64,000 nucleotides of DNA from an uncultured Methanolobus sp. (GCA_963675495.1 OY776215.1:2016001-2080000), one strand, 5' to 3'; counted from the first letter of the stretch, positions 1 to 64,000 are shown. Translations and numbers: made by a program. The notes: generated by a model not told the origin, from the letters alone.

Positions 1-1
1 T

Positions 2-538
2 TCAGGAGCACTGTATGTCCGCAAGGGAACAATTATTGAACCGATAGTTTTCGGAGGTAATCATGAAAATGGTATGCGCTCAGGAACTGAGAATATCCCG
101 GGTATTGTAGGTCTTGGGAAAGCAATGGCTCTTGCAAATGAGTTCCTGGATGCGGACTCACAACATATGAAAAACATGCGTGATTCCCTTGTTTCCCGGA
201 TATTTGATTCAATTGCAGATGTTCGCCTGAATGGCCATCCAACACAGAGACTTCCAAATAATGTAAACTTAAGTTTCAAGTATGCTGAAGGAGAATCCAT
301 GCTCATGCTTCTGGATATGAAAGGCATTGCAGTATCGACCGGTTCAGCATGTTCTTCCAAATCCTTGAAAGCATCCCATGTACTAAGTTCCCTGAATATA
401 GAGGATGATTACATACATGGTTCTCTGAGAATAAGCCTTGGAAAGGAGAATACTATGGAAGATATCGATCATGTTGTCGAGAGCCTTAAGGAAATAGTTT
501 TGAAGCTAAGGGAAATGTCCGCAATTTCCAGCCAATGA
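2..538 (+). CDS. iscS: Cysteine desulfurase IscS/NifS, C-terminal part (truncated by window start)
   Basis: Frame is open from base 2 (SGALYVRKG...). Contains RSGTEN and the catalytic STGSACSS motif; next to iscU. Confidence 0.95.
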   Translation, partial: SGALYVRKGTIIEPIVFGGNHENGMRSGTENIPGIVGLGKAMALANEFLDADSQHMKNMRDSLVSRIFDSIADVRLNGHPTQRLPNNVNLSFKYAEGESMLMLLDMKGIAVSTGSACSSKSLKASHVLSSLNIEDDYIHGSLRISLGKENTMEDIDHVVESLKEIVLKLREMSAISSQ

Positions 539-554
539 ATAGCAGGAGCAAGTC

Positions 555-923
555 ATGTATTCAAAGAAAGTTATTGAGGAGTTCAGCAGTCCACAGAATG
601 TGGGAAGTATAGAGGATGCTGATGGTGTGGGTGAGATTGGAAGCACTGTCGATGGTGATATAATAAATATATCTATTAAGGTAAAGGACAATGTTATTGA
701 AGATGTCAAATTCAAGACATTTGGTTGTGTTGTCGCTATTTCCACATCAAGCATGGTAACGAATCTGGCAAAGGGAAAGACGGTTGATGAAGCTCTTAAG
801 CTAACAAACGAAGATGTCATCAATGCCCTTGATGGTCTTCCCGAGGGGAAGGACAGGTGTTCGGGCTTTGCTCTTGATGCTCTTAAGATGGCAATCGAAG
901 ATTACCAGCAAAAAAACAAATGA
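555..923 (+). CDS. iscU: IscU/NifU-family Fe-S scaffold protein (atypical ligands)
   Basis: YSKKVIEEF..P.NVG start, FKTFGC, GLP..K..C; directly follows iscS. Confidence 0.9.
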   Translation: MYSKKVIEEFSSPQNVGSIEDADGVGEIGSTVDGDIINISIKVKDNVIEDVKFKTFGCVVAISTSSMVTNLAKGKTVDEALKLTNEDVINALDGLPEGKDRCSGFALDALKMAIEDYQQKNK

Positions 924-945
924 TACTTAAAAAAGGTGACTTCTT

Positions 946-1299
946 ATGAAAACAACATGTGAGATTATGGTTCAACGGGTACTGCCTGCTATACGTGCAG
1001 AGCTTGCCAGATGTATGATCTGGGAGCATGGAAAAAATCAGCAGGAAGTTGCAGATGTATTGGGACTTTCAAGAGCTGCTGTTTCCCAGTATCTCAATGA
1101 TAAACGTGGTGCTGAGGTGGATTTTTCAGATGAGGCCCAGCAGGAGATCAAGAGGTTTGCTACCAGCCTGCTTGATGGAATGAAACCCAGGGATCAGGTT
1201 GCTGGGATGTGTAATGTATGCAAGTTCGTCCAGCGTTCCGGTTGGCTCAACAAGAATGAACCGGATGCCGGTTATTGCATTCTTTGCGGAGATGACTAA
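946..1299 (+). CDS. Archaeal HTH transcriptional regulator with Cys motifs
   Basis: QQEVADVLGLSRAAVSQYL helix-turn-helix, CE..V..VLPAIR N-terminus, two CxxC. Confidence 0.8.
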   Translation: MKTTCEIMVQRVLPAIRAELARCMIWEHGKNQQEVADVLGLSRAAVSQYLNDKRGAEVDFSDEAQQEIKRFATSLLDGMKPRDQVAGMCNVCKFVQRSGWLNKNEPDAGYCILCGDD

Positions 1300-1304
1300 G
1301 TTCA

Positions 1305-2528
1305 TTGACGTCAAATCTTTGCATAAAATGTAAGGGCAAAGGTCTTTGTGGGCGGCCAAGATGTCCTATCCTGGAGAAATTCAAGTCCATAGAGTCAGTA
1401 ATTCCAAGTTCCTCCGGAGATTCTTCTATTTTTGGGGCATCGCCTCCATCTGTTTTTGTAGGAAGGCACAACTATCCTGAAGTAAAAGCAGGCCCTATGA
1501 TCCCGCCTGAGCTTGGCGGGGATGAGGCAATGCTACTTGAAGATCCCAAAGCCTTGCTGAAGATGAATATACAGGATGTCATATCATCCCGTTCGCAACT
1601 TGTCAGGGCCAATACAGGTATCAATGTGAAAAATGCACGTTCTCCTGATAACCAACTAATTGAGAGGTCTCAGGAGTTAGCTCTTTCTAAAAAACCCGTG
1701 GATACGGAAGCGTGGTTCAATAAACCCATAAGTAACAAACTCAAATTTGATAATGTCCTGACACCAATGGGTCCTTCAGGTGACCTTAAAAAGTTTGACA
1801 TTGCTGAAAATCCAACAGTTCCAAAAAAAGTTGATTATCTCGTATATGATGATGATGCATTGGCAAAGGATGTCGTCTCCGAGTTATGGGGTGGCAATAT
1901 CCCGGCAGAACACATCACACGTCTTCTTTCTATAGGTCTTTTAGGCCAGGAACGAAAACTTGTCCCAACCCGTTGGTCTATAACCGCAGTCGATGATATG
2001 GTGGGGAAGGATCTTCTTGAAGGCATCAGGGACTACCAGCAGCTAAGTGAGGTAATGGTTTTTAGTGGTGGTGTATTTGGCAATCACTTTGAAATTGTTT
2101 TCATTCCCCGTATGTTCTCATTTGAATTAATGGAAGTCTGGATGCCACGTACTGTCTGGTCTGGGGGAGATACGTGGATTGGTGCAGACCATGAGGATTT
2201 TGGTGGAAAAAAGAAATATTCTAACCTTGCAGGAGGTTACTACGCAGCTCGGTTGGGTGCACTGGAATATCTTTATTCCATACGCAGACAGGCAACCGTA
2301 TTCATGGTTAGGGAAATAAGGCCAGAATACTGGGCACCTCTTGGTGTGTGGGTTGTAAGGGAAGGTGTAAGGGAGGCTTTCAGCCATGAGCCGGAAAGAT
2401 TTGAATCTATTGAACAGGCACTTGCAGATATTTCAACCCGCTTGAAGACTCCTTCTTCCGAATGGCTGCCAAAGGCGGCATTATTGCCTGATGTGCGTTT
2501 CCAGAGGACACTTGACTCTTTCTTCTAA
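1305..2528 (+). CDS. nreA: DNA repair protein NreA (PCNA-interacting)
   Basis: N-terminal CxxCxGxxxCxxxxCP, LVPTRWSITAVD, GGYYAARL, C-terminal PIP box QRTLDSFF. Confidence 0.9.
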   Translation: MTSNLCIKCKGKGLCGRPRCPILEKFKSIESVIPSSSGDSSIFGASPPSVFVGRHNYPEVKAGPMIPPELGGDEAMLLEDPKALLKMNIQDVISSRSQLVRANTGINVKNARSPDNQLIERSQELALSKKPVDTEAWFNKPISNKLKFDNVLTPMGPSGDLKKFDIAENPTVPKKVDYLVYDDDALAKDVVSELWGGNIPAEHITRLLSIGLLGQERKLVPTRWSITAVDDMVGKDLLEGIRDYQQLSEVMVFSGGVFGNHFEIVFIPRMFSFELMEVWMPRTVWSGGDTWIGADHEDFGGKKKYSNLAGGYYAARLGALEYLYSIRRQATVFMVREIRPEYWAPLGVWVVREGVREAFSHEPERFESIEQALADISTRLKTPSSEWLPKAALLPDVRFQRTLDSFF

Positions 2529-2633
2529 TCAGCCCTATATAGTTTATTTATTGCTATATAGTATATGGTAAGCACATTTATCTCAAAGTCTTCACTTTTG
2601 CATACTAAATCTATATAGTGGAGAATATTATCG

Positions 2634-3671
2634 ATGAGTCTTTTTGATCCTCTCGTATTGTTATTGGTTGCAGCAGGTCTGTATATGGCATGGAATATAG
2701 GTGCCAATGATCTTGCAAATGCAATGGGAACGTCAGTAGGCAGCGGGGCGCTGTCTATCAAACAAGTAATTATCATTGCAGCTGTTTTTGAGTTTGCAGG
2801 TGCCGTACTCTTTGGAAAAAGAGTTACGTCCACTATTGCAAAGGGCATTGTCCCTGTTGATTCTATCAGTCTGATCGATCCTCATCTTGTGGCACTTGGA
2901 ATGCTTGCAGCCATTCTTGCAGCCGGTTTCTGGATCACATTTGCCACATTTTACAACCTTCCTGTATCTACAACCCATTCAATTGTAGGAGCTGTCCTTG
3001 GATTTGGTTTAATGGCAGCATACTATGGGATTATCGGTTTTGAGGAAATAAAGTGGACTGTACTTGCTAAGATAGTTGGCAGTTGGCTGGTTTCACCACT
3101 CCTTGGAGCATTACTAGCTTATATTATATTTTCCATCATCAGGTATTTCATACTTCAAAAAGCGGATGATCCTTATAACGTTGAGAAAAAGTTTGTCATT
3201 CTCCAGACAATGACTGCATGCTACATTGCCTTTGCACATGGTTCTAATGATGTCGCAAATGCCATCGGACCTCTTTATGCGGGATTGCACGCACTTGAGA
3301 TGGCAGGCCTAAGTATTCCTTTATGGGTAATGGCTCTTGGAGGTATTGGGATGGTCATAGGACTTGGTACCTGGGGATACCGTGTAATTGAAACCATCGG
3401 TACACGCATAACCGAACTTACTCCTACAAGGGGATTTTCAGCAGAACTTGCCACAGCTTCTGTGGTGGTTTTGCACAGTTACAGTTCCCTCCCAATATCA
3501 ACAACTCACACACTTGTGGGTTCAGTTATAGGTGTTGGCCTTGCAGGCGGTCTTGCGGCGGTTGATTTAAGTGTTATCGGAAAGATAGTTGTTTCCTGGG
3601 TAATTACTGTGCCTGCAGCAGCACTTACATCTGCTCTTATATTTGCAGGATTATTGGGAGTCGGAATATGA
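2634..3671 (+). CDS. pit: PiT-family inorganic phosphate transporter
   Basis: GANDLANAMGT and HGSNDVANAIGP signatures, P(V/I)STTH twice. Confidence 0.95.
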   Translation: MSLFDPLVLLLVAAGLYMAWNIGANDLANAMGTSVGSGALSIKQVIIIAAVFEFAGAVLFGKRVTSTIAKGIVPVDSISLIDPHLVALGMLAAILAAGFWITFATFYNLPVSTTHSIVGAVLGFGLMAAYYGIIGFEEIKWTVLAKIVGSWLVSPLLGALLAYIIFSIIRYFILQKADDPYNVEKKFVILQTMTACYIAFAHGSNDVANAIGPLYAGLHALEMAGLSIPLWVMALGGIGMVIGLGTWGYRVIETIGTRITELTPTRGFSAELATASVVVLHSYSSLPISTTHTLVGSVIGVGLAGGLAAVDLSVIGKIVVSWVITVPAAALTSALIFAGLLGVGI

Positions 3672-4360
3672 TAAAGAAAGAGTATATCCGTTCTGTATTG
3701 AACATATTTGCAAGTTCTCCTTTCAAACCACTGGTGATGCATGCCAATAAAGGAGGCGATTGTGCAAGGAAACTCAACGAGTCCCTGCTTGCTTTCTGCG
3801 ATGGTGATATGGAAAAAGTTGAAGAACTGAACCGTGAGATAGATGTAATTGAGCACGAAGCCGATGTCATCAAACAGACCATTCGTTCTGAGTTGTCCTC
3901 ATCCATTATGCTTCCTGTACATGCTGATGATCTGTTAAATTTTCTGAAACCACAGGACTCGATATCAGATGAGGCTCAGGAAGCGGCATTCTGGCTTACT
4001 GTCAGGAAGTTCGATGCTCCTCCCGAAATTCGTGAGGGATTCATTGACCTCATGGAAAAGACCCTTCAAACCGTGGAAATGTATGAGGTTCTTGTTTCAA
4101 CCCTTGGCGAGTTACTGGAAACATCCTTTAGTAAAAGGGATGTTGAAGAAACTCTCCAATTTGTAACGAAAGTCGAGGAAATGGAACATCATGTCGATGT
4201 TATTGAAAAGGAACTTATGAAAACGATCTTTAGAAATGAAGATACTATTGGTGCACTTGGTGTATATCATCTGGCCCGTCTGGTGAGGGGTATCGGAGAC
4301 ATTGCAGACAAGTCCGAGCATGCAGCAGACAGATTAAGGACAATGGTTTTGAGAAGGTAA
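3668..4360 (+). CDS. DUF47/PhoU-like phosphate transport regulator
   Basis: Duplicated EHEAD / EHHVD helical motifs; ATGA overlap with pit. Confidence 0.9.
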   Translation: MIKKEYIRSVLNIFASSPFKPLVMHANKGGDCARKLNESLLAFCDGDMEKVEELNREIDVIEHEADVIKQTIRSELSSSIMLPVHADDLLNFLKPQDSISDEAQEAAFWLTVRKFDAPPEIREGFIDLMEKTLQTVEMYEVLVSTLGELLETSFSKRDVEETLQFVTKVEEMEHHVDVIEKELMKTIFRNEDTIGALGVYHLARLVRGIGDIADKSEHAADRLRTMVLRR

Positions 4361-4374
4361 TCACCTTCTCATTA

Positions 4375-5826
4375 TTATCTGTGAAGACAATTGTCTTCGT
4401 TCATCTTTTTAAGCAGTTCGACAACGGAATAAGCTGCGCGGGTTATGCCCATGCTTCTTTTATCAGTATCTGTTCCGGCTGTGTAAAGCCCGTTGATTGG
4501 TGTTCTCACATCGGCAAAATAGCCATCTATCGTCACAGCAGCTTTTTCAGGGATAGTTATCTGATTGTGCTTCATTTCTATATGGTCTTCTATTCCCGGG
4601 ATAGCCTTATAGATCGTTTCATATGCTTTCTTTGTCTGCACATCTTCATTCTTCTCCCCATCAATTATGAATGTGAAACCAACGAGTTGTTTTCCTTTTG
4701 GTGCCAGCGAAGCATCGTAGTTGCTTATCGGCATAGCCCAGTAAGGTGATTCCTTGAACCATATTTCCGAGCCGATATAATTGAACTCGTTCATCATAGA
4801 ATCCAGTCCGGTCCATACAGTAAGGCTCTTGGTGTGTACAACTCCTTTAAGTTCCTGTATGTATGAGTTCGGAAGACTTTCTATCATGGAAGGAAGGTCT
4901 GTAACAAATCCTGTGTATACGACTTTACTGGCATTGTATACCTCATCAGCCTCAACACCAGTTATCTTGCCTTTGTCGGTAAGTATTTTTTTTACCCGAC
5001 AGCCTGTCTTGATCTCCACAGTCTTTGGAAGTGAGGACAAAAGGGCATTAAGAAGAGCTTTCAATCCTTTTCGGGGATATCCCTGGGAGTAGCTGACCTT
5101 GTTCGTTGCAAGTCTTCCAAGGGATGTGAAAGGATTGGACACTTTATTGATTCTTGTCTGTAATGAAGCATGTAGATTTGGTGGAAGTATTGTTCTTGGA
5201 ACAGGTTCTACAGCCATCTTCTCATTAGATTTCATTATATTCTCAAGCTGTTCTTCCGGTACACTGTCGCGCACAAAGCTACTGCCTGCAAGAATTCTCT
5301 GCGCAGATGTCTGTTTCATGTCCTTACCTGAAAGGAAGTGACATATGGTGTCTACAAAGTCACATGTATCTGCTGAAAGGTTACCTGGCATGAATTCATA
5401 TACTGATTGCTTTTCCAGATCAGTTCCAAATGTAGAAAGGGTGAGTGCTTTAGTGATAGCCTGTGTGAGGACCATCCTGTCCTTACGCGGAAGAACATCA
5501 AATGTGACAAATTCCTTGATATTTGAGGGGACTTTCATGAACTGGTTCTCAGTTCTTATGTAGTAATTTCCGTAGTCCTCAAAGACCGGAACGTAATCAA
5601 AATAATTATCCATGAGCCTTCTCAGAGGACCCACTTGAAGGTGTGTTATTGCATGGGCACCTGTGTCCACCTGGAAACCATCAACCATGTAGCTATTACA
5701 GTTACCGCCCACAATGTTATCTTTTTCAAGTACAAGTACTTTATTTCCATGTTTAGAAAGGGTGAGTGCGGACAAAAGCCCGCTTATACCTGCACCCACG
5801 ACTATTACATCGTAATTTTCCATCAT
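4375..5826 (-). CDS. FAD-dependent oxidoreductase, phytoene desaturase-like
   Basis: GAGISG Rossmann motif, GG...S...DGFQVDTGAH, TPINGLY.AG. Confidence 0.85.
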   Translation of the reverse strand: MMENYDVIVVGAGISGLLSALTLSKHGNKVLVLEKDNIVGGNCNSYMVDGFQVDTGAHAITHLQVGPLRRLMDNYFDYVPVFEDYGNYYIRTENQFMKVPSNIKEFVTFDVLPRKDRMVLTQAITKALTLSTFGTDLEKQSVYEFMPGNLSADTCDFVDTICHFLSGKDMKQTSAQRILAGSSFVRDSVPEEQLENIMKSNEKMAVEPVPRTILPPNLHASLQTRINKVSNPFTSLGRLATNKVSYSQGYPRKGLKALLNALLSSLPKTVEIKTGCRVKKILTDKGKITGVEADEVYNASKVVYTGFVTDLPSMIESLPNSYIQELKGVVHTKSLTVWTGLDSMMNEFNYIGSEIWFKESPYWAMPISNYDASLAPKGKQLVGFTFIIDGEKNEDVQTKKAYETIYKAIPGIEDHIEMKHNQITIPEKAAVTIDGYFADVRTPINGLYTAGTDTDKRSMGITRAAYSVVELLKKMNEDNCLHR

Positions 5827-5855
5827 ATCCCCTCATTACGAGTAAATGTGTGTGC

Positions 5856-6578
5856 TTATTCAAAGATCTCAGGCACTATGCGCTTTGCAACTTCTTCGTA
5901 TGTTTTTGAAAGATCTCCCTTGTCAAAACGGAAAATATCCTTGTCCATTGACTGTCCGGTGCTCTTGTCCCAGAATCTGCACGTGTCGCATGAGATCTCA
6001 TCTGCTACAACGATCTTGCCGTCAACTCTTCCGAACTCAAGTTTAAAATCAGGAAGGAGGAATCCTTTTTCGTCAAGGTATTTCACGAGTATATCGTTGA
6101 TCTTCAATGCCATTGCACGGATCTGCGCAATCTCTTCATAAGTTGCAATTCCCATGGCAACAGCGATATCTTCGTTCATCATTGGGTCGCCATGCTCATC
6201 GCTCTTGTAGTCCATCACAAGTACGGGGCTTTTGAACACAGTACCCTCTTCTATTGGGTATTTGCGTGTAATGGAACCTGCAGCAATGTTACGTGGAATT
6301 ACTTCTATAAGTATTATCTCAACAGCCTGAACAAGCATCTCGGTACCGGATACCATTTCTATATAGTGTGTAGGGATACCTTCCTCTTCAAGCATCTCAA
6401 AGATCTTTTTGGAGATCTGGGCATTGTAATAACCTTTGTTCTTTGCTTCACTTTTCTTTTTACCATCAAATGCCGTGAGACTGTCCCTGAACTCTGAGAT
6501 GAGTTTCTTTGGGTCATCTGTTTTGTAGATGGTCTTCGCTTTTCCTGAATACAATTCTTCCTTTTTCATTTTTATCAT
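5856..6578 (-). CDS. purC: SAICAR synthetase
   Basis: [34 protein letters not shown]. Confidence 0.97.
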
Positions 6579-6710
6579 CCTTTTGTATTTGTTATTGTTT
6601 GATTATCTTTATACTTGATGTTCTATAATTATTTATGTCTTAATTTATGTAGCATTAATGTATTATTATTGCATACTAAATGTTATTATTATACAGATTG
6701 CTTATTATAG

Positions 6711-7142
6711 GTGAACAATATGGAACAGGAACTTATGCGTATTGGGGTATCTCTTCCCGAAAATCTTCTAACTAAATTTGACACGATCATTGAACAGAGG
6801 GGTTATTCTTCCCGTTCAGAGGGAATAAGGGATTCTATCAGGAACTACATTACCCACTATGAATGGATGAGTGATGTAAAAGGCAGGCGTGTGGGTACTA
6901 TCACTTTGATATATGACCATACAAAGCGTGGCCTTTCAAGCGCTCTTACTGAAATACAGCATGATTATTCTCATATTATTAAGTCTTCCGTCCACATTCA
7001 TCTTGATCATGACAACTGTCTGGAAGTCATAATACTGGATGGTGAAGGTGAAGAAGTAAAGCAGGTTGCTGAGAGGACAATGGCACTCAAAGGTGTCAAT
7101 TACGTCAAACTCAATACTGCCCTCCCAACTGAGAAAATATAA
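6711..7142 (+). CDS. nikR: Nickel-responsive regulator NikR
   Basis: Ribbon-helix-helix RIGVSLP...[22 protein letters not shown]. Confidence 0.96.
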
Positions 7143-7144
7143 AT

Positions 7145-7504
7145 TTATAGTCCATTTTTAAATGAGGATTCTATAGTCCTCAACATTTTTTCACCGGGTT
7201 CTGTAAGATAATATGTCTGAAAATTCTTGTCTCTTCTTGAGTCTACGAGCTCTGCATCCTTGAGTAGTTTAAGATGATATGAAAGTGCAGAATGTTTATA
7301 ATCGGTAATCTCCACAAGTACGCAGACGCACAGTTCGCTTATCTGTAGGGCTTTGAGGATACGTATCCTTACTGGATCGGAAAGCACCTTAAAAAGAGAC
7401 ACTAGTTTATCAACATTTTCATCCATGGCCTCATGGACTTTCAGGGTTATTGCATCTGGAAGTATGTACGGTTCCTTGCTTCCACTTATTTCCTGTATTG
7501 TCAT
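7145..7504 (-). CDS. ArsR/SmtB-family regulator
   Basis: FKVLSDPVRIRIL, ELCVCVL, SALSYHLKLLK. Start ATG 7504 inferred; ORF extends to 7528. Confidence 0.88.
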   Translation of the reverse strand: MTIQEISGSKEPYILPDAITLKVHEAMDENVDKLVSLFKVLSDPVRIRILKALQISELCVCVLVEITDYKHSALSYHLKLLKDAELVDSRRDKNFQTYYLTEPGEKMLRTIESSFKNGL

Positions 7505-8137
7505 CTGTTGGATTATTATAAGGTTCAACAGATTAATAGGTTTTGCAATAATATCTATCTAATATATGTGTAAAAAGGACATATTCCAGGTTCTTTTATT
7601 AATAAACTCAGAGACGTTTTCTTGCATTTTGCCTGTTTCACTGCTTAATCCGAAAAATCGATTTGACTGGCAATTTTATCTGAATTTCTCAAATTAATCG
7701 ATGCAGGTTAAAGGTATAATTCTTTATATTCTCGGAAAGAATGTGGCTGAATGTTGTTCCTTTCAATTTTTAATTAATACATTTCGTTTTTTGTTGGGTT
7801 AAGTTCGAATAAAGGATATCTCCTCATTATTTGGGAATGTAGCCAACTCTTAAAAAATCCGCAGTGTCAAATAATCAATTTTGTAGAGTTCAAATCCGAT
7901 TCATTGCATAACAAGTCTGTGATATAGGTAACAAGAAAAAACGGAACTATTAATGTTAATTTATATTGTTCTTTTTAAAATAGGATCAAGCAAATTCTCG
8001 AAGTTGTTATTTTTGTAGAGGCTCTATTTTTCTATACTTTAAAGGCGTTTGAATTTTCAATTGCATCAAATAGTCTCATACCTATATACAATTCACAAGA
8101 AATCATACTATATAGTGTAGATATCAATTTAGGAACT

Positions 8138-8208
8138 GTATACCAACAATGTAGTGGGAGTGGTATCTTATAAAACACCAGTGTGGGAACTGGTGTTTCT
8201 CTATTTTT
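8138..8208 (+). ncRNA. Candidate small RNA with two hairpins carrying GUGGGA loops
   Basis: TATA-like ctatatag at 8108-8115; stems atacca/tggtat and aaacaccagt/actggtgttt; T-rich tail. Confidence 0.4.
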
Positions 8209-8659
8209 ACTTATGACAATGTGGTCATCGTTTTCTTTTTTGTTTTGACAAAAGTACTGAGCCTATATTCAAATAGTGACTATGTTCCATTTGTTGCAGT
8301 ATTTACTTCGGTTTTTATGGGTTTAGTTATAACACTTTTCTTGTTTACCTCTTCCCTTCGCTATTCATACAGATTATATAGGTTGTATTATACCAAATCT
8401 GTACTCAGTGTGTAAACTTCTATTTCCTACCTGAATATGAGTTTGTTTTGATATTTTTGCATTTAATCTAAATCATCAAAATATTTTATCATCAAAAATC
8501 TCAGCATAAACAATATATTTTCAATTTCTTAGCTTGACCGAATAATACTCACATTGACCAAAAATCCGTGTTGTTGCTTGCTAAATAACCAAATTTTCGG
8601 ACAAAGCGCTGTTTCACAGCATCGTGGAGATTATTACTAATTCCTGCGGGATTTTGTTG

Positions 8660-10006
8660 TCAATACCACACTCTCAATATTCCGGTGTCAATTCCCACTC
8701 CAATAGCAACACTTTCATTCTTCAGGGTTACAGCTGCAATATTGGTATTCAATCTACCTTCAAGCGGAAGGTAGCCATTTACATGAACCCCATCTTCATT
8801 GTGTTCCAGTATTGCCAGTTCCCTGTAATCTTGTGTCGGAACCATCAATTCGAAATTGGTATCAGTGTCGAAGTTGCCTGCAAGTGCCATGTCCAGATTC
8901 CTCGATCCGGCTAAATGGGAACTGTATCCTGAAAGACTCGAAGAAACCTGTAGTTCGTCTTCTTCCAGTCTGTAGAATTCTGCAACTCCTCCAATGTGTG
9001 GTGTGAGCAAATCCACTATCTCTGTTTCTCCTTCCGGTCCAAATGGTGCAACAGCTATCTGGTGTCTCCATCTATATCCGGTTCCGGCACTTGACCCGGA
9101 TGCCATAATTGTCCCATTTTCATCAAAAACCACGAGTCTTGCACCTTCATTTGCATTGCTTAAAGTGACAATTATCTCGCGTATTCCGTCTCCATCAAGG
9201 TCAGCCCATAAAGGGGCTATCCCTTCAATGACATCCCCATCAGGAATATCGATGATTTTAGCAATTGCAGGTATTCCTGCAGTTTCGATAAGTGTGATAC
9301 TTGAAGCCTCTAGGCTGTCGCCCAGCACTCCATGTTTGTAATCTTCAGTTGGACCCGTTAGCAATAATATCCTTTCTTCTTCATCAACCAGCAGGCGTGC
9401 GTCGGGAAGGGCATTGACTTCAAGGCGTGCAGATTCCCTGTCATTGACTCTGAACACGAGGTCTCCGCTTGTTTCTATAAATACTGTCCTTCCTGAGTTT
9501 GGAAGAACGATAGGATGGCTTAATAGTGATTCATTCCACAATCCCGGTGCAAGCAAAAATGCCTCTTCATTCTTGATCATAAGTATTGGAGGGCTGTCGG
9601 CATGGATCTTAGCAGGACTTATGCTTATCTCTTCCAGCTCACCATCAGACAGCTCAAAGGCTTTTACTGTGCCGTCATCGAGTACAACAGCCCAGATGCT
9701 TCCGTTGTTCGAATTTGCTGCAATTACCCATTCAGGTTTGCCTGACAGCTCTACATCTGTGTGGTCTGCGCTCATGATGTCGATGTTACCTTCTACAATC
9801 CTGTTCCCGTCAGGCTGCTGATATGTGTATGCCAGTGTAAATGGTGTTCTGTAATTGAAAGTGCAGTAATCGCAGTCCAGTATTTCTTCAGGTATTATGA
9901 TTTCTTCTTGTGAATCCCTTGTATCATTCATTGCCATGGCAACGAGAACTATGACAGCAAGCATTCCAAGAAGCATAGCTGTCATTTTTCTATTTCCTGC
10001 CATCAT
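8660..10006 (-). CDS. Membrane-anchored secreted protein with FG-GAP/DxDxDG-type motifs
   Basis: N-terminal hydrophobic helix, WADLDGDGIREII, GNFDTD. ATG 10006 overlaps the ATPase TGA. Confidence 0.75.
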   Translation of the reverse strand: MMAGNRKMTAMLLGMLAVIVLVAMAMNDTRDSQEEIIIPEEILDCDYCTFNYRTPFTLAYTYQQPDGNRIVEGNIDIMSADHTDVELSGKPEWVIAANSNNGSIWAVVLDDGTVKAFELSDGELEEISISPAKIHADSPPILMIKNEEAFLLAPGLWNESLLSHPIVLPNSGRTVFIETSGDLVFRVNDRESARLEVNALPDARLLVDEEERILLLTGPTEDYKHGVLGDSLEASSITLIETAGIPAIAKIIDIPDGDVIEGIAPLWADLDGDGIREIIVTLSNANEGARLVVFDENGTIMASGSSAGTGYRWRHQIAVAPFGPEGETEIVDLLTPHIGGVAEFYRLEEDELQVSSSLSGYSSHLAGSRNLDMALAGNFDTDTNFELMVPTQDYRELAILEHNEDGVHVNGYLPLEGRLNTNIAAVTLKNESVAIGVGIDTGILRVWY

Positions 10007-12699
10007 GCGGTTTTTACACTCCTTGTGATGTATTTTAGTCCCTCTGCACAGAGGAATGTAATGAAAGCCACTCCTATGGGCATGATCCACTCTACAGGAG
10101 ATAGGGGCAGCAATCCGAATGCTTCGTTCAGGCGAGGTATATACATTACTGACATTGTGGCGAAGAATGTAGCCAGTACGCCTGCTATCATGAGCTTGTT
10201 GGTGAAAACACCTATACTTATCACAGAGCGCTCAAGTGACCTGAATGCCAGCGGTATGAAAAGTATCATACTGACTACGGTCGCAAAAGTGAGTGTTCTT
10301 GCCATTACAGTGTCGTTTGCAGGGTCACTCAGAGCAAATACGAGGAAAGATGCTGCTCCCATTATTAAAGCCAGGGTGATGACCAGAAACAGGTTCCTCT
10401 TCTTCAGGAAATTATCGTTCGGGTCACGTGGTGGCCTACTCATTATGCCGTCTGCTGCAGGGTCCAGTCCCAGTGAGATCGCAGGCATTATCTCGTTGAA
10501 CATATTGATGAAAAGTATCTGTAGTGCCAGTAGTGGTATAAGGTCAAAACCAAGGAGCGTAATGCCTGCCATGATGAGGATCACCAGGGTGAAGTTCCTC
10601 GATATCAGATATGTTATGAATTTCTCTATGTTATTATAGATAGTTCGTCCACCTTTGACAGCTTCCACAATGGTGGCAAAATTATCATCCTGCAATATCA
10701 TTACACTGGATTCTTTTGCAACATCAGTGCCCTTTATCCCCATGGCAATACCAATATTGGCTTTTTTAAGTGCAGGTGCATCATTGACCCCGTCACCTGT
10801 CATGGCAACGATGTGTCCTTTTTTCTGCAGGGTATCGACGATCCTGAGTTTTTGTTCCGGCATTGTCCTGGCATATACATTGATGTTCTCAACTATAATT
10901 GAGAACTCTTCATCATTGAGCTCGTTGAGCTCATCCCCTGTCACTGCGCAGTCAGCTGCTATACGCTGGAGTTTCTCATCTTCATATACTCCGCATCCCT
11001 GTCTGTCTTCAAAGAGCCCTATACTTCTACCGATGGCCTTTGCAGTCTCCTGGTTATCACCGGTTATCATGATGACCTTGATGCCGGCTTTTCTGCACAT
11101 TTCCACGGCATCTTTGACCTCTTCATGTGGCGGGTCGATCATGGCGACAAGTCCAAGGAAAGTCATGTCCTTTTCAGAGTTCCCATCTAATTCTTCCCCT
11201 GGACTTTCCTTGCATGCAACTGCAAGTACACGATAGGCAGAGCTTGCGAACTCGAGATTCTTGTCAAGTACTGTTTCCCTGTCCTCTTGGGTGATACTGT
11301 ATAGTTCTCCGTTCTTCTCAATACTGCTGCATTGAGGGAGCACGAACTCAGGTGCTCCCTTTGTGAACGAGACTGTTCCCCTGCTGCTGGTGTGGATGGT
11401 TGTCATGATCTTCCTTTCAGAAGTGAAAACAATTTCCTCGACCATCTCATAGTCTTTCTCCAGCTCATCCTTCCAGAGGTCTGCCTTTGCAGCTGCAACA
11501 GTAAGCGCTATTTCCGTAGGATCCCCAATAACTTCCCATTTATCCTTTCTTTTTTCGATGGCAGAATTATTGCACAATGCGATTGCTCTAAGCAGTTTAA
11601 TTGAAGTATCTTCTTTCTTCACATCGACACTGTCGCCCCTTTTCAGGAATTCTCCTTTTGGTATGTACCCTGAACCGGTAAGTTCAAGCACGTTCCCACT
11701 GGTAAATATCTTCTCCACGGTCATTTCGTTCTTGGTGAGGGTGCCTGTTTTATCCGTACATATGACCGTTGTGGAGCCAAGTGTCTCAACAGCAAGCATC
11801 TTCCTGATTATGGCGTTGTGACCCGCCATTTTCTTCATGCCGTAGGCAAGGGTTATTGTAAGTGTAAGTGGCAACCCTTCGGGCACTGCCGCAACAGCAA
11901 GTGCAAGGGCTATAAGTAGCATATCAGCAAAAGGGGCTCCAATGGCAATACCCATTACAAAAGTGAGTGCTGAGGCAAGTATCGCAAGTACTGCAAGTGT
12001 CAGGGATAATTTAGTTATCTTTACCTGAAGGGGTGTGTCTTCGTTTTTTGTCTGTATCAGGCTGGCGATCTGTCCTATCTTTGTTCGCATTCCTGTGGAC
12101 GTGACCAAAGCCTTACATTTTCCGTGTACAAGCTGTGTACCTGCAAAGATATTTTCATTTTCACTTTTCCCAACCGGAACACTTTCACCAGTAAGGGCGG
12201 ATTCATCAAGTCTAAGGGCAACGTTTTCGAAAAGCACAGCATCTGCAGGCACCTTGTCTCCTGTTTCCAGGACAAGCACATCTCCGGGTACTACGTCAGT
12301 TGTGGGTATTTTTCGAAGTTTCATTTCCCTGATGACCGTCGTTTCAGGCTGTACTATACTTTTCAGGGCTTCCATTGCTTTTTCGGCCCTGTATTCCTGT
12401 ATAAAACCAAGTATGATAACAACAGCGATTGTAAAGATTATGACCCAAAAATCAATGATCTCATCGATCATAAGGGAAATAACAGCAGCAGCCATAAGAA
12501 CCCAGACAATAAGGTTCACGAATTGTCCAGCAAAGACCTTCAGTGCCGTAGTTTTTTCCTTCTCTTCAAGTTCGTTCTTTCCGTACTTCTGTAACCTTTC
12601 GAGTGCTTCCTGCCCGGAAAGTCCATTTGTGGAACTTTCAAGACCCTCGAACATCTCTTCTATTCCCACGGCTGCGTTACCCACTGTATTTACTCCCAC
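10003..12699 (-). CDS. Cation-transporting P-type ATPase (type IIA, Ca2+-like)
   Basis: TGES, VPEGLP, DKTGTLT, KGAPE, TGDGVND. Confidence 0.95.
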   Translation of the reverse strand: MGVNTVGNAAVGIEEMFEGLESSTNGLSGQEALERLQKYGKNELEEKEKTTALKVFAGQFVNLIVWVLMAAAVISLMIDEIIDFWVIIFTIAVVIILGFIQEYRAEKAMEALKSIVQPETTVIREMKLRKIPTTDVVPGDVLVLETGDKVPADAVLFENVALRLDESALTGESVPVGKSENENIFAGTQLVHGKCKALVTSTGMRTKIGQIASLIQTKNEDTPLQVKITKLSLTLAVLAILASALTFVMGIAIGAPFADMLLIALALAVAAVPEGLPLTLTITLAYGMKKMAGHNAIIRKMLAVETLGSTTVICTDKTGTLTKNEMTVEKIFTSGNVLELTGSGYIPKGEFLKRGDSVDVKKEDTSIKLLRAIALCNNSAIEKRKDKWEVIGDPTEIALTVAAAKADLWKDELEKDYEMVEEIVFTSERKIMTTIHTSSRGTVSFTKGAPEFVLPQCSSIEKNGELYSITQEDRETVLDKNLEFASSAYRVLAVACKESPGEELDGNSEKDMTFLGLVAMIDPPHEEVKDAVEMCRKAGIKVIMITGDNQETAKAIGRSIGLFEDRQGCGVYEDEKLQRIAADCAVTGDELNELNDEEFSIIVENINVYARTMPEQKLRIVDTLQKKGHIVAMTGDGVNDAPALKKANIGIAMGIKGTDVAKESSVMILQDDNFATIVEAVKGGRTIYNNIEKFITYLISRNFTLVILIMAGITLLGFDLIPLLALQILFINMFNEIMPAISLGLDPAADGIMSRPPRDPNDNFLKKRNLFLVITLALIMGAASFLVFALSDPANDTVMARTLTFATVVSMILFIPLAFRSLERSVISIGVFTNKLMIAGVLATFFATMSVMYIPRLNEAFGLLPLSPVEWIMPIGVAFITFLCAEGLKYITRSVKTA

Positions 12700-12738
12700 T
12701 CCACTTTTGTAAATTTAATTGAGTAATTAGTATTAGCG

Positions 12739-13662
12739 TTATATCTTTTTTAATCCATTGGCAAAGTTATTGGATATATAGTTCTCAGTGCTCATGCAGA
12801 CATGAGATGCAAAGTCAATGGCCTTTGCTATTATTTCATCCCATACATGCTCCTGGATATCTTCAATATCTGTGATCTTTCCGGAATATAACATGTAAGC
12901 GATGCCTGTATTGAAACTGTCCCCGGCACCTACAGTACTAACTGTTTCTATGCCAGGTACGTCATATGATTTTGAAAAAGAAGCTGTCTTCAGGTATACT
13001 CCTTCTGAACTGGATGTGTATATAAGGTGGTGGCAGCCATTTTCCAGAATAAACTCATAAGCTTCTTCTGAATTTTCGCATCCGTTTATCATTCTCATAT
13101 CCTCGTCTGAGGCTCTTACAATATCTGAATATGCTATGTTTTCAGATATTCTAGGCTTGATCTCTTCAAGCAGTGCCAACTGTGCTGCCCGAAAATTAGG
13201 GTCATAGAGAATGGTTGATCCTGCATTCTTTGCAGAACGAATGATGGCTTTTAGCTTAGTTCTGGTTTCTTTTGTCACAGAGAGGATGGAGCCGAACATT
13301 ACAATATCATCCGGGGCAAAACAGGGCATATCTATCTGAAGACGTTCTTGCGGAAAGTCCTCGTAGAACTCATACGTGGCATCATTCCTCTCGTTTAAAA
13401 AAGCAAGTGATAGTGGTGATTTGCCTTCGTAACGGTAGAGATACTCAGTTGATACGTTGTTCTCTTTTAGGAATTCATATATGGTATTCCCAATATTATC
13501 ATGGGCAAATTCACTTATGAATGAAATCGCAACTCCTGCTCTTCCAAGTGAAATAGAACTATTGAGCATAGCTCCTCCGGGACAGGCAGAAATCTGTTTG
13601 CCTTTGTTGAAAAGGATATCATAGAATGTTTCACTTATTGCAAAAACGCGGGCTATACTCAC
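12739..13662 (-). CDS. PfkB-family carbohydrate kinase
   Basis: PGGAMLN, YDPNFR, STVGAGDSF. Confidence 0.9.
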   Translation of the reverse strand: MSIARVFAISETFYDILFNKGKQISACPGGAMLNSSISLGRAGVAISFISEFAHDNIGNTIYEFLKENNVSTEYLYRYEGKSPLSLAFLNERNDATYEFYEDFPQERLQIDMPCFAPDDIVMFGSILSVTKETRTKLKAIIRSAKNAGSTILYDPNFRAAQLALLEEIKPRISENIAYSDIVRASDEDMRMINGCENSEEAYEFILENGCHHLIYTSSSEGVYLKTASFSKSYDVPGIETVSTVGAGDSFNTGIAYMLYSGKITDIEDIQEHVWDEIIAKAIDFASHVCMSTENYISNNFANGLKKI

Positions 13663-13679
13663 ACCTGCCGGTTTACAGG

Positions 13680-14213
13680 TTATTGCTTGTCGGTTATATC
13701 GTCCAGAATTCCCTGGTAATAGATAACCTTTCCATTCATATCTCTCATAATGGCGGTTCTTTCTTCTACAACTCTGACATAATCTTTTTTTGTTCTGATC
13801 CTGTATGTTTGCCTGAACTCATTGGCTCCTTCCATTGCGTTCTCTGTAAGTTCCAGATGCACGCGGTCCGCATCATCCGGATGTATGAGGTCTTTGAATG
13901 TGATTTTGCCTGACGTGAAGTCTTCTGCTTTGTATCCGAAATCTTCTATTCCTCTGGAAATGAATTCCAAGGGTGCACTCTCCACCGGACTGCGCAAAAA
14001 AGCTATGACCCTGGTATTGTTCACAAGTTCCTCAAGGGCTTTGATCCGAAGCTCCATCTTTTTATGGACATCAAACGATTCTGTATCGCATTTCATAACA
14101 TTTGGATCGATGTCTTTTTTGAGACTATCTTCGTTTCTCTCATCATTGCCTGAATTCTCAAATCCTGTATCCTGACTAATAGTAACCCCTCCTATATCGG
14201 ATGATAATATCAA
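13680..14213 (-). CDS. Stand-alone PAS-domain protein
   Basis: FGYKAEDF, LIHPDDADRV, YRIRTK..VEER...GKVIYYQGIL; start uncertain. Confidence 0.8.
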   Translation of the reverse strand: MILSSDIGGVTISQDTGFENSGNDERNEDSLKKDIDPNVMKCDTESFDVHKKMELRIKALEELVNNTRVIAFLRSPVESAPLEFISRGIEDFGYKAEDFTSGKITFKDLIHPDDADRVHLELTENAMEGANEFRQTYRIRTKKDYVRVVEERTAIMRDMNGKVIYYQGILDDITDKQ

Positions 14214-14278
14214 TTAATTGTTAGATTTCATAAATAGTCTTATTCACTAATTTAAGTAATTATTGTTTTAGATATTTC

Positions 14279-15451
14279 CTACTCGGATACTGCCATTCCT
14301 CGTTCTTTGTACCGAATAGACATTTCCAGTAGTATCGGAGTGATGATAATGGATACGACAACCATCAATACAATAGCAGAGAATACCTCATTGCTGATTA
14401 TTCCAAGTTCCTTACCTATTGCAATAACCACAAGTTCTACTCCGGCACGTGGCATCATGCCTATTCCAAATATCAGACTATCCATGGAACTATAACCCAC
14501 CAGTTTTGTGCCAATGAATCCTCCGATAAGTTTTCCTGAAAGGGCAAGTACAATAACGAGGATGGCAAAGACACCTGCGGTGTATAGTATTTCGATATCT
14601 ACCGAAAGTCCTATGAAAGCAAAGAAAAGTGGTGTGAAAAATCCGTAGGCAATACCACTGACCTTTTTTTGTACGGTCTCTATTTTTGCAAGTGGTAGGT
14701 CTGAGATAAGTACTCCACCAAAAAAAGCGCCAATAACAGCATGTAGTCCGAATAGCTCTGAAAAGTATGCCGAGAATAATGCAATGAGTATCACAAAAGA
14801 GAACAGTGATTCTTTAGTGTGCATTTTCTGTACATATTCGAAAAGTTGAGGGAAGAATTTCCATCCCAAAAAACCCATAATCACCATGAATACCATTATT
14901 TGTCCAAGGATCCCAAGTATGTAGATGCCTGAGGGGAATTGATTGAGTGTTGCAAATGATACTACAATAGACAACAGGAATATGCCTATTATATCGTCGA
15001 ATATTGCTGATGTCAGCATCATCGAGCCAGGTTTGCTTGAAAGATAATCAGTATCTATCAATGTTTTAACAACAACACTAATACTTGTGGGGCTGAAAGC
15101 AACCGCCATGAACAGGCTCTCTGTAAAGTTAAAACCGAACATTTCTCCCAATATGAATCCAAAACCAAACGCCACAACTATCTGTGATATTGTAGGGATG
15201 AGTGCGTTTGTTGATGCAGCTTTAAGGTCTTTGATATGAACTTCTTTGTAACCCGCAGTAAACAAAAGGAATATGGCTCCCAGTTCTGCAAAGAATGTGA
15301 AGGTTTCAATATTATCAGGCTTTAAAGTAAGAGCAAAGATAAATCCCGCTCCAATCTCTCCAATTATTCCTGGCAGCCCGAATCTTTCGCTTACCTCGCT
15401 GAGTATTCTTGCTAAGAACAATATGACCAATATTTGGAGGAGCACTTCCAT
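14279..15451 (-). CDS. Cation:proton antiporter (CPA2/NapA-like)
   Basis: Polytopic membrane protein, TSISV, AIFDDIIG, GMMPR. Confidence 0.92.
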   Translation of the reverse strand: MEVLLQILVILFLARILSEVSERFGLPGIIGEIGAGFIFALTLKPDNIETFTFFAELGAIFLLFTAGYKEVHIKDLKAASTNALIPTISQIVVAFGFGFILGEMFGFNFTESLFMAVAFSPTSISVVVKTLIDTDYLSSKPGSMMLTSAIFDDIIGIFLLSIVVSFATLNQFPSGIYILGILGQIMVFMVIMGFLGWKFFPQLFEYVQKMHTKESLFSFVILIALFSAYFSELFGLHAVIGAFFGGVLISDLPLAKIETVQKKVSGIAYGFFTPLFFAFIGLSVDIEILYTAGVFAILVIVLALSGKLIGGFIGTKLVGYSSMDSLIFGIGMMPRAGVELVVIAIGKELGIISNEVFSAIVLMVVVSIIITPILLEMSIRYKERGMAVSE

Positions 15452-15454
15452 TGA

Positions 15455-15976
15455 TCATTTTCCCCGCAATCCATGTATTTTTTTAATCATATCTGATTTT
15501 GAAACGACACCAAGCAGTTTTTTGTCCTTGGTGACACACAAACGGTCAATATGATGTTTGATCATTATGTCAGCAGCATCACAGAGGCTTGTATCGCGGG
15601 AGAGTGTCACAGGATGATGCACCATAAGGGTGGATGCCTCTTCACTTAACGCTTTGATAGCCATCAGGTGTGTATGGTGGTTTCGATGACTTCTTTCAAA
15701 AAAGAGAAATTCAAGTATGTTATCCTGATCAACAATACCAACCAGTTCATCGTCTGAATTCAGCACAGGATAGCTGTGGTATGGTGTATTCGCCATAAGT
15801 TCTATGATGTTTTCGATAGTTTCAGTATCTCTTACGACAGTGGTTTCTTTTGACATTATCTGGCTGATCTTGATATCAGCACACATATCAGATAATTTAT
15901 CCCTGTCTCTGGGTTTATCTTCTATGTCTTTTTCACTTTCTTTTTTTTCCAGGATTTCCTCTTCCTTTTCTGTCAT
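15455..15976 (-). CDS. CBS-pair protein
   Basis: Two CBS repeats (SYPVL..LVGIV; RLCV..LLGVVS). Confidence 0.88.
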   Translation of the reverse strand: MTEKEEEILEKKESEKDIEDKPRDRDKLSDMCADIKISQIMSKETTVVRDTETIENIIELMANTPYHSYPVLNSDDELVGIVDQDNILEFLFFERSHRNHHTHLMAIKALSEEASTLMVHHPVTLSRDTSLCDAADIMIKHHIDRLCVTKDKKLLGVVSKSDMIKKIHGLRGK

Positions 15977-16059
15977 GTGGATGGGTGGATATGAAAAAAT
16001 AATGATGTGGAGTACTGTTACTCCAATTTCATCAATAAAAAAATAAAAATGTTTTCACT

Positions 16060-16335
16060 TTACTTAATGTAAAGTCCGCACTTGCATGCACCGCGCATTT
16101 CAACATCTCTCACTCTTGCAGCACATGGGCAGATTATCTTCTTGTCCTGTTCCTTGTCACCTGTTCTTTTCTGACAGAAGCAGTACCATTCACCATATTC
16201 CTTCTTGTTGTTGCAAATGCCTTTTACAGCGGTTGTGATAACGTCCCAGTCTGAATTGAGTTTGTATCCTGATGTTTCAGCATTTTTCCTGGACTTTTCA
16301 TAGAATTCGGCTTCTAGGTCATTTTCGAATTTCAT
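16060..16335 (-). CDS. Ferredoxin:thioredoxin reductase catalytic-chain-like protein
   Basis: Three CxC motifs: YCFC, ICPC, CKCGLY. Confidence 0.88.
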   Translation of the reverse strand: MKFENDLEAEFYEKSRKNAETSGYKLNSDWDVITTAVKGICNNKKEYGEWYCFCQKRTGDKEQDKKIICPCAARVRDVEMRGACKCGLYIK

Positions 16336-16380
16336 TGTAACACTCTCGTTATTTTCATATTAACATTCATTTTCATAAAT

Positions 16381-17592
16381 TTAAGATTTTGCATTCTCTT
16401 TTGCCATTTCGCCAAGCTTGTAGCCGATATCACGGCACGCTCTCTTGTCTTCCTCGTAAGGTCTGAATTTGACCTGCATACTTTCCATGGCAAGTTCGAA
16501 TTTTGCACTTTCGATCTCTTTTTCCATTCCTTTGACCGCTCCCCCGCCCCAACCGTAAGAACCGAACAGGAAGTACTTCTTGTCTTTGGGGCGCAGTCCT
16601 TTCATGTAAGTGAGGAATCCGGATATTGTAAAGAACATTCCATTATTCATTGTGGGTGAGCCAATTGCGACAATAGATGCATCCATAAGCTCTTTCATGG
16701 TCAAACTCCAATCGTTCTTGCGCAGGTGTCTCAGGCGCACTTCAACCCCTGATGCCCTTGCTCCCTCCACGATTTCCATTGCCATTTTTTCAGTGCTTCC
16801 CCACATGGTATCATAGATGACAAGCAGCTTGGGTAACGAATCCCCTCTTGCCCATTTGGCATATTCTTCAATTACTCTTGATACGCCTTTTCTCCAGATG
16901 AGTCCATGTGCAGGAGCTATCATCTTAGGACTGACATCAAGTTCTTTCAGCTTTTCCACATACTTGAGTACCTGTGATCCGAACGGCAACAGGATATTGG
17001 CATAGTATATGCCAGCATCTTCCATTACATCATCAACCTCGTCGTCAAAACGTTTTGAAGTTGCCAAGTGCTGCCCGAAGGCGTCATTTGAGAAAAGTAT
17101 CCTGTCCTCTTTCACATAGGTCTGCATGCTGTCAGGCCAGTGCAGCATTGTGGCTTCAACGAACATTAGTGTCCTTTTTCCAAGGCTCAGTTCATCCCCG
17201 GTCCCAACAACCTGAAGGTCCCAGTTGTCAAAGCCTTCTTCCTTGTAGTATTCAGAAAGCCCAGTTTGCCCATTGGATGATGCAAACAACTTTGCACTGG
17301 GTGCAATGTCCATGATAGTTGATATGGAACTGGAATGATCCATCTCGACATGGTTGGAAATTACATAATCGATCTTTGAAGGATCGACTATCTGGCTTAT
17401 ACGCTTGAGCATCTCTCCTGCAAATGGTGCTTTTACAGTGTCTATGAGGGCAATTTTCTCATCAACTACAAGGTATGCATTGTAACTGCCACCTTTTGGA
17501 GTTTCGTATCCATGGAAGTCGCGCAGGTTCCAGTCAACCACACCTACCCAGTATATTCCTTTGGCCAGCTCAAGTGGTTTGTAATCATCCAT
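16381..17592 (-). CDS. fprA: Flavodiiron protein FprA
   Basis: HVEMDHSS, LHWPDS, SNDAFGQH, and a flavodoxin domain TMWGST...FGSYGWGG. Confidence 0.95.
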   Translation of the reverse strand: MDDYKPLELAKGIYWVGVVDWNLRDFHGYETPKGGSYNAYLVVDEKIALIDTVKAPFAGEMLKRISQIVDPSKIDYVISNHVEMDHSSSISTIMDIAPSAKLFASSNGQTGLSEYYKEEGFDNWDLQVVGTGDELSLGKRTLMFVEATMLHWPDSMQTYVKEDRILFSNDAFGQHLATSKRFDDEVDDVMEDAGIYYANILLPFGSQVLKYVEKLKELDVSPKMIAPAHGLIWRKGVSRVIEEYAKWARGDSLPKLLVIYDTMWGSTEKMAMEIVEGARASGVEVRLRHLRKNDWSLTMKELMDASIVAIGSPTMNNGMFFTISGFLTYMKGLRPKDKKYFLFGSYGWGGGAVKGMEKEIESAKFELAMESMQVKFRPYEEDKRACRDIGYKLGEMAKENAKS

Positions 17593-17611
17593 TCAAATAT
17601 CTCTCCTGTCC

Positions 17612-18100
17612 TTATGTTTGCATTCTGAACTCAGTTGCAGCACCAAGCAACTCATCAATTATCTGGTAGTGTCCCCTTTCAGCAGCAGCTATCTTTTCAA
17701 AGAACACACGCTGCTCTTCATTATCTGCTCTGTCTGCAAGTTCAATATAGAAATACTCACTTTTGTGCTCGAATCTAAGGGCTGCGAGAAGTATACCGAT
17801 CTCTTCGAGTTTCTCATCAGAGAATTCTTCTGTGAAAGATGCCTTGAATTTTGGGAAACTGAATTCGACTTCAGGAATGTGCTTGCTTTCCCTGAATTGC
17901 TTTAGGTATTCAGCGTGTTTTTTTTCCTCATCGGCAAGGAAAACATATAGTTTGCTTGCAGTCTCGTTCTTCATCATAGAAGCTTTTTCACCGTAATACT
18001 CCATTCCCTCTTCTTCAAGTTCTATTGCCAGACCAATTGCCTGGTCCATTGATTTTAGTTGATCAAGCTCTTCTGCGATCTCATGTAGTATATCTTTCAT
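17612..18100 (-). CDS. Ferritin-like/rubrerythrin-family protein
   Basis: Duplicated E...Y...ExxH di-iron motifs (EEKKH, ERGH). Confidence 0.88.
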   Translation of the reverse strand: MKDILHEIAEELDQLKSMDQAIGLAIELEEEGMEYYGEKASMMKNETASKLYVFLADEEKKHAEYLKQFRESKHIPEVEFSFPKFKASFTEEFSDEKLEEIGILLAALRFEHKSEYFYIELADRADNEEQRVFFEKIAAAERGHYQIIDELLGAATEFRMQT

Positions 18101-18373
18101 TTCAAAATCTCCTTTAGAGCAACATGTTAACTATTAAACCCAAAGTGCCAATGCCCGATACTCGGACGACGGCCAAACCCACTGTATCAAATCTTATCTT
18201 ATTCTGGCTTAATATACCTTTCGAGCTTAGTTTCATCTGCCTGTCATCACATATTCGGGGAAAGTTGGCAACACCCCTCTATTTAGAAAACTTTTTATCT
18301 GGAACAATACATTAATCTGGTTATATTTTATATGTCATTTACTTTCAAAAATCACTTTTATAGAGGTAGTTGA

Positions 18374-19477
18374 ATGGACAAAATCAAGATCGCAATTGTT
18401 GGGATTGGCAATTGTGCAAGCTCTCTGATCCAAGGCATTGAGTATTACAACAATAAAGAAGAAAACGATGCTACTGGCTTAATGCATTGGGATATTGGCG
18501 GTTACAGGCCATTTGATATTGAAGTAGTTGCTGCATTTGATATTGACAAAAGGAAAGTTGGTAAGGATGTATCAGAGGCTATTTTTGCACCACCCAACTG
18601 TACGGCAGTATTCTGCCCCGAGCTTCCAAAAACCGATGTCATTGTAAAAATGGGGCGTATTCTAGATGGTGTTTCTGAACATATGGTGGATTATAGCGAT
18701 AACAGGAGATTCCTTCCTTCCACTGAAAAAGAAGCCGACAAAGAACAGATAGTGAAAGAATTAAAGGACTCCGGAGCTGAGATATTGCTTAACTATCTTC
18801 CGGTAGGTTCTGAGGAAGCAGTTCGTTTCTATGCTGAATGCGCTCTTGAGGCAGGAGTTGCATACATTAATAATATGCCTGTTTTTATCGTGAGCAATCC
18901 TGAATGGGCAGCGAAGTTCGAAGAGAAAGGTATCCCTATCATTGGTGATGATATAAAAGCTCAGCTTGGTGCAACCATTACTCACAGGACTCTGGCTGAC
19001 CTTTTCCACAAGCGTGGTGTGAAACTGGAGAGAACCTATCAGCTTAATACCGGAGGCAACACTGATTTTCTTAACATGCTCAACAGGAACAGACTTGCCT
19101 CAAAGAAAGAATCCAAAACAGAAGCTGTCCAGTCTGTAGTTGGCCAGAGGATGGATGATGATAACATCCATGTAGGTCCAAGTGACTATGTTCCATGGCA
19201 GAATGATAACAAGGTCTGCTTCTTGAGAATGGAAGGAAAACTCTTTGGTGATGTTCCAATGAATATAGAGCTTCGTCTCTCGGTAGAAGATTCTCCTAAC
19301 TCTGCAGGAGTGGTCATTGATGCTATCAGGTGTTGCAAACTTGCCCTTGATAGAGGTGTTGGCGGTATACTGTACTCACCATCATCCTATTTCATGAAAC
19401 ATCCTCCAAAGCAGTTCACAGATGATGAGGCCCACCTGATGACCGATGAGTTCATCAGGGGTTTGCGGGACAACTGA
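18374..19477 (+). CDS. ino1: myo-inositol-1-phosphate synthase
   Basis: GIGNCASSL.QG, GDDIK.Q.GAT, QLN.GGNTDFLNM, EDSPNSAG. Confidence 0.96.
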   Translation: MDKIKIAIVGIGNCASSLIQGIEYYNNKEENDATGLMHWDIGGYRPFDIEVVAAFDIDKRKVGKDVSEAIFAPPNCTAVFCPELPKTDVIVKMGRILDGVSEHMVDYSDNRRFLPSTEKEADKEQIVKELKDSGAEILLNYLPVGSEEAVRFYAECALEAGVAYINNMPVFIVSNPEWAAKFEEKGIPIIGDDIKAQLGATITHRTLADLFHKRGVKLERTYQLNTGGNTDFLNMLNRNRLASKKESKTEAVQSVVGQRMDDDNIHVGPSDYVPWQNDNKVCFLRMEGKLFGDVPMNIELRLSVEDSPNSAGVVIDAIRCCKLALDRGVGGILYSPSSYFMKHPPKQFTDDEAHLMTDEFIRGLRDN

Positions 19478-19490
19478 ATCGGAATCATAC

Positions 19491-20318
19491 ATGATATTTG
19501 CTACCACTGGGAGGAAACGCAGGATATATGGTGTTGACTTCAGTGGTGCAAAAGATGCAGGTCGCAAGATCTGGATAAGCGAAGGGGTTGCAGAAGGTGA
19601 TATGCTTACACTTCTCAACTGTTATCCCATATCGGATATTGTAGCTAATAAGAGCAAGGAGAGAGGGGCATGTCTATCTGCTTTGCGCGACCTTATAATT
19701 TCAAACAAACAGTCTGTTTTTGGGATGGATTTCCCTTTTAGTCTTCCTCAAAAACTGATGTCCGGCAAAGACTGGTATTCTTTTGTATCTGATTTTCCTC
19801 GCGAATATCAATCTGCCGACGAATTTAGAGCGGCGATGCAAATTGCCGGTGGAAAAACTGAATTGAAGCGTCTTACAGATGTTGAGGTCAAGGCTCCGTT
19901 TAGCATTTACAATCTCTGGGTATACAAGCAGACATACTACGGAATTCGTGATGTTGTACGTCCTCTTGTAATGTCAGGAGAAGCTTGTGCACTTCCGATG
20001 CAGGAACCACAGGAACATAAGCCATGGCTTATGGAAATATGTCCGGCATCAACACTGAAGAGTGAAGACCTTTACATCAGCTATAAGGGAAGGACTGAAA
20101 AAGAGAGGCAAACCCGGAAACACATTCTGGATGAAATGCTCCATAAAGGAATAACTGTCCCGGACGAAATCCGGGAACAAATAATATACAATAAGGATGG
20201 AGATGCCCTTGACAGCTTCATTGCAGCCTATGCTACATTTCGGTCTTTCAGGAAGCTTGATGATATCATTGGTAACTTGCCTGACATCTATCTCCGGGAA
20301 GGTTACACTTTCTTTTAA
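19491..20318 (+). CDS. DUF429-like predicted RNase H-fold protein
   Basis: GVDFSGA, MDFPFSLP, EICPA, DALDS. Confidence 0.75.
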   Translation: MIFATTGRKRRIYGVDFSGAKDAGRKIWISEGVAEGDMLTLLNCYPISDIVANKSKERGACLSALRDLIISNKQSVFGMDFPFSLPQKLMSGKDWYSFVSDFPREYQSADEFRAAMQIAGGKTELKRLTDVEVKAPFSIYNLWVYKQTYYGIRDVVRPLVMSGEACALPMQEPQEHKPWLMEICPASTLKSEDLYISYKGRTEKERQTRKHILDEMLHKGITVPDEIREQIIYNKDGDALDSFIAAYATFRSFRKLDDIIGNLPDIYLREGYTFF

Positions 20319-20908
20319 TCCTTACTTATTCCAAGAAGATCATATAGATCATCAGGTTTTTCGAGGAGGGTTATATTTTCCATCTGTCCCAGCTTTTCAG
20401 TATTGGAGACATCAACATCGCGCATTTTCAGCTCCATAATGCGACCTTCAGGTGATGCTGTTTTTACAGTGCCTTTCTTTTGGTCCACAGGAAGGATGTA
20501 AATGGGGGTTTTTCCTTTCGCAGTTTGTGCAACAGCGTTTGTGACAAGTGTGTCAGCAATGCCATATACTATCTTGGCAACAGTATTTGCAGTGCAAGGA
20601 GCAATGATGAGCGCATCGTAGTGTCCTACCTGCAGTGGTCCTGCTATAAAGGGAGAATTTGGTCCAGCGCCGGTCTTGAAATTAGGGAAATCCCTCTGGA
20701 TATCATTCCACATACGATACCATTTCATAACTGTCTCGCCTTCTTTGGATAAGAATACCATTATCTCGATATTACTCTTCTTCTTGATGTCAACCATTGC
20801 ATCATATGTCTCTTTGATCAGGTCTCCTGATCCGGTAATTCCCCATGCTATCCTTTTCATGATTTTTGCTGCCTCCTCTTCTTCCTTAAAATAAGGTTCA
20901 ATATCCAA
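20315..20908 (-). CDS. afpA: Archaeoflavoprotein AfpA
   Basis: IAWGITGSG, APCTANTVAKIVYGIADTLVTN, ILPVD. Confidence 0.88.
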   Translation of the reverse strand: MDIEPYFKEEEEAAKIMKRIAWGITGSGDLIKETYDAMVDIKKKSNIEIMVFLSKEGETVMKWYRMWNDIQRDFPNFKTGAGPNSPFIAGPLQVGHYDALIIAPCTANTVAKIVYGIADTLVTNAVAQTAKGKTPIYILPVDQKKGTVKTASPEGRIMELKMRDVDVSNTEKLGQMENITLLEKPDDLYDLLGISKD

Positions 20909-21596
20909 TCAATGATTCCTTGTTTATCATGCTGTCAGGTATTTTCATATCGTGGAGCATTTCCATCATTGAGTCCACCATAGGAGGTGGTCCGCATACG
21001 TAGAAAATTCTTTCTGCGTAGTCAGGTAGTTCTCTTACGATCATGCTTTCACATATGCGCTCTCTGCACCCTGTCCAGTTTCCTGAAGCCCTTGTTAGTG
21101 TATTGAAAAAGGTAAGATTTGTATTTTGTTTTTGCATCTCTTCAAGTTCTTCTGTAAATATCATATCCTTTTCTGCTTTGTCACTGCATATCAGCATGAT
21201 ATTCGTGCTGAGCTTCATATCAGTGCAATACTTACAGATGCTTATCATAGGGGTAATGCCTATGCCTCCGCTAAGAAGTGCTATTTTTTCATACTCGCCT
21301 TCAAAGGTCATTTTTCCGAATGGACCACTTATAAGTGCGGTATCACCTATTACCATGGCATCCAGCAAATTTGAAAATTCATGGCCTGTAAGTTTCTTTG
21401 TAAATTCGAGATGGTCTTTTTCCGTAGGGCTGCTTGACAGGGTGAAAGCCTTGCTAAGTTTCTTCCCATTTGAATTAAGCGTCACTGTGACATACTGCCC
21501 GGCTTTGTAATCAAAAGCCTCCGGTTTTTTGAACCTGAAACTTTTCACATTGTATGACCGTTTGATGATTTCGGTCACAGGTTCTTCGAATTTCAA
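20898..21596 (-). CDS. FNR-like FAD/NAD(P)-binding oxidoreductase
   Basis: AGQYV, FTLSS, GPFG, GGIGITP, YVCGPPPM; TTG start. Confidence 0.9.
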   Translation of the reverse strand: MKFEEPVTEIIKRSYNVKSFRFKKPEAFDYKAGQYVTVTLNSNGKKLSKAFTLSSSPTEKDHLEFTKKLTGHEFSNLLDAMVIGDTALISGPFGKMTFEGEYEKIALLSGGIGITPMISICKYCTDMKLSTNIMLICSDKAEKDMIFTEELEEMQKQNTNLTFFNTLTRASGNWTGCRERICESMIVRELPDYAERIFYVCGPPPMVDSMMEMLHDMKIPDSMINKESLIGY

Positions 21597-21606
21597 CTTT
21601 GCACCT

Positions 21607-22227
21607 CTACTTGAGAGCCTTCATAGCTATGGCCGTTTTCATCATCTTATTGATGGTCCTGTGAAGACTTCTTATTCCTTCTGAATCTTCAGCAACCCCT
21701 TCAGCTCCTTTATCCTTTGACCAGAATGTTCCGCCAAGGTTCGACCCGAAAGAACCGCCTGCAACGGGTATCATCTCACTGATGATGTAGAAGTTCAAAA
21801 TATTCTGTATGGCTGGTTCCTGTCCCCCCATCCTGTCCCCGCCAACTGCAGCTGCAGCACCCACTTTGTTCATGAAGGCTTTTGGGTCACGGGCAACAAC
21901 TGCACGGCACCTGTCTATTATCGTCTTTGTCTGGGCACTTAATGTGCCTTGATATACTGGAGTGCCAATGATCCATGCATCAGCCCAGAGCATCTTGTCA
22001 TAGAGTTCGACAAGGTCATCCTTGTGAATACATCCTTCCTTTTTACGTACACAGTAATCACAATGGATGCAGAATTTCATATTTTTGCCACTTGCAGAAA
22101 AATAGTCTACTTCTGCACCGTATTTCTCCTGCGCGTATCTCAGGGCTTCATTGACAACATAGTCTGTGGATTTTTTTCTGGGGCTGCCTGAGATTCCCAG
22201 TAATCGAATGCATGTGTCATCGGACAT
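21607..22227 (-). CDS. Iron-sulfur flavoprotein (Isf)
   Basis: GSPR, CIHCDYCVRKKEGC, TPVY. Confidence 0.9.
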   Translation of the reverse strand: MSDDTCIRLLGISGSPRKKSTDYVVNEALRYAQEKYGAEVDYFSASGKNMKFCIHCDYCVRKKEGCIHKDDLVELYDKMLWADAWIIGTPVYQGTLSAQTKTIIDRCRAVVARDPKAFMNKVGAAAAVGGDRMGGQEPAIQNILNFYIISEMIPVAGGSFGSNLGGTFWSKDKGAEGVAEDSEGIRSLHRTINKMMKTAIAMKALK

Positions 22228-22247
22228 TATGGCACTCCTTTTTGTTT

Positions 22248-22439
22248 TTAATCTAATGTTATTGATTCTGTGGGGCAGGCATCAACACAGTTACCACATT
22301 CCACACAGTCATCAGGACGTGCGATTACGGATTTGAGGTTTCCATTCTCGTCTGCTTCAATGTCTATAACATCTGTAGGGCATGATTCTGCACATGCTCC
22401 TATTCCTTCACATTTGTTCTTGTCTACTTTAGGTGGCAT
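22248..22439 (-). CDS. Dicluster ferredoxin
   Basis: CEGIGACAESCP and CVECGNCVDACP. Confidence 0.9.
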   Translation of the reverse strand: MPPKVDKNKCEGIGACAESCPTDVIDIEADENGNLKSVIARPDDCVECGNCVDACPTESITLD

Positions 22440-22455
22440 TTTTTATTTTCTCCGA

Positions 22456-23865
22456 TTATTTTCTTTTGAATATGTACATCATCAACATAAAAACCATGCA
22501 AGCAGTGAATATACTGAAACCTGGTGTTGATTCGTTTCTATCTTCCGGGGTTGTGTCTGGATCATATATTGTAGCTGACATCTCATTCATATTGATTACA
22601 GGTACCTCATACATTCCCTCTCCAAACAGGTGGTCGATCGTATACTGAGGTGCTGACCTGTAATTGAGGCTGGTCTCGACCTTAAGCGGATAAACAACAT
22701 TATTGGGCATGATGAATGTGTGCTCTTCTATCACTGTCTCCTTTGGTCCTATCCTGTTGTCTTCCAGTACTCTGTCGGCAAGCCAGAAACTATCAGTTGC
22801 ATTGCCTTCACTGTCACCTAGTACATTATTGTAGATTATCTTTGCAGACTCTATGTTCCCTTCCGTGTCAAGGGTTCCAGCACTGTAGAGCTCCTTATCT
22901 TCGCCGTCAGTGACGATTACTTCAAGCCATATTTGCCTGATCTCAGAAACGCCGGTTGGTATATTGTGTCCTGCTCCTGAATTCGTGATGGCTGCCTTGA
23001 TAGTAACTTCTTCGCCAGCGGACGCTATCTCAGGTACATCTACATCCAGTGTCGCAGTGTTTTGTAATCTTTCAACCGCCATATCTGCAATATTTTCAGC
23101 ACCGAACATTACAGGGATAAATGCGTTTCCACCTACAATGTCATGTGATGAGATGTGATCTCTTTTAGGGGCACCTGATCCTGCACGGCCCGGATTTGCC
23201 TTGAACTCTGTGATCCCTTCTGTCATATGGCAATCCTGGCATACCACATTATCCTCGGCGTACTGACTGTCTTTCCATGCTGGATATGTGTCATCTATGA
23301 CAAGTCCGTTTACAGGATGTATAACTTCGTGACACATTCCACAATATTCTGATTGGGTATAAAGCTCAAGATATTCGGATTCATGATAGGCTGACTTTGA
23401 GTCACTGAGAGGTCCCCATTTAGTATCTCCGGGGCTTACTATGAACTGGGCGTTACCTGTTCCTTCACTTCCTGAGACCACATGGCAGAAATCACACTGA
23501 ACTCCGAGTTTAGATATGTCACTCATTTCAGACCCATCTACAGGGGGAATCTCACCGGACACCACGCCTATGGGTGTGTGACAACGGGAACAGAATTCAT
23601 CTACTAATCCGTCAGTATCGGCGCTCGCAACCTTTACCTCTTCCAGGTAGAAAGGGTCAAGATATGCATTGAAATGCATTGTACCTTCCCATTCTCCGTA
23701 AATGATCGCATGACATTGTCTGCACCTGCTTTCATAAGTGAAATCATCAGCAGATAATTCCCCGAATTTTGTGGCTTCTTCTGCAGCTGCAAACCCACTG
23801 CAAATGGATAATAATACAATGCTTGCCACAAAAAAAAGTCTGCATCTTACAACAGTCCCCCTCAT
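22456..23865 (-). CDS. Secreted pentaheme c-type cytochrome with PGF-CTERM anchor
   Basis: Signal peptide; five CxxCH (CRQCH, CSRCH, CDFCH, CGMCH, CQDCH); C-terminal TPGF-TM-KRK. Start 23865 inferred; ORF extends to 23940. Confidence 0.9.
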   Translation of the reverse strand: MRGTVVRCRLFFVASIVLLSICSGFAAAEEATKFGELSADDFTYESRCRQCHAIIYGEWEGTMHFNAYLDPFYLEEVKVASADTDGLVDEFCSRCHTPIGVVSGEIPPVDGSEMSDISKLGVQCDFCHVVSGSEGTGNAQFIVSPGDTKWGPLSDSKSAYHESEYLELYTQSEYCGMCHEVIHPVNGLVIDDTYPAWKDSQYAEDNVVCQDCHMTEGITEFKANPGRAGSGAPKRDHISSHDIVGGNAFIPVMFGAENIADMAVERLQNTATLDVDVPEIASAGEEVTIKAAITNSGAGHNIPTGVSEIRQIWLEVIVTDGEDKELYSAGTLDTEGNIESAKIIYNNVLGDSEGNATDSFWLADRVLEDNRIGPKETVIEEHTFIMPNNVVYPLKVETSLNYRSAPQYTIDHLFGEGMYEVPVINMNEMSATIYDPDTTPEDRNESTPGFSIFTACMVFMLMMYIFKRK

Positions 23866-23947
23866 TTCCAATCCTCTCAATAGTATAATATTATGCGATA
23901 AATTGAACGATAAAGAGGAACCAGATTGGTCCCTCTTCATGGTATTT

Positions 23948-24322
23948 TTATTTGAGCAGCTTCAATGCATCTCTGCATGCAGCAACTGCGGGAGCTCCGG
24001 ATGTAATGAAAATAACATCCATTGTCTCCATTATCTCTTCTTTTGTTGCCCCGTTCTTCAGAGCACTCTTCATCTGTGATGCAACACAACGTTCACACTG
24101 CTTTGATGCAACGACAGCAAGAGCCATTAATATCTTTGTTTTAGCAGGCAGTGCACCGTCACTGAGTATCTTGTTGTTGCACATGTTGTACTTGTGAAGG
24201 AACTCAGGTTCCAGCTCTCCAAGTGTTTCCAGTATCTGGGGTGTGAATCCTAATTTGTCCGACATGTCGTCAATGATCTCTCTGTGTCCGCCACATCCTT
24301 TTCCTTTATTTTCTCCGCACAT
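23948..24322 (-). CDS. CMD/AhpD-family protein (MdrA-like disulfide reductase)
   Basis: [13 protein letters not shown]...CERC, GATKEEI.E. Confidence 0.88.
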
Positions 24323-24354
24323 AATTTATCCTCCGTGTTATTAATCAATTATAA

Positions 24355-24573
24355 TCAGTCAAATCCGTCTTCGATCGTCTGGCCGAAGCAGTAGTGGCAC
24401 AGAATCCTTGGCAATCCGTTTGGAAGCCTTTGAACATGGGGTGGCTGACCTACTGACACCGGGAGTTCGAGTTCCTTCGTGTGGTCAGTGCAAAGCCCTT
24501 TTCCACAAGCGATACAGACACATGTTGCTTCTGCGTCTTTTCCTTCTTCCATGCAGTCATAACATTTCATCAT
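24355..24573 (-). CDS. DUF2180-like Cys-rich small protein
   Basis: MKCYDC...CIACGKGLC..H...CHYC. Confidence 0.8.
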   Translation of the reverse strand: MMKCYDCMEEGKDAEATCVCIACGKGLCTDHTKELELPVSVGQPPHVQRLPNGLPRILCHYCFGQTIEDGFD

Positions 24574-24581
24574 AATATCAC

Positions 24582-24821
24582 CTAAAAGTTCTCCACCAGT
24601 GCTTTGTGACAAGACGTGCAGAGTATTTTCTTCCAGTGCTGGACATCTTTGTAGTCACATGCAATTCCCATGCCGCACTTCAGTTTAATGCTGTATTCAC
24701 CTTCCCATACAGGTGTTTCTTCTCTTACCAGATGCTCCTTACAAACACCTCTCCCGCAGATTATGCAGATAGCCAAGGTATCGCTATCTTTTCCGTCTTT
24801 TGAACATTCAAAGCATTTCAT
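24582..24821 (-). CDS. DUF2180-like Cys-rich small protein (paralog)
   Basis: MKCFEC...CIICGRGVC..H...CTSC. Confidence 0.8.
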   Translation of the reverse strand: MKCFECSKDGKDSDTLAICIICGRGVCKEHLVREETPVWEGEYSIKLKCGMGIACDYKDVQHWKKILCTSCHKALVENF

Positions 24822-25188
24822 GATGATCACTCTACTCTAAGTTTAATTTATTCGTAAACGATTCTCATATTCAATTCATATTCTTACAGATAGGCAAGTA
24901 CTCTTCCAGGTAATGACTCAATAACTCCCGGTGCGTCACCTCCTACAAATATGAACAATATTTCATCTGACAGTTACTGAATATATCTGTAACGGTAAAT
25001 ACACATCCATTTTTTACAAAGTGTTATCTTTCTGCAGTTCTTTTTTATTTATTTGGTTCTGATTGAATTATTTATGTGTAAGTATTAATTTTGTCCTGCT
25101 CTTTGCGGATTGTCTTTATATGCAATGATAATATTAAACCAACAAAGTTTTAAATATGTATAGATACCTGAATAGCAACACTCTTTAG

Positions 25189-26181
<993 letters not shown>

Positions 26182-26209
26182 ACAAAAAAAAGAACGTCGG
26201 AGGCAGCTA

Positions 26210-27238
26210 ATGGCCCATCCAAAAATATTAGAGGTCATTGAGCACGACGTCTGTACTGCTTGTGGGGCATGTGTATCAACATGTCCTGCTGGTGCTATCA
26301 TTATGAACAAGCATGCAGAAGTCCGTGACCCAGATAATTTAGAACTATATGTCCAGGGAGCAGCACCTGATGTATGTGAGGGATGTCTCACATGCGGCAG
26401 ATTATGTCCTGTTATCGATGGATATGTAGAGGATGAATTTGCAAATGTAAAAGAGTTCTTTGGAGCAAAGAGCACAATATCCGGTCAGGATGGTGGTGTA
26501 ACATCACTACTGGCAAAAGCTTTGCTCGAGACCGGTGCAGTAGATTGCATCGTCGGTATCACTAAGGATGAGAAATGGGGTACTGAGCTTATAGTTATGA
26601 CCAAACCGGAAGATGTTGACGGGACAACAGGTACCAAGTATACCTATGATTCAGTTCTTTCAGCACTAAGGGAACCTTTTGAGAAATACGATAAAATCGG
26701 CGTAATTGGTGTACCATGCCAGGCGCACGGCGCACGTCTCATTATGGAAAATAACAATGACAAGATCGTTGTCATTCTTGGTCTGTTGTGCATGGAAAGT
26801 TTCTATCACGATATTATGGCAGAGAAGATCGTTCCTGAAGTAATGGGACTTAACCTTGAAGATGTCGTAAAAATGGACTTTGGTAAAGGTAAATTCTGGA
26901 ATTACACAAAGGACGGGGAAGCCCACAGTGTGAAGATCCCTGAAGTTGCTCACTATGCAAGAAATCCATGCCACAACTGTTGTGACTATACCTCAGTGTC
27001 TGCTGATATCTCACTTGGTTCAGTAGGTACTCCAGATGGATGGAACTGTGTACTTATACGCACAGAAGAAGGTAAGAAGGTATTTGATCTTGTCAAAGAC
27101 AAGGTTGAGATCATGGAAGATCCTAAACCAGGAATGGACCTGATCAAGAAGCTTGCTAAAATGAAACACGATAACAACTCAGGACACTACTTGGAAGTGT
27201 GTGAGAAGTTCACATTCGATGAATGTGGCATCCACTGA
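26210..27238 (+). CDS. fpoF: F420H2 dehydrogenase subunit F (FrhB family)
   Basis: N-terminal 2x[4Fe-4S], GQDGGVT, GVPCQ, GLLCMESF, ADIS.GSVG; follows mer. Confidence 0.88.
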   Translation: MAHPKILEVIEHDVCTACGACVSTCPAGAIIMNKHAEVRDPDNLELYVQGAAPDVCEGCLTCGRLCPVIDGYVEDEFANVKEFFGAKSTISGQDGGVTSLLAKALLETGAVDCIVGITKDEKWGTELIVMTKPEDVDGTTGTKYTYDSVLSALREPFEKYDKIGVIGVPCQAHGARLIMENNNDKIVVILGLLCMESFYHDIMAEKIVPEVMGLNLEDVVKMDFGKGKFWNYTKDGEAHSVKIPEVAHYARNPCHNCCDYTSVSADISLGSVGTPDGWNCVLIRTEEGKKVFDLVKDKVEIMEDPKPGMDLIKKLAKMKHDNNSGHYLEVCEKFTFDECGIH

Positions 27239-27251
27239 ATGGTTATCACCT

Positions 27252-27770
27252 ATGTATATGAGAAGAGCGTTCTATATCGGACGCTTTCAACCATTTCATC
27301 TCGGACATTATTCCATCATTAATGATATTGCCCGGGATGTGGATGAGGTAGTAATTGGTATAGGCAGTGCGCAGAAAAGCCACGAGCCTAAGAATCCATT
27401 TACTGCTGGTGAGCGCGTAATGATGATCAAGCATGCTCTTGAGGATGCTGATGTGATGCACTACGCCATACCTATAGAAGACCTGCAAAGAAATGCTGTG
27501 TGGGTCTCCCATATTATCTCTATGACCCCTCCTTTTGATGTTGTTTATTCCAATAATCCTCTTGTTGTACGTCTTTTCAAGGAAGCGGGTATCATTGTCA
27601 GACAACCTCCTATGTACCAGAGGGAAGGCTATTCCGGCAGCGAGACCAGAAGACGAATGCTGAATGATGAGGACTGGAGAGTTCTTGTTCCCGAAGCTGT
27701 TGCTGATGTCATTGATGAGATAGATGGCGTGAACCGACTTAAAAGCGTGTCAAAAACAGATATTGATTAG
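27252..27770 (+). CDS. nadM: Nicotinamide-nucleotide adenylyltransferase
   Basis: GRFQPFHLGH, IGSAQ.SH..NPFTAGER. Confidence 0.93.
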   Translation: MYMRRAFYIGRFQPFHLGHYSIINDIARDVDEVVIGIGSAQKSHEPKNPFTAGERVMMIKHALEDADVMHYAIPIEDLQRNAVWVSHIISMTPPFDVVYSNNPLVVRLFKEAGIIVRQPPMYQREGYSGSETRRRMLNDEDWRVLVPEAVADVIDEIDGVNRLKSVSKTDID

Positions 27771-27828
27771 TTATTTTCCTGAATATACCTTAATTAAAAG
27801 AAAGTTCAGGCATAGTAATCCATGCCAA

Positions 27829-28296
27829 TTAACTGTTTTTCGATTCGATACCTTTGCGGATGGCTTCGTTGAATGCTTTTGTGCAGCAATTTCCTGTTGG
27901 ATTTTTCACTTTACACTGGCATTTTCCATCCTTGTCATAGAATTTCCTTATGGTTGCCATATCCTGCATTCCGTGTTCAAGGACTGCTTTTATTACATCG
28001 TCTTCTGTTATACGGCTGCAATAGCAGGCATATTTGGGACTTGCATCTTTCTTGAACCACAATGGAACTTTGATGTCTCTCTTATCAAAGAGCGTACCTT
28101 TCTCATCGTAGTAAGCGACATCACATTCCGGGTCCATGCACAGGTGATAGTCTCCTTTTCCAACTCTTTCCATCTGCTCTTTTTCGACTATATGCCTGAC
28201 CGTGACATTCTTTACAGGGATTCCGATTTCTTTGCAGGTTGGACATGCGACAAAACCGGTTGTGCTTCTTAGAACGGGAATCTGTTTATTAGCCAT
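27829..28296 (-). CDS. CopZ-N-terminal-like Zn/[2Fe-2S] metallochaperone
   Basis: CPTC, C...ECDVAYY, ACYC, C...NPTGNCC. Confidence 0.8.
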   Translation of the reverse strand: MANKQIPVLRSTTGFVACPTCKEIGIPVKNVTVRHIVEKEQMERVGKGDYHLCMDPECDVAYYDEKGTLFDKRDIKVPLWFKKDASPKYACYCSRITEDDVIKAVLEHGMQDMATIRKFYDKDGKCQCKVKNPTGNCCTKAFNEAIRKGIESKNS

Positions 28297-28299
28297 TGT

Positions 28300-29334
28300 T
28301 TAGACATCCGCTTTTATAAGTTCCAATTTAAGGCTCTCAACCGGGTATCCTGAATACTGTCTTTCACTTATGTCGGTATCTTCTTCTACTATTTTGATCG
28401 AGAATCCTGCTTCCTTTATTTTGTTAAGGTAATCCTCTTTTAGCAAAGCTCCGCCAACACAGGCACAGATGAGTTCCTCATTATTCCTGTCCTCTTCCGT
28501 GAGATCCTTCAATAAGACCATATCAGATATGAACATCCTGCCACCTTTTCTGAGTACTCTGTATGCTTCCCTGAATACTCTGGATTTGTCAGGTGTAAGG
28601 TTTATCACGCAGTTGCTTATGATAACGTCAATGGAACCACTTTCAACGGGAAGGTCTTCTATATCTCCTTTCCTGAACTCTACATTTTTATATCCATACT
28701 TTTCAACATTATTTCTGGCCTTTGCAAGCATTTCATCTGTCATATCCACACCAATGACCTTTCCGCCATCGCCTACTTTTCTAACAGCCAGAAAACTGTC
28801 AAATCCTGCTCCTGAACCCAGGTCTAGAACAGTATCGCCTTTTTTGATCTCACCAAGTGCCGTAGGATTTCCACATCCAAGGCCAAGGTTTGCTTCAGAG
28901 AATGATTTTGTTTCTTCAGTGGAATATCCAATAGATGTTGCCACTTGTTCGTTCGTAAGGTCTCCGCAACATCCACATTGTGCAATACCCAATGCGATTT
29001 GACTGTAGCCTTCCTTCACGATAGTCTTCTTCGTTCCCGCATCCATTGAACTTCCCGGGCAGCACGAGTCCACTTTTTCGACTCCGCACTTTTCAAGTAT
29101 TTCTTTCATTTTATCATCCTTTATGCTGTAAATTACGTATCTTCCATCCTTTTCATATCTCAGTATACCTGCTTCACAGAGTATTTTCAAATGCCGGGAT
29201 ACGGTTGTCTGGTCTTTTCCTGTTGTTGTAGAGAAGTCGCAGGCACAGTGGTCCTGCTTCAAAAGGCAACCTACGATAATAAGTCTGGTTTTGTCTCCCA
29301 GGGCTTTGAAGAACTTGGCTTTGTTCTCTTGCAT
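28300..29334 (-). CDS. arsM: ArsR regulator fused to arsenite S-adenosylmethionine methyltransferase
   Basis: N-terminal [19 protein letters not shown]; C-terminal [32 protein letters not shown]. Confidence 0.92.
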
Positions 29335-29342
29335 ACAATTGC

Positions 29343-29366
29343 ATATATGTGCATTTATACATATAT
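29343..29366. promoter_or_regulatory. Putative ArsR operator
   Basis: ATATATGT-N8-ACATATAT inverted repeat just upstream of the arsR-arsM start. Confidence 0.55.
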
Positions 29367-29895
29367 ACTATTGCAAAGCATATTCGTATTTGATAATCTT
29401 ATCTGACCAGTAAAGTTCCTTCAAGAATAGTTACTACTTTTTGTAGTTTGGTATAACTGTGTTATTTTTCAAACAAAGGCTTTGAGATACTTTTGTAATA
29501 TTCAAAAAGTTCACTTCCCCACGCAATAGCATTTTCATCGGCACTGAGTAGTTCCCCATACTCATATTTACCGTTCTGATTGACCATTTTAAATAATAAA
29601 AGTCACCGTTACCACTATATTTATCATTAGTATGTCTTAATTAGAAATAACCACAATGAATGTGGTTATTGATCTGGGTTTATGGGATGCTCAAGCTTTG
29701 ACTGTGTTATTACAAGCACGCTGTAATATTGCAAGGACAATTGTACATTACCATATCTTTTCTATATTCATATGCAATAAACACATTGCACTCAGTTTAT
29801 GATATATAGCTTCTTTTTGTAGTAATTTTACCGATTGTTTTCACGTCCCATTTTCATTAGGAAGGTTGCAGAACTAGAGTAAAAAGGTAATTCCA

Positions 29896-30567
29896 ATGCT
29901 AAATAAGCAAGAGATTATTGCCAAGGCAAAAGAAGCTGTCATGAAATTTGATGACATGGCAGCAAAAGAAGTTGCTAAAAAAGCCCTTGATGCTGGTATT
30001 GATCCTGAGGAGCTAATTGAGCAAGGCTTCACAGCGGCGATGACAACTGTAGGTGAACAGTTTGCAGCAGGTAAATTATTCCTTCCACACGTTAGTGCAG
30101 CAGTCGATGCAATGCAGGCAGCAATTGAGATACTTTTACCTGAAATGGAAAAGACGGGTTCCACACCGAAATCCAGGGGTACAGTTGTTATTGGCACAAT
30201 TGAAGGTGATATCCATTCAATAGGAAAGGATATTGTTGTAACAGCGCTCAAGCTTGCAGGTTACAATGTTGTTGATCTTGGCAGGGATGTGCCTATAGAG
30301 AGCTATGTGAAAAAGGCAAAGGAAGTTAAAGCAGATGTGGTAGCCTCGTCAGCACTTATGACCATTACGATGATCAATCAGGGGCGTATAGAGGAGGAAC
30401 TCAAGGATGCAGGTTTCAGAAACAACGTCAAAACAATGGTTGGTGGTGCACCTGTAACTAAAGAGTGGGCTTACAATATTGGCGCCGACATCTATGCAGA
30501 GAATGCAGGAGATGCTGTGGACAAGATCACTGCATCGCTCAAGGATAAAAAAGTGTTGGATCTATAA
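29896..30567 (+). CDS. Methylotrophic corrinoid protein (MtbC/MttC-like)
   Basis: Helical cap domain, GTIEGDIHSIGK B12 motif, SALMT.TM, VGGAP. Confidence 0.93.
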   Translation: MLNKQEIIAKAKEAVMKFDDMAAKEVAKKALDAGIDPEELIEQGFTAAMTTVGEQFAAGKLFLPHVSAAVDAMQAAIEILLPEMEKTGSTPKSRGTVVIGTIEGDIHSIGKDIVVTALKLAGYNVVDLGRDVPIESYVKKAKEVKADVVASSALMTITMINQGRIEEELKDAGFRNNVKTMVGGAPVTKEWAYNIGADIYAENAGDAVDKITASLKDKKVLDL

Positions 30568-30667
30568 TCAAGTTTCAGTACCATCAATAATTCAAAAAAT
30601 AGAATTTTATCCCAAACGACTACATGCTTGTAATATGAACTTGCAACGTATGCTTTTGCTTTAAGCC

Positions 30668-32104
30668 TTACATTCGTTTCCACCGGATGCCATCTTTCCT
30701 ATCCTCGATCACAATCCCCTTTTCTTTAAGTTCATCCCGGATTGCATCGGATTTTCCCCAGTCTTTCTCCTCACGCGCCTTTTCCCGGAGTCCTATCATT
30801 TCCATAATCTCTTCCTCTGACAGACCATTTGCAATATCTTTGGAAGCTGGTTTTTCATCCTCTGTAAATATTCCAAGCACTTCGTTGATCTCTGAATAGA
30901 ATTCCAGTATTTCTTCAAGTGATAAGCGGCCTGGTTTTTCACTGGAAATAATAGAATTGATCTTACGGGAGAATACAAAAATATTTCCAATTGCTTCTCT
31001 TGTGTTGAAATCATCATCCATGGAATTGATGAATGCATCCCTGGTTTTGCCTATTAGTTCTGAAAGGCCGTTATCATTTCCATCTTCATGGGCTTCTTTT
31101 AGGGCATGTTTTACGTTTGAGATCGTATTTAGTAACCTCTTTCTTGCCCTGCCAGCTTCTTCCAGGTTCTCCTCGCTGAAATCGATAGTACTCCTGTATT
31201 GTGTATAGGCTATGAAGAACCTTATAGTTCCGGGGGAGAATTTGCTAAGCACTTCTTTAATTGTGAAGAAATTACCAAGGGATTTCGACATTTTTTCTTT
31301 ATGGATGGTCAGAAACCCATTATGCAACCAGTACTTGCTGAATGGGTGCTTTGCGCTGCAGCTTTCAGACTGATGTATCTCTGCTTCATGATGCGGGAAA
31401 ATGAGGTCCATGCCTCCTCCGTGTATATCCAGTTGATCTGAACCGTATTTCATGGACATAACGGAACACTCGATGTGCCATCCCGGACGCCCCCATCCCC
31501 ATGGGCTTTCCCATCCAACTTCATTTTCAGAGACCGATTTCCAGAGTACAAAATCAAGCTGATACTTTTTATCGTCTTCTACATCAACCCTGTTCCCTGA
31601 GCCTTCTATAAGTCCTTCCACGGTCTGATGGCTCAGTATACCTATCTTGTCTTCAGATCTTGTCAGATTATAGTATACATTGCTTTTATGGGTTACGTAA
31701 GCTGTACCGTTTTCTATTAATGTTCCCACGGTTTCGATGATTTCTGGAATGTGTTCTGTGACTTTTGGCTGAGTGTCAGGAGCCAGCACTGAGAGAGTTT
31801 CCATGTCCTCTATGAAGGATTCAGTGAACTTGCGGGACAGGGCAAAGGCATCTTCTCCTGTTTCTCTTGCCCTGTTTATCAATTTATCATCGACATCTGT
31901 TATGTTGGAGATGTAATTGACAATGTATCCTCTGTAAATAAGGTATTTTCTTATAACATCAAAAGAAACGTAACTTCTTGCATGTCCTAGGTGGCAGTGG
32001 TCATATACTGTGGGGCCGCAAACATACATATTCACTTTTTTTCCGCGAAGGGGGATAAATTCCTCCAGACTTCTTGTCAAAGTATTGTATACTTTCAGTG
32101 TCAC
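30668..32104 (-). CDS. cysS: Cysteine--tRNA ligase
   Basis: CGPTVY, HLGH, PGWHIECS, HGGG.DL.FPHHE, KMSKS. Confidence 0.97.
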   Translation of the reverse strand: MTLKVYNTLTRSLEEFIPLRGKKVNMYVCGPTVYDHCHLGHARSYVSFDVIRKYLIYRGYIVNYISNITDVDDKLINRARETGEDAFALSRKFTESFIEDMETLSVLAPDTQPKVTEHIPEIIETVGTLIENGTAYVTHKSNVYYNLTRSEDKIGILSHQTVEGLIEGSGNRVDVEDDKKYQLDFVLWKSVSENEVGWESPWGWGRPGWHIECSVMSMKYGSDQLDIHGGGMDLIFPHHEAEIHQSESCSAKHPFSKYWLHNGFLTIHKEKMSKSLGNFFTIKEVLSKFSPGTIRFFIAYTQYRSTIDFSEENLEEAGRARKRLLNTISNVKHALKEAHEDGNDNGLSELIGKTRDAFINSMDDDFNTREAIGNIFVFSRKINSIISSEKPGRLSLEEILEFYSEINEVLGIFTEDEKPASKDIANGLSEEEIMEMIGLREKAREEKDWGKSDAIRDELKEKGIVIEDRKDGIRWKRM

Positions 32105-32128
32105 AGTAAAACTCCTTTATAAATGGGA

Positions 32129-32201
32129 TGCCGAGGGAGAGAATCGAACTCCCGAAAAACCGCTTTGCAGGCGGTCACATTAGCCACTCTGTCACCTCGG
32201 C
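32129..32201 (-). tRNA. tRNA-Cys(GCA), atypical
   Basis: Acceptor GCCGAGG/CCTCGGC, anticodon arm ACCGC-CTGCAAA-GCGGT, T arm GGGAG-TTCGATT-CTCTC. Confidence 0.92.
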
Positions 32202-32291
32202 ATAAAGGCGCAAAAAATCATTACAATTTATTATAGTCAGTTCACTCTATTTATCCGTTATTATTAATATAGGGTCAAGGGACAAGTTTGT

Positions 32292-32852
32292 TCAATCAAA
32301 TAAATAATTACTCCAGTCCACAGACCCCGGTCTGTAAGCCTGTTCGAGTTCTTCTGTTTCTCCTCTCTTAAGTCCCTTTATTATTTTCCCGATATCCTTG
32401 AAGGTTCCATCCACAGTTCCTCCTGTCGTATCAAGTTCAAAGACCTTCTCGCACCAGTCCACCGCTTCCGCCAGGATGATGTCCAAGGCTTCTGCTTCGA
32501 GGTTTTCCCGTACTTTTTCAACTGAATACTTCCTTTTTTCCAGTCTTCCTTTCAGTTTTGCAGGCGATGTCCTCAGTACAATAACGATATCAGCAATATG
32601 GTGCGAAAGATGGCTGTCAACTATGGTGACAGAATATGATTTATCCTGCAGTTCCAGAACCCTTTTATATACCATATCCATGTCAGCAACGACACAGTCC
32701 CTTTCAGTATCCACTTCGCAGTAGAGCTTCTCTTCTTTTATGAGCTCGTTAAGGTGGATTACCTGATATAACGGGTCATTTTCCATTAACCTTGTAACAG
32801 ATGTCTTTCCTGTTCCCGGTGTTCCTGTGATACCGATAAGCATGATTACCAA
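32292..32852 (-). CDS. Adenylate kinase, AK6/Fap7 family
   Basis: ITGTPGTGKT, DSHLSH, KVRENLEAE. Confidence 0.92.
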   Translation of the reverse strand: MVIMLIGITGTPGTGKTSVTRLMENDPLYQVIHLNELIKEEKLYCEVDTERDCVVADMDMVYKRVLELQDKSYSVTIVDSHLSHHIADIVIVLRTSPAKLKGRLEKRKYSVEKVRENLEAEALDIILAEAVDWCEKVFELDTTGGTVDGTFKDIGKIIKGLKRGETEELEQAYRPGSVDWSNYLFD

Positions 32853-32867
32853 TAAGCCTGCAAACGC

Positions 32868-33458
32868 TTAATCCTTGTGCATACCCTCGATTACCCTGAG
32901 GAAGTTTCTGATGATCTTCACTCCTTCATCGGTAAGGATGGATTCCGGATGGAACTGCACTCCATAGATGGGATATTCCTTATGCTCAACGGCCATGATG
33001 ATGTCATCATCTGTCTTCGCGGTAACTTTCAGGTCATCGGCCAGTTCCTTTATGGCAAGGGAATGATATCTTCCGCCCTTGAAACCACCTTTTAGGTTAG
33101 CAAAGAGCGTCGAATTGTCATGGCTTATATCGGACGTTTTACCATGTATCGGTCCTCCAATTGCATGGTCGATGGTCCCTCCAAATGCAGTATTTATGGC
33201 CTGGTGTCCAAAACATACTCCAAGTATGGGAATCTCTGATCCAAATTCTCTGATAATGTCAATACATGTTCCGACATCTTCTGGTTTGTGAGGTGTGCCG
33301 GGTCCAGGTGAAATGATTATCCCATCTGGCTTCATGTCCTTAACCTCTTCAATGGTAATAGTGTTGGTAACGACCACAGTGTCAGGTTCAAATATAGAAA
33401 CAAAGTCCACAAGGTTCCATACGAAGGAGTCTTTATTGTCGATGAACAATATTTTCAT
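32868..33458 (-). CDS. trpG: Anthranilate synthase component II
   Basis: IDN.DSF, SPGPG, GVCFGHQ, RYHSL, QFHPES. Confidence 0.93.
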   Translation of the reverse strand: MKILFIDNKDSFVWNLVDFVSIFEPDTVVVTNTITIEEVKDMKPDGIIISPGPGTPHKPEDVGTCIDIIREFGSEIPILGVCFGHQAINTAFGGTIDHAIGGPIHGKTSDISHDNSTLFANLKGGFKGGRYHSLAIKELADDLKVTAKTDDDIIMAVEHKEYPIYGVQFHPESILTDEGVKIIRNFLRVIEGMHKD

Positions 33459-35026
33459 TATTGACCTCCTATCGCTTTTATCATTGCAGCCATTTTTCTT
33501 TCCGTTTCATTGTATTCGTATGTCGGGTCCGAGTCAGCCACGATGCCAGCTCCTGCCTGTACATAGGCTGTGTTGTTCTTTATCATCACAGTACGTATGA
33601 CAATTGCAAAATCAGCGTCGCCATTCCATGAATAATATCCTACGCCACCGCCGTATATTCCCCTTGATTCAGGTTCAAGGTCATCTATTATTTCCATTGC
33701 CCTTATCTTCGGTGCACCGGATAATGTTCCGGCAGGGAATATCGCCCTTGTGGCATCGAACTGGTCACATTCGTCCCTTAGATCACCGCTTACAGTGCTC
33801 TCTATATGTTGCAGATGTGAGTATTTCACAACACTCATAAGGTCGTCGACTTTAACAGTTCCACCTTTAGAGACCATCCTGACATCATTGCGTCCAAGAT
33901 CAACGAGCATTACATGTTCAGCACATTCTTTCTTATCTTCCAGCATTTCAGAGGCAAGTTGTTTATCCTCTTTATCATCCTTTCCTCGTGGACATGTACC
34001 CGCTATAGGATTTGTTATTACTTTCCTGTCGTAAACTGTCATAAGGGTTTCAGGACTTGCACCCACGATGCCAATGTCCTTGAAGTTGAAGATATACATG
34101 TAAGGACTTGGATTGATGTTCCTGAGCCTGATGTAGAGTTGCAGGGGTGTTTGCTTCATTTTGACAGTGTATCTTCGGGAGATCACTACCTGGAAAATAT
34201 CACCATCAATGATGTGCTGTTTTGCCTTTAGCACTGCATCCTCATAAGCTGCCTGATCAGTATTTGCAACAGGTTTTTCAGAATCGACCGCAGGAATATC
34301 TTCACTGATTCCTATGACGGATGCCATCTGCAGTGACCTTTCCATCAACAGTGCCTCGGAATACGCATGCTCGTAAACAGCATCCAGGTCACTTGTCTCT
34401 GTCACGAAAGGTGTGATCACTATATAGGTTTCGTTGGTTATGTGATCAAAGACAAAGGTCTTTGACATAATGGCAAAATGCATGTCCGGTGTGTCAGCAT
34501 CGGGCTTTTTGTCGATGTCTAACCAGGAATCATAAACAAGGTCGTAACTGTTGTAACCGATAGCTCCACCCAGGAAGGTCTGCCTGTCAAAACGCTTCTG
34601 ATTCAGGAGTGTTGTATCGGTACTTGTGGGGTATATTTTTCTAAATGCTGCAAGGGCATCATCGCCTTCGCTGATCTTTACCCTGAACTTGCCGCCAATA
34701 AGGGATTCAATGTTTCCCATGGACTTGAGTTTGTTGTAGATATGTTTTGTAAGCTCAGAGTTCATCTGGCATTCGATGGTCAGGTAGTTGTCCTTTATTG
34801 ATACTACCATCTCCGGTTCATAACCTACAAATGAATATCTGGCGTGTCTTTTTTCTTTCTCTACAGATTCAAGCAGATAGGAATGACTTGCATTCTGCAA
34901 AGTTGCGTACAACTGCAGGGGCGTACATATGCTATCCACTTTTGTCATAAGCTGCACGATTGCGGGCTTCTGTGAATTTTTAACAAGGGATGTAAAATCA
35001 TCTTTAGTAAGATCAAAATCAACCAT
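33458..35026 (-). CDS. trpE: Anthranilate synthase component I
   Basis: LLES, NPSPYM, GASPE, PIAGT, EHVMLVDLGRND, GTLSGAPK. Confidence 0.95.
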   Translation of the reverse strand: MVDFDLTKDDFTSLVKNSQKPAIVQLMTKVDSICTPLQLYATLQNASHSYLLESVEKEKRHARYSFVGYEPEMVVSIKDNYLTIECQMNSELTKHIYNKLKSMGNIESLIGGKFRVKISEGDDALAAFRKIYPTSTDTTLLNQKRFDRQTFLGGAIGYNSYDLVYDSWLDIDKKPDADTPDMHFAIMSKTFVFDHITNETYIVITPFVTETSDLDAVYEHAYSEALLMERSLQMASVIGISEDIPAVDSEKPVANTDQAAYEDAVLKAKQHIIDGDIFQVVISRRYTVKMKQTPLQLYIRLRNINPSPYMYIFNFKDIGIVGASPETLMTVYDRKVITNPIAGTCPRGKDDKEDKQLASEMLEDKKECAEHVMLVDLGRNDVRMVSKGGTVKVDDLMSVVKYSHLQHIESTVSGDLRDECDQFDATRAIFPAGTLSGAPKIRAMEIIDDLEPESRGIYGGGVGYYSWNGDADFAIVIRTVMIKNNTAYVQAGAGIVADSDPTYEYNETERKMAAMIKAIGGQ

Positions 35027-35696
35027 TGATACACCTGGCCTCTTCTATAAACCTGCATATCTTTGCAGGATCTTTTGTTCTATTTGTCTCTACACCTGAG
35101 GCAGTGTCCACGGCAAATGGCCTGACCTCTTTTACGGCATCCCGTACATTTTTGGGATTAAGCCCGCCGGCAAGTATTACCGGGATATTTGTATTTTCCA
35201 CTACCTGTCTGCTTATTGACCAGTCATGCACCGCACCTGTGCCTCCACTAGCTCCTGCTTTGCCCGAATCCAGAAGTATGCCGTCTATCAGGTCAGTGTC
35301 AACTAGTGCATCAAGTTCAGACATAATCTCTGCAGGCAGTTCTTTGCTTTCAACAGGTATGGTAAATGTCCTTATGACCTTCTGGTGTGTGCCGTTACGT
35401 ATAATTTCTATTTCTTCAGGGCTGAGCTCATTGTGAAGCTGTACAACATCAGGTTTTACCTTTTCTATAAGTTCCAGTGCCTGTTGTCCGTCAGATGGCA
35501 TTATCACAAGTACCGAGTCCACGAAGAAAGGTACTGTTTTTACAAGCTTTGCTGCTGTTTGTGCATCCAGTTTCCTGTGTGTGTTCACAGGAACCTCTGT
35601 GATAAAACCAACAGCATCAGCTCCATAGCTTACTGCCAGTTCTATGTCTTCAGCAGACTGCATTCCGCATATCTTTACTCTTGGAAGCTGCTTCAT
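35019..35696 (-). CDS. trpF: Phosphoribosylanthranilate isomerase
   Basis: VKICG, VQLH, GGTG..HDW, LAGGL, VDTASGVE; start 35696 inferred. Confidence 0.94.
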   Translation of the reverse strand: MKQLPRVKICGMQSAEDIELAVSYGADAVGFITEVPVNTHRKLDAQTAAKLVKTVPFFVDSVLVIMPSDGQQALELIEKVKPDVVQLHNELSPEEIEIIRNGTHQKVIRTFTIPVESKELPAEIMSELDALVDTDLIDGILLDSGKAGASGGTGAVHDWSISRQVVENTNIPVILAGGLNPKNVRDAVKEVRPFAVDTASGVETNRTKDPAKICRFIEEARCING

Positions 35697-36711
35697 GTAT
35701 AACCTCATGGACGTTGCCGTTATCACTGAATTCCAGTAGTTTTTCCATGGCTTTACCACTGTCAAGTATATCTTCGATCATTGGAATGGCTTCCTTTACA
35801 GAGCCAGCTTTGCCAGCAACATAAAGGGCTGCAGCGGAGTTGACTACTATGATATCCCTCTTAGGTCCTTTTTCACCTTTGAGAATGTATATTATGTCAA
35901 GTGCATTCTCTTTCGGTGTGCCGCCTACAATATCAGTTGCTTTTGCTCTATTGATTCCCAGTTCTTCAGGAGTGAGCGTATAGGTGCTTATTTTTCCGTC
36001 CTTAAGTTCGGCAACATATGTTTCGGATATATTTGATATCTCATCCATGCCGTCACCGTGGACTACCATTGCCCTTTCAACACCGAGCTTTTTCATTACC
36101 TGAGCAAATGGTTCGCATAACTTCTTGTCAAAAACACCAACAAGCTGAGTTTTTGCATTTGCAGGGTTTGTAAGAGGTCCAAGCATATTAAAAACGGTTC
36201 TGACCCCCATTTCCTGTCTTATGTGTCCGACCCTTTTCATAGCAGGGTGAAATATAGGTGCAAACATGAACCCGATGCCATCTTTTTCGATCGATGCTTT
36301 TACTTGTTCAGGTGATTTGTCCACCTTTATGCCAAGTTCCTTCAGCACATCAGCACTTCCTGAAAGAGAAGTTATGGAACGGTTGCCGTGTTTTGCAACA
36401 GCTACACCGGCTGCTGCAGTTACGATGGCTGCTGCGGTTGAAACATTAATAGTATTGTGCCTGTCACCACCGGTGCCTACGACATCAACAAGCACACCGT
36501 CAACCTCCGGCGCAATTGTATTTGCGGCTTTTTTCATCCCGGTAGCAAAACCTGCAATTTCTTCCGCAGTCTCCCCTTTCATTTTCAGGGCTATGAGCAG
36601 GCCGGCAATTTGTGCATCAGTGGCCTCTGTAAATATCTGTGTGATGGCGTCCTCTGCTTCCTGTATTGTGAGGTTCTGCTTTTCACTTATTTTCTTTATG
36701 TATTCCTTCAT
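35650..36711 (-). CDS. trpD: Anthranilate phosphoribosyltransferase
   Basis: GTGGD, NVST, KHGNRS, GSAD, FHPAM, GPLTNP, GMDE. Confidence 0.96.
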   Translation of the reverse strand: MKEYIKKISEKQNLTIQEAEDAITQIFTEATDAQIAGLLIALKMKGETAEEIAGFATGMKKAANTIAPEVDGVLVDVVGTGGDRHNTINVSTAAAIVTAAAGVAVAKHGNRSITSLSGSADVLKELGIKVDKSPEQVKASIEKDGIGFMFAPIFHPAMKRVGHIRQEMGVRTVFNMLGPLTNPANAKTQLVGVFDKKLCEPFAQVMKKLGVERAMVVHGDGMDEISNISETYVAELKDGKISTYTLTPEELGINRAKATDIVGGTPKENALDIIYILKGEKGPKRDIIVVNSAAALYVAGKAGSVKEAIPMIEDILDSGKAMEKLLEFSDNGNVHEVIHEAASKSKDMRNAVC

Positions 36712-36734
36712 GTGAGCACCTTTAAACACATTAA

Positions 36735-36750
36735 TGTATATATTTGTACA
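36735..36750. promoter_or_regulatory. Tandem TRP-box-like operator (TrpY type)
   Basis: TGTATA-N4-TGTACA between a TATA-like element (about 36774-36781) and the trpD start. Confidence 0.5.
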
Positions 36751-37127
36751 ATATTGGTTAAAGATGACTAATTATATTTAATACTTATGGCTTTGTCGGC
36801 TTTGCCCATAAAATGGATTCATTTGATTTTTTTTGTGCAGTCTATTGGCTTTACTTGATTTCTTCACTTCATTACTCGAGACTCTCGCCATATTTTTTTC
36901 AGGACTTGGAACATCGTTTCAACAAAATCAAATCACTAACAAATCATTTCTTCATTTTTTTATCAGGTATTGAAGAAATTCATTTTGTAGGGACGTCTTC
37001 TTCCAATGCATCTTTTTTATTTTATCTCGTTTACTATTGAAAAAATAAGGTATAGTTAAATATAAATACATAATGTTGGGTATATCTAACATATAGTTCG
37101 AATTAGACATCTTAAAGGGAGTACACA

Positions 37128-37691
37128 ATGGACGCAGATATATTCGAGTATATGCCAGCAATTATTGGAGCTTCAATAGGAATTATGATTTTCTCCATAT
37201 ACAACATCTGGCGTAAGAGAACTGGATATTATGAGTATGGTGGCAAAAAAAAGACAGAAAAAGTGGCAGAAATAATCGTAATATGTACGATTATTGTGTT
37301 AGTAGCGTTATCTGGTTTGATTTTCTGGGATGTAATCATCCATGGAGAACCTTTCGGTTTTTTCAAATCAGAAACACGTGAAGTGTTGGCCATATTGTTT
37401 CCGGTTTTGCTGATTATTGGAGCTTCAATAGGAACTTTAATTTCCACCATTTATGATATAAGGGACAAAAAAACAGAAGAACCTGAACATGATGAAAGGA
37501 CAGAAAAAGTGGCAGGAAAAGCAGCAAGAAGTACTATTGTAGTGCTAATGGCAGCATGTGCTGTAATTCTCTGGGGGGATATTTTTGGTTTATTCAAATT
37601 CGGAGCACGTGAAACACTTGCAATACTGTTTCCTGTGCTGCTATTTTCAATGTTGGCGTTTGTTAACTACTACAATTCAAAAGAAATTTAA
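37128..37691 (+). CDS. DUF2178-like membrane protein with internal duplication
   Basis: DERTEKVAGKAA motif; two homologous halves. Confidence 0.75.
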   Translation: MDADIFEYMPAIIGASIGIMIFSIYNIWRKRTGYYEYGGKKKTEKVAEIIVICTIIVLVALSGLIFWDVIIHGEPFGFFKSETREVLAILFPVLLIIGASIGTLISTIYDIRDKKTEEPEHDERTEKVAGKAARSTIVVLMAACAVILWGDIFGLFKFGARETLAILFPVLLFSMLAFVNYYNSKEI

Positions 37692-37703
37692 GAAGGAATT
37701 CGC

Positions 37704-38096
37704 ATGAAAATAGAAAAAGACAAACACACGATGCAGTTTTTAGCTACAATTGTGGGAATGCTGCTGTTGGGTCTGGTTTTGTGGCAATTCCAGTTATATG
37801 GGGGTAGCGCAGCACTCATTATTATGGGCACAATGCTTACGATAATATTCCTGTACACTGCTACAAAGCCTCGTGAACACTTTATTCGTGATGAAAGGAC
37901 TGTAAGAATTAATGAAAAGGCAGGATACCATGCTTTTTTGATAGTATTAATATTTATTGCAATTTTGACAGTGATAAGCTGGCACACCGAATTACTTTAC
38001 AAGGATGTTAATGGACCCCTGACTATCATTGCGATATGGCCGTGGCTTATCCTCAGATGGTATTATGATAAAAAGGGGTATGATTCGGACACATGA
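37704..38096 (+). CDS. DUF2178-like membrane protein
   Basis: [16 protein letters not shown], four hydrophobic segments, YYDKKG end. Confidence 0.75.
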
Positions 38097-38290
38097 AAAC
38101 CAGGATCAAAGAACTCCGAGCCAGATATAATCTTACTCAGGAAGAGCTTGCGAAAAGGGTTGGAGTGAGGAGAGAAACTATCTTGTTTCTGGAAAAGGGC
38201 AAGTATAATCCTTCTCTGAAATTAGCTTATACCATTGCAAAGGTTTTTGATTCAAAAATAGAGGATGTATTTATTTTTAATGAAGAATGA
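38093..38290 (+). CDS. XRE/Cro-family HTH regulator
   Basis: [29 protein letters not shown]. Confidence 0.92.
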
Positions 38291-38477
38291 GTTCTGTAGA
38301 CGGCTTCAAATGAACTAAAAACAGAATCAATTAATTATCTGTTTATCTTAGTTGATGATTTCTAGCTAACTAAAAAAGGACACAGTTAAATGAAACTAGG
38401 AAATAACAAACTTGAAAAAGAATAGAAAATAGAATTGGCAGCAAAATAGCAACGAATATAGAATGACTTCAAAAGTA

Positions 38478-38783
38478 TCAGGACAATTTTCCGCAAATTG
38501 CCCTGCCTTTTTCTGTCATCCTGTATGATTTTATTTTGCTGTTCCCTGAAGATAGCTCAGGACCGGCACAGAGCTTTGAACACCCTGTGCAGTTCCCGGC
38601 GCAGCTAACCTCACCTTCAGTTGTACACTCTATGTCGCCTTTTTTTTCCATGATGTTCAGGAGGTCCCTGAACTCATCCTGCCGGAGCTTGAGCTGAACA
38701 GCAATGGTGCTGATGGTGAGATTCTCTTTGGAGTCCATCATTGCAGCTATTCTTTTCAGGAAAAAATTGTAACCGACTACCAT
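38478..38783 (-). CDS. FeoC-like winged-helix protein
   Basis: wHTH plus CAGNCTGCSKLC; last gene of feo operon. Confidence 0.75.
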   Translation of the reverse strand: MVVGYNFFLKRIAAMMDSKENLTISTIAVQLKLRQDEFRDLLNIMEKKGDIECTTEGEVSCAGNCTGCSKLCAGPELSSGNSKIKSYRMTEKGRAICGKLS

Positions 38784-39244
38784 TATGCTCCCTCCCTGAA
38801 TACAAGTACTTCATTCAAGGAGAATCTGTCTTTCCAGTGTAGTATTCCTGCAAGTGAAAGTAGTCCAAGGTAGATTCCCGGTCTGAAAGTCTCCATTATA
38901 CTCCATCCTTCGTAGTCATCGGGGACTATAATGGAATCAAGCAGAGTGCCGCCCATTATCAACAGGTATGCTCCCATGAATACAAGGGACATCAATATAC
39001 CTACATAAACGAAGGAGACACCTGCGTTTATTCCCTGTTTCATTTCCTCTAGGCCGTAAAGGAATACTGCTCCTATGACTACAAGACAGAATCCGCCGAG
39101 AATGTCGCCCGAAATGAATAGTTGACTTGCTGTTCCGGTATTTATCCCAAGTCCTTCTGCAATGTGAAATAATCCAAAAATGGTGTACAGGACTCCTGCA
39201 AGTGCTGCAAATATTATTTCTTTATTTCCATGATCTTGTTTCAT
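38783..39244 (-). CDS. Hypothetical membrane protein in feo operon
   Basis: Four hydrophobic segments; stop abuts the feoC start. Confidence 0.75.
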   Translation of the reverse strand: MKQDHGNKEIIFAALAGVLYTIFGLFHIAEGLGINTGTASQLFISGDILGGFCLVVIGAVFLYGLEEMKQGINAGVSFVYVGILMSLVFMGAYLLIMGGTLLDSIIVPDDYEGWSIMETFRPGIYLGLLSLAGILHWKDRFSLNEVLVFREGA

Positions 39245-39266
39245 TTATATCACTCTCCTATGTGGA

Positions 39267-41288
39267 TCAGGCAAGCAGTTCCATTCTGCTGCCAACCTGG
39301 TATACGACAAATGCACATCCCCATGCCAGGGAGGTTCCATATGCTAACTGGAATAGGGTCCATTTCCACGAACCTGTTTCTCTTTTGATAACTCCTATAC
39401 AGGCAAAACACGGTACATACAGAAGTGTGAACACCATCAATCCCAGGCCTACAAGTGGGGTCATTGCCCCTGCTGCAAGAACAGCTGACAAGTTCTCTTC
39501 GCTTTCACCTGCTCCATAGAGCACTCCCATGGAACCAACTACTATTTCCTTTGCAACGACACCAAAAACTAATGCAACAGCAACTCGCCAATCAAAACCA
39601 AGAGGTGCTACAAGAGGTTCAATGAGTTGTCCAATAACGCCGATTAAAGACTCGGTGGTGCCGTAGATCTCTTCCGAAGCAAAAGCAGCACTAGTTCCGG
39701 GAGCCGGGATAGCAGCCAATAGCCATACTGCCACAACACCTATGAGAATGATAGTTCCTGCTTTTTTGAGATAGATCTTACCTCTTTCCCACATGTGAAT
39801 AGTACTTCCCTTCAGTGTGGGTAATTTATATGAGGGCATTTCCATGATGAACGGAGTATCTTCTCCCTTGACCACCGTGCTTCGCATCAACTTGGCACTT
39901 AATAGGGCAACCACGATTCCAAGAGCATACATGCCAAAGATTACAAGTCCTGCGTCTCTCCCAAAGAATGTACCTGCAAGCAATACATAAACAGGAAGTC
40001 TGGCCCCACATGAAATGAAGGGTGCTACAAGTATTGTAATAAGTCTATCTCGGCTGTCCTCAATGGTACGTGTTGCCATGATAGCAGGTACGTTACATCC
40101 AAATCCCATGATAAGCGGAATGAAGGATTTTCCATGCAATCCTACCTTGCTCATTACCTTGTCCATGATAAACGCAGCTCTTGACATATATCCACTATCT
40201 TCCATAAGAGATAACATGAAGAAGAGCAGCAGGATGTTAGGGAGAAATATCACAACTGAGCCAACACCTGCAATCATACCCTCACCAACAAGTGATGCAA
40301 GCCAAGGAATGGGAATCGCATTTGCAGCTGCTTCGGCAAGCCAACCGAAGAAAACATCAATTATATTCATGAAAGGGGTTCCGAATGTGAAGGTAATCTC
40401 GAATGCAGCCCACATTAAAGAGAGGAATATTGGAATACCGAGATATTTGTTGGTGACTACACGGTCGACCATATCTGAGCCGCTAAGGTGTGATGTGTTG
40501 ATTTCACAAACCTGCTTCAGCATGGTCTGTATGGTCTTATATCGCTGGTCCGCTATTTTAGATTCAAGATTCTCTGCATCATATTTTTTTAGTACCTGGC
40601 TTATCTGAGAATAACTATCACTACCTTGCGCTTTTTTGACAATATTTTCATCGCTCTCAAGTAATTTCACGCTGAACCAGCGTCTAGGGTAGTGAGTGAA
40701 ATATGCATCATTCTTTAAGATGTTAGTGAGTTCATCTATTCCACTTTCGATTTCATCTTCATAGATGAATGCACTTTCAGCAATTCTGGTTTCATCAACT
40801 TCTTCTGTGATAGCAGTGAGAAGTTCGTCAATTCCACCTCCTCTGCTTCCGACGGTGGGTATTACTGGAACTTCGAGGTACTCATGCATTTTCTTGATAT
40901 CAATACTGTCACCTTTTGCAAGCGCAAGGTCTGTCATGTTAAGAGCGATGACCAACTTTACTCCCAGTTCCATTAACTGGGTTGTGAGGTAAAGATTTCT
41001 TTCAAGATTTGTTGCATCTATGACCTGTACTACAACGTCCGGTTTTTCTTCAATTATAAAATCACGTGCAACTATTTCATCAAGAGAATAAGCTGTAAGA
41101 CTATAGGTTCCGGGAAGGTCTTCAATTTCCATTTCAATACCGTTGTGGGTCATGTTCCCCTTTTTTCTTTCAACGGTTACTCCAGGCCAGTTGCCAACGT
41201 GTTGTTTTGAGCCTGTTATTGCATTGAATATGGAGGTCTTTCCAACATTAGGATTGCCAGCAATAGCTACCGTTATTTTTTCTGTCAT
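39267..41288 (-). CDS. feoB: Ferrous iron transporter B
   Basis: GNPNVGKT, VGNWPGVTVE, DLPG.YSL, GFGCNVP, SCGARLP. Confidence 0.97.
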   Translation of the reverse strand: MTEKITVAIAGNPNVGKTSIFNAITGSKQHVGNWPGVTVERKKGNMTHNGIEMEIEDLPGTYSLTAYSLDEIVARDFIIEEKPDVVVQVIDATNLERNLYLTTQLMELGVKLVIALNMTDLALAKGDSIDIKKMHEYLEVPVIPTVGSRGGGIDELLTAITEEVDETRIAESAFIYEDEIESGIDELTNILKNDAYFTHYPRRWFSVKLLESDENIVKKAQGSDSYSQISQVLKKYDAENLESKIADQRYKTIQTMLKQVCEINTSHLSGSDMVDRVVTNKYLGIPIFLSLMWAAFEITFTFGTPFMNIIDVFFGWLAEAAANAIPIPWLASLVGEGMIAGVGSVVIFLPNILLLFFMLSLMEDSGYMSRAAFIMDKVMSKVGLHGKSFIPLIMGFGCNVPAIMATRTIEDSRDRLITILVAPFISCGARLPVYVLLAGTFFGRDAGLVIFGMYALGIVVALLSAKLMRSTVVKGEDTPFIMEMPSYKLPTLKGSTIHMWERGKIYLKKAGTIILIGVVAVWLLAAIPAPGTSAAFASEEIYGTTESLIGVIGQLIEPLVAPLGFDWRVAVALVFGVVAKEIVVGSMGVLYGAGESEENLSAVLAAGAMTPLVGLGLMVFTLLYVPCFACIGVIKRETGSWKWTLFQLAYGTSLAWGCAFVVYQVGSRMELLA

Positions 41289-41324
41289 TCTGTCACCATC
41301 ATGAGTTGGATCTGATCTTTCCAA

Positions 41325-41561
41325 TTATTCAAGTACCTCGACCAGGATGGTCCCTGCCTCTCTTTTTCTAAGAGAAAGATTGTAACCTTTAAGCTTGAAC
41401 TCCACAGGGTCCCCCAGGGGTGCCCTGCGAATAACATCCACCCTTGTTCCCGGGGTGAGTCCCATATCAAGAATTCTCTTTCTTGAGGACTTTTGCCCTG
41501 CTACTTTCAGAACCTTCACGGATGTTTCAGGTTCGATGAAATCCAGTGTTTTTTCCTTCAT
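41325..41561 (-). CDS. feoA: FeoA
   Basis: DMGLTPG, APLGDP, LSLRK.EA. Confidence 0.95.
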   Translation of the reverse strand: MKEKTLDFIEPETSVKVLKVAGQKSSRKRILDMGLTPGTRVDVIRRAPLGDPVEFKLKGYNLSLRKREAGTILVEVLE

Positions 41562-41587
41562 TTTGTAACCTTTTGTTCTCTTATTTT

Positions 41588-41605
41588 TTGTAGGTAGGCC
41601 TACAA
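41588..41605. promoter_or_regulatory. DtxR/SirR-like metal-repressor operator
   Basis: TTGTAGG-N4-CCTACAA palindrome 27 nt upstream of feoA. Confidence 0.55.
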
Positions 41606-41819
41606 TGTGTAACCGGGTATATATTATTTTCTGTTGACTTGAATTAATAGGTCTATTTACAATATGTATGCATGCAAACGTCGGTTGTAAATAAGCAAGA
41701 ACAGGACTGTCCGAACGGAGTCAAAAAAGATGGCCAAGACTACAGGTTTGAAATTGAAAATTCGATGTAGAAAAAGAAAACTGCAGTCGGATGCTGCAGA
41801 TTAAAAAGAAATGAAATAT

Positions 41820-43304
41820 TTATTCCTGGCTTTCGATGAGTTCGTATATCTTATTCATGTCAAGGCAGCTTTCAACTATCTCTGCAAGCTCCTCATATGC
41901 CTCATCTTCAGTTGTAATGGTTTCAGGCTGATACTCTATGCCTTTCTTTTCAGTCAGATAGATCATTAGGGCATGCCTGATGTTCTCATTCTCAAAAAGT
42001 CCGTGAAGATATGTGCCCACTACAGTGCCACTTTCATCAATGCTGCCGTCATCACCAAAAACAGTTCTTGGTGTTTTGGTTGCACCCATGTGAATCTCGT
42101 AGCCCCATATCTCGTCACCCTTAATGTTTTTGAAAATCGGTCCATCGGCTACTACCTCTTTTTGGACCTGGATGGTCTTCTTCTTGTATTCGCCGAATGA
42201 TGTTTCGATGTCAAGCAAACCAAGTCCTTCATAGTCTGCCTCAACTCCGTTCTCTATGCCGGAATCGTGGATAACTTTACCAAGCATCTGATAACCGCCA
42301 CAAATTCCAAAGATAGTTGCTTTTCCTTTAAGGTTGCGTATCTGGATATCCATGCCGCTTTTCTGGAGGTCTTGCAGGTCGCTGACAGTATTTTTTGTAC
42401 CAGGGATTATCACGCAATCAGGTGTTCCCAGATTTTCATCAAGATCAACATACCTGACGTTTGCAATCCTCTCTAGCGGTTCAAAATCAGTAAAATTAGA
42501 TATTCTTGGCAGGCGTACTACTGCAATGTCAATATCGTTAATGTCTTCTTTTTCAACCCTGCCTTTCTTTTTCCTGATGGCCATGGAGTCTTCAGATGGT
42601 ATATTGAGCTTGTAATAAGGGAGAACTCCAAGAACAGGTACATCTGTCAGGTCTTCTAGCTGTTTTAACCCCGGTTCAAGTATTGCAGGGTCGCCCCTGA
42701 ACTTGTTAATGACGAAACCTTTGAGATTCTTGCTGACGTCTTCAGGCAGAAGCTCTTTAGTTCCATAGAGACTTGCAAAAACACCGCCTGATTCGATATC
42801 TCCTACAAGAATGATGGGTGCTTGTGTTATACGCGCGGTTCCAATATTGACGATATCCCTGTCATAGAGGTTGATCTCAGCAGCTCCGCCGGCTCCTTCC
42901 ATGACTATCAGGTCATATTCGGACTCAAGTCTTTCAAGGGCTCCCCTGAGTACACCGTGCATTTCCTCTATGGAATCGTAGTAGTTACCAGCAGTTTTAT
43001 CGGCATACGGCTCCCCAAGGACGATTACCTGTGATGTTCTGTCCCCTTTTGGTTTGAGAAGGACCGGGTTCATGTCAGCAGTTGGCTCAACTCCGGCAGC
43101 TTTGGCCTGTATTGCCTGTGCAATTCCGATCTCTTTTCCGTCTTTTGTGATCCATGAGTTGAGACTCATGTTCTGGGCCTTAAACGGTGCAACCTTATAT
43201 TTTCTGGAAAGGATCTTGCAAAGGCCTGTGACCATTATGCTCTTGCCCACGTCTGATGCAGTACCCAATACCAGTAGTTTCTTAGCTTTTTTCTTATTTT
43301 CCAT
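41820..43304 (-). CDS. cbiP: Cobyric acid synthase
   Basis: GTASDVGKS, PFKAQNMS, NPVLLKP, ISNFTDF, GICGGYQ, GTYLHG. Confidence 0.96.
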   Translation of the reverse strand: MENKKKAKKLLVLGTASDVGKSIMVTGLCKILSRKYKVAPFKAQNMSLNSWITKDGKEIGIAQAIQAKAAGVEPTADMNPVLLKPKGDRTSQVIVLGEPYADKTAGNYYDSIEEMHGVLRGALERLESEYDLIVMEGAGGAAEINLYDRDIVNIGTARITQAPIILVGDIESGGVFASLYGTKELLPEDVSKNLKGFVINKFRGDPAILEPGLKQLEDLTDVPVLGVLPYYKLNIPSEDSMAIRKKKGRVEKEDINDIDIAVVRLPRISNFTDFEPLERIANVRYVDLDENLGTPDCVIIPGTKNTVSDLQDLQKSGMDIQIRNLKGKATIFGICGGYQMLGKVIHDSGIENGVEADYEGLGLLDIETSFGEYKKKTIQVQKEVVADGPIFKNIKGDEIWGYEIHMGATKTPRTVFGDDGSIDESGTVVGTYLHGLFENENIRHALMIYLTEKKGIEYQPETITTEDEAYEELAEIVESCLDMNKIYELIESQE

Positions 43305-43417
43305 TGCAACCGCCCTAAATATTTTTGAATTGCTATACTATTTAGTAATAATGCAACAGTTTTATGAAGGACAACTTATATCTACTTAACTCCAGTTTAT
43401 CTTAGTTAAGGTGGAAC

Positions 43418-43972
43418 ATGACAGAACTTATGCACGTAAGTGGCGGTCCGACAAAACCGGAGATTATTGCAGTTGCCCTATCAAAACTTGATTTAATGGA
43501 TAATTGCAGATTTTTCGACATTGGTTGTGGTACGGGAGCCGTGTCTATAGAAGCTTCAAAAATGGTACGTGATATTAGTATATGTGCTATTGATGCAAGG
43601 GAAAAGGCAATTGATGTAACGAAGAAAAATTTCGAAGCATTTAAGATTACCAATGCCCAAGTGTTTTCCGGTGAATCATCTGAGATCCTGGAAAAGCAGG
43701 ATGTTGGTTCGATAGATTGTGCATTTATAGGTGGCACAAAGAATATTTCCCGTGTGCTTGAAGTGCTTGCTGAAAAAAAGACAAAGAGTATTGTGGTTAA
43801 CGCAGTCAGGATCGAAACGGTCGTAAACGTAATAAATAAGATGAAAGAACTTGACTTATTCGATGAGGTACTGCATTTAATTGTTTCGCGTGGTGCACCG
43901 ATTACCGGTGAAACCATGTTCAAACCTGAAAACCCGGTATATGTTGTTGTCGGTAGATCAGGTAAGAATTAA
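43418..43972 (+). CDS. cbiT: Cobalt-precorrin-6B C15-methyltransferase
   Basis: GGPTK.E, DIGCGTG, FIGG, NP. Confidence 0.9.
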   Translation: MTELMHVSGGPTKPEIIAVALSKLDLMDNCRFFDIGCGTGAVSIEASKMVRDISICAIDAREKAIDVTKKNFEAFKITNAQVFSGESSEILEKQDVGSIDCAFIGGTKNISRVLEVLAEKKTKSIVVNAVRIETVVNVINKMKELDLFDEVLHLIVSRGAPITGETMFKPENPVYVVVGRSGKN

Positions 43973-43998
43973 TCTTTAATCTTGATGGTGATAAAAAA

Positions 43999-44610
43999 AT
44001 GCTTGTTGGAGTTGGACTTGGTCCGGGAGATCCGGAGCTTCTTACATTGAAAGCTGTTGAAAGCCTGAAAAATGCATACAAGGTATACGTTCCCGGTCCC
44101 ATGGCTGCGGACCTGGTGGCACCTTATGCAAAGGCAGAGATCCTTGAATTCCCCATGTTGACAGATTATGATGTGCTAAATGCCGTCTGGAAAAAGAATG
44201 CTGACATGCTTGCTGAAGAATCAAAGGACAACCTTGTTGTTTTTGGTCTTATCGGCGATCCTAACTTTTTCTCAACATTCACTCATTTAAAGCGTGTGAT
44301 GAAAAAGTTCTATCCTGATGTTGAAACAGGAACAATTCCGGGCATCAGTTCTATTACATCATTTGCAGCACAGACCGGGGCAGAAGTTGACTCTTCTTTT
44401 GAGGTCAGCGATGGTTCAGATAGCCAGTATAAGATCAGGTTGAAGGCAAGTAAACCACTTGAGATCATCAACTCATTTGAAAAGGAAGGTTTTAATAAAT
44501 TCACATTCTGTGAACGCCTTTTCAGTGATAGGGAAGTTATTATTACAGAAAGAGAGAAGATTCCTGAAAAGGGCAACTATTTCAGTATAGTCTTCGCAGA
44601 AAAGGAATAG
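43999..44610 (+). CDS. cbiL: Cobalt-precorrin-2 C20-methyltransferase
   Basis: [22 protein letters not shown]. Confidence 0.9.
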
Positions 44611-44627
44611 TCACAAGGAGAATCAAG

Positions 44628-45371
44628 ATGACAGATAAAAAAGTCTATTTTGTAGGGTCAGGCCCCGGAAATGCGAAATATATAACCGTAATGGGCAAAG
44701 AGCTTCTTGAAGGAGCAGACCTTGTAATATATGCAGGTTCCCTTGTGAATCCTGAAGTGCTTAATTACTCTAAAGGGGAAAAAATCGACAGTTACGGACT
44801 TACCCTTGATGAAACCAACAAACTGATCGTTGATAACCTCAATGCAGGCAAGAAAGTTGTAAGGTTACACAGTGGCGATCCATCACTCTATGGTTCCATC
44901 GTTGAGCAGATCGAAGAACTGAAGAAATTCGATGTAGTGGTTGAGATCATACCAGGTGTCTCTTCAGTATTTGCAACTGCAGCTGCATTGCAGACACAGC
45001 TTACCCTAAATGACGTTTCAGAAACTCTTATTATTACACGCCCTGCCGGCAAGACCCTTGAGAAGGACCAGATAAAGGAGCTCTCAAGACACAACGCAAC
45101 AATGGCTGTTTTCCTGGGAACCCAGAAAATAGAGCAAATAATGGAAAAGGTGGAATATGCACCTGACACACCGGTTGCAGTGGTTTTCCATGCATCCTGG
45201 CCAGACCAGAAGATAATAAAAGGTACTGTGGCAGATATCGCCGGAAAGGTAAAGGAAGCAGGCATCATACGTTCTGCAATGATCCTTATCGGTGGAGTTG
45301 TTGATCCTGTGGACTATGGAAATTACGGGAGGTCTTACTTATACGGAGTGGCACAAGAACCGCTATCATAA
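44628..45371 (+). CDS. cbiF: Cobalt-precorrin-4 C11-methyltransferase
   Basis: [27 protein letters not shown]. Confidence 0.93.
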
Positions 45372-45880
45372 CCTTTGAGAGAAATCTTGAGGTTGCAGAG
45401 CGCCTGGCAGGACATCTGAACGCTGATGTTCTTATGTACGATAAAAGCGTCTTCAAAAGGGCCTTTGAGCAGTATGATGTCATCGTGGCAGTATTCGCCA
45501 CGGGCATTGTTGTGCGTGAGATCGCACCACTTATTGAAGATAAATGGAAGGATCCTGCAGTTATTGTAGTGGATTCGAGTATGAATTTCGCGATTCCACT
45601 GCTTGGCGGTCATCATGGAGGCAATGAGGCTGTCAGAAAGATAGCTGAAATTGGTCCTGTTCCGGTTGTCACAACTGCTACGGAAGTTCATAACAGAAAT
45701 TCCGTTGAGGGTATTGCCAAATCCCTTGGATGTAATATTGTGAACAAACCTTCCACTGTGCAGGTGAACTGTGCTTTGCTTGATGAGGATGTTGAGGTCC
45801 TTGAAATAAAAGGTCCTAAAATAGTCATTGTCGGGGACGATGTTTCGGTCCTGAAAAAAGAAAAGGCAGAAAACGCATGA
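45341..45880 (+). CDS. cbiG: CbiG N-terminal part (probable ATA start)
   Basis: [27 protein letters not shown]. Frame is open from 45305; GGAGGT lies 7 nt before ATA 45341; first ATG is 45434. Confidence 0.85.
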
Positions 45881-46230
45881 TCATAGGTATCGGAGCCCGA
45901 AGGGGCATCAACAGCCAGGAAGCAATCGATGCTATCAATAATGCGCTTGCTGAGGCAGGCAGAAGTATCGATGACGTGCATGCTCTGGCATCTGCTAAAT
46001 TAAAAGAGAACGAAGCGGGTCTTCATGAGGCAGCAGAAATTCTCGGAATTGGAATTACTTTCATTGATCACGATGAATTGAATACTTATGATGCGCCATC
46101 AGCTTCGCAGGCAAAACGCTTCGGGCTTAGAGGTGTGGCAGAACCTGCTGCATTGGCGTTGTCGGAAAAAAAAGAATTGATACTAAGGAAGAAAGTATAT
46201 GGTAGGGTCACAATCGCAATCGCAGAGTGA
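45877..46230 (+). CDS. CbiG C-terminal/CobE-like protein
   Basis: GIGARRG, K.NEAGL, GVAEPAAL, VTIAIA. Confidence 0.88.
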   Translation: MIIGIGARRGINSQEAIDAINNALAEAGRSIDDVHALASAKLKENEAGLHEAAEILGIGITFIDHDELNTYDAPSASQAKRFGLRGVAEPAALALSEKKELILRKKVYGRVTIAIAE

Positions 46231-46996
46231 AGCAAAAGGAAAGCTTTACATTATTGGTATAGGTCCGGGTTCTGTCGAACAGTTAACTGTTAAGGCAAGG
46301 GATGTAATCCTTAATTCTGATTATATTGTCGGAAACGGTACCTATCTTGACCAGATGGCAAGCCTGCTGGACAAACAGGAGATCGTTCGCAGTGCCATGG
46401 GTAAGGAAGTTGACCGTTCACGCAAGGCAGTGGAGCTTGCACAGGAAAACGTTGTTTCCATGATAAGCGGTGGGGATGCAAACATTTACGGTATGGCAGG
46501 TCTTGTCCTTGAAGTGGCAGAACACGCAGATCTGGATGTTGAGATAGAGGTCCTTCCGGGTGTCACAGCTATCACAGCAGCAGCAAGTGTGCTTGGTGCA
46601 CCTATCGTTAATGACATGTGTACAGTAAGTCTCAGTGATCTTCTGACTCCGTGGGAAGTAATTGAGAAAAGGCTTGATGCAGCAGCATCCGCAGACTTTG
46701 TGATGTCACTGTACAACCCAAAGAGCCGCCAGCGCAAATCCAATTTCTCAAAGGCTATTGAGATTATCAGGCGTCACAAGGATGATTCAGTTCCTGTTGG
46801 TCTTGTAAAGAATGCCCTGAGGGACAAGGATCAGGATTACATAGTCACAACCCTTGGCGAGGTAATGGATCACAATGACTGGGTGGACATGAGCACTACT
46901 ATTCTTATCACCACCAATGATTCCCGTATATGGGAGTCCGAACATGGCAAGAGGATAATTACACCAAGGGGGTATCATAGGAAATATGACTACTGA
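46199..46996 (+). CDS. cbiH: Cobalt-precorrin-3 C17-methyltransferase
   Basis: GIGPG, SLSDLLTPW, LYNPKS, TPRGY. Confidence 0.94.
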   Translation: MVGSQSQSQSEAKGKLYIIGIGPGSVEQLTVKARDVILNSDYIVGNGTYLDQMASLLDKQEIVRSAMGKEVDRSRKAVELAQENVVSMISGGDANIYGMAGLVLEVAEHADLDVEIEVLPGVTAITAAASVLGAPIVNDMCTVSLSDLLTPWEVIEKRLDAAASADFVMSLYNPKSRQRKSNFSKAIEIIRRHKDDSVPVGLVKNALRDKDQDYIVTTLGEVMDHNDWVDMSTTILITTNDSRIWESEHGKRIITPRGYHRKYDY

Positions 46997-47705
46997 ATCC
47001 AAAAAGACAGACGCAAGTATCGAAGAACTTGTGGAAATGACCACTGAGATCGACCCTGAGCTTGTGGATATCTGTACCGACCTTGGGTCACAAACCGATG
47101 AGGCCAAGGCAATTTACATGACCAGTCGCAATATTGCTAAAAAGCTCGTTGGCGATGATACTATTGAGGATAAAGTAAGGCAGCGTTGTGTTACCTCAAC
47201 AGGTGACCCTGCGGTTGCAGACCTCATGCGTTTTGTCAATGATCCTATCAAAGCAGGCGTGGAAGCTATTAAAAAAGGTGCTCCTATTCTTGTTGACATC
47301 AACATGGTCAAGGCAGGTATCACCAAGAGGGGTCATAACTGTGAGATTATCTGTGTACTCGACAAGGATGAGGATGCAGAATTTGCACGCAAGCATGGAA
47401 TCACAAGGACTGCAGCAGGTTTCCTGAAATGCAAGGACATACTTGAAGGTTCTATTGTCGCTATCGGAAACGCACCATCAGCTGCTTTTGCAGTATGCAG
47501 GATGGTTGAGCACGGTATCAAACCGGCAATTGTTGTTGGCACTCCTGTAGGATTCGTCAATGCAGCAGAATCCAAGGAAGTTGTCAGAGGCGCACCGGTT
47601 CCATCTATTACATGTGTTGGAACACGTGGTGGAACTCCAATGGCAGTTGCATGTGTCAATGAACTTGTAGCAATAGCAAACGATGATGAATGTGTCATTG
47701 ATTGA
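46986..47705 (+). CDS. cbiC: Precorrin-8X methylmutase
   Basis: TRTAA, IGNAPSA, PVGFVNAAESK, RGG. Confidence 0.94.
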   Translation: MTTESKKTDASIEELVEMTTEIDPELVDICTDLGSQTDEAKAIYMTSRNIAKKLVGDDTIEDKVRQRCVTSTGDPAVADLMRFVNDPIKAGVEAIKKGAPILVDINMVKAGITKRGHNCEIICVLDKDEDAEFARKHGITRTAAGFLKCKDILEGSIVAIGNAPSAAFAVCRMVEHGIKPAIVVGTPVGFVNAAESKEVVRGAPVPSITCVGTRGGTPMAVACVNELVAIANDDECVID

Positions 47706-47762
47706 ACACATTCACTTTTTCTAATTTTTGTTCTTATTCTGACTGTTCTCTTGTTTCTGTTA

Positions 47763-49583
47763 TTACTGTTTTCTTCTGTTGGTCACAATGAATGAACATA
47801 TCAGCAAAGCAATTACTCCGATGATTCCTGTAAATCCGGGCGAATCTTCTTCATGTCTTTCCTGAGTTGCCTGTGGTACATTTGCATTTTCTGCGGCCAG
47901 CTGATAATTCTTGTTGCTGCCGATGGTGTATGAACCTGTGTCAGGCGCCCTGTCATACAGTGTACGGCTGGACTTGTCCGGATTAAGGTGAACTTGTCCG
48001 ATTCCTGTCTTTACATCTTCGCCTGAAAGCCATTCCTTTGTCTTATCAGTTTCCGGGATATTGGCACCATAGACCACAAGAGCGGTTTCCACATCTATGT
48101 TCATGTTCCCGTCATCATTGCCAAGTAACACTGATGGAATGCTAAGGTACATTTTGTTGTCCTGCATGGTTACAAGGTGTGAAACTTCCTTTACTCCGAA
48201 TTTTCCATCATAGTATCCTATCATGGTGGCAGCAAGTTTACCGTACATCAGATTGTAGACAAGTGAGTAATCTTCCGTTCCATCCTGGTTAGTATCAAAG
48301 GAAATAGTTGTGATAGCGCCATCGTCCAGACTCAGGCTGGTATAGGTGACAGTTATGAGCATTTTGTCTTCAGAGAATCCTGTATCTACGGATACGATAT
48401 CGTCCCCATCATGTCCGAAGCCTGTGGAATCAGATGCAGGGTCTGTGAATCTTGTCCTATCATTCCCATAGCTTAGTAATGCTTTTATGGAACCTTCTGA
48501 AGTATCAATTGCTCCATTACCGTTGTCGGGTATGCTGTCAATATTGCCTCCAAGGGCATCATTTATTGTGAAGGAATCAACCGTCAAGTACATTTTCCCG
48601 TCATCATTTCCAAGTAGTACAAGTGGAACACCGATGAAAACCTGGTTTCCAGAGACTTTGAACGTACCATCATTGTATGGTACTCCCAAGCTTCTTGTGA
48701 TTGTGTCAGAGTATCCCTCTTTTGCAAGAGCAGAATTTTTATTTATCATCCTTATGTCTACATCTGTGCCTGTAAGGCTTCCAACGGTGTACTCAATAAT
48801 GTAGTCCACTCCAAATGTTGGAGGAGCTTGCTCAGTATTGGTAAAACCTGTTGCTAGCTGCTGGTCAATATCAATGTTAACCCAGCCGGTGATATCCTCT
48901 CCATATGAAAAGGCGTTGGGTTCGACATTATTGGCATAGGTTATTACAAGGGCCAACCTCCCATTTCCAACAGTTGCCTCAATATTTTCTATATCTGCAA
49001 CACCGCCATTTCCTGTCATGTCGGTGATGCGTGTGTTGCTTGCAGCAGTTTGCGTTATTTTGACATCTCCTGTATTGGTGTCAATTACTCCATAATCAGG
49101 TGCTCTGTCAAAATCGAGTGCTTTTACCATCTGGTCGTGGACCGCAACGAAAACATCGGCACTTCCGTCATCATTGCCAAGCATCCACAAGGGTAGCGTG
49201 ATGTATATGGTATTGCCCTGGGCAAGGATTGTGCCTGAGTCTACCATGTCATCATTAAGTGTCGTGGTTATCATGGGGTCAGAGTAGATTATGCTCATGT
49301 AATTGAATTGGTATACATAATCTGCCCCATTGTCTGAATATCCTGTATGGATGTTCTGGTCTGTGTCAATGAAAACAGCTCCATAAAAACTATAATCTGC
49401 AATATCCTCTGTACATGTTAAGATAATATTGAGATTGTTTCCATCATTTGAAACATCCAGTGAACTTATGTCAGGGGAGTAAAAATCTCCGGTCGTATCC
49501 GGAATGGCAGCCAACGATGTAGTTAAAATGCAAGTATAAATTATAGCAATAATTCCAGTTAATATCGATTTTCTGAATTCCAC
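47763..49583 (-). CDS. PGF-CTERM cell-surface protein with three repeated domains
   Basis: Signal peptide, three LGNDDG repeats, C-terminal SPGF-TM-RRK. Confidence 0.85.
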   Translation of the reverse strand: MEFRKSILTGIIAIIYTCILTTSLAAIPDTTGDFYSPDISSLDVSNDGNNLNIILTCTEDIADYSFYGAVFIDTDQNIHTGYSDNGADYVYQFNYMSIIYSDPMITTTLNDDMVDSGTILAQGNTIYITLPLWMLGNDDGSADVFVAVHDQMVKALDFDRAPDYGVIDTNTGDVKITQTAASNTRITDMTGNGGVADIENIEATVGNGRLALVITYANNVEPNAFSYGEDITGWVNIDIDQQLATGFTNTEQAPPTFGVDYIIEYTVGSLTGTDVDIRMINKNSALAKEGYSDTITRSLGVPYNDGTFKVSGNQVFIGVPLVLLGNDDGKMYLTVDSFTINDALGGNIDSIPDNGNGAIDTSEGSIKALLSYGNDRTRFTDPASDSTGFGHDGDDIVSVDTGFSEDKMLITVTYTSLSLDDGAITTISFDTNQDGTEDYSLVYNLMYGKLAATMIGYYDGKFGVKEVSHLVTMQDNKMYLSIPSVLLGNDDGNMNIDVETALVVYGANIPETDKTKEWLSGEDVKTGIGQVHLNPDKSSRTLYDRAPDTGSYTIGSNKNYQLAAENANVPQATQERHEEDSPGFTGIIGVIALLICSFIVTNRRKQ

Positions 49584-49604
49584 TGTACCACCAACAAACT
49601 CTTT

Positions 49605-49628
49605 AGGTCAATTCATCTCAATTGACCT
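49605..49628. promoter_or_regulatory. Inverted repeat near predicted transcription start of the surface-protein gene
   Basis: AGGTCAATT-N6-AATTGACCT; minus-strand TATA-like TTAAATAT at 49651-49658. Confidence 0.4.
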
Positions 49629-49690
49629 TAATAAAAACAATAGTTGGTTGATATTTAATCCTTATGAAATTATTAGTTGCATTTACTGGA

Positions 49691-50344
49691 TCATACATAG
49701 CCAACAAGATGGTTAGTGTAGACCATCCATAGGCCAACAACTATCAGTATTATTCCTGCCACTTTTTTAAGTTCAATGTCAAACTCTGATAGTCTGCCAA
49801 GCCTGTTCCCGGACAGTTTTGCTGAATAGGCAATGATGGTCATTGGGACAGCAAAGCCCATGGAATATATGAATAGAAGTGTAGTGCCGTATAGTACATC
49901 ACTTTCAAGCGCTACCAATGTGAGTATGGAAGCAAGGATCGGTCCGACACATGGGATCCATACAATTCCAAGAGAAATGCCTATTGCAAGCCCGCCGAAA
50001 AGTCCTTTTCCTTCAGTGTGGATCCTCCCGGTGTATTGTGAAAGAAAAGAGAGTGTGTCCTTTTCCATTAGCATTGAAAGTCCCATAAAGATTATTATGA
50101 GTTCAGCCAGTATTCTAAGCTCATTGAGATGGGGAAGTAAATATTCTCCAAAGGCAGCTGCAGCAATGCCCATGGTCGTGAATGATATTGTAAGCCCTGT
50201 GATGATTGCAATGGGTCGGAGCTTGCTTTCTCCGGTAGAATAAGCCAGGATGATCGGAAGTAGTGGGAGCACACATGGGGAGAGCACACTCAAGATCCCT
50301 GCAAAAAAAGCGGCAATTGGTGTGAGTGAAGTAGCTTCCAGCAT
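49691..50344 (-). CDS. ccdA: CcdA/DsbD-family thiol-redox transporter
   Basis: SPCVLPLLP and WIPCVGPIL. Confidence 0.92.
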   Translation of the reverse strand: MLEATSLTPIAAFFAGILSVLSPCVLPLLPIILAYSTGESKLRPIAIITGLTISFTTMGIAAAAFGEYLLPHLNELRILAELIIIFMGLSMLMEKDTLSFLSQYTGRIHTEGKGLFGGLAIGISLGIVWIPCVGPILASILTLVALESDVLYGTTLLFIYSMGFAVPMTIIAYSAKLSGNRLGRLSEFDIELKKVAGIILIVVGLWMVYTNHLVGYV

Positions 50345-50361
50345 ATTTGTCCACTGCTTAA

Positions 50362-50832
50362 TTATTGCCTGTACTCGATTGCTGCATCAAGTACACCACT
50401 TAGTGTTTTTTTGGTGGTCAGGCCTATAAATCTTGCTTTATTTCTATCTGTAGTTGCCTGTCCGTTCGCTCCCATATAAATGTAACCGTTGTCACTTCTT
50501 TCAGCAATAACAAATGAGTCAGGAATGGAATAGATGTTGAAACTAGCTGCAATAGCTCCTGTTTTCTTTGTATTTATATACATGACCGCAGCTGTGCCTT
50601 CATAATCATTTGCGATGTCTGCAATAATGGGTTTCAAGGCAATACATGCGGGGCAGGTATCCGAACCAATCTCTACCAGAACCGGGCCTTCTACGAGTGC
50701 ATCGTTCAATTGCTGGATATTGGCAACAGTGATAATTGCACTATCTTCTGCAGCTTTATTGTCTCCTATGAGCCCTACAATAATAAAAAGTACTGCGATG
50801 ATCGCTACTGCAGGCAGGATTATTTTATTCAT
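50362..50832 (-). CDS. Membrane-anchored thioredoxin-like protein
   Basis: N-terminal TM helix, CPAC, SIP; upstream of ccdA. Confidence 0.88.
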   Translation of the reverse strand: MNKIILPAVAIIAVLFIIVGLIGDNKAAEDSAIITVANIQQLNDALVEGPVLVEIGSDTCPACIALKPIIADIANDYEGTAAVMYINTKKTGAIAASFNIYSIPDSFVIAERSDNGYIYMGANGQATTDRNKARFIGLTTKKTLSGVLDAAIEYRQ

Positions 50833-50935
50833 GCTATTCTCATTGTTCGTCTACTATAAAACAATATTGTTTTGTGTTTGTGTGTTATGTTGGGACTTAC
50901 ATACAAAACTGTGCGTCATAAAATTAATTAATCTG

Positions 50936-51616
50936 TTATTTTTGAAGAACTTTCCATTTAAGCAAAATTCCTTCTTCTATTTTTTCAGCATCCATTAGCT
51001 CAAGTTTTAAAAGCTCGTTTTCCGGGAATCCTACCCCATCAACAAAAGTTGGAGAGTTTTGTCCTCCGATTATCACGTTTCCCACGAATGTGTATATTTC
51101 ATCAACAAGGCCATTGGAAAGCATTCCCCAGTTAAGTGTCGCTCCACCTTCTACCATTAATCGCTTGATGCCATGTTCTTTAAGTTTTTGCATGGCTTCA
51201 AAAAGGTGTACTTTTTCCTTTCCGGCTACAATTATCTCTGCCTTCTCTTTAAGTTCAGTTATTTTAGCTTGTGGGGCAGATTCCGAAACGATTATGATTC
51301 GTTTGCCTTTTCCTTTTTTGAAAATATCAGCATCAATGGGTGTTCTTGCATTGCTGTCTACAATAATTCTCACAGGATTTTCATCAAGACCTGTTTTTAT
51401 TCTTTTCTCCTGAAGTTCGGAAGATTTTACAGTCAGGCTTGGGTCATCTGTAAGAACCGTCCCAATACCTACCATGATGGCATCAGACCCAGCCCGCAGT
51501 TGATCCATGCGGTTAAAATCAATGTTGCCGGATATTTTAACCTGTTTTCTTTCCTTTGTGGAAATCTTGCCGTCAGCAGACATTGCTGAATTTATGAATA
51601 TGAATGGGCGTTCCAT
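50936..51616 (-). CDS. arfC: 2,5-diamino-6-ribosylamino-4(3H)-pyrimidinone 5'-phosphate reductase (archaeal riboflavin pathway)
   Basis: AMSADGKI, VGIGTVL.DDPSL, LMVEGG; no deaminase domain. Confidence 0.9.
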   Translation of the reverse strand: MERPFIFINSAMSADGKISTKERKQVKISGNIDFNRMDQLRAGSDAIMVGIGTVLTDDPSLTVKSSELQEKRIKTGLDENPVRIIVDSNARTPIDADIFKKGKGKRIIIVSESAPQAKITELKEKAEIIVAGKEKVHLFEAMQKLKEHGIKRLMVEGGATLNWGMLSNGLVDEIYTFVGNVIIGGQNSPTFVDGVGFPENELLKLELMDAEKIEEGILLKWKVLQK

Positions 51617-51675
51617 AAGAATCACTGAAATAAAAAAGAATTGTGGGTAATTAATACCCAAAAATAAATAATGCT

Positions 51676-52530
51676 TTAATTCAATTCTGCAATAGCCTGC
51701 ATGATATTACGATCACGCAGAAGTCCAAGGAATCTCTGGTTAGCATTGACAATTGGTATCTGGTCTATCTTGTTTCTCTTCATCTTCAATGCGCATTCGC
51801 TGACGCCTGATATATAGGCGGCTTTCACAATATCTGCGATCATTATGTCCTTTACAGGTATGTTAGGTACCTTTACTCTTGAAACACTGTAATAAATGCT
51901 CATGGTATCTCTCATGGATTCCCATGTCCATTCATCATCATCTGAACCATTGGACATATCAGACATTTCTACAGAATCTTCAATTACACTGGCATTTATG
52001 ATGTCTCTATCAGTAATTATGCCTACTACTTCAAGGTTACTGTCTATAACAGGAGCTGCCTTTGATTTTGCAAGTTCCATTATTCTGGCTGCAACATTTA
52101 ATGGTGTATCTGTCCACACTGGAACTACAGTTCGATTGAGGTATTGCCCAACATGATCATCAATGCCCATCTCTGCAATAGCTGCAACAATATCTGCGAC
52201 AGAAACGATTCCAAGTAATTTATCATCCTTCACTACAGGAAGTCTTCTGATATCGTTGTCCAAAAGGATCTTTGATGCAGTTGTTATATCTGAATCAGGG
52301 TCTATTACTACAGGATCGCGTGTCATTAAAAGTGCTAATTGCTCCTCTTCCGGATTATTTAGAAGATTTGCCCTGCTGACAATTCCCACAATCTTTCCAT
52401 CTTTTAATACAGGTACTCCTGATACTCTTTTATCTTTCAGGAGAGTATGGACTTCGTCCCTTGAGCCTGGAAGAGTTGCATATGCAACGTTTGTCTTCAT
52501 TATCTCTGAGACTTTGATGTTTTTTGGCAT
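51676..52530 (-). CDS. Four-CBS-domain protein
   Basis: SGVPV, RRLPV, AAPV, DQIPI repeats. Confidence 0.9.
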   Translation of the reverse strand: MPKNIKVSEIMKTNVAYATLPGSRDEVHTLLKDKRVSGVPVLKDGKIVGIVSRANLLNNPEEEQLALLMTRDPVVIDPDSDITTASKILLDNDIRRLPVVKDDKLLGIVSVADIVAAIAEMGIDDHVGQYLNRTVVPVWTDTPLNVAARIMELAKSKAAPVIDSNLEVVGIITDRDIINASVIEDSVEMSDMSNGSDDDEWTWESMRDTMSIYYSVSRVKVPNIPVKDIMIADIVKAAYISGVSECALKMKRNKIDQIPIVNANQRFLGLLRDRNIMQAIAELN

Positions 52531-52541
52531 GTTTAAACTCC

Positions 52542-53000
52542 CTACTTTTCCTCATCGGAGTCGCCCCGTACTATAAGTACAGGTACCTTTGAGTTTCTTG
52601 TAACTTTTTCTGCTACGCTACCTAGTAAAAATCTATCTAATCCACTCTTTCCGAGGGTTCCCATTACTATCAGGTCTATATTGTTGTTGTCGGCAAATTC
52701 AATGATCTCATGACTCGGGTTGCCTTCAAGGGTCACCGTTTCAAAAGCAATACCTACTTCTTCTGCCATCTTTTGAACTGATTCGGTTGCAACATTTGCT
52801 TCCTGTTCAAGGAGCTCATACATCATTTCCCAGCCTGAATCCATTGGTATAGAGGCAAAAGCTGCAGTATCGACAACATATCCTGCATATAATTTAGCCC
52901 CACTCAATTTTGCAAGTTCGATACTGTGATGAATTGCTTTTTTGTTTTGTGCGGATCCATCAGTCGCAATAAAAATATTTTTGTACAAAGTACTTGTCAT
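52542..53000 (-). CDS. Universal stress protein
   Basis: [24 protein letters not shown]. Confidence 0.95.
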
Positions 53001-53029
53001 TGTCCCTCTCCTTTGTGAATATATCCCTA

Positions 53030-54130
53030 TTATATCATCACAGATAATATATCATCAGGTCGCCCTCTCCTTACAATACCGCTGATAGGGTCCTTTATAC
53101 CTGTGAGGTTATTTGAATTACCATTAATGATCATTATTTTTGCTATATTTCCTTCCTGAATATAGCCGGGTGCTTCCAGTCCCAATATTGTTGCACCCAT
53201 AAGTGTACACATCATAAATACTTGTCTGTCATCTATTCCAAAAATTTTCGATAAAAGCTCCATTTCAGAAAACATATTGACTGAATTCAGCATTACGTTG
53301 TCGGTTCCGACTGCAACTTTTATCCCCATATCCAGCATTTTTACAATAGGTGCCATCCCTACTCCGGTTATAAAGTTCGATCTTGGACAAACTACAATAG
53401 GTATGTCCATATCAGCAACTTCTTGAAGGTCTTTTTGGGTTGCTTGTGTCATATGTATCAGGATATCCGGGTCAAGAGATAATGCTTTGTCTATATCACT
53501 TCGACTGCTTTCACCTGCATGTACTGCAAAGGTTTTGTCCATCTTTAGAGAATAATGCCTTGCAGTTTTCAGGAGTTCCATTTCTATGTCATTTGTACCA
53601 CTCATACCAAGTCCGTCTGCGTTGTCAAGCAGCTCTTCAAGCTCTCTTGATATTTGTTTTTCTCCGGTATTGTTCGCTGGTCTTCCAAAGATCCTGGCAA
53701 GCACATCTGATGATTCTAGTGCTTCTTTTAGTGCAAGCACTCCTTTTGTGCCACTTTCCCTGAAGTCTGCAAATGCATATGTGCCGGTGTCGTTCATGTC
53801 CTGGATGGAGTTCCTCATCGCATCCACGATTTTCCAGTGTGGTGTTCTGTTCAATATCCGATGCTTCAGTCCGTGTGGTGGTTGAACCAGTTGGCTAAGG
53901 TCTCTTTCGACGTAATGTCCATGCAAATTTCCAAGTATGGGGTCTTTACAGACCGAATCTCCAATGTGGGTATGTGCGTTAACAAAACAGGGTGCAATGA
54001 TATTTCCAGAAGCATTCTTTTTTTCGTGAACTTCCTTGATGATACCATCCTCTATTACGATATAACCTTCAATGACCTTTGCTTCAGGTCCGTATATTAT
54101 TTTACCGTGTATCGTCTGTTCGCATGGCAT
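53030..54130 (-). CDS. Amidohydrolase/deaminase-family protein
   Basis: NAHTHIGD, HAGE, CPRSN, GTDN. Confidence 0.9.
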   Translation of the reverse strand: MPCEQTIHGKIIYGPEAKVIEGYIVIEDGIIKEVHEKKNASGNIIAPCFVNAHTHIGDSVCKDPILGNLHGHYVERDLSQLVQPPHGLKHRILNRTPHWKIVDAMRNSIQDMNDTGTYAFADFRESGTKGVLALKEALESSDVLARIFGRPANNTGEKQISRELEELLDNADGLGMSGTNDIEMELLKTARHYSLKMDKTFAVHAGESSRSDIDKALSLDPDILIHMTQATQKDLQEVADMDIPIVVCPRSNFITGVGMAPIVKMLDMGIKVAVGTDNVMLNSVNMFSEMELLSKIFGIDDRQVFMMCTLMGATILGLEAPGYIQEGNIAKIMIINGNSNNLTGIKDPISGIVRRGRPDDILSVMI

Positions 54131-54286
54131 GGCTACTTCTTTATGGACTTTATTGTTTATAAGCATTTTAAAAGAGATCCGGGCCTTGATCCGACAACAG
54201 AATTGAGAATGTCTGCAATACTCAAATAGATAAGTTTATATGAATTAATTAAAGGCCAGTAGAAAAAAATAAAACATGTGTTGCAA

Positions 54287-54743
54287 ATGTGTAAAAGGAT
54301 TGTAATTGTATTGCTATTCGTTTTTTTTAGCGACGTTAAGTCCTGTGTGTGCAGTATCCAATGCATATGACCATATTGTTCCTTTATTGGATTACATTCC
54401 TATTTGTATTAGTGATGATATCTCTCACTTTATTGCCGTTCATCTAACAGATGATGAAGAGTATCAATCAACGCTTGAAATAATTCTAATGCTGATGTTT
54501 TATGTGGTGATTATTGCGGTATTTGCTGTGGGAGTATTGCATGAAGGCAATAAGAAAAAAGGTTCATCTAATCCAAATCCTGCTCTAGTGGAAGTTTATA
54601 AGGAAACAACTCTGAAACAGTTACTTGCCTTTTCTTCTACAGGCGGAAATAAGTTGAGAGTATCAAAAGTAATTCTGCAACAAAACCTGAAAATATGGGA
54701 ATTGCAAGATTGTCATCTATTTTTTCAAAGCTTGTTTCTATAA
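54287..54743 (+). pseudogene. Possible frameshifted small membrane protein
   Basis: Signal-like MCKRIVIVLLFVF joins the downstream frame only if the T8 run at 54321-54328 is T7. Confidence 0.35.
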
Positions 54744-55227
54744 GGGTGGCAACAAACGCCATGATAAGTGCAATGCTCCAGTTTGAAATGAAAGCATAGC
54801 CAATAATAATGTCCACGATGAACTCGGCAACACATCCTTCAAGGGATTTTTCACCCCTGAATATCCTTGTCCTGCCAAATTTCTTACCAATAAGTGCTGC
54901 GCTCATGTCTCCGAAAGTGGCCATCAGGATAGCAGCATAGGCAACGTGCTCACTGAAGGCGGAGACTGCAACTATGGCACCAAGTGTGAAATAAACATGT
55001 CCTGCAATTGATGTTTCTTCTTTTCGGCGCAGCAGATAATGTATGAAAGGTAGTCTGAAGCCATGGTCCAGTCTCATGTGTTCGATGAGGAGTACAAGAA
55101 TAAGGTAGACGGTCATGAAATACAGAACTATCTGTTTTCCGAAAAAGGCATAGACAAGAACAATAGCAACTGATGCCAGATGGAGGCCTTTGCGTAAGAT
55201 CTCATCAAAAAATGAACTAGGTGCCAT
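54637..55227 (-). CDS. Polyprenol/diacylglycerol kinase family (SEC59-like) membrane protein
   Basis: EILRKGLH, GD.SAALIG..FG, KSLEG, DDNLAIP. Confidence 0.9.
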   Translation of the reverse strand: MAPSSFFDEILRKGLHLASVAIVLVYAFFGKQIVLYFMTVYLILVLLIEHMRLDHGFRLPFIHYLLRRKEETSIAGHVYFTLGAIVAVSAFSEHVAYAAILMATFGDMSAALIGKKFGRTRIFRGEKSLEGCVAEFIVDIIIGYAFISNWSIALIMAFVATLIETSFEKIDDNLAIPIFSGFVAELLLILSTYFRL

Positions 55228-55489
55228 TTGTTCTTATTTCATTTTTTTCATATATAAAAGAGTTCAATGTTATGGGGACAAACGAGCAGTGATGCCATAA
55301 TATTTTGAATCAAGATTGGATAAATGTGTTTTTCACAATATTTTGAGATGGTCATTTCATTATACCAAACTCACATCTTGTACACTGCAGTAACTATTAA
55401 GTATATTTAGCTACACTTTCTATTTGGAGGTATACGATTAATTCCCAGTCTTAAAAATAGTGGGCAATATCTATCAAGGGAGCTAAAAA

Positions 55490-56143
55490 ATGAAAGTAAT
55501 AGGAATATCAGGATCGCCGATCCCAAACAGCAACACCGACAGAGCATTGAAGGCAGCACTTGAGGCAACGGGTATGGATACCGGATTTATCAAACTCAGC
55601 AAGCACAATGTCAAACCATGTCTGGCATGCCTGAAATGCGTTGACAAGAACGTATGTATTATTGGTGATGACGGTAACATAATTGCAGAGAAAGTAAAGG
55701 ATGCAGATGCACTTATTGTTGCAGTCTACACTCCTTACTCATCTGTAGATGCCAGGACAAAAACTATTCTTGAACGCCTTTATTGCCTGAGACATAAGTA
55801 TGGCTACATGCAGGGAAAACCCGGAGGAATCATTGTAACATCTGCAGTGCTATGTATGCCTGAAGCACCACCAGTTGCAGAGTGTGTAGTCAATTCTATT
55901 GCTGCATATATGCAGGAAGAAGGTATGCAGATTGTGGGCGATGCCAAGATACTAGGGAATGTACCATGCGTTAGGTGCAAACTCGAAGATAATTGTGAGC
56001 TCAGTGGCGTAAAAATGCTCTACGGACCTGAAGCAACAGTGGATTCCGTAGGAATTAACAGCTTTGAAGATCAGGAAATTCCATTGGAAGCCGCAAAACA
56101 GCTTGGCAGGAATATAGCTGAATCCTTGAACTCAAAGAAGTAA
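55490..56143 (+). CDS. Iron-sulfur flavoprotein/flavodoxin-family protein
   Basis: GSP...SNT, CLACLKCVDKNVC, plus extra C-terminal CVRC..C. Confidence 0.88.
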   Translation: MKVIGISGSPIPNSNTDRALKAALEATGMDTGFIKLSKHNVKPCLACLKCVDKNVCIIGDDGNIIAEKVKDADALIVAVYTPYSSVDARTKTILERLYCLRHKYGYMQGKPGGIIVTSAVLCMPEAPPVAECVVNSIAAYMQEEGMQIVGDAKILGNVPCVRCKLEDNCELSGVKMLYGPEATVDSVGINSFEDQEIPLEAAKQLGRNIAESLNSKK

Positions 56144-56157
56144 TTTCAAGAATCAAT

Positions 56158-56183
56158 AAAACCGTGGCTTAAATCACGGTTTT
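56158..56183 (+). terminator. Terminator-like hairpin
   Basis: aaaaccgtg/cacggtttt about 15 nt after the stop codon. Confidence 0.5.
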
Positions 56184-56298
56184 GATTTCATTCAGATTAT
56201 AATGCATGAGGATATCAACACTTTACTACCTCCAACCACACCCCTCCACCCCAACCACTCCAATTTGATATCCTCATGCAATTTTCTCCATTACATAA
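56183..56298. repeat. Hairpin element copy 1 (16-bp stem, C-rich loop)
   Basis: tgcatgaggatatcaa 56203-56218 / ttgatatcctcatgca 56265-56280; homologous to 58118-58232. Confidence 0.8.
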
Positions 56299-56452
56299 TA
56301 TATATTTTCAATAATCTCAGACGCAATACAATTTATTGCTATTTTTGACATGCGGCTGTGTTCTAGTGACTATAACCGGGAATAACTATTCCGGAATATG
56401 CATGGATATATAAGGGAGCATGGACTAGTGTAGACTCCAAAAACGAAAATGA

Positions 56453-56995
56453 GTGAATGAAATGCTTAAAATAAAAGGACATGAAATTGGTTCAGTGGTT
56501 GTTAAGGGTGCTAGTAACAGAAGAGCCATACAATTTCAAAATAACATTATTACGATTCTAAGAAAGATCGGTGTTAACGAAAATGACATTGATATCCCTC
56601 TTGAGCGCATGGCAATGAAAAAGGCTAAAGCTTCTGCAACCTGGTGGATATCAGATCATCGCATGCATTACAGCCATAGTATGCAAAAGAATTATGTAGA
56701 GAATCTCTACGTCTTATCCAGGGTAATTGAGCTCGAAGCAAACAGGGTTCTTTCAGAGGAAAACACACTATCAGAGTTCATTTCAGAGTTCAAAGAGGAT
56801 AAAGATGTTTTCAATAAACGCCTGGATGCACGAGAATTCTTTGGCTGCGACCACGATGAGACTGATTTTACAGTCATCAATGAAAAGTATAAGATGCTGT
56901 CAAAAGAGTTGCATCCGGACAAACCAACCGGAGACCTCGAGAAATTCAAGCAGCTAAATGTCGCACATAAGATACTGAAGAGAGAGTTGACATAA
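56453..56995 (+). CDS. Protein with C-terminal J-domain
   Basis: YKMLSKELHPDK..GD.EKFKQLN.A..IL. Confidence 0.85.
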   Translation: MNEMLKIKGHEIGSVVVKGASNRRAIQFQNNIITILRKIGVNENDIDIPLERMAMKKAKASATWWISDHRMHYSHSMQKNYVENLYVLSRVIELEANRVLSEENTLSEFISEFKEDKDVFNKRLDAREFFGCDHDETDFTVINEKYKMLSKELHPDKPTGDLEKFKQLNVAHKILKRELT

Positions 56996-57217
56996 CTTTT
57001 TACATTTTTTAAATATTATATTCTAATTTAATTAGTAGCTCTTGATTGTGTGGGCGAATTTTGCTTAAAGCTACATTGCTAAAAGGGTGCAAAATCATTG
57101 TTAGAACTTTGATTTTGGGTACTAGTAATTGCTGAAAAACGCAAAGCAATTAAAATCATACCTATTTATTTTTAATATCTAACAAAAGTAAAAGAATCTA
57201 ACAAAAAAAGCAGATAT

Positions 57218-57245
57218 ATCCATTCAGGTGAGTTCCTGAATGGAT
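57218..57245 (-). terminator. Hairpin followed by a T-tract on the minus strand
   Basis: atccattcagg/cctgaatggat; A7 run just to the left on the plus strand. Confidence 0.45.
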
Positions 57246-57283
57246 TGTTTCAAAGGATGAAATTTAAAGAATAATGGAGGTTC

Positions 57284-57728
57284 AGGAATCATCCTGTTTG
57301 TTCATATCAATTGCTAACAGTTTACTGCTGTCAATCCTGCCATCTGCATTAATGCTGATGGAAAAGGCAATTGCAGAGGAATCATCCGCAATTGGCTGTA
57401 CATAGAATAAAGTTGTATCTTCCATATTAATCCCTCATTTCTTCCAAAGTTGATCTTTTAAGCTTCCTATCCTGAAATATCAGTTAGGTCGGTTATACCC
57501 GTGTCCGGAATATATCCGATAAAGACGTCTTCTTCTGATAGTTCCATCATCATTCACTATCGAAGAAAAAACCATAGCAGGGTCATTCCCTACCTGTGGT
57601 TTGAATAAAACCACGTTGCTCAAAAGAGATCCATGCTTATATGCGTCTGCCATATTCCCAGGTGTATCTGTCATGTTCTTAGTCCCCAAATATTTACGCA
57701 CTATATTCTTTAAGTCAGACCGATGCAT
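57284..57728 (-). pseudogene. Degraded gene with two similar segments
   Basis: AMVFSSIVNDDGTI and AIAFSISINADGRI lie in different frames with an internal TAA. Confidence 0.4.
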
Positions 57729-58117
57729 GCCAGCAAATGGAAATTATTAATTGAGAAAACCAATCGGTCCCCACCTGCAACTCCCACGCATTGACCTTGC
57801 TAATATGTTAACCCTTTTACTATAAATAATATTCTTATGGATAATGTATGTATTCTTTAAAACTAACAATGATTGTTCAGTTATTGAAAGCTTGAATATT
57901 CACAAAGAGGCTAATACACTCGGCAAACACTTTGCGTCCAGAAGCATGAAATTGCTCAATTTCATCCTCATTAAAAACCCCGCTTCTAAATATTCGGAGA
58001 AGGTTATCCGATTATACAAGTTTTGTATTTTGTACATTCCAGTGACGATTAAGTATATCTAGCTATGTGTCTAATGTGAGGTTATGGGATGCATTCCCAG
58101 GATGAAAAACACTACTG

Positions 58118-58232
58118 TGATTTCATTCATACGATTAGCATGAGGATATCAAAATTTTACCACCCCCCACAATCCACCCCCATCAACCCCACTCCTATTT
58201 GGTATCCTCGTGCGACTGTTTTCATTACATAA
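58118..58232. repeat. Hairpin element copy 2
   Basis: gcatgaggatatcaaa 58138-58153 / tttggtatcctcgtgc 58198-58213; shares flanks tgatttcattca and cattacata with copy 1. Confidence 0.8.
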
Positions 58233-58393
58233 AGATTCTTCAGGGCCAAGCATCAAAACCTGAGTTTGGTAGTTTAAATAATTTCATGCAAACTACTGCG
58301 ATATTACTCGTTTTTGCTTATGAGATCATAAATAGAACCCGCAAATGATGACGAAAAAAGAAAGGAATACTATTTTTGTGAGCATTCCAATGC

Positions 58394-59164
58394 TCAAAAT
58401 GTATCCTGATTGAAATAGTCAAAGGTTGTTGAGACTGAACTGACTATTACTTCTGAATTATTCCTGATGACATACTCGCTCAGCCCGACATCACTGTTCG
58501 GATTTCCCCAGTCGTATGTATATCCCAGTCTGCTCCACGGGTACTCGTCATAGGTGGAACTGTTAAGGGAATTGAACCATCCGGCATGTTCCGGTGCGAC
58601 ATTCTCATGAAAATCAAGTTGAGCCTGTGTGTCTGTAATCTCAGGATCAGGACTTGGTCTGAAAAGGTCATCCGGTCTGACCCACATTTCCACAAAATAC
58701 TCGTTCCCGTCATCATAAGGAAGACCTATGAGTTGCTCCAGCCGGAGTGTTAGCTCATCATCCTGGATGTCGTTTTGCTCAAAAAATCCTTTCAATTCAG
58801 GAATGACCATCACCCATGTGTCTCCCCACCATGTAAACACCTTTGAGTTGACAGGGTAGCTTTCAGGATATTTTGTCCATGTGACAACAAGGACATAATC
58901 ATTTCCTGAATCTTCCATCCATTGAAGTTCAGTATTAGATTCGATTATCGGTGACAGTCCTGTATATATCTCGTCCTCTTCGGCTACAATTGTGTCTTCT
59001 ATTGCAGCCATGTACATTTGTTCAAGGTCTGTCACTTCAGCATACAGGTTTGATTTGAAAAGTTCTCCTGTGTTTGGAACCTGTTGCTGCTGCTCTTCGA
59101 CACATCCAGCAGAAAAACCTGCTATAAATAAAATGATTAGAATAAACGTTGTTGTTAATCTCAT
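58394..59164 (-). CDS. Putative lipoprotein of unknown function
   Basis: Signal with SAGC lipobox-like motif; RLEQLIGLP, PDDLFRP, YPWSRLGYTYDW. Confidence 0.8.
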   Translation of the reverse strand: MRLTTTFILIILFIAGFSAGCVEEQQQQVPNTGELFKSNLYAEVTDLEQMYMAAIEDTIVAEEDEIYTGLSPIIESNTELQWMEDSGNDYVLVVTWTKYPESYPVNSKVFTWWGDTWVMVIPELKGFFEQNDIQDDELTLRLEQLIGLPYDDGNEYFVEMWVRPDDLFRPSPDPEITDTQAQLDFHENVAPEHAGWFNSLNSSTYDEYPWSRLGYTYDWGNPNSDVGLSEYVIRNNSEVIVSSVSTTFDYFNQDTF

Positions 59165-59396
59165 AGCGTATCTCCTATTTCGCTGTTCAGTATTTGTTTT
59201 GCAGAAATAGATCTCAAATATTTATGCACTAGTATAATATATTATTATTTATTATACGACTTGCCAAAAATCTCTTATTTATCTGCCAGTCAGAGCATTT
59301 CTGCAATGCAACTATCTGATATGCTCACACACTACTCCAATCACCACAAAATCTATAATCTCAAACGTAATACTACATATTATATTTTTTTAATGT

Positions 59397-59467
59397 GCGA
59401 CTGTGGTTTAGTGGTATGACCGTGGCTTCCCAAGCCATGAACCCGGGTTCGAGTCCCGGCAGTCGCA
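59397..59467 (+). tRNA. tRNA-Gly(CCC)
   Basis: GCGACTG/CAGTCGC acceptor, GTGGC-TTCCCAA-GCCAT, CCGGG-TTCGAGT-CCCGG. Confidence 0.96.
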
Positions 59468-59692
59468 TGCTCTATCGGATGCTGCTGTTTCTTGTATGAG
59501 TGAGAGCTGTTTTTCTACTGCTTTGAGTCTTGATTCTAGAGTGCTTAGTGGTTCAGAGTTTAAACTATCATGGTCTATGACTACTAAAAAGTTTGAATTA
59601 ATTCCTACTAAATACATAGGGAAATTAATTTATTTATTAGGTCAATAAACAGTATGAATATAAACGGCTAATCATTTGAGGAATGGTGCAAA

Positions 59693-62164
59693 GTGACAGA
59701 CACAAAAAAGGTTTATTTTGAATTCGATTCACGTATACTAACTCAATTGGGTGAAAAACTTGTTCCAAACAAAGCTGTCGCTTTAGCTGAATTAGTCAAA
59801 AATTCATATGATGCTGATGCAACAAAGGTCACAATTAGAGGGCGAGACCTTAGATATCCTGGTGGAACAATAATTGTTGAAGATGATGGATTAGGGATTC
59901 AAGAAGCAAGATTTCAAAACACTTGGATGAGAGTTGCAACTCTTGAAAAAGATGCAAACCCATTTTCGAAAAAATATAGAAGGCAGCGAGCAGGAGAGAA
60001 AGGGATTGGACGTTTTGCCTGCAGAAGACTATCAAGTAAATTGAGATTGATTTCTGTTTCTGAAACTAAAAACGGAGAAAAAGAAAAAATAAATGTTATC
60101 TTTAGATGGGATGATTTTTTACCTGGATCTGATGCTGATAAAGTCGGAAGTGACTTGACAAAAGAAAACGTCGACAAAGATACACCTACTGGAACAAAAC
60201 TAATTTTGGAAAATGTTTATGATGCATGGGATGGAAGAAACATAATAAAACTTAAAAATGAATTAAGTGATTTATTTGCCCCAGCTTCATATAGGAATAC
60301 TGTTGGCGAAACTGACCCTAGTTTTAATGTTAATTTTGATATTCCTGAGTTTGCGGGTGGAGTCATCTCAACGGATAAGCAATTTTTTGGCAGTGCTTGG
60401 GCTAAAGTCACTGGTCGCATAAATGAAAATGGTGTTGCAACTTATGATATCAAAGTTCTCAACAAAATTATAAAAAAAGTCAGCCAAACGTTTGAAAAGT
60501 CAGACTCTTTTGAAAATATAAAAAATATCACATTTGAAGCATATATATTTTCATATCGATCCGACCTTTTTAGAAATTCAGACTGGAAAATGGACAAGGT
60601 TAGAAAACTGAATTTGGAAAAGGGTGGAATCAAAGTATATGCCGATCAATTTAGGGTTTTTGGGTATGGAGGAGAAGGAGATGACTGGTTATCTTTAAAC
60701 TATGATCGTTCTAGATCATTAGCTTCCTTGGACAAAGAAATTAACCAATATTCAATGGATGAGCGTCCTGGATTGAGACTATTTAGAAATCAAAACATAT
60801 TTGGACATGTTATTTTCGGAAGGAACGATAATCCAAATTTGGAAATAACAATTAATAGAGATCGATTGCTAGAAAATAATTCATTTGAGGAACTGAGAAA
60901 ATTTGCGAGGCTAGCCATCGATTTTGCTACTGTTGTATACTCAAATGAACTTTCCAGAGAGCAAGAAATCATAAATATCGAGAAAAAAAGGGAAGAAGAA
61001 GAAAGAAGAAAAAGGGAGGAAGAAGAAAGAAAAAAAAGGGAAGAGGAGAAGCGCAGGGCTGAAGAAGAAAGAAAAAGAGCCGAAGAGCGAATTAGAAAAG
61101 CAGAAGAAGAAAGAAGAAAAGCTGAAGAACGCGCAAGGAGAGCTGAAGAAGAGAGGAGAAAAGCTGAAGAAAAAAGAAGAAAAGCTGAAGAAGAAATCCT
61201 CGATGCATTAGAAGGGCGATATAGGGACAATTTAAATAGTGCTCTTGACGAAGAAAGTGAGGCGAGAAAAAAAGAAGAAGAAGAAAAAAAGAAAGCAGAA
61301 GAAGAGAAGAGAAAAGCTGAAGCGGAAAGGAGAAAAGCTGAAGAAGAGAAAAGAAAGGAAGAAGAAAAAATAAGAAAAGAAAAGGAAGAAGAAAGGAGAA
61401 AAGAAGAAGAAAGATTTAAAAAAGAAAAAGAGAAAATTGAATTAGAAAAATCTCAATTGAAAGTTTTAGCTTCAACAGGCACCTTGGTTTTAATTTTAGA
61501 GCATGAAATGCAAGGTCTAATTAACGATATGGAAGCAATGATTCATAATTTTTCGTCTGCAATACAGAGTTTACCTGAAACTAAACAGGAAATATATCAA
61601 AAGAATCTCGAGTCTTTTTCTAATAGAACTGAGATGGTTCAAGAATTTGGAAAGTTCTTGGGTTTGACTGTTATTGGAAAAGGAAAATTAGAGAAAAAAG
61701 AATGGGTCCTTTACCCAGTCGTAAATAAAGTATACAAACCATTTGAGTGGTATTTTAAGAAGAAAAGCATTGATTTTGAGAACTCAATCCCTGAATATAT
61801 AAGAATGCCAAGCATGTATGGCTCTGAACTAGTCTCTATCCTTCATAATCTCATGTCAAATTCACTTAAAGCTGTTAAAGGCACACAAGATCGGAGAATA
61901 AAAATTATAGCATATGAGGATGATGTAAATCTTAACATCCATTTCCTTGACTCTGGAAAAGGATTAGATGAAGCATATTGGGAAGAAGTATTTCTTCCTT
62001 TTGTAAGTTACAGTGAACCAGATACAAGATTTGGAGTCGGAACTGGGTTAGGGCTAAAATTAGTAAAAGACTTTGTAGAATCTTACGATGGAACCATACA
62101 ATTTATTGCCCCTCCTGAGAATTGGAATACTTGTATTGCTATCTCATTTCCACTAGAGGAATAA
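59693..62164 (+). CDS. MORC-like GHKL ATPase fused through a charged helix to a histidine kinase
   Basis: AELVKNSYDADA, EDDGLG, GEKGIGRFA, GTKLIL; then H-box LEHEM, NLMSNSLKA, DSGKG, GTGLGL. Confidence 0.88.
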   Translation: MTDTKKVYFEFDSRILTQLGEKLVPNKAVALAELVKNSYDADATKVTIRGRDLRYPGGTIIVEDDGLGIQEARFQNTWMRVATLEKDANPFSKKYRRQRAGEKGIGRFACRRLSSKLRLISVSETKNGEKEKINVIFRWDDFLPGSDADKVGSDLTKENVDKDTPTGTKLILENVYDAWDGRNIIKLKNELSDLFAPASYRNTVGETDPSFNVNFDIPEFAGGVISTDKQFFGSAWAKVTGRINENGVATYDIKVLNKIIKKVSQTFEKSDSFENIKNITFEAYIFSYRSDLFRNSDWKMDKVRKLNLEKGGIKVYADQFRVFGYGGEGDDWLSLNYDRSRSLASLDKEINQYSMDERPGLRLFRNQNIFGHVIFGRNDNPNLEITINRDRLLENNSFEELRKFARLAIDFATVVYSNELSREQEIINIEKKREEEERRKREEEERKKREEEKRRAEEERKRAEERIRKAEEERRKAEERARRAEEERRKAEEKRRKAEEEILDALEGRYRDNLNSALDEESEARKKEEEEKKKAEEEKRKAEAERRKAEEEKRKEEEKIRKEKEEERRKEEERFKKEKEKIELEKSQLKVLASTGTLVLILEHEMQGLINDMEAMIHNFSSAIQSLPETKQEIYQKNLESFSNRTEMVQEFGKFLGLTVIGKGKLEKKEWVLYPVVNKVYKPFEWYFKKKSIDFENSIPEYIRMPSMYGSELVSILHNLMSNSLKAVKGTQDRRIKIIAYEDDVNLNIHFLDSGKGLDEAYWEEVFLPFVSYSEPDTRFGVGTGLGLKLVKDFVESYDGTIQFIAPPENWNTCIAISFPLEE
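60980..61447 (+). repeat. Purine-rich 21-nt (AEEERRK) coding repeats
   Basis: Degenerate gctgaagaagaaagaagaaaa units in two blocks. Confidence 0.9.
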
Positions 62165-62167
62165 AAT

Positions 62168-63280
62168 ATGACAATAAAGACCCTCTACATAGATGACGAA
62201 GAAATTGATCTAGCAAGAAATAAAGACTATTTTGAAACATACGCAGATAATCGCTTTGAATTAGTAACTTGTAGACCTTTTGATTTGTCTGAGGTTTATA
62301 GGTGCATAAATACCTGCTCACCGGAATTAATTTTAGTGGATCTTGATTTAAGTTCTGCTGATGAGAATGATCATGTAATTGGGCTCAATGGTTTAACCTT
62401 AATGACAGAAATCAGACAAAATTTCCAGGGAATTCCTCTTGTTCTTTTCACTAAAAAAAGTCTGTTTGAAAGTGATATCTTACCAGTTCCTGAAAGCTTA
62501 CTTTACACTATTGATCTAATTGTGTATAAAGAACAGGTGTCCAAGCATGATCCTACATTATTAGATGAATTGTACAGTCTTGCTAATGGATATCATATAT
62601 TGAGAGAACATAGCGAACTTAATTGGGAAAAAGTTCTTGAATTATTGGGAGCTGATGAAGAAGATTATGATGACATAAAAGCATCCTCACCTCCTGGGTT
62701 ATTAACAAATGTCTCTCTTTATTCAACTATTGAAATTTCAAAATGGATAAGAAAAATATTACTCCAATTTCCAGGAATTATATATGACTCATTGCATGCT
62801 GCGACTTTCTTAGGTATTTCTGAAAAGGAGTTTTTAACAGAAGAAATCCAACGTCATTTTTCAGAAGCAGAATATTCAGGATTATTTTCTACTCCGGAAC
62901 TTAAAAAATACTGGTGGAAATCGAAGCTATCCAAGATTGCCTACACAGGCATGAACGATGACGAATCAAGGATTCCACTCCGCAAAGCCTTCCCTACTGT
63001 TTGGGAAAGAATGAATTGTAGTGAGTTAGAAAAAGCAAAATGTGTCTGTAGTGGAGAGTTTCCAGCAGAATGGGTATGTTATATTCTCAAAAAACCAGTG
63101 ATGTTAAAATATTCACTTTTGTACCACCCAGATTCAAGGCCAGAAATAATGGATGAAGCAAGAGTTTCATTTAAAGCAGTTATTACTTCAAATGAAATTA
63201 ATGATGATTTAATTGATTCTATGTCAAAAGATACATTAAAAAATATTAGGCGCAGTGGGGGAAAATACTGTGGAGATTAA
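62168..63280 (+). CDS. Receiver-domain protein with unknown C-terminal domain
   Basis: LYIDDE, LILVDLDL, NG..L...IR, LFT, YK; 3 nt after the kinase stop. Confidence 0.85.
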   Translation: MTIKTLYIDDEEIDLARNKDYFETYADNRFELVTCRPFDLSEVYRCINTCSPELILVDLDLSSADENDHVIGLNGLTLMTEIRQNFQGIPLVLFTKKSLFESDILPVPESLLYTIDLIVYKEQVSKHDPTLLDELYSLANGYHILREHSELNWEKVLELLGADEEDYDDIKASSPPGLLTNVSLYSTIEISKWIRKILLQFPGIIYDSLHAATFLGISEKEFLTEEIQRHFSEAEYSGLFSTPELKKYWWKSKLSKIAYTGMNDDESRIPLRKAFPTVWERMNCSELEKAKCVCSGEFPAEWVCYILKKPVMLKYSLLYHPDSRPEIMDEARVSFKAVITSNEINDDLIDSMSKDTLKNIRRSGGKYCGD

Positions 63281-64000
63281 AGAATATCCCAAAAATCTAA
63301 ATCTGTTAGCGAAAAATAAACATTTATTTAGATTTTTTGATGGCCGCAGTCGATCAATGTTAATAAAGCAAGCAGATGATTTAGCTAACGCATTAAATAG
63401 AAGTGGAGCTACTAATCCTTGTTGGAGTTTTTGTATTCCAAGAGATACGCCCTTTGAGTTCATTCAGAATAATGGATTACAAGTTGACATTTCTTGTATA
63501 ATCGAAGGGAAAGGCAACAATATATCAAAGCAAAATTTTGAGATAAGAATTTGGTCACTGGACGAAAACTTAAGCTACAGAGAAGGAATTGATTCTCCAG
63601 AGCTTAGAGCTGAATTGGAACAATCTAGCTGGAAAAGAGTAGTTTCTCGTTTTCATTTTGATTTACGAGTAGATGACAGCGGAATGGAGGATAACGAAGA
63701 GAAAAGAAAAAAGAAAAAGAATAAAATTCCAGAGCCTATTTGTCATCTACAAGTGGGTGGTGATTCTGGCAGTTTTGTAACAAATGGTTACCAAGACATC
63801 AAAGAAAACTGCTGGCACCCTAAAAAAGTAGCAGTCCCTCGATTTTTCCATCTACCTTTTGATATGATACTTATATGCGAGTTTATACTAGTTAATTTCT
63901 TTCCAAATGAAACAGAAGATTTGCGCAAAAGAGACGAATGGATTCAATTGGTCAAAGATAGTGAAGAATTGTTTTTTAAACCCTATCTTGAAATGTATAT
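63270..64000 (+). CDS. Hypothetical protein, runs off window end (not in ORF track)
   Basis: GTG 63270 overlaps the receiver gene end; 243 sense codons to the window end: MEIKEYPKN...RFHFD...CHLQVGG...VPRFFHLPFD..L..EF.LVNFF. Confidence 0.85.
   Translation, partial: MEIKEYPKNLNLLAKNKHLFRFFDGRSRSMLIKQADDLANALNRSGATNPCWSFCIPRDTPFEFIQNNGLQVDISCIIEGKGNNISKQNFEIRIWSLDENLSYREGIDSPELRAELEQSSWKRVVSRFHFDLRVDDSGMEDNEEKRKKKKNKIPEPICHLQVGGDSGSFVTNGYQDIKENCWHPKKVAVPRFFHLPFDMILICEFILVNFFPNETEDLRKRDEWIQLVKDSEELFFKPYLEMY

Follow-up and report, generated by a model that had tools for sequence, protein, structure and literature searches.

The genome of an uncultured Methanolobus sp. carries, directly upstream of its cysteinyl-tRNA synthetase gene (cysS), a tRNA-Cys gene that lacks the usual discriminator base U73, and the question raised by this locus is whether tRNA and enzyme form a dedicated pair. 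The window, i.e. the whole stretch of DNA analysed, comprises 64,000 nucleotides (GCA_963675495.1 OY776215.1:2016001-2080000). For CysRS and SepRS alike, U73 and the anticodon are reported as major determinants, with G37, A47 and A59 as minor elements specific to SepRS (PMC9976931); U73 is also reported as a determinant for SepCysS (PMC8762117).

A second tRNA-Cys isoacceptor gene upstream of cysS

The features of the locus are compiled in Table 1. The Rfam tRNA model RF00005 matched the tRNA gene on the minus strand over its full length (model positions 1 to 71) with 62.2 bits (E = 2.4e-13), well above the gathering score of 29, and ARAGORN called a tRNA-Cys(gca) at 32126-32202 (-), which it draws with 8 bp in the acceptor stem and then U and CC. 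The acceptor stem GCCGAGG/CCTCGGC is made of 7 Watson-Crick pairs (G1 at 32201, C72 at 32130) and is accompanied by U8; the D stem has 3 bp with G13.A22, the anticodon and T stems have 5 bp each, and the variable loop (UUUUC) is 5 nt long. Cloverleaf score and GCA anticodon place the gene among the tRNAs (RF00005); the U73 that marks cysteine identity and the G37 (m1G37) of archaeal tRNA-Cys are replaced by A73 and A37, respectively. What lies at 32129-32201 is a genuine gene for a second isoacceptor of tRNA-Cys; its cloverleaf is a normal 7/5 one, and A73 takes the place of U73. An earlier note on this DNA had described a tRNA-Cys co-oriented with and upstream of cysS, with an ordinary 7-bp acceptor and an A as discriminator; the arrangement was borne out by Rfam, ARAGORN and TIGR00435, and the A was read directly, being the last base aligned by Rfam. 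The distance of 25 nt to cysS given there was counted from C72 and equals the 24 nt that separate A73 from the GTG.

Table 1. Features of the tRNA-Cys/cysS locus, in window coordinates
Feature	Position	Strand	Basis
cysS, cysteine--tRNA ligase, 478 aa, GTG start	30668..32104	-	TIGR00435
CP1 motif L165-I-E-G-S-G-N-R172	31589..31612	-	alignment to 1li5
tRNA-cysS spacer, 24 nt	32105..32128	-	sequence reading
tRNA-Cys(GCA) isoacceptor with A73	32129..32201	-	Rfam RF00005 and ARAGORN
Discriminator A73, followed by TCCCA	32129	-	sequence reading; Rfam alignment
Anticodon G34 C35 A36 (32168-32166) and A37 (32165)	32165..32168	-	sequence reading
5' flank, -1 (T32202) and -2 (A32203), able to pair with A32129 and T32128	32202..32203	-	

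The cysS product scored 534.9 bits against TIGR00435 (NCBIfam; cut-off 340) over profile positions 1-465 of 466. The enzyme is full length, its C-terminal anticodon-binding part included, and aligned end to end with PDB 8qhp (E = 4.6e-136) and with the E. coli structures 1li5/1u0b (E = 7.5e-123). An AAGGAG motif at 32117-32112 (-) lies 7 nt before the GTG. Since the 24-nt spacer leaves no obvious space for a promoter of its own, the A73 tRNA and cysS are probably co-transcribed. Upstream of the tRNA, a TATA-like TATAATAAA was read by eye at 32235-32227, 26-34 nt before G1.

Both routes to Cys-tRNA are encoded in the genome

The source genome, a single contig of 2.87 Mb, is that of a Methanolobus, and the closest relatives of its cysS are found in records titled Methanolobus. 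It encodes SepRS (739 bits, above the cut-off) and two SepCysS genes (592 and 404.9 bits, both above their cut-offs), which together with cysS means that both routes to Cys-tRNA are present, as the earlier note had considered possible and as the profile scores now show for this genome. Among the 50 tRNA genes called by ARAGORN, 4 are tRNA-Cys genes: three are identical, with U73, G37, A47 and A59 and without an encoded CCA, and the fourth is the A73 gene. One of the U73 genes was checked and lies between 23S and 5S in a 16S-tRNA-Ala-23S-tRNA-Cys-5S operon; the other two display the same tRNA-Ala to tRNA-Cys spacing.

The A73 tRNA and its cysS are inherited together

The distribution of the two genes was determined in a sample of 121 Methanosarcinaceae genomes, in which the cysS type was recognized at 61-100% identity and the A73 tRNA at at least 88% identity. 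Besides the source genome (G000), 18 of the other 19 members of the genus have the Methanolobus-type cysS, as does one genome of another genus (G022). Exactly these 20 genomes also have the A73 tRNA, which in each of them precedes cysS on the same strand by 22-57 nt; all 20 cysS translations have the class I motifs HxGH and KMSKS. Only G097 holds a second A73 copy, unlinked to cysS, and a 99% complete genome of the genus, G113, has neither gene, its SepRS (735.6 bits) and a U73 tRNA-Cys being present. Thus, every genome with either gene has both, side by side (20/20), the pattern of co-inheritance sought in a natural orthogonal pair. The same arrangement, upstream region included, was seen at 12 of 12 named Methanolobus/Methanosarcinaceae loci, whose species overlap the 121-genome set and are not independent of it. 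On this distribution, the A73 tRNA and cysS are inherited as one unit; as the 20 genomes are kin and represent essentially one acquisition, their co-occurrence speaks for co-inheritance and not for function.

Multiple alignment of the 21 homologous tRNA copies with 5-nt flanks yielded 20 distinct rows, in which the pairing of the four canonical helices reaches 99.3-100%, with changes on both sides of the pair at 5:68, 7:66 and 31:39. A73 and the GCA anticodon are invariant (21/21), as is the anticodon loop CUGCA, and the tertiary positions of the D and T loops are conserved as in working tRNAs. U73 and A47 are missing throughout these relatives; the positions that do vary are 37, 59, 7:66 and 31:39. 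Judged by this conservation, the A73 tRNA is a real tRNA under selection. The alignment with other tRNA-Cys genes, which had been proposed as a check, sets the A73 invariant among the relatives beside the U73 of the genome's three other copies.

Position 37 behaves differently from position 73. A37, correctly read by the earlier note in the window tRNA, does not hold as a trait of the group, occurring in only 3 of the 21 copies (those of G000, of its closest relative G003 and of the more distant G054), which from the alignment shows it to be a derived, recurrent state rather than a property of the whole group. The remaining 18 copies have kept G37, which counts against the dedicated pair considered below.

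An altered CP1 motif in the linked CysRS

Alignment to 1li5 shows the CP1 motif of the window's CysRS to be longer than E. coli Q164-A-G-A-R168 by two inserted residues, at the position of E. coli 164-167. The pattern L-x-E-G-S-G-x-R is shared by every one of the 20 cysS genes that have a linked A73 tRNA; EGSGxR was found in none of 66 other CysRS (first set) and in none of 11 Methanocellaceae CysRS. From the residue numbering, the EGSGxR site would correspond to the MSGA motif (M164-S-G-A167) of the D. tiedjei CysRS, which is reported to set specificity for the 1:72 pair, a change of the motif having re-targeted the enzyme to another 1:72 pair (Mukai 2017; PMC5389517). In other CysRS, the CP1 motif reads the acceptor end.

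CysRS phylogeny and cysS-linked tRNA-Cys genes in other archaea

A quick maximum-likelihood tree of CysRS (IQ-TREE, LG+G4, SH-aLRT support only) was computed from 105 rows, after leaving out 11 near-duplicate Methanobrevibacter sequences, L156 (identical to L155), the short L143, L145 and L151, and the partial L012 and L046. In this tree, the 14 rows of the Methanolobus-type CysRS have as their sister group those of a family, f12 (11 rows), with an SH-aLRT of 99. We refer to this family as Methanocellaceae, the best named matches of its CysRS used as query being Methanocella sp. and uncultured Methanocellaceae (90, 76 and 74% identity). The Methanolobus-type enzyme is about 40% identical to the CysRS of other genera in its own family and lies far from the Methanosarcina type in the tree. 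This outcome of a phylogeny that had likewise been suggested at the outset would best be explained if the Methanolobus lineage had acquired a bacterial-type cysS separately from the cysS of Methanosarcina.

An A73 tRNA-Cys was also read in 4 of the 5 Methanocellaceae genomes examined, the fifth (G138) giving an equal-scoring match. There the tRNA lies at a distance from cysS, namely 5-6 kb (G158 and G166), 36 kb (G128) or 219 kb (G148), and the CP1 motif of the enzyme is a near-standard VGAR (11/11). As the Methanocellaceae combine A73 tRNAs with a CysRS devoid of the EGSG insertion, the insertion is not needed for an A73 partner.

Among the archaeal cysS loci checked, it is common for a tRNA-Cys to lie directly upstream. 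Compilation of these loci revealed that (i) in Methanobrevibacter, all 17 cysS loci have a linked tRNA-Cys, always with U73, (ii) a linked C73 tRNA occurs at seven loci from four families (G338, G410, G149, G192, G447, G458 and G427), the ATG of cysS following 2-3 nt past the discriminator, (iii) a linked tRNA has G73 at one locus (G176) and U73 at two (G290 and G350), and (iv) no adjacent tRNA is present at the 6 Methanosarcina-type, 11 Methanocellaceae and 11 other archaeal cysS loci checked. The enzymes of the C73-linked and Methanobrevibacter groups form one CysRS clade (support 97). Three of the C73 genomes (G338, G410 and G149) and the G73 genome also encode SepRS and separate U73 tRNA-Cys genes, a pattern like that of Methanolobus that counts in favour of a dedicated pair.

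A probable dedicated CysRS/tRNA pair

The window tRNA reads A73, A37, U47 and U59, as against U73, G37, A47 and A59 in the canonical copies. Such losses are what would be expected of a tRNA freed from serving SepRS and SepCysS, and are taken as an indirect indication. Because m1G37 is reported to aid CysRS as well as SepRS in M. mazei (PMC9976931), the A37 of the window tRNA could also lower its charging by CysRS.

We consider it rather probable that the locus encodes a co-inherited CysRS/tRNA-Cys(A73) pair, preferential or exclusive, which would act beside a SepRS/SepCysS/U73 system. This reading is favoured because of the strict adjacency of the two genes, the presence of both routes and of U73 tRNAs in the same genome, the loss of SepRS elements and the CP1 change. 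Under it, (i) the Methanolobus CysRS, with its altered CP1 motif, would charge the A73 tRNA with free cysteine, (ii) the three U73/G37/A47/A59 tRNAs of the rRNA operons would be substrates of SepRS and SepCysS, and (iii) the same codons would be served by two Cys-tRNA routes in the cell, insulated from one another in part or fully. Which enzyme charges which tRNA, and the insulation between the routes, we infer from sequence; the U73 tRNAs may be charged by this CysRS as well, or A73 may be accepted by SepRS. The earlier note had proposed a dedicated pair acting through an altered discriminator or through a longer acceptor stem. The pair fits the comparative evidence; the extended stem, taken up below, finds no support in it.

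If the two routes are truly insulated, a single amino acid with a single set of codons would be served by two charging systems in parallel, one fed by free cysteine and the other by phosphoserine, with the discriminator of the tRNA as the switch. Such insulation would bear on how CysRS displaced, or came to coexist with, the ancestral SepRS route; genetic-code engineering would also gain orthogonal pairs of natural origin that are specific for cysteine. A unit of just two genes lends itself to direct testing.

We would extend this reading, tentatively, to other SepRS-using methanogens, where it is quite possible that an acquired CysRS generally travels with its own non-U73 tRNA-Cys as a cassette, giving rise to mutually insulated routes. 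On such a cassette reading, A would have replaced U73 as the discriminator in Methanolobus and Methanocellaceae, C would have done so in four other families and G in a further one; the 3' end of the tRNA in the C73 loci would also define a leaderless cysS mRNA; and the repeated change from G37 to A37 in Methanolobus would be a further step away from recognition by SepRS.

Alternative explanations

The main rival to a dedicated pair is a redundant isoacceptor, which we regard as rather unlikely. Here, a relaxed CysRS would charge both A73 and U73 tRNAs, the linked gene would supply an extra dosage of tRNA-Cys coupled to cysS, and A73 would be a tolerated, frozen and non-insulating state. The cysS-linked tRNAs with an ordinary U73 in Methanobrevibacter, G290 and G350 count in its favour, as they indicate that linkage itself needs no odd discriminator, and so does the near-standard VGAR motif found alongside A73 tRNAs in the Methanocellaceae. 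However, a merely tolerated A73 accords poorly with its invariance in all 21 copies while 37, 59, 7:66 and 31:39 vary, with the recurrence of non-U73 discriminators (A, C or G) specifically in cysS-linked tRNAs of genomes that have SepRS and U73 tRNAs, and with reports of U73 as a major determinant for CysRS (PMC9976931, PMC5389517).

It is very unlikely that the element does not decode and serves mainly as a tRNA-like processing or regulatory signal, cleaved by RNase P or RNase Z, that releases the 5' end of the cysS mRNA and sets it. The spacers that suggest such a role are indeed very short, i.e. 24 nt here and just 2-3 nt to the ATG at loci of the C73 type, where 3' processing would yield a leaderless cysS mRNA. 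In contrast, the invariant CUGCA loop, the tertiary positions of the D and T loops, conserved as in working tRNAs, and an Rfam score well over the gathering score speak for a decoding tRNA, and the processing and decoding roles are compatible with one another.

The 8- or 9-bp acceptor stem put forward in the earlier note we hold to be extremely improbable. On this reading, the 5' end of the mature tRNA would lie at -1 or -2, U74 or C75 would become the discriminator, and CysRS would still see a pyrimidine. The flanks can pair as that note had stated, T32202 with A32129 and A32203 with T32128, and it is such an 8-bp stem that ARAGORN shows; furthermore, the window reads A-TCC-CA, and the G73-type relative G176 reads G-TCCA with a T at -1. 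Among the 20 distinct homologues, however, -1:73 is unpaired in 4 and -2:74 in 7, so that the proposed extension is 72.5% paired as compared with 99.3-100% for the real helices. The base at -1 is A in G022 and C in G109, G097a and G117, and in G117 and G103 A73 is directly followed by an encoded CCA. T at -1 is moreover a habit of the whole genome: 33 of its 50 tRNA genes have it, among them 20 of the 30 genes with A73 (counts of a T-loop-anchored script that mis-handled tRNA-Pyl, with 6 acceptor and 2 T-stem pairs, and kept it among the 50); most of the genome's A73 tRNA genes thus have an 'eighth pair' of this kind. Immediately past the discriminator, 22 of the 50 genes have T and 27 have C, and CCA is encoded in 14. 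As the T stem retains its 5 pairs, an extended acceptor branch would measure 13-14 bp. From this comparison, the T at -1 and the A at -2 are read as ordinary leader bases outside the mature stem.

Known extended-acceptor tRNAs include tRNA-His with its G-1, tRNA-Sec of the 8/5 and 9/4 types and the allo-tRNAs of the 8/4 and 9/3 types. Those with 8/4, 9/4 or 9/3 structures have a shortened T stem, and tRNA-Sec combines a 13-bp branch with a long variable arm. The window gene resembles them only in its pairable flanks. Unlike in these tRNAs, its eighth and ninth pairs lack conservation, the T stem has its full 5 bp and is 100% paired among the homologues, and a 5-nt variable loop stands in place of a long arm.

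Finally, the chance of a sequencing or assembly error at 32129 or 32165 is negligible: the A73 of all 21 copies from 20 genomes, which refutes the error at 32129 allowed for in the earlier note, and the A37 common to G000, G003 and the more distant G054 exclude it, and the contigs of 4 public DNA runs (at most 2 samples of 1 study, possibly the source of the assembly and perhaps not independent of it) have no other letter over 32000-32300. No RNA run was listed among the public sequencing runs that contain this DNA.

Relation to known systems

An A73 tRNA-Cys in Methanolobus and Methanocella, together with the suggestion of CysRS/SepRS orthogonality, has been described by Mukai (2022; PMC8762117, citing Perona, Rauch and Driggers 2018), as have a G73 in some Methanospirillum and Methanoregula and a C73 in some Methanobacterium (PMC8762117, citing Perona 2018). 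The core finding is therefore already known, since the A73 tRNA of that account is the same object as the one studied here; both genera were reproduced in our analysis, and the CP1 change is added to them. The adjacency of the two genes, their strict co-occurrence, A37 and the sister relation of the CysRS go beyond the account of the A73 tRNA-Cys in PMC8762117. A full-text literature search, mostly outside subscription journals, found no printed statement of the tRNA-cysS adjacency, and the strict gene linkage and co-inheritance may be additions to the published account; no report of a biochemical test of A73 tRNA/CysRS orthogonality was found in the literature searched.

Within the same family, M. 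mazei likewise has both routes (Hauenstein and Perona 2008, via PMC9976931 and PMC8762117), and its SepRS and CysRS are reported to prefer different tRNA-Cys isoacceptors. There, in contrast to the A73/A37 tRNA of the window, both enzymes are described as using U73 and m1G37, the preference residing in the tRNA core (PMC9976931, PMC8762117). The Methanosarcina-type CysRS also differs from the Methanolobus type in sequence (about 40% identity), in clade and in having no adjacent tRNA at any of the 6 loci checked.

A second likeness is with the two PylRS/tRNA-Pyl pairs of the archaeon HMET1, where two systems for one amino acid are told apart largely by the discriminator (G73 versus A73) and a small change in an enzyme loop length (PMC9499178). 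Enzyme class and amino acid are different, and orthogonality was demonstrated experimentally in that system (PMC9499178).

The selC* tRNA-Cys/CysRS* system of Desulfobacterales (Mukai 2017; PMC5389517) differs in the architecture of both partners: its tRNA is reported as 8/4, with A1:U72, often a UCA anticodon, and U73, as compared with 7/5, G1:C72, GCA and A73 here, and CysRS* is described as devoid of the anticodon-binding domain (PMC5389517), whereas the Methanolobus CysRS is full length. What the two systems have in common is a second cysS genetically coupled to an odd tRNA-Cys of its own, and it is to the CP1 motif, residues 164-167, that specificity has been traced (PMC5389517).

Neighbours of the window tRNA-cysS unit and tRNA-Cys genes elsewhere in the same genome

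Downstream of the window cysS lie a gene for an ArsR/methyltransferase-like fusion and one for a corrinoid protein, while a putative kinase gene, trpG and trpE are found upstream of the tRNA; the kinase is PRK03839-like, with a score under the PRK03839 cut-off. Elsewhere in this genome, a canonical tRNA-Cys gene is located within an rRNA operon, between the 23S and 5S genes. Across its 50 tRNA genes, position -1 is T in 33 and is able to pair with the discriminator in 31, a general leader habit that can mislead tRNA finders into 8-bp stems.

Related copies, possible remnants and A37 in Methanosarcinaceae

A second A73 tRNA-Cys copy, unlinked to cysS, was observed in another Methanolobus genome (G097). 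In G016, two short open pieces match the Methanolobus-type CysRS, one at 81% identity over residues 199-250 and the other at 60% over residues 357-478; the genus of G016 otherwise carries a 413-aa CysRS that is 32% identical. These pieces look like remnants of a lost Methanolobus-type cysS. In G110, which belongs to another genus of the family, a U73 tRNA-Cys has the anticodon loop CUGCAAC (A37, C38), so that A37 is not restricted to the A73 lineage.

Features and loci (G000, genome of the window; other G numbers, compared genomes; C, contig; L, examined locus)
Feature	Location	Strand	Remarks
ArsR-type HTH fused to arsenite-methyltransferase-like domain	window 28300-29334	-	PRK11873, 312.6 bits
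Methyltransferase-cognate corrinoid protein	window 29896-30567	+	TIGR02370, 260.2 bits
Region with rRNA operon	G000:C1:1827500-1833700 (L272)		16S, tRNA-Ala, 23S, tRNA-Cys, 5S
Unlinked A73 tRNA-Cys copy	G097:C54:262968-263040 (L111)		88% identity to window tRNA
CysRS-like pieces	G016:C1:616156-616768
U73/A37 tRNA-Cys	G110:C1:1744613-1744667 region (L104)
G73 tRNA-Cys + cysS	G176 (L151 / L189)
C73 tRNA-Cys + cysS	L128, L130, L132, L134, L135, L146, L147		G338, G410, G149, G192, G447, G458, G427
U73/G37 tRNA-Cys + cysS	L047-L075		Methanobrevibacter

Discriminators of other cysS-linked tRNA-Cys genes

The cysS-linked tRNA-Cys of G176 has G73 followed by TCCA, with T at -1, and was drawn by ARAGORN as an 8-bp stem plus U-CCA; this genome also contains SepRS and three U73 tRNA-Cys genes. 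Seven further genomes harbor a C73 tRNA-Cys directly 5' of cysS, and three of these (G338, G410 and G149) likewise possess SepRS and U73 tRNA-Cys genes. As only 2-3 nt separate the discriminator from the cysS ATG at all 7 loci, tRNA 3' processing would yield a leaderless cysS mRNA. In Methanobrevibacter, a U73/G37 tRNA-Cys lies approximately 30 nt 5' of cysS (17/17 loci). The tRNA-cysS gene order is thus widespread, and an odd discriminator is no prerequisite for it.
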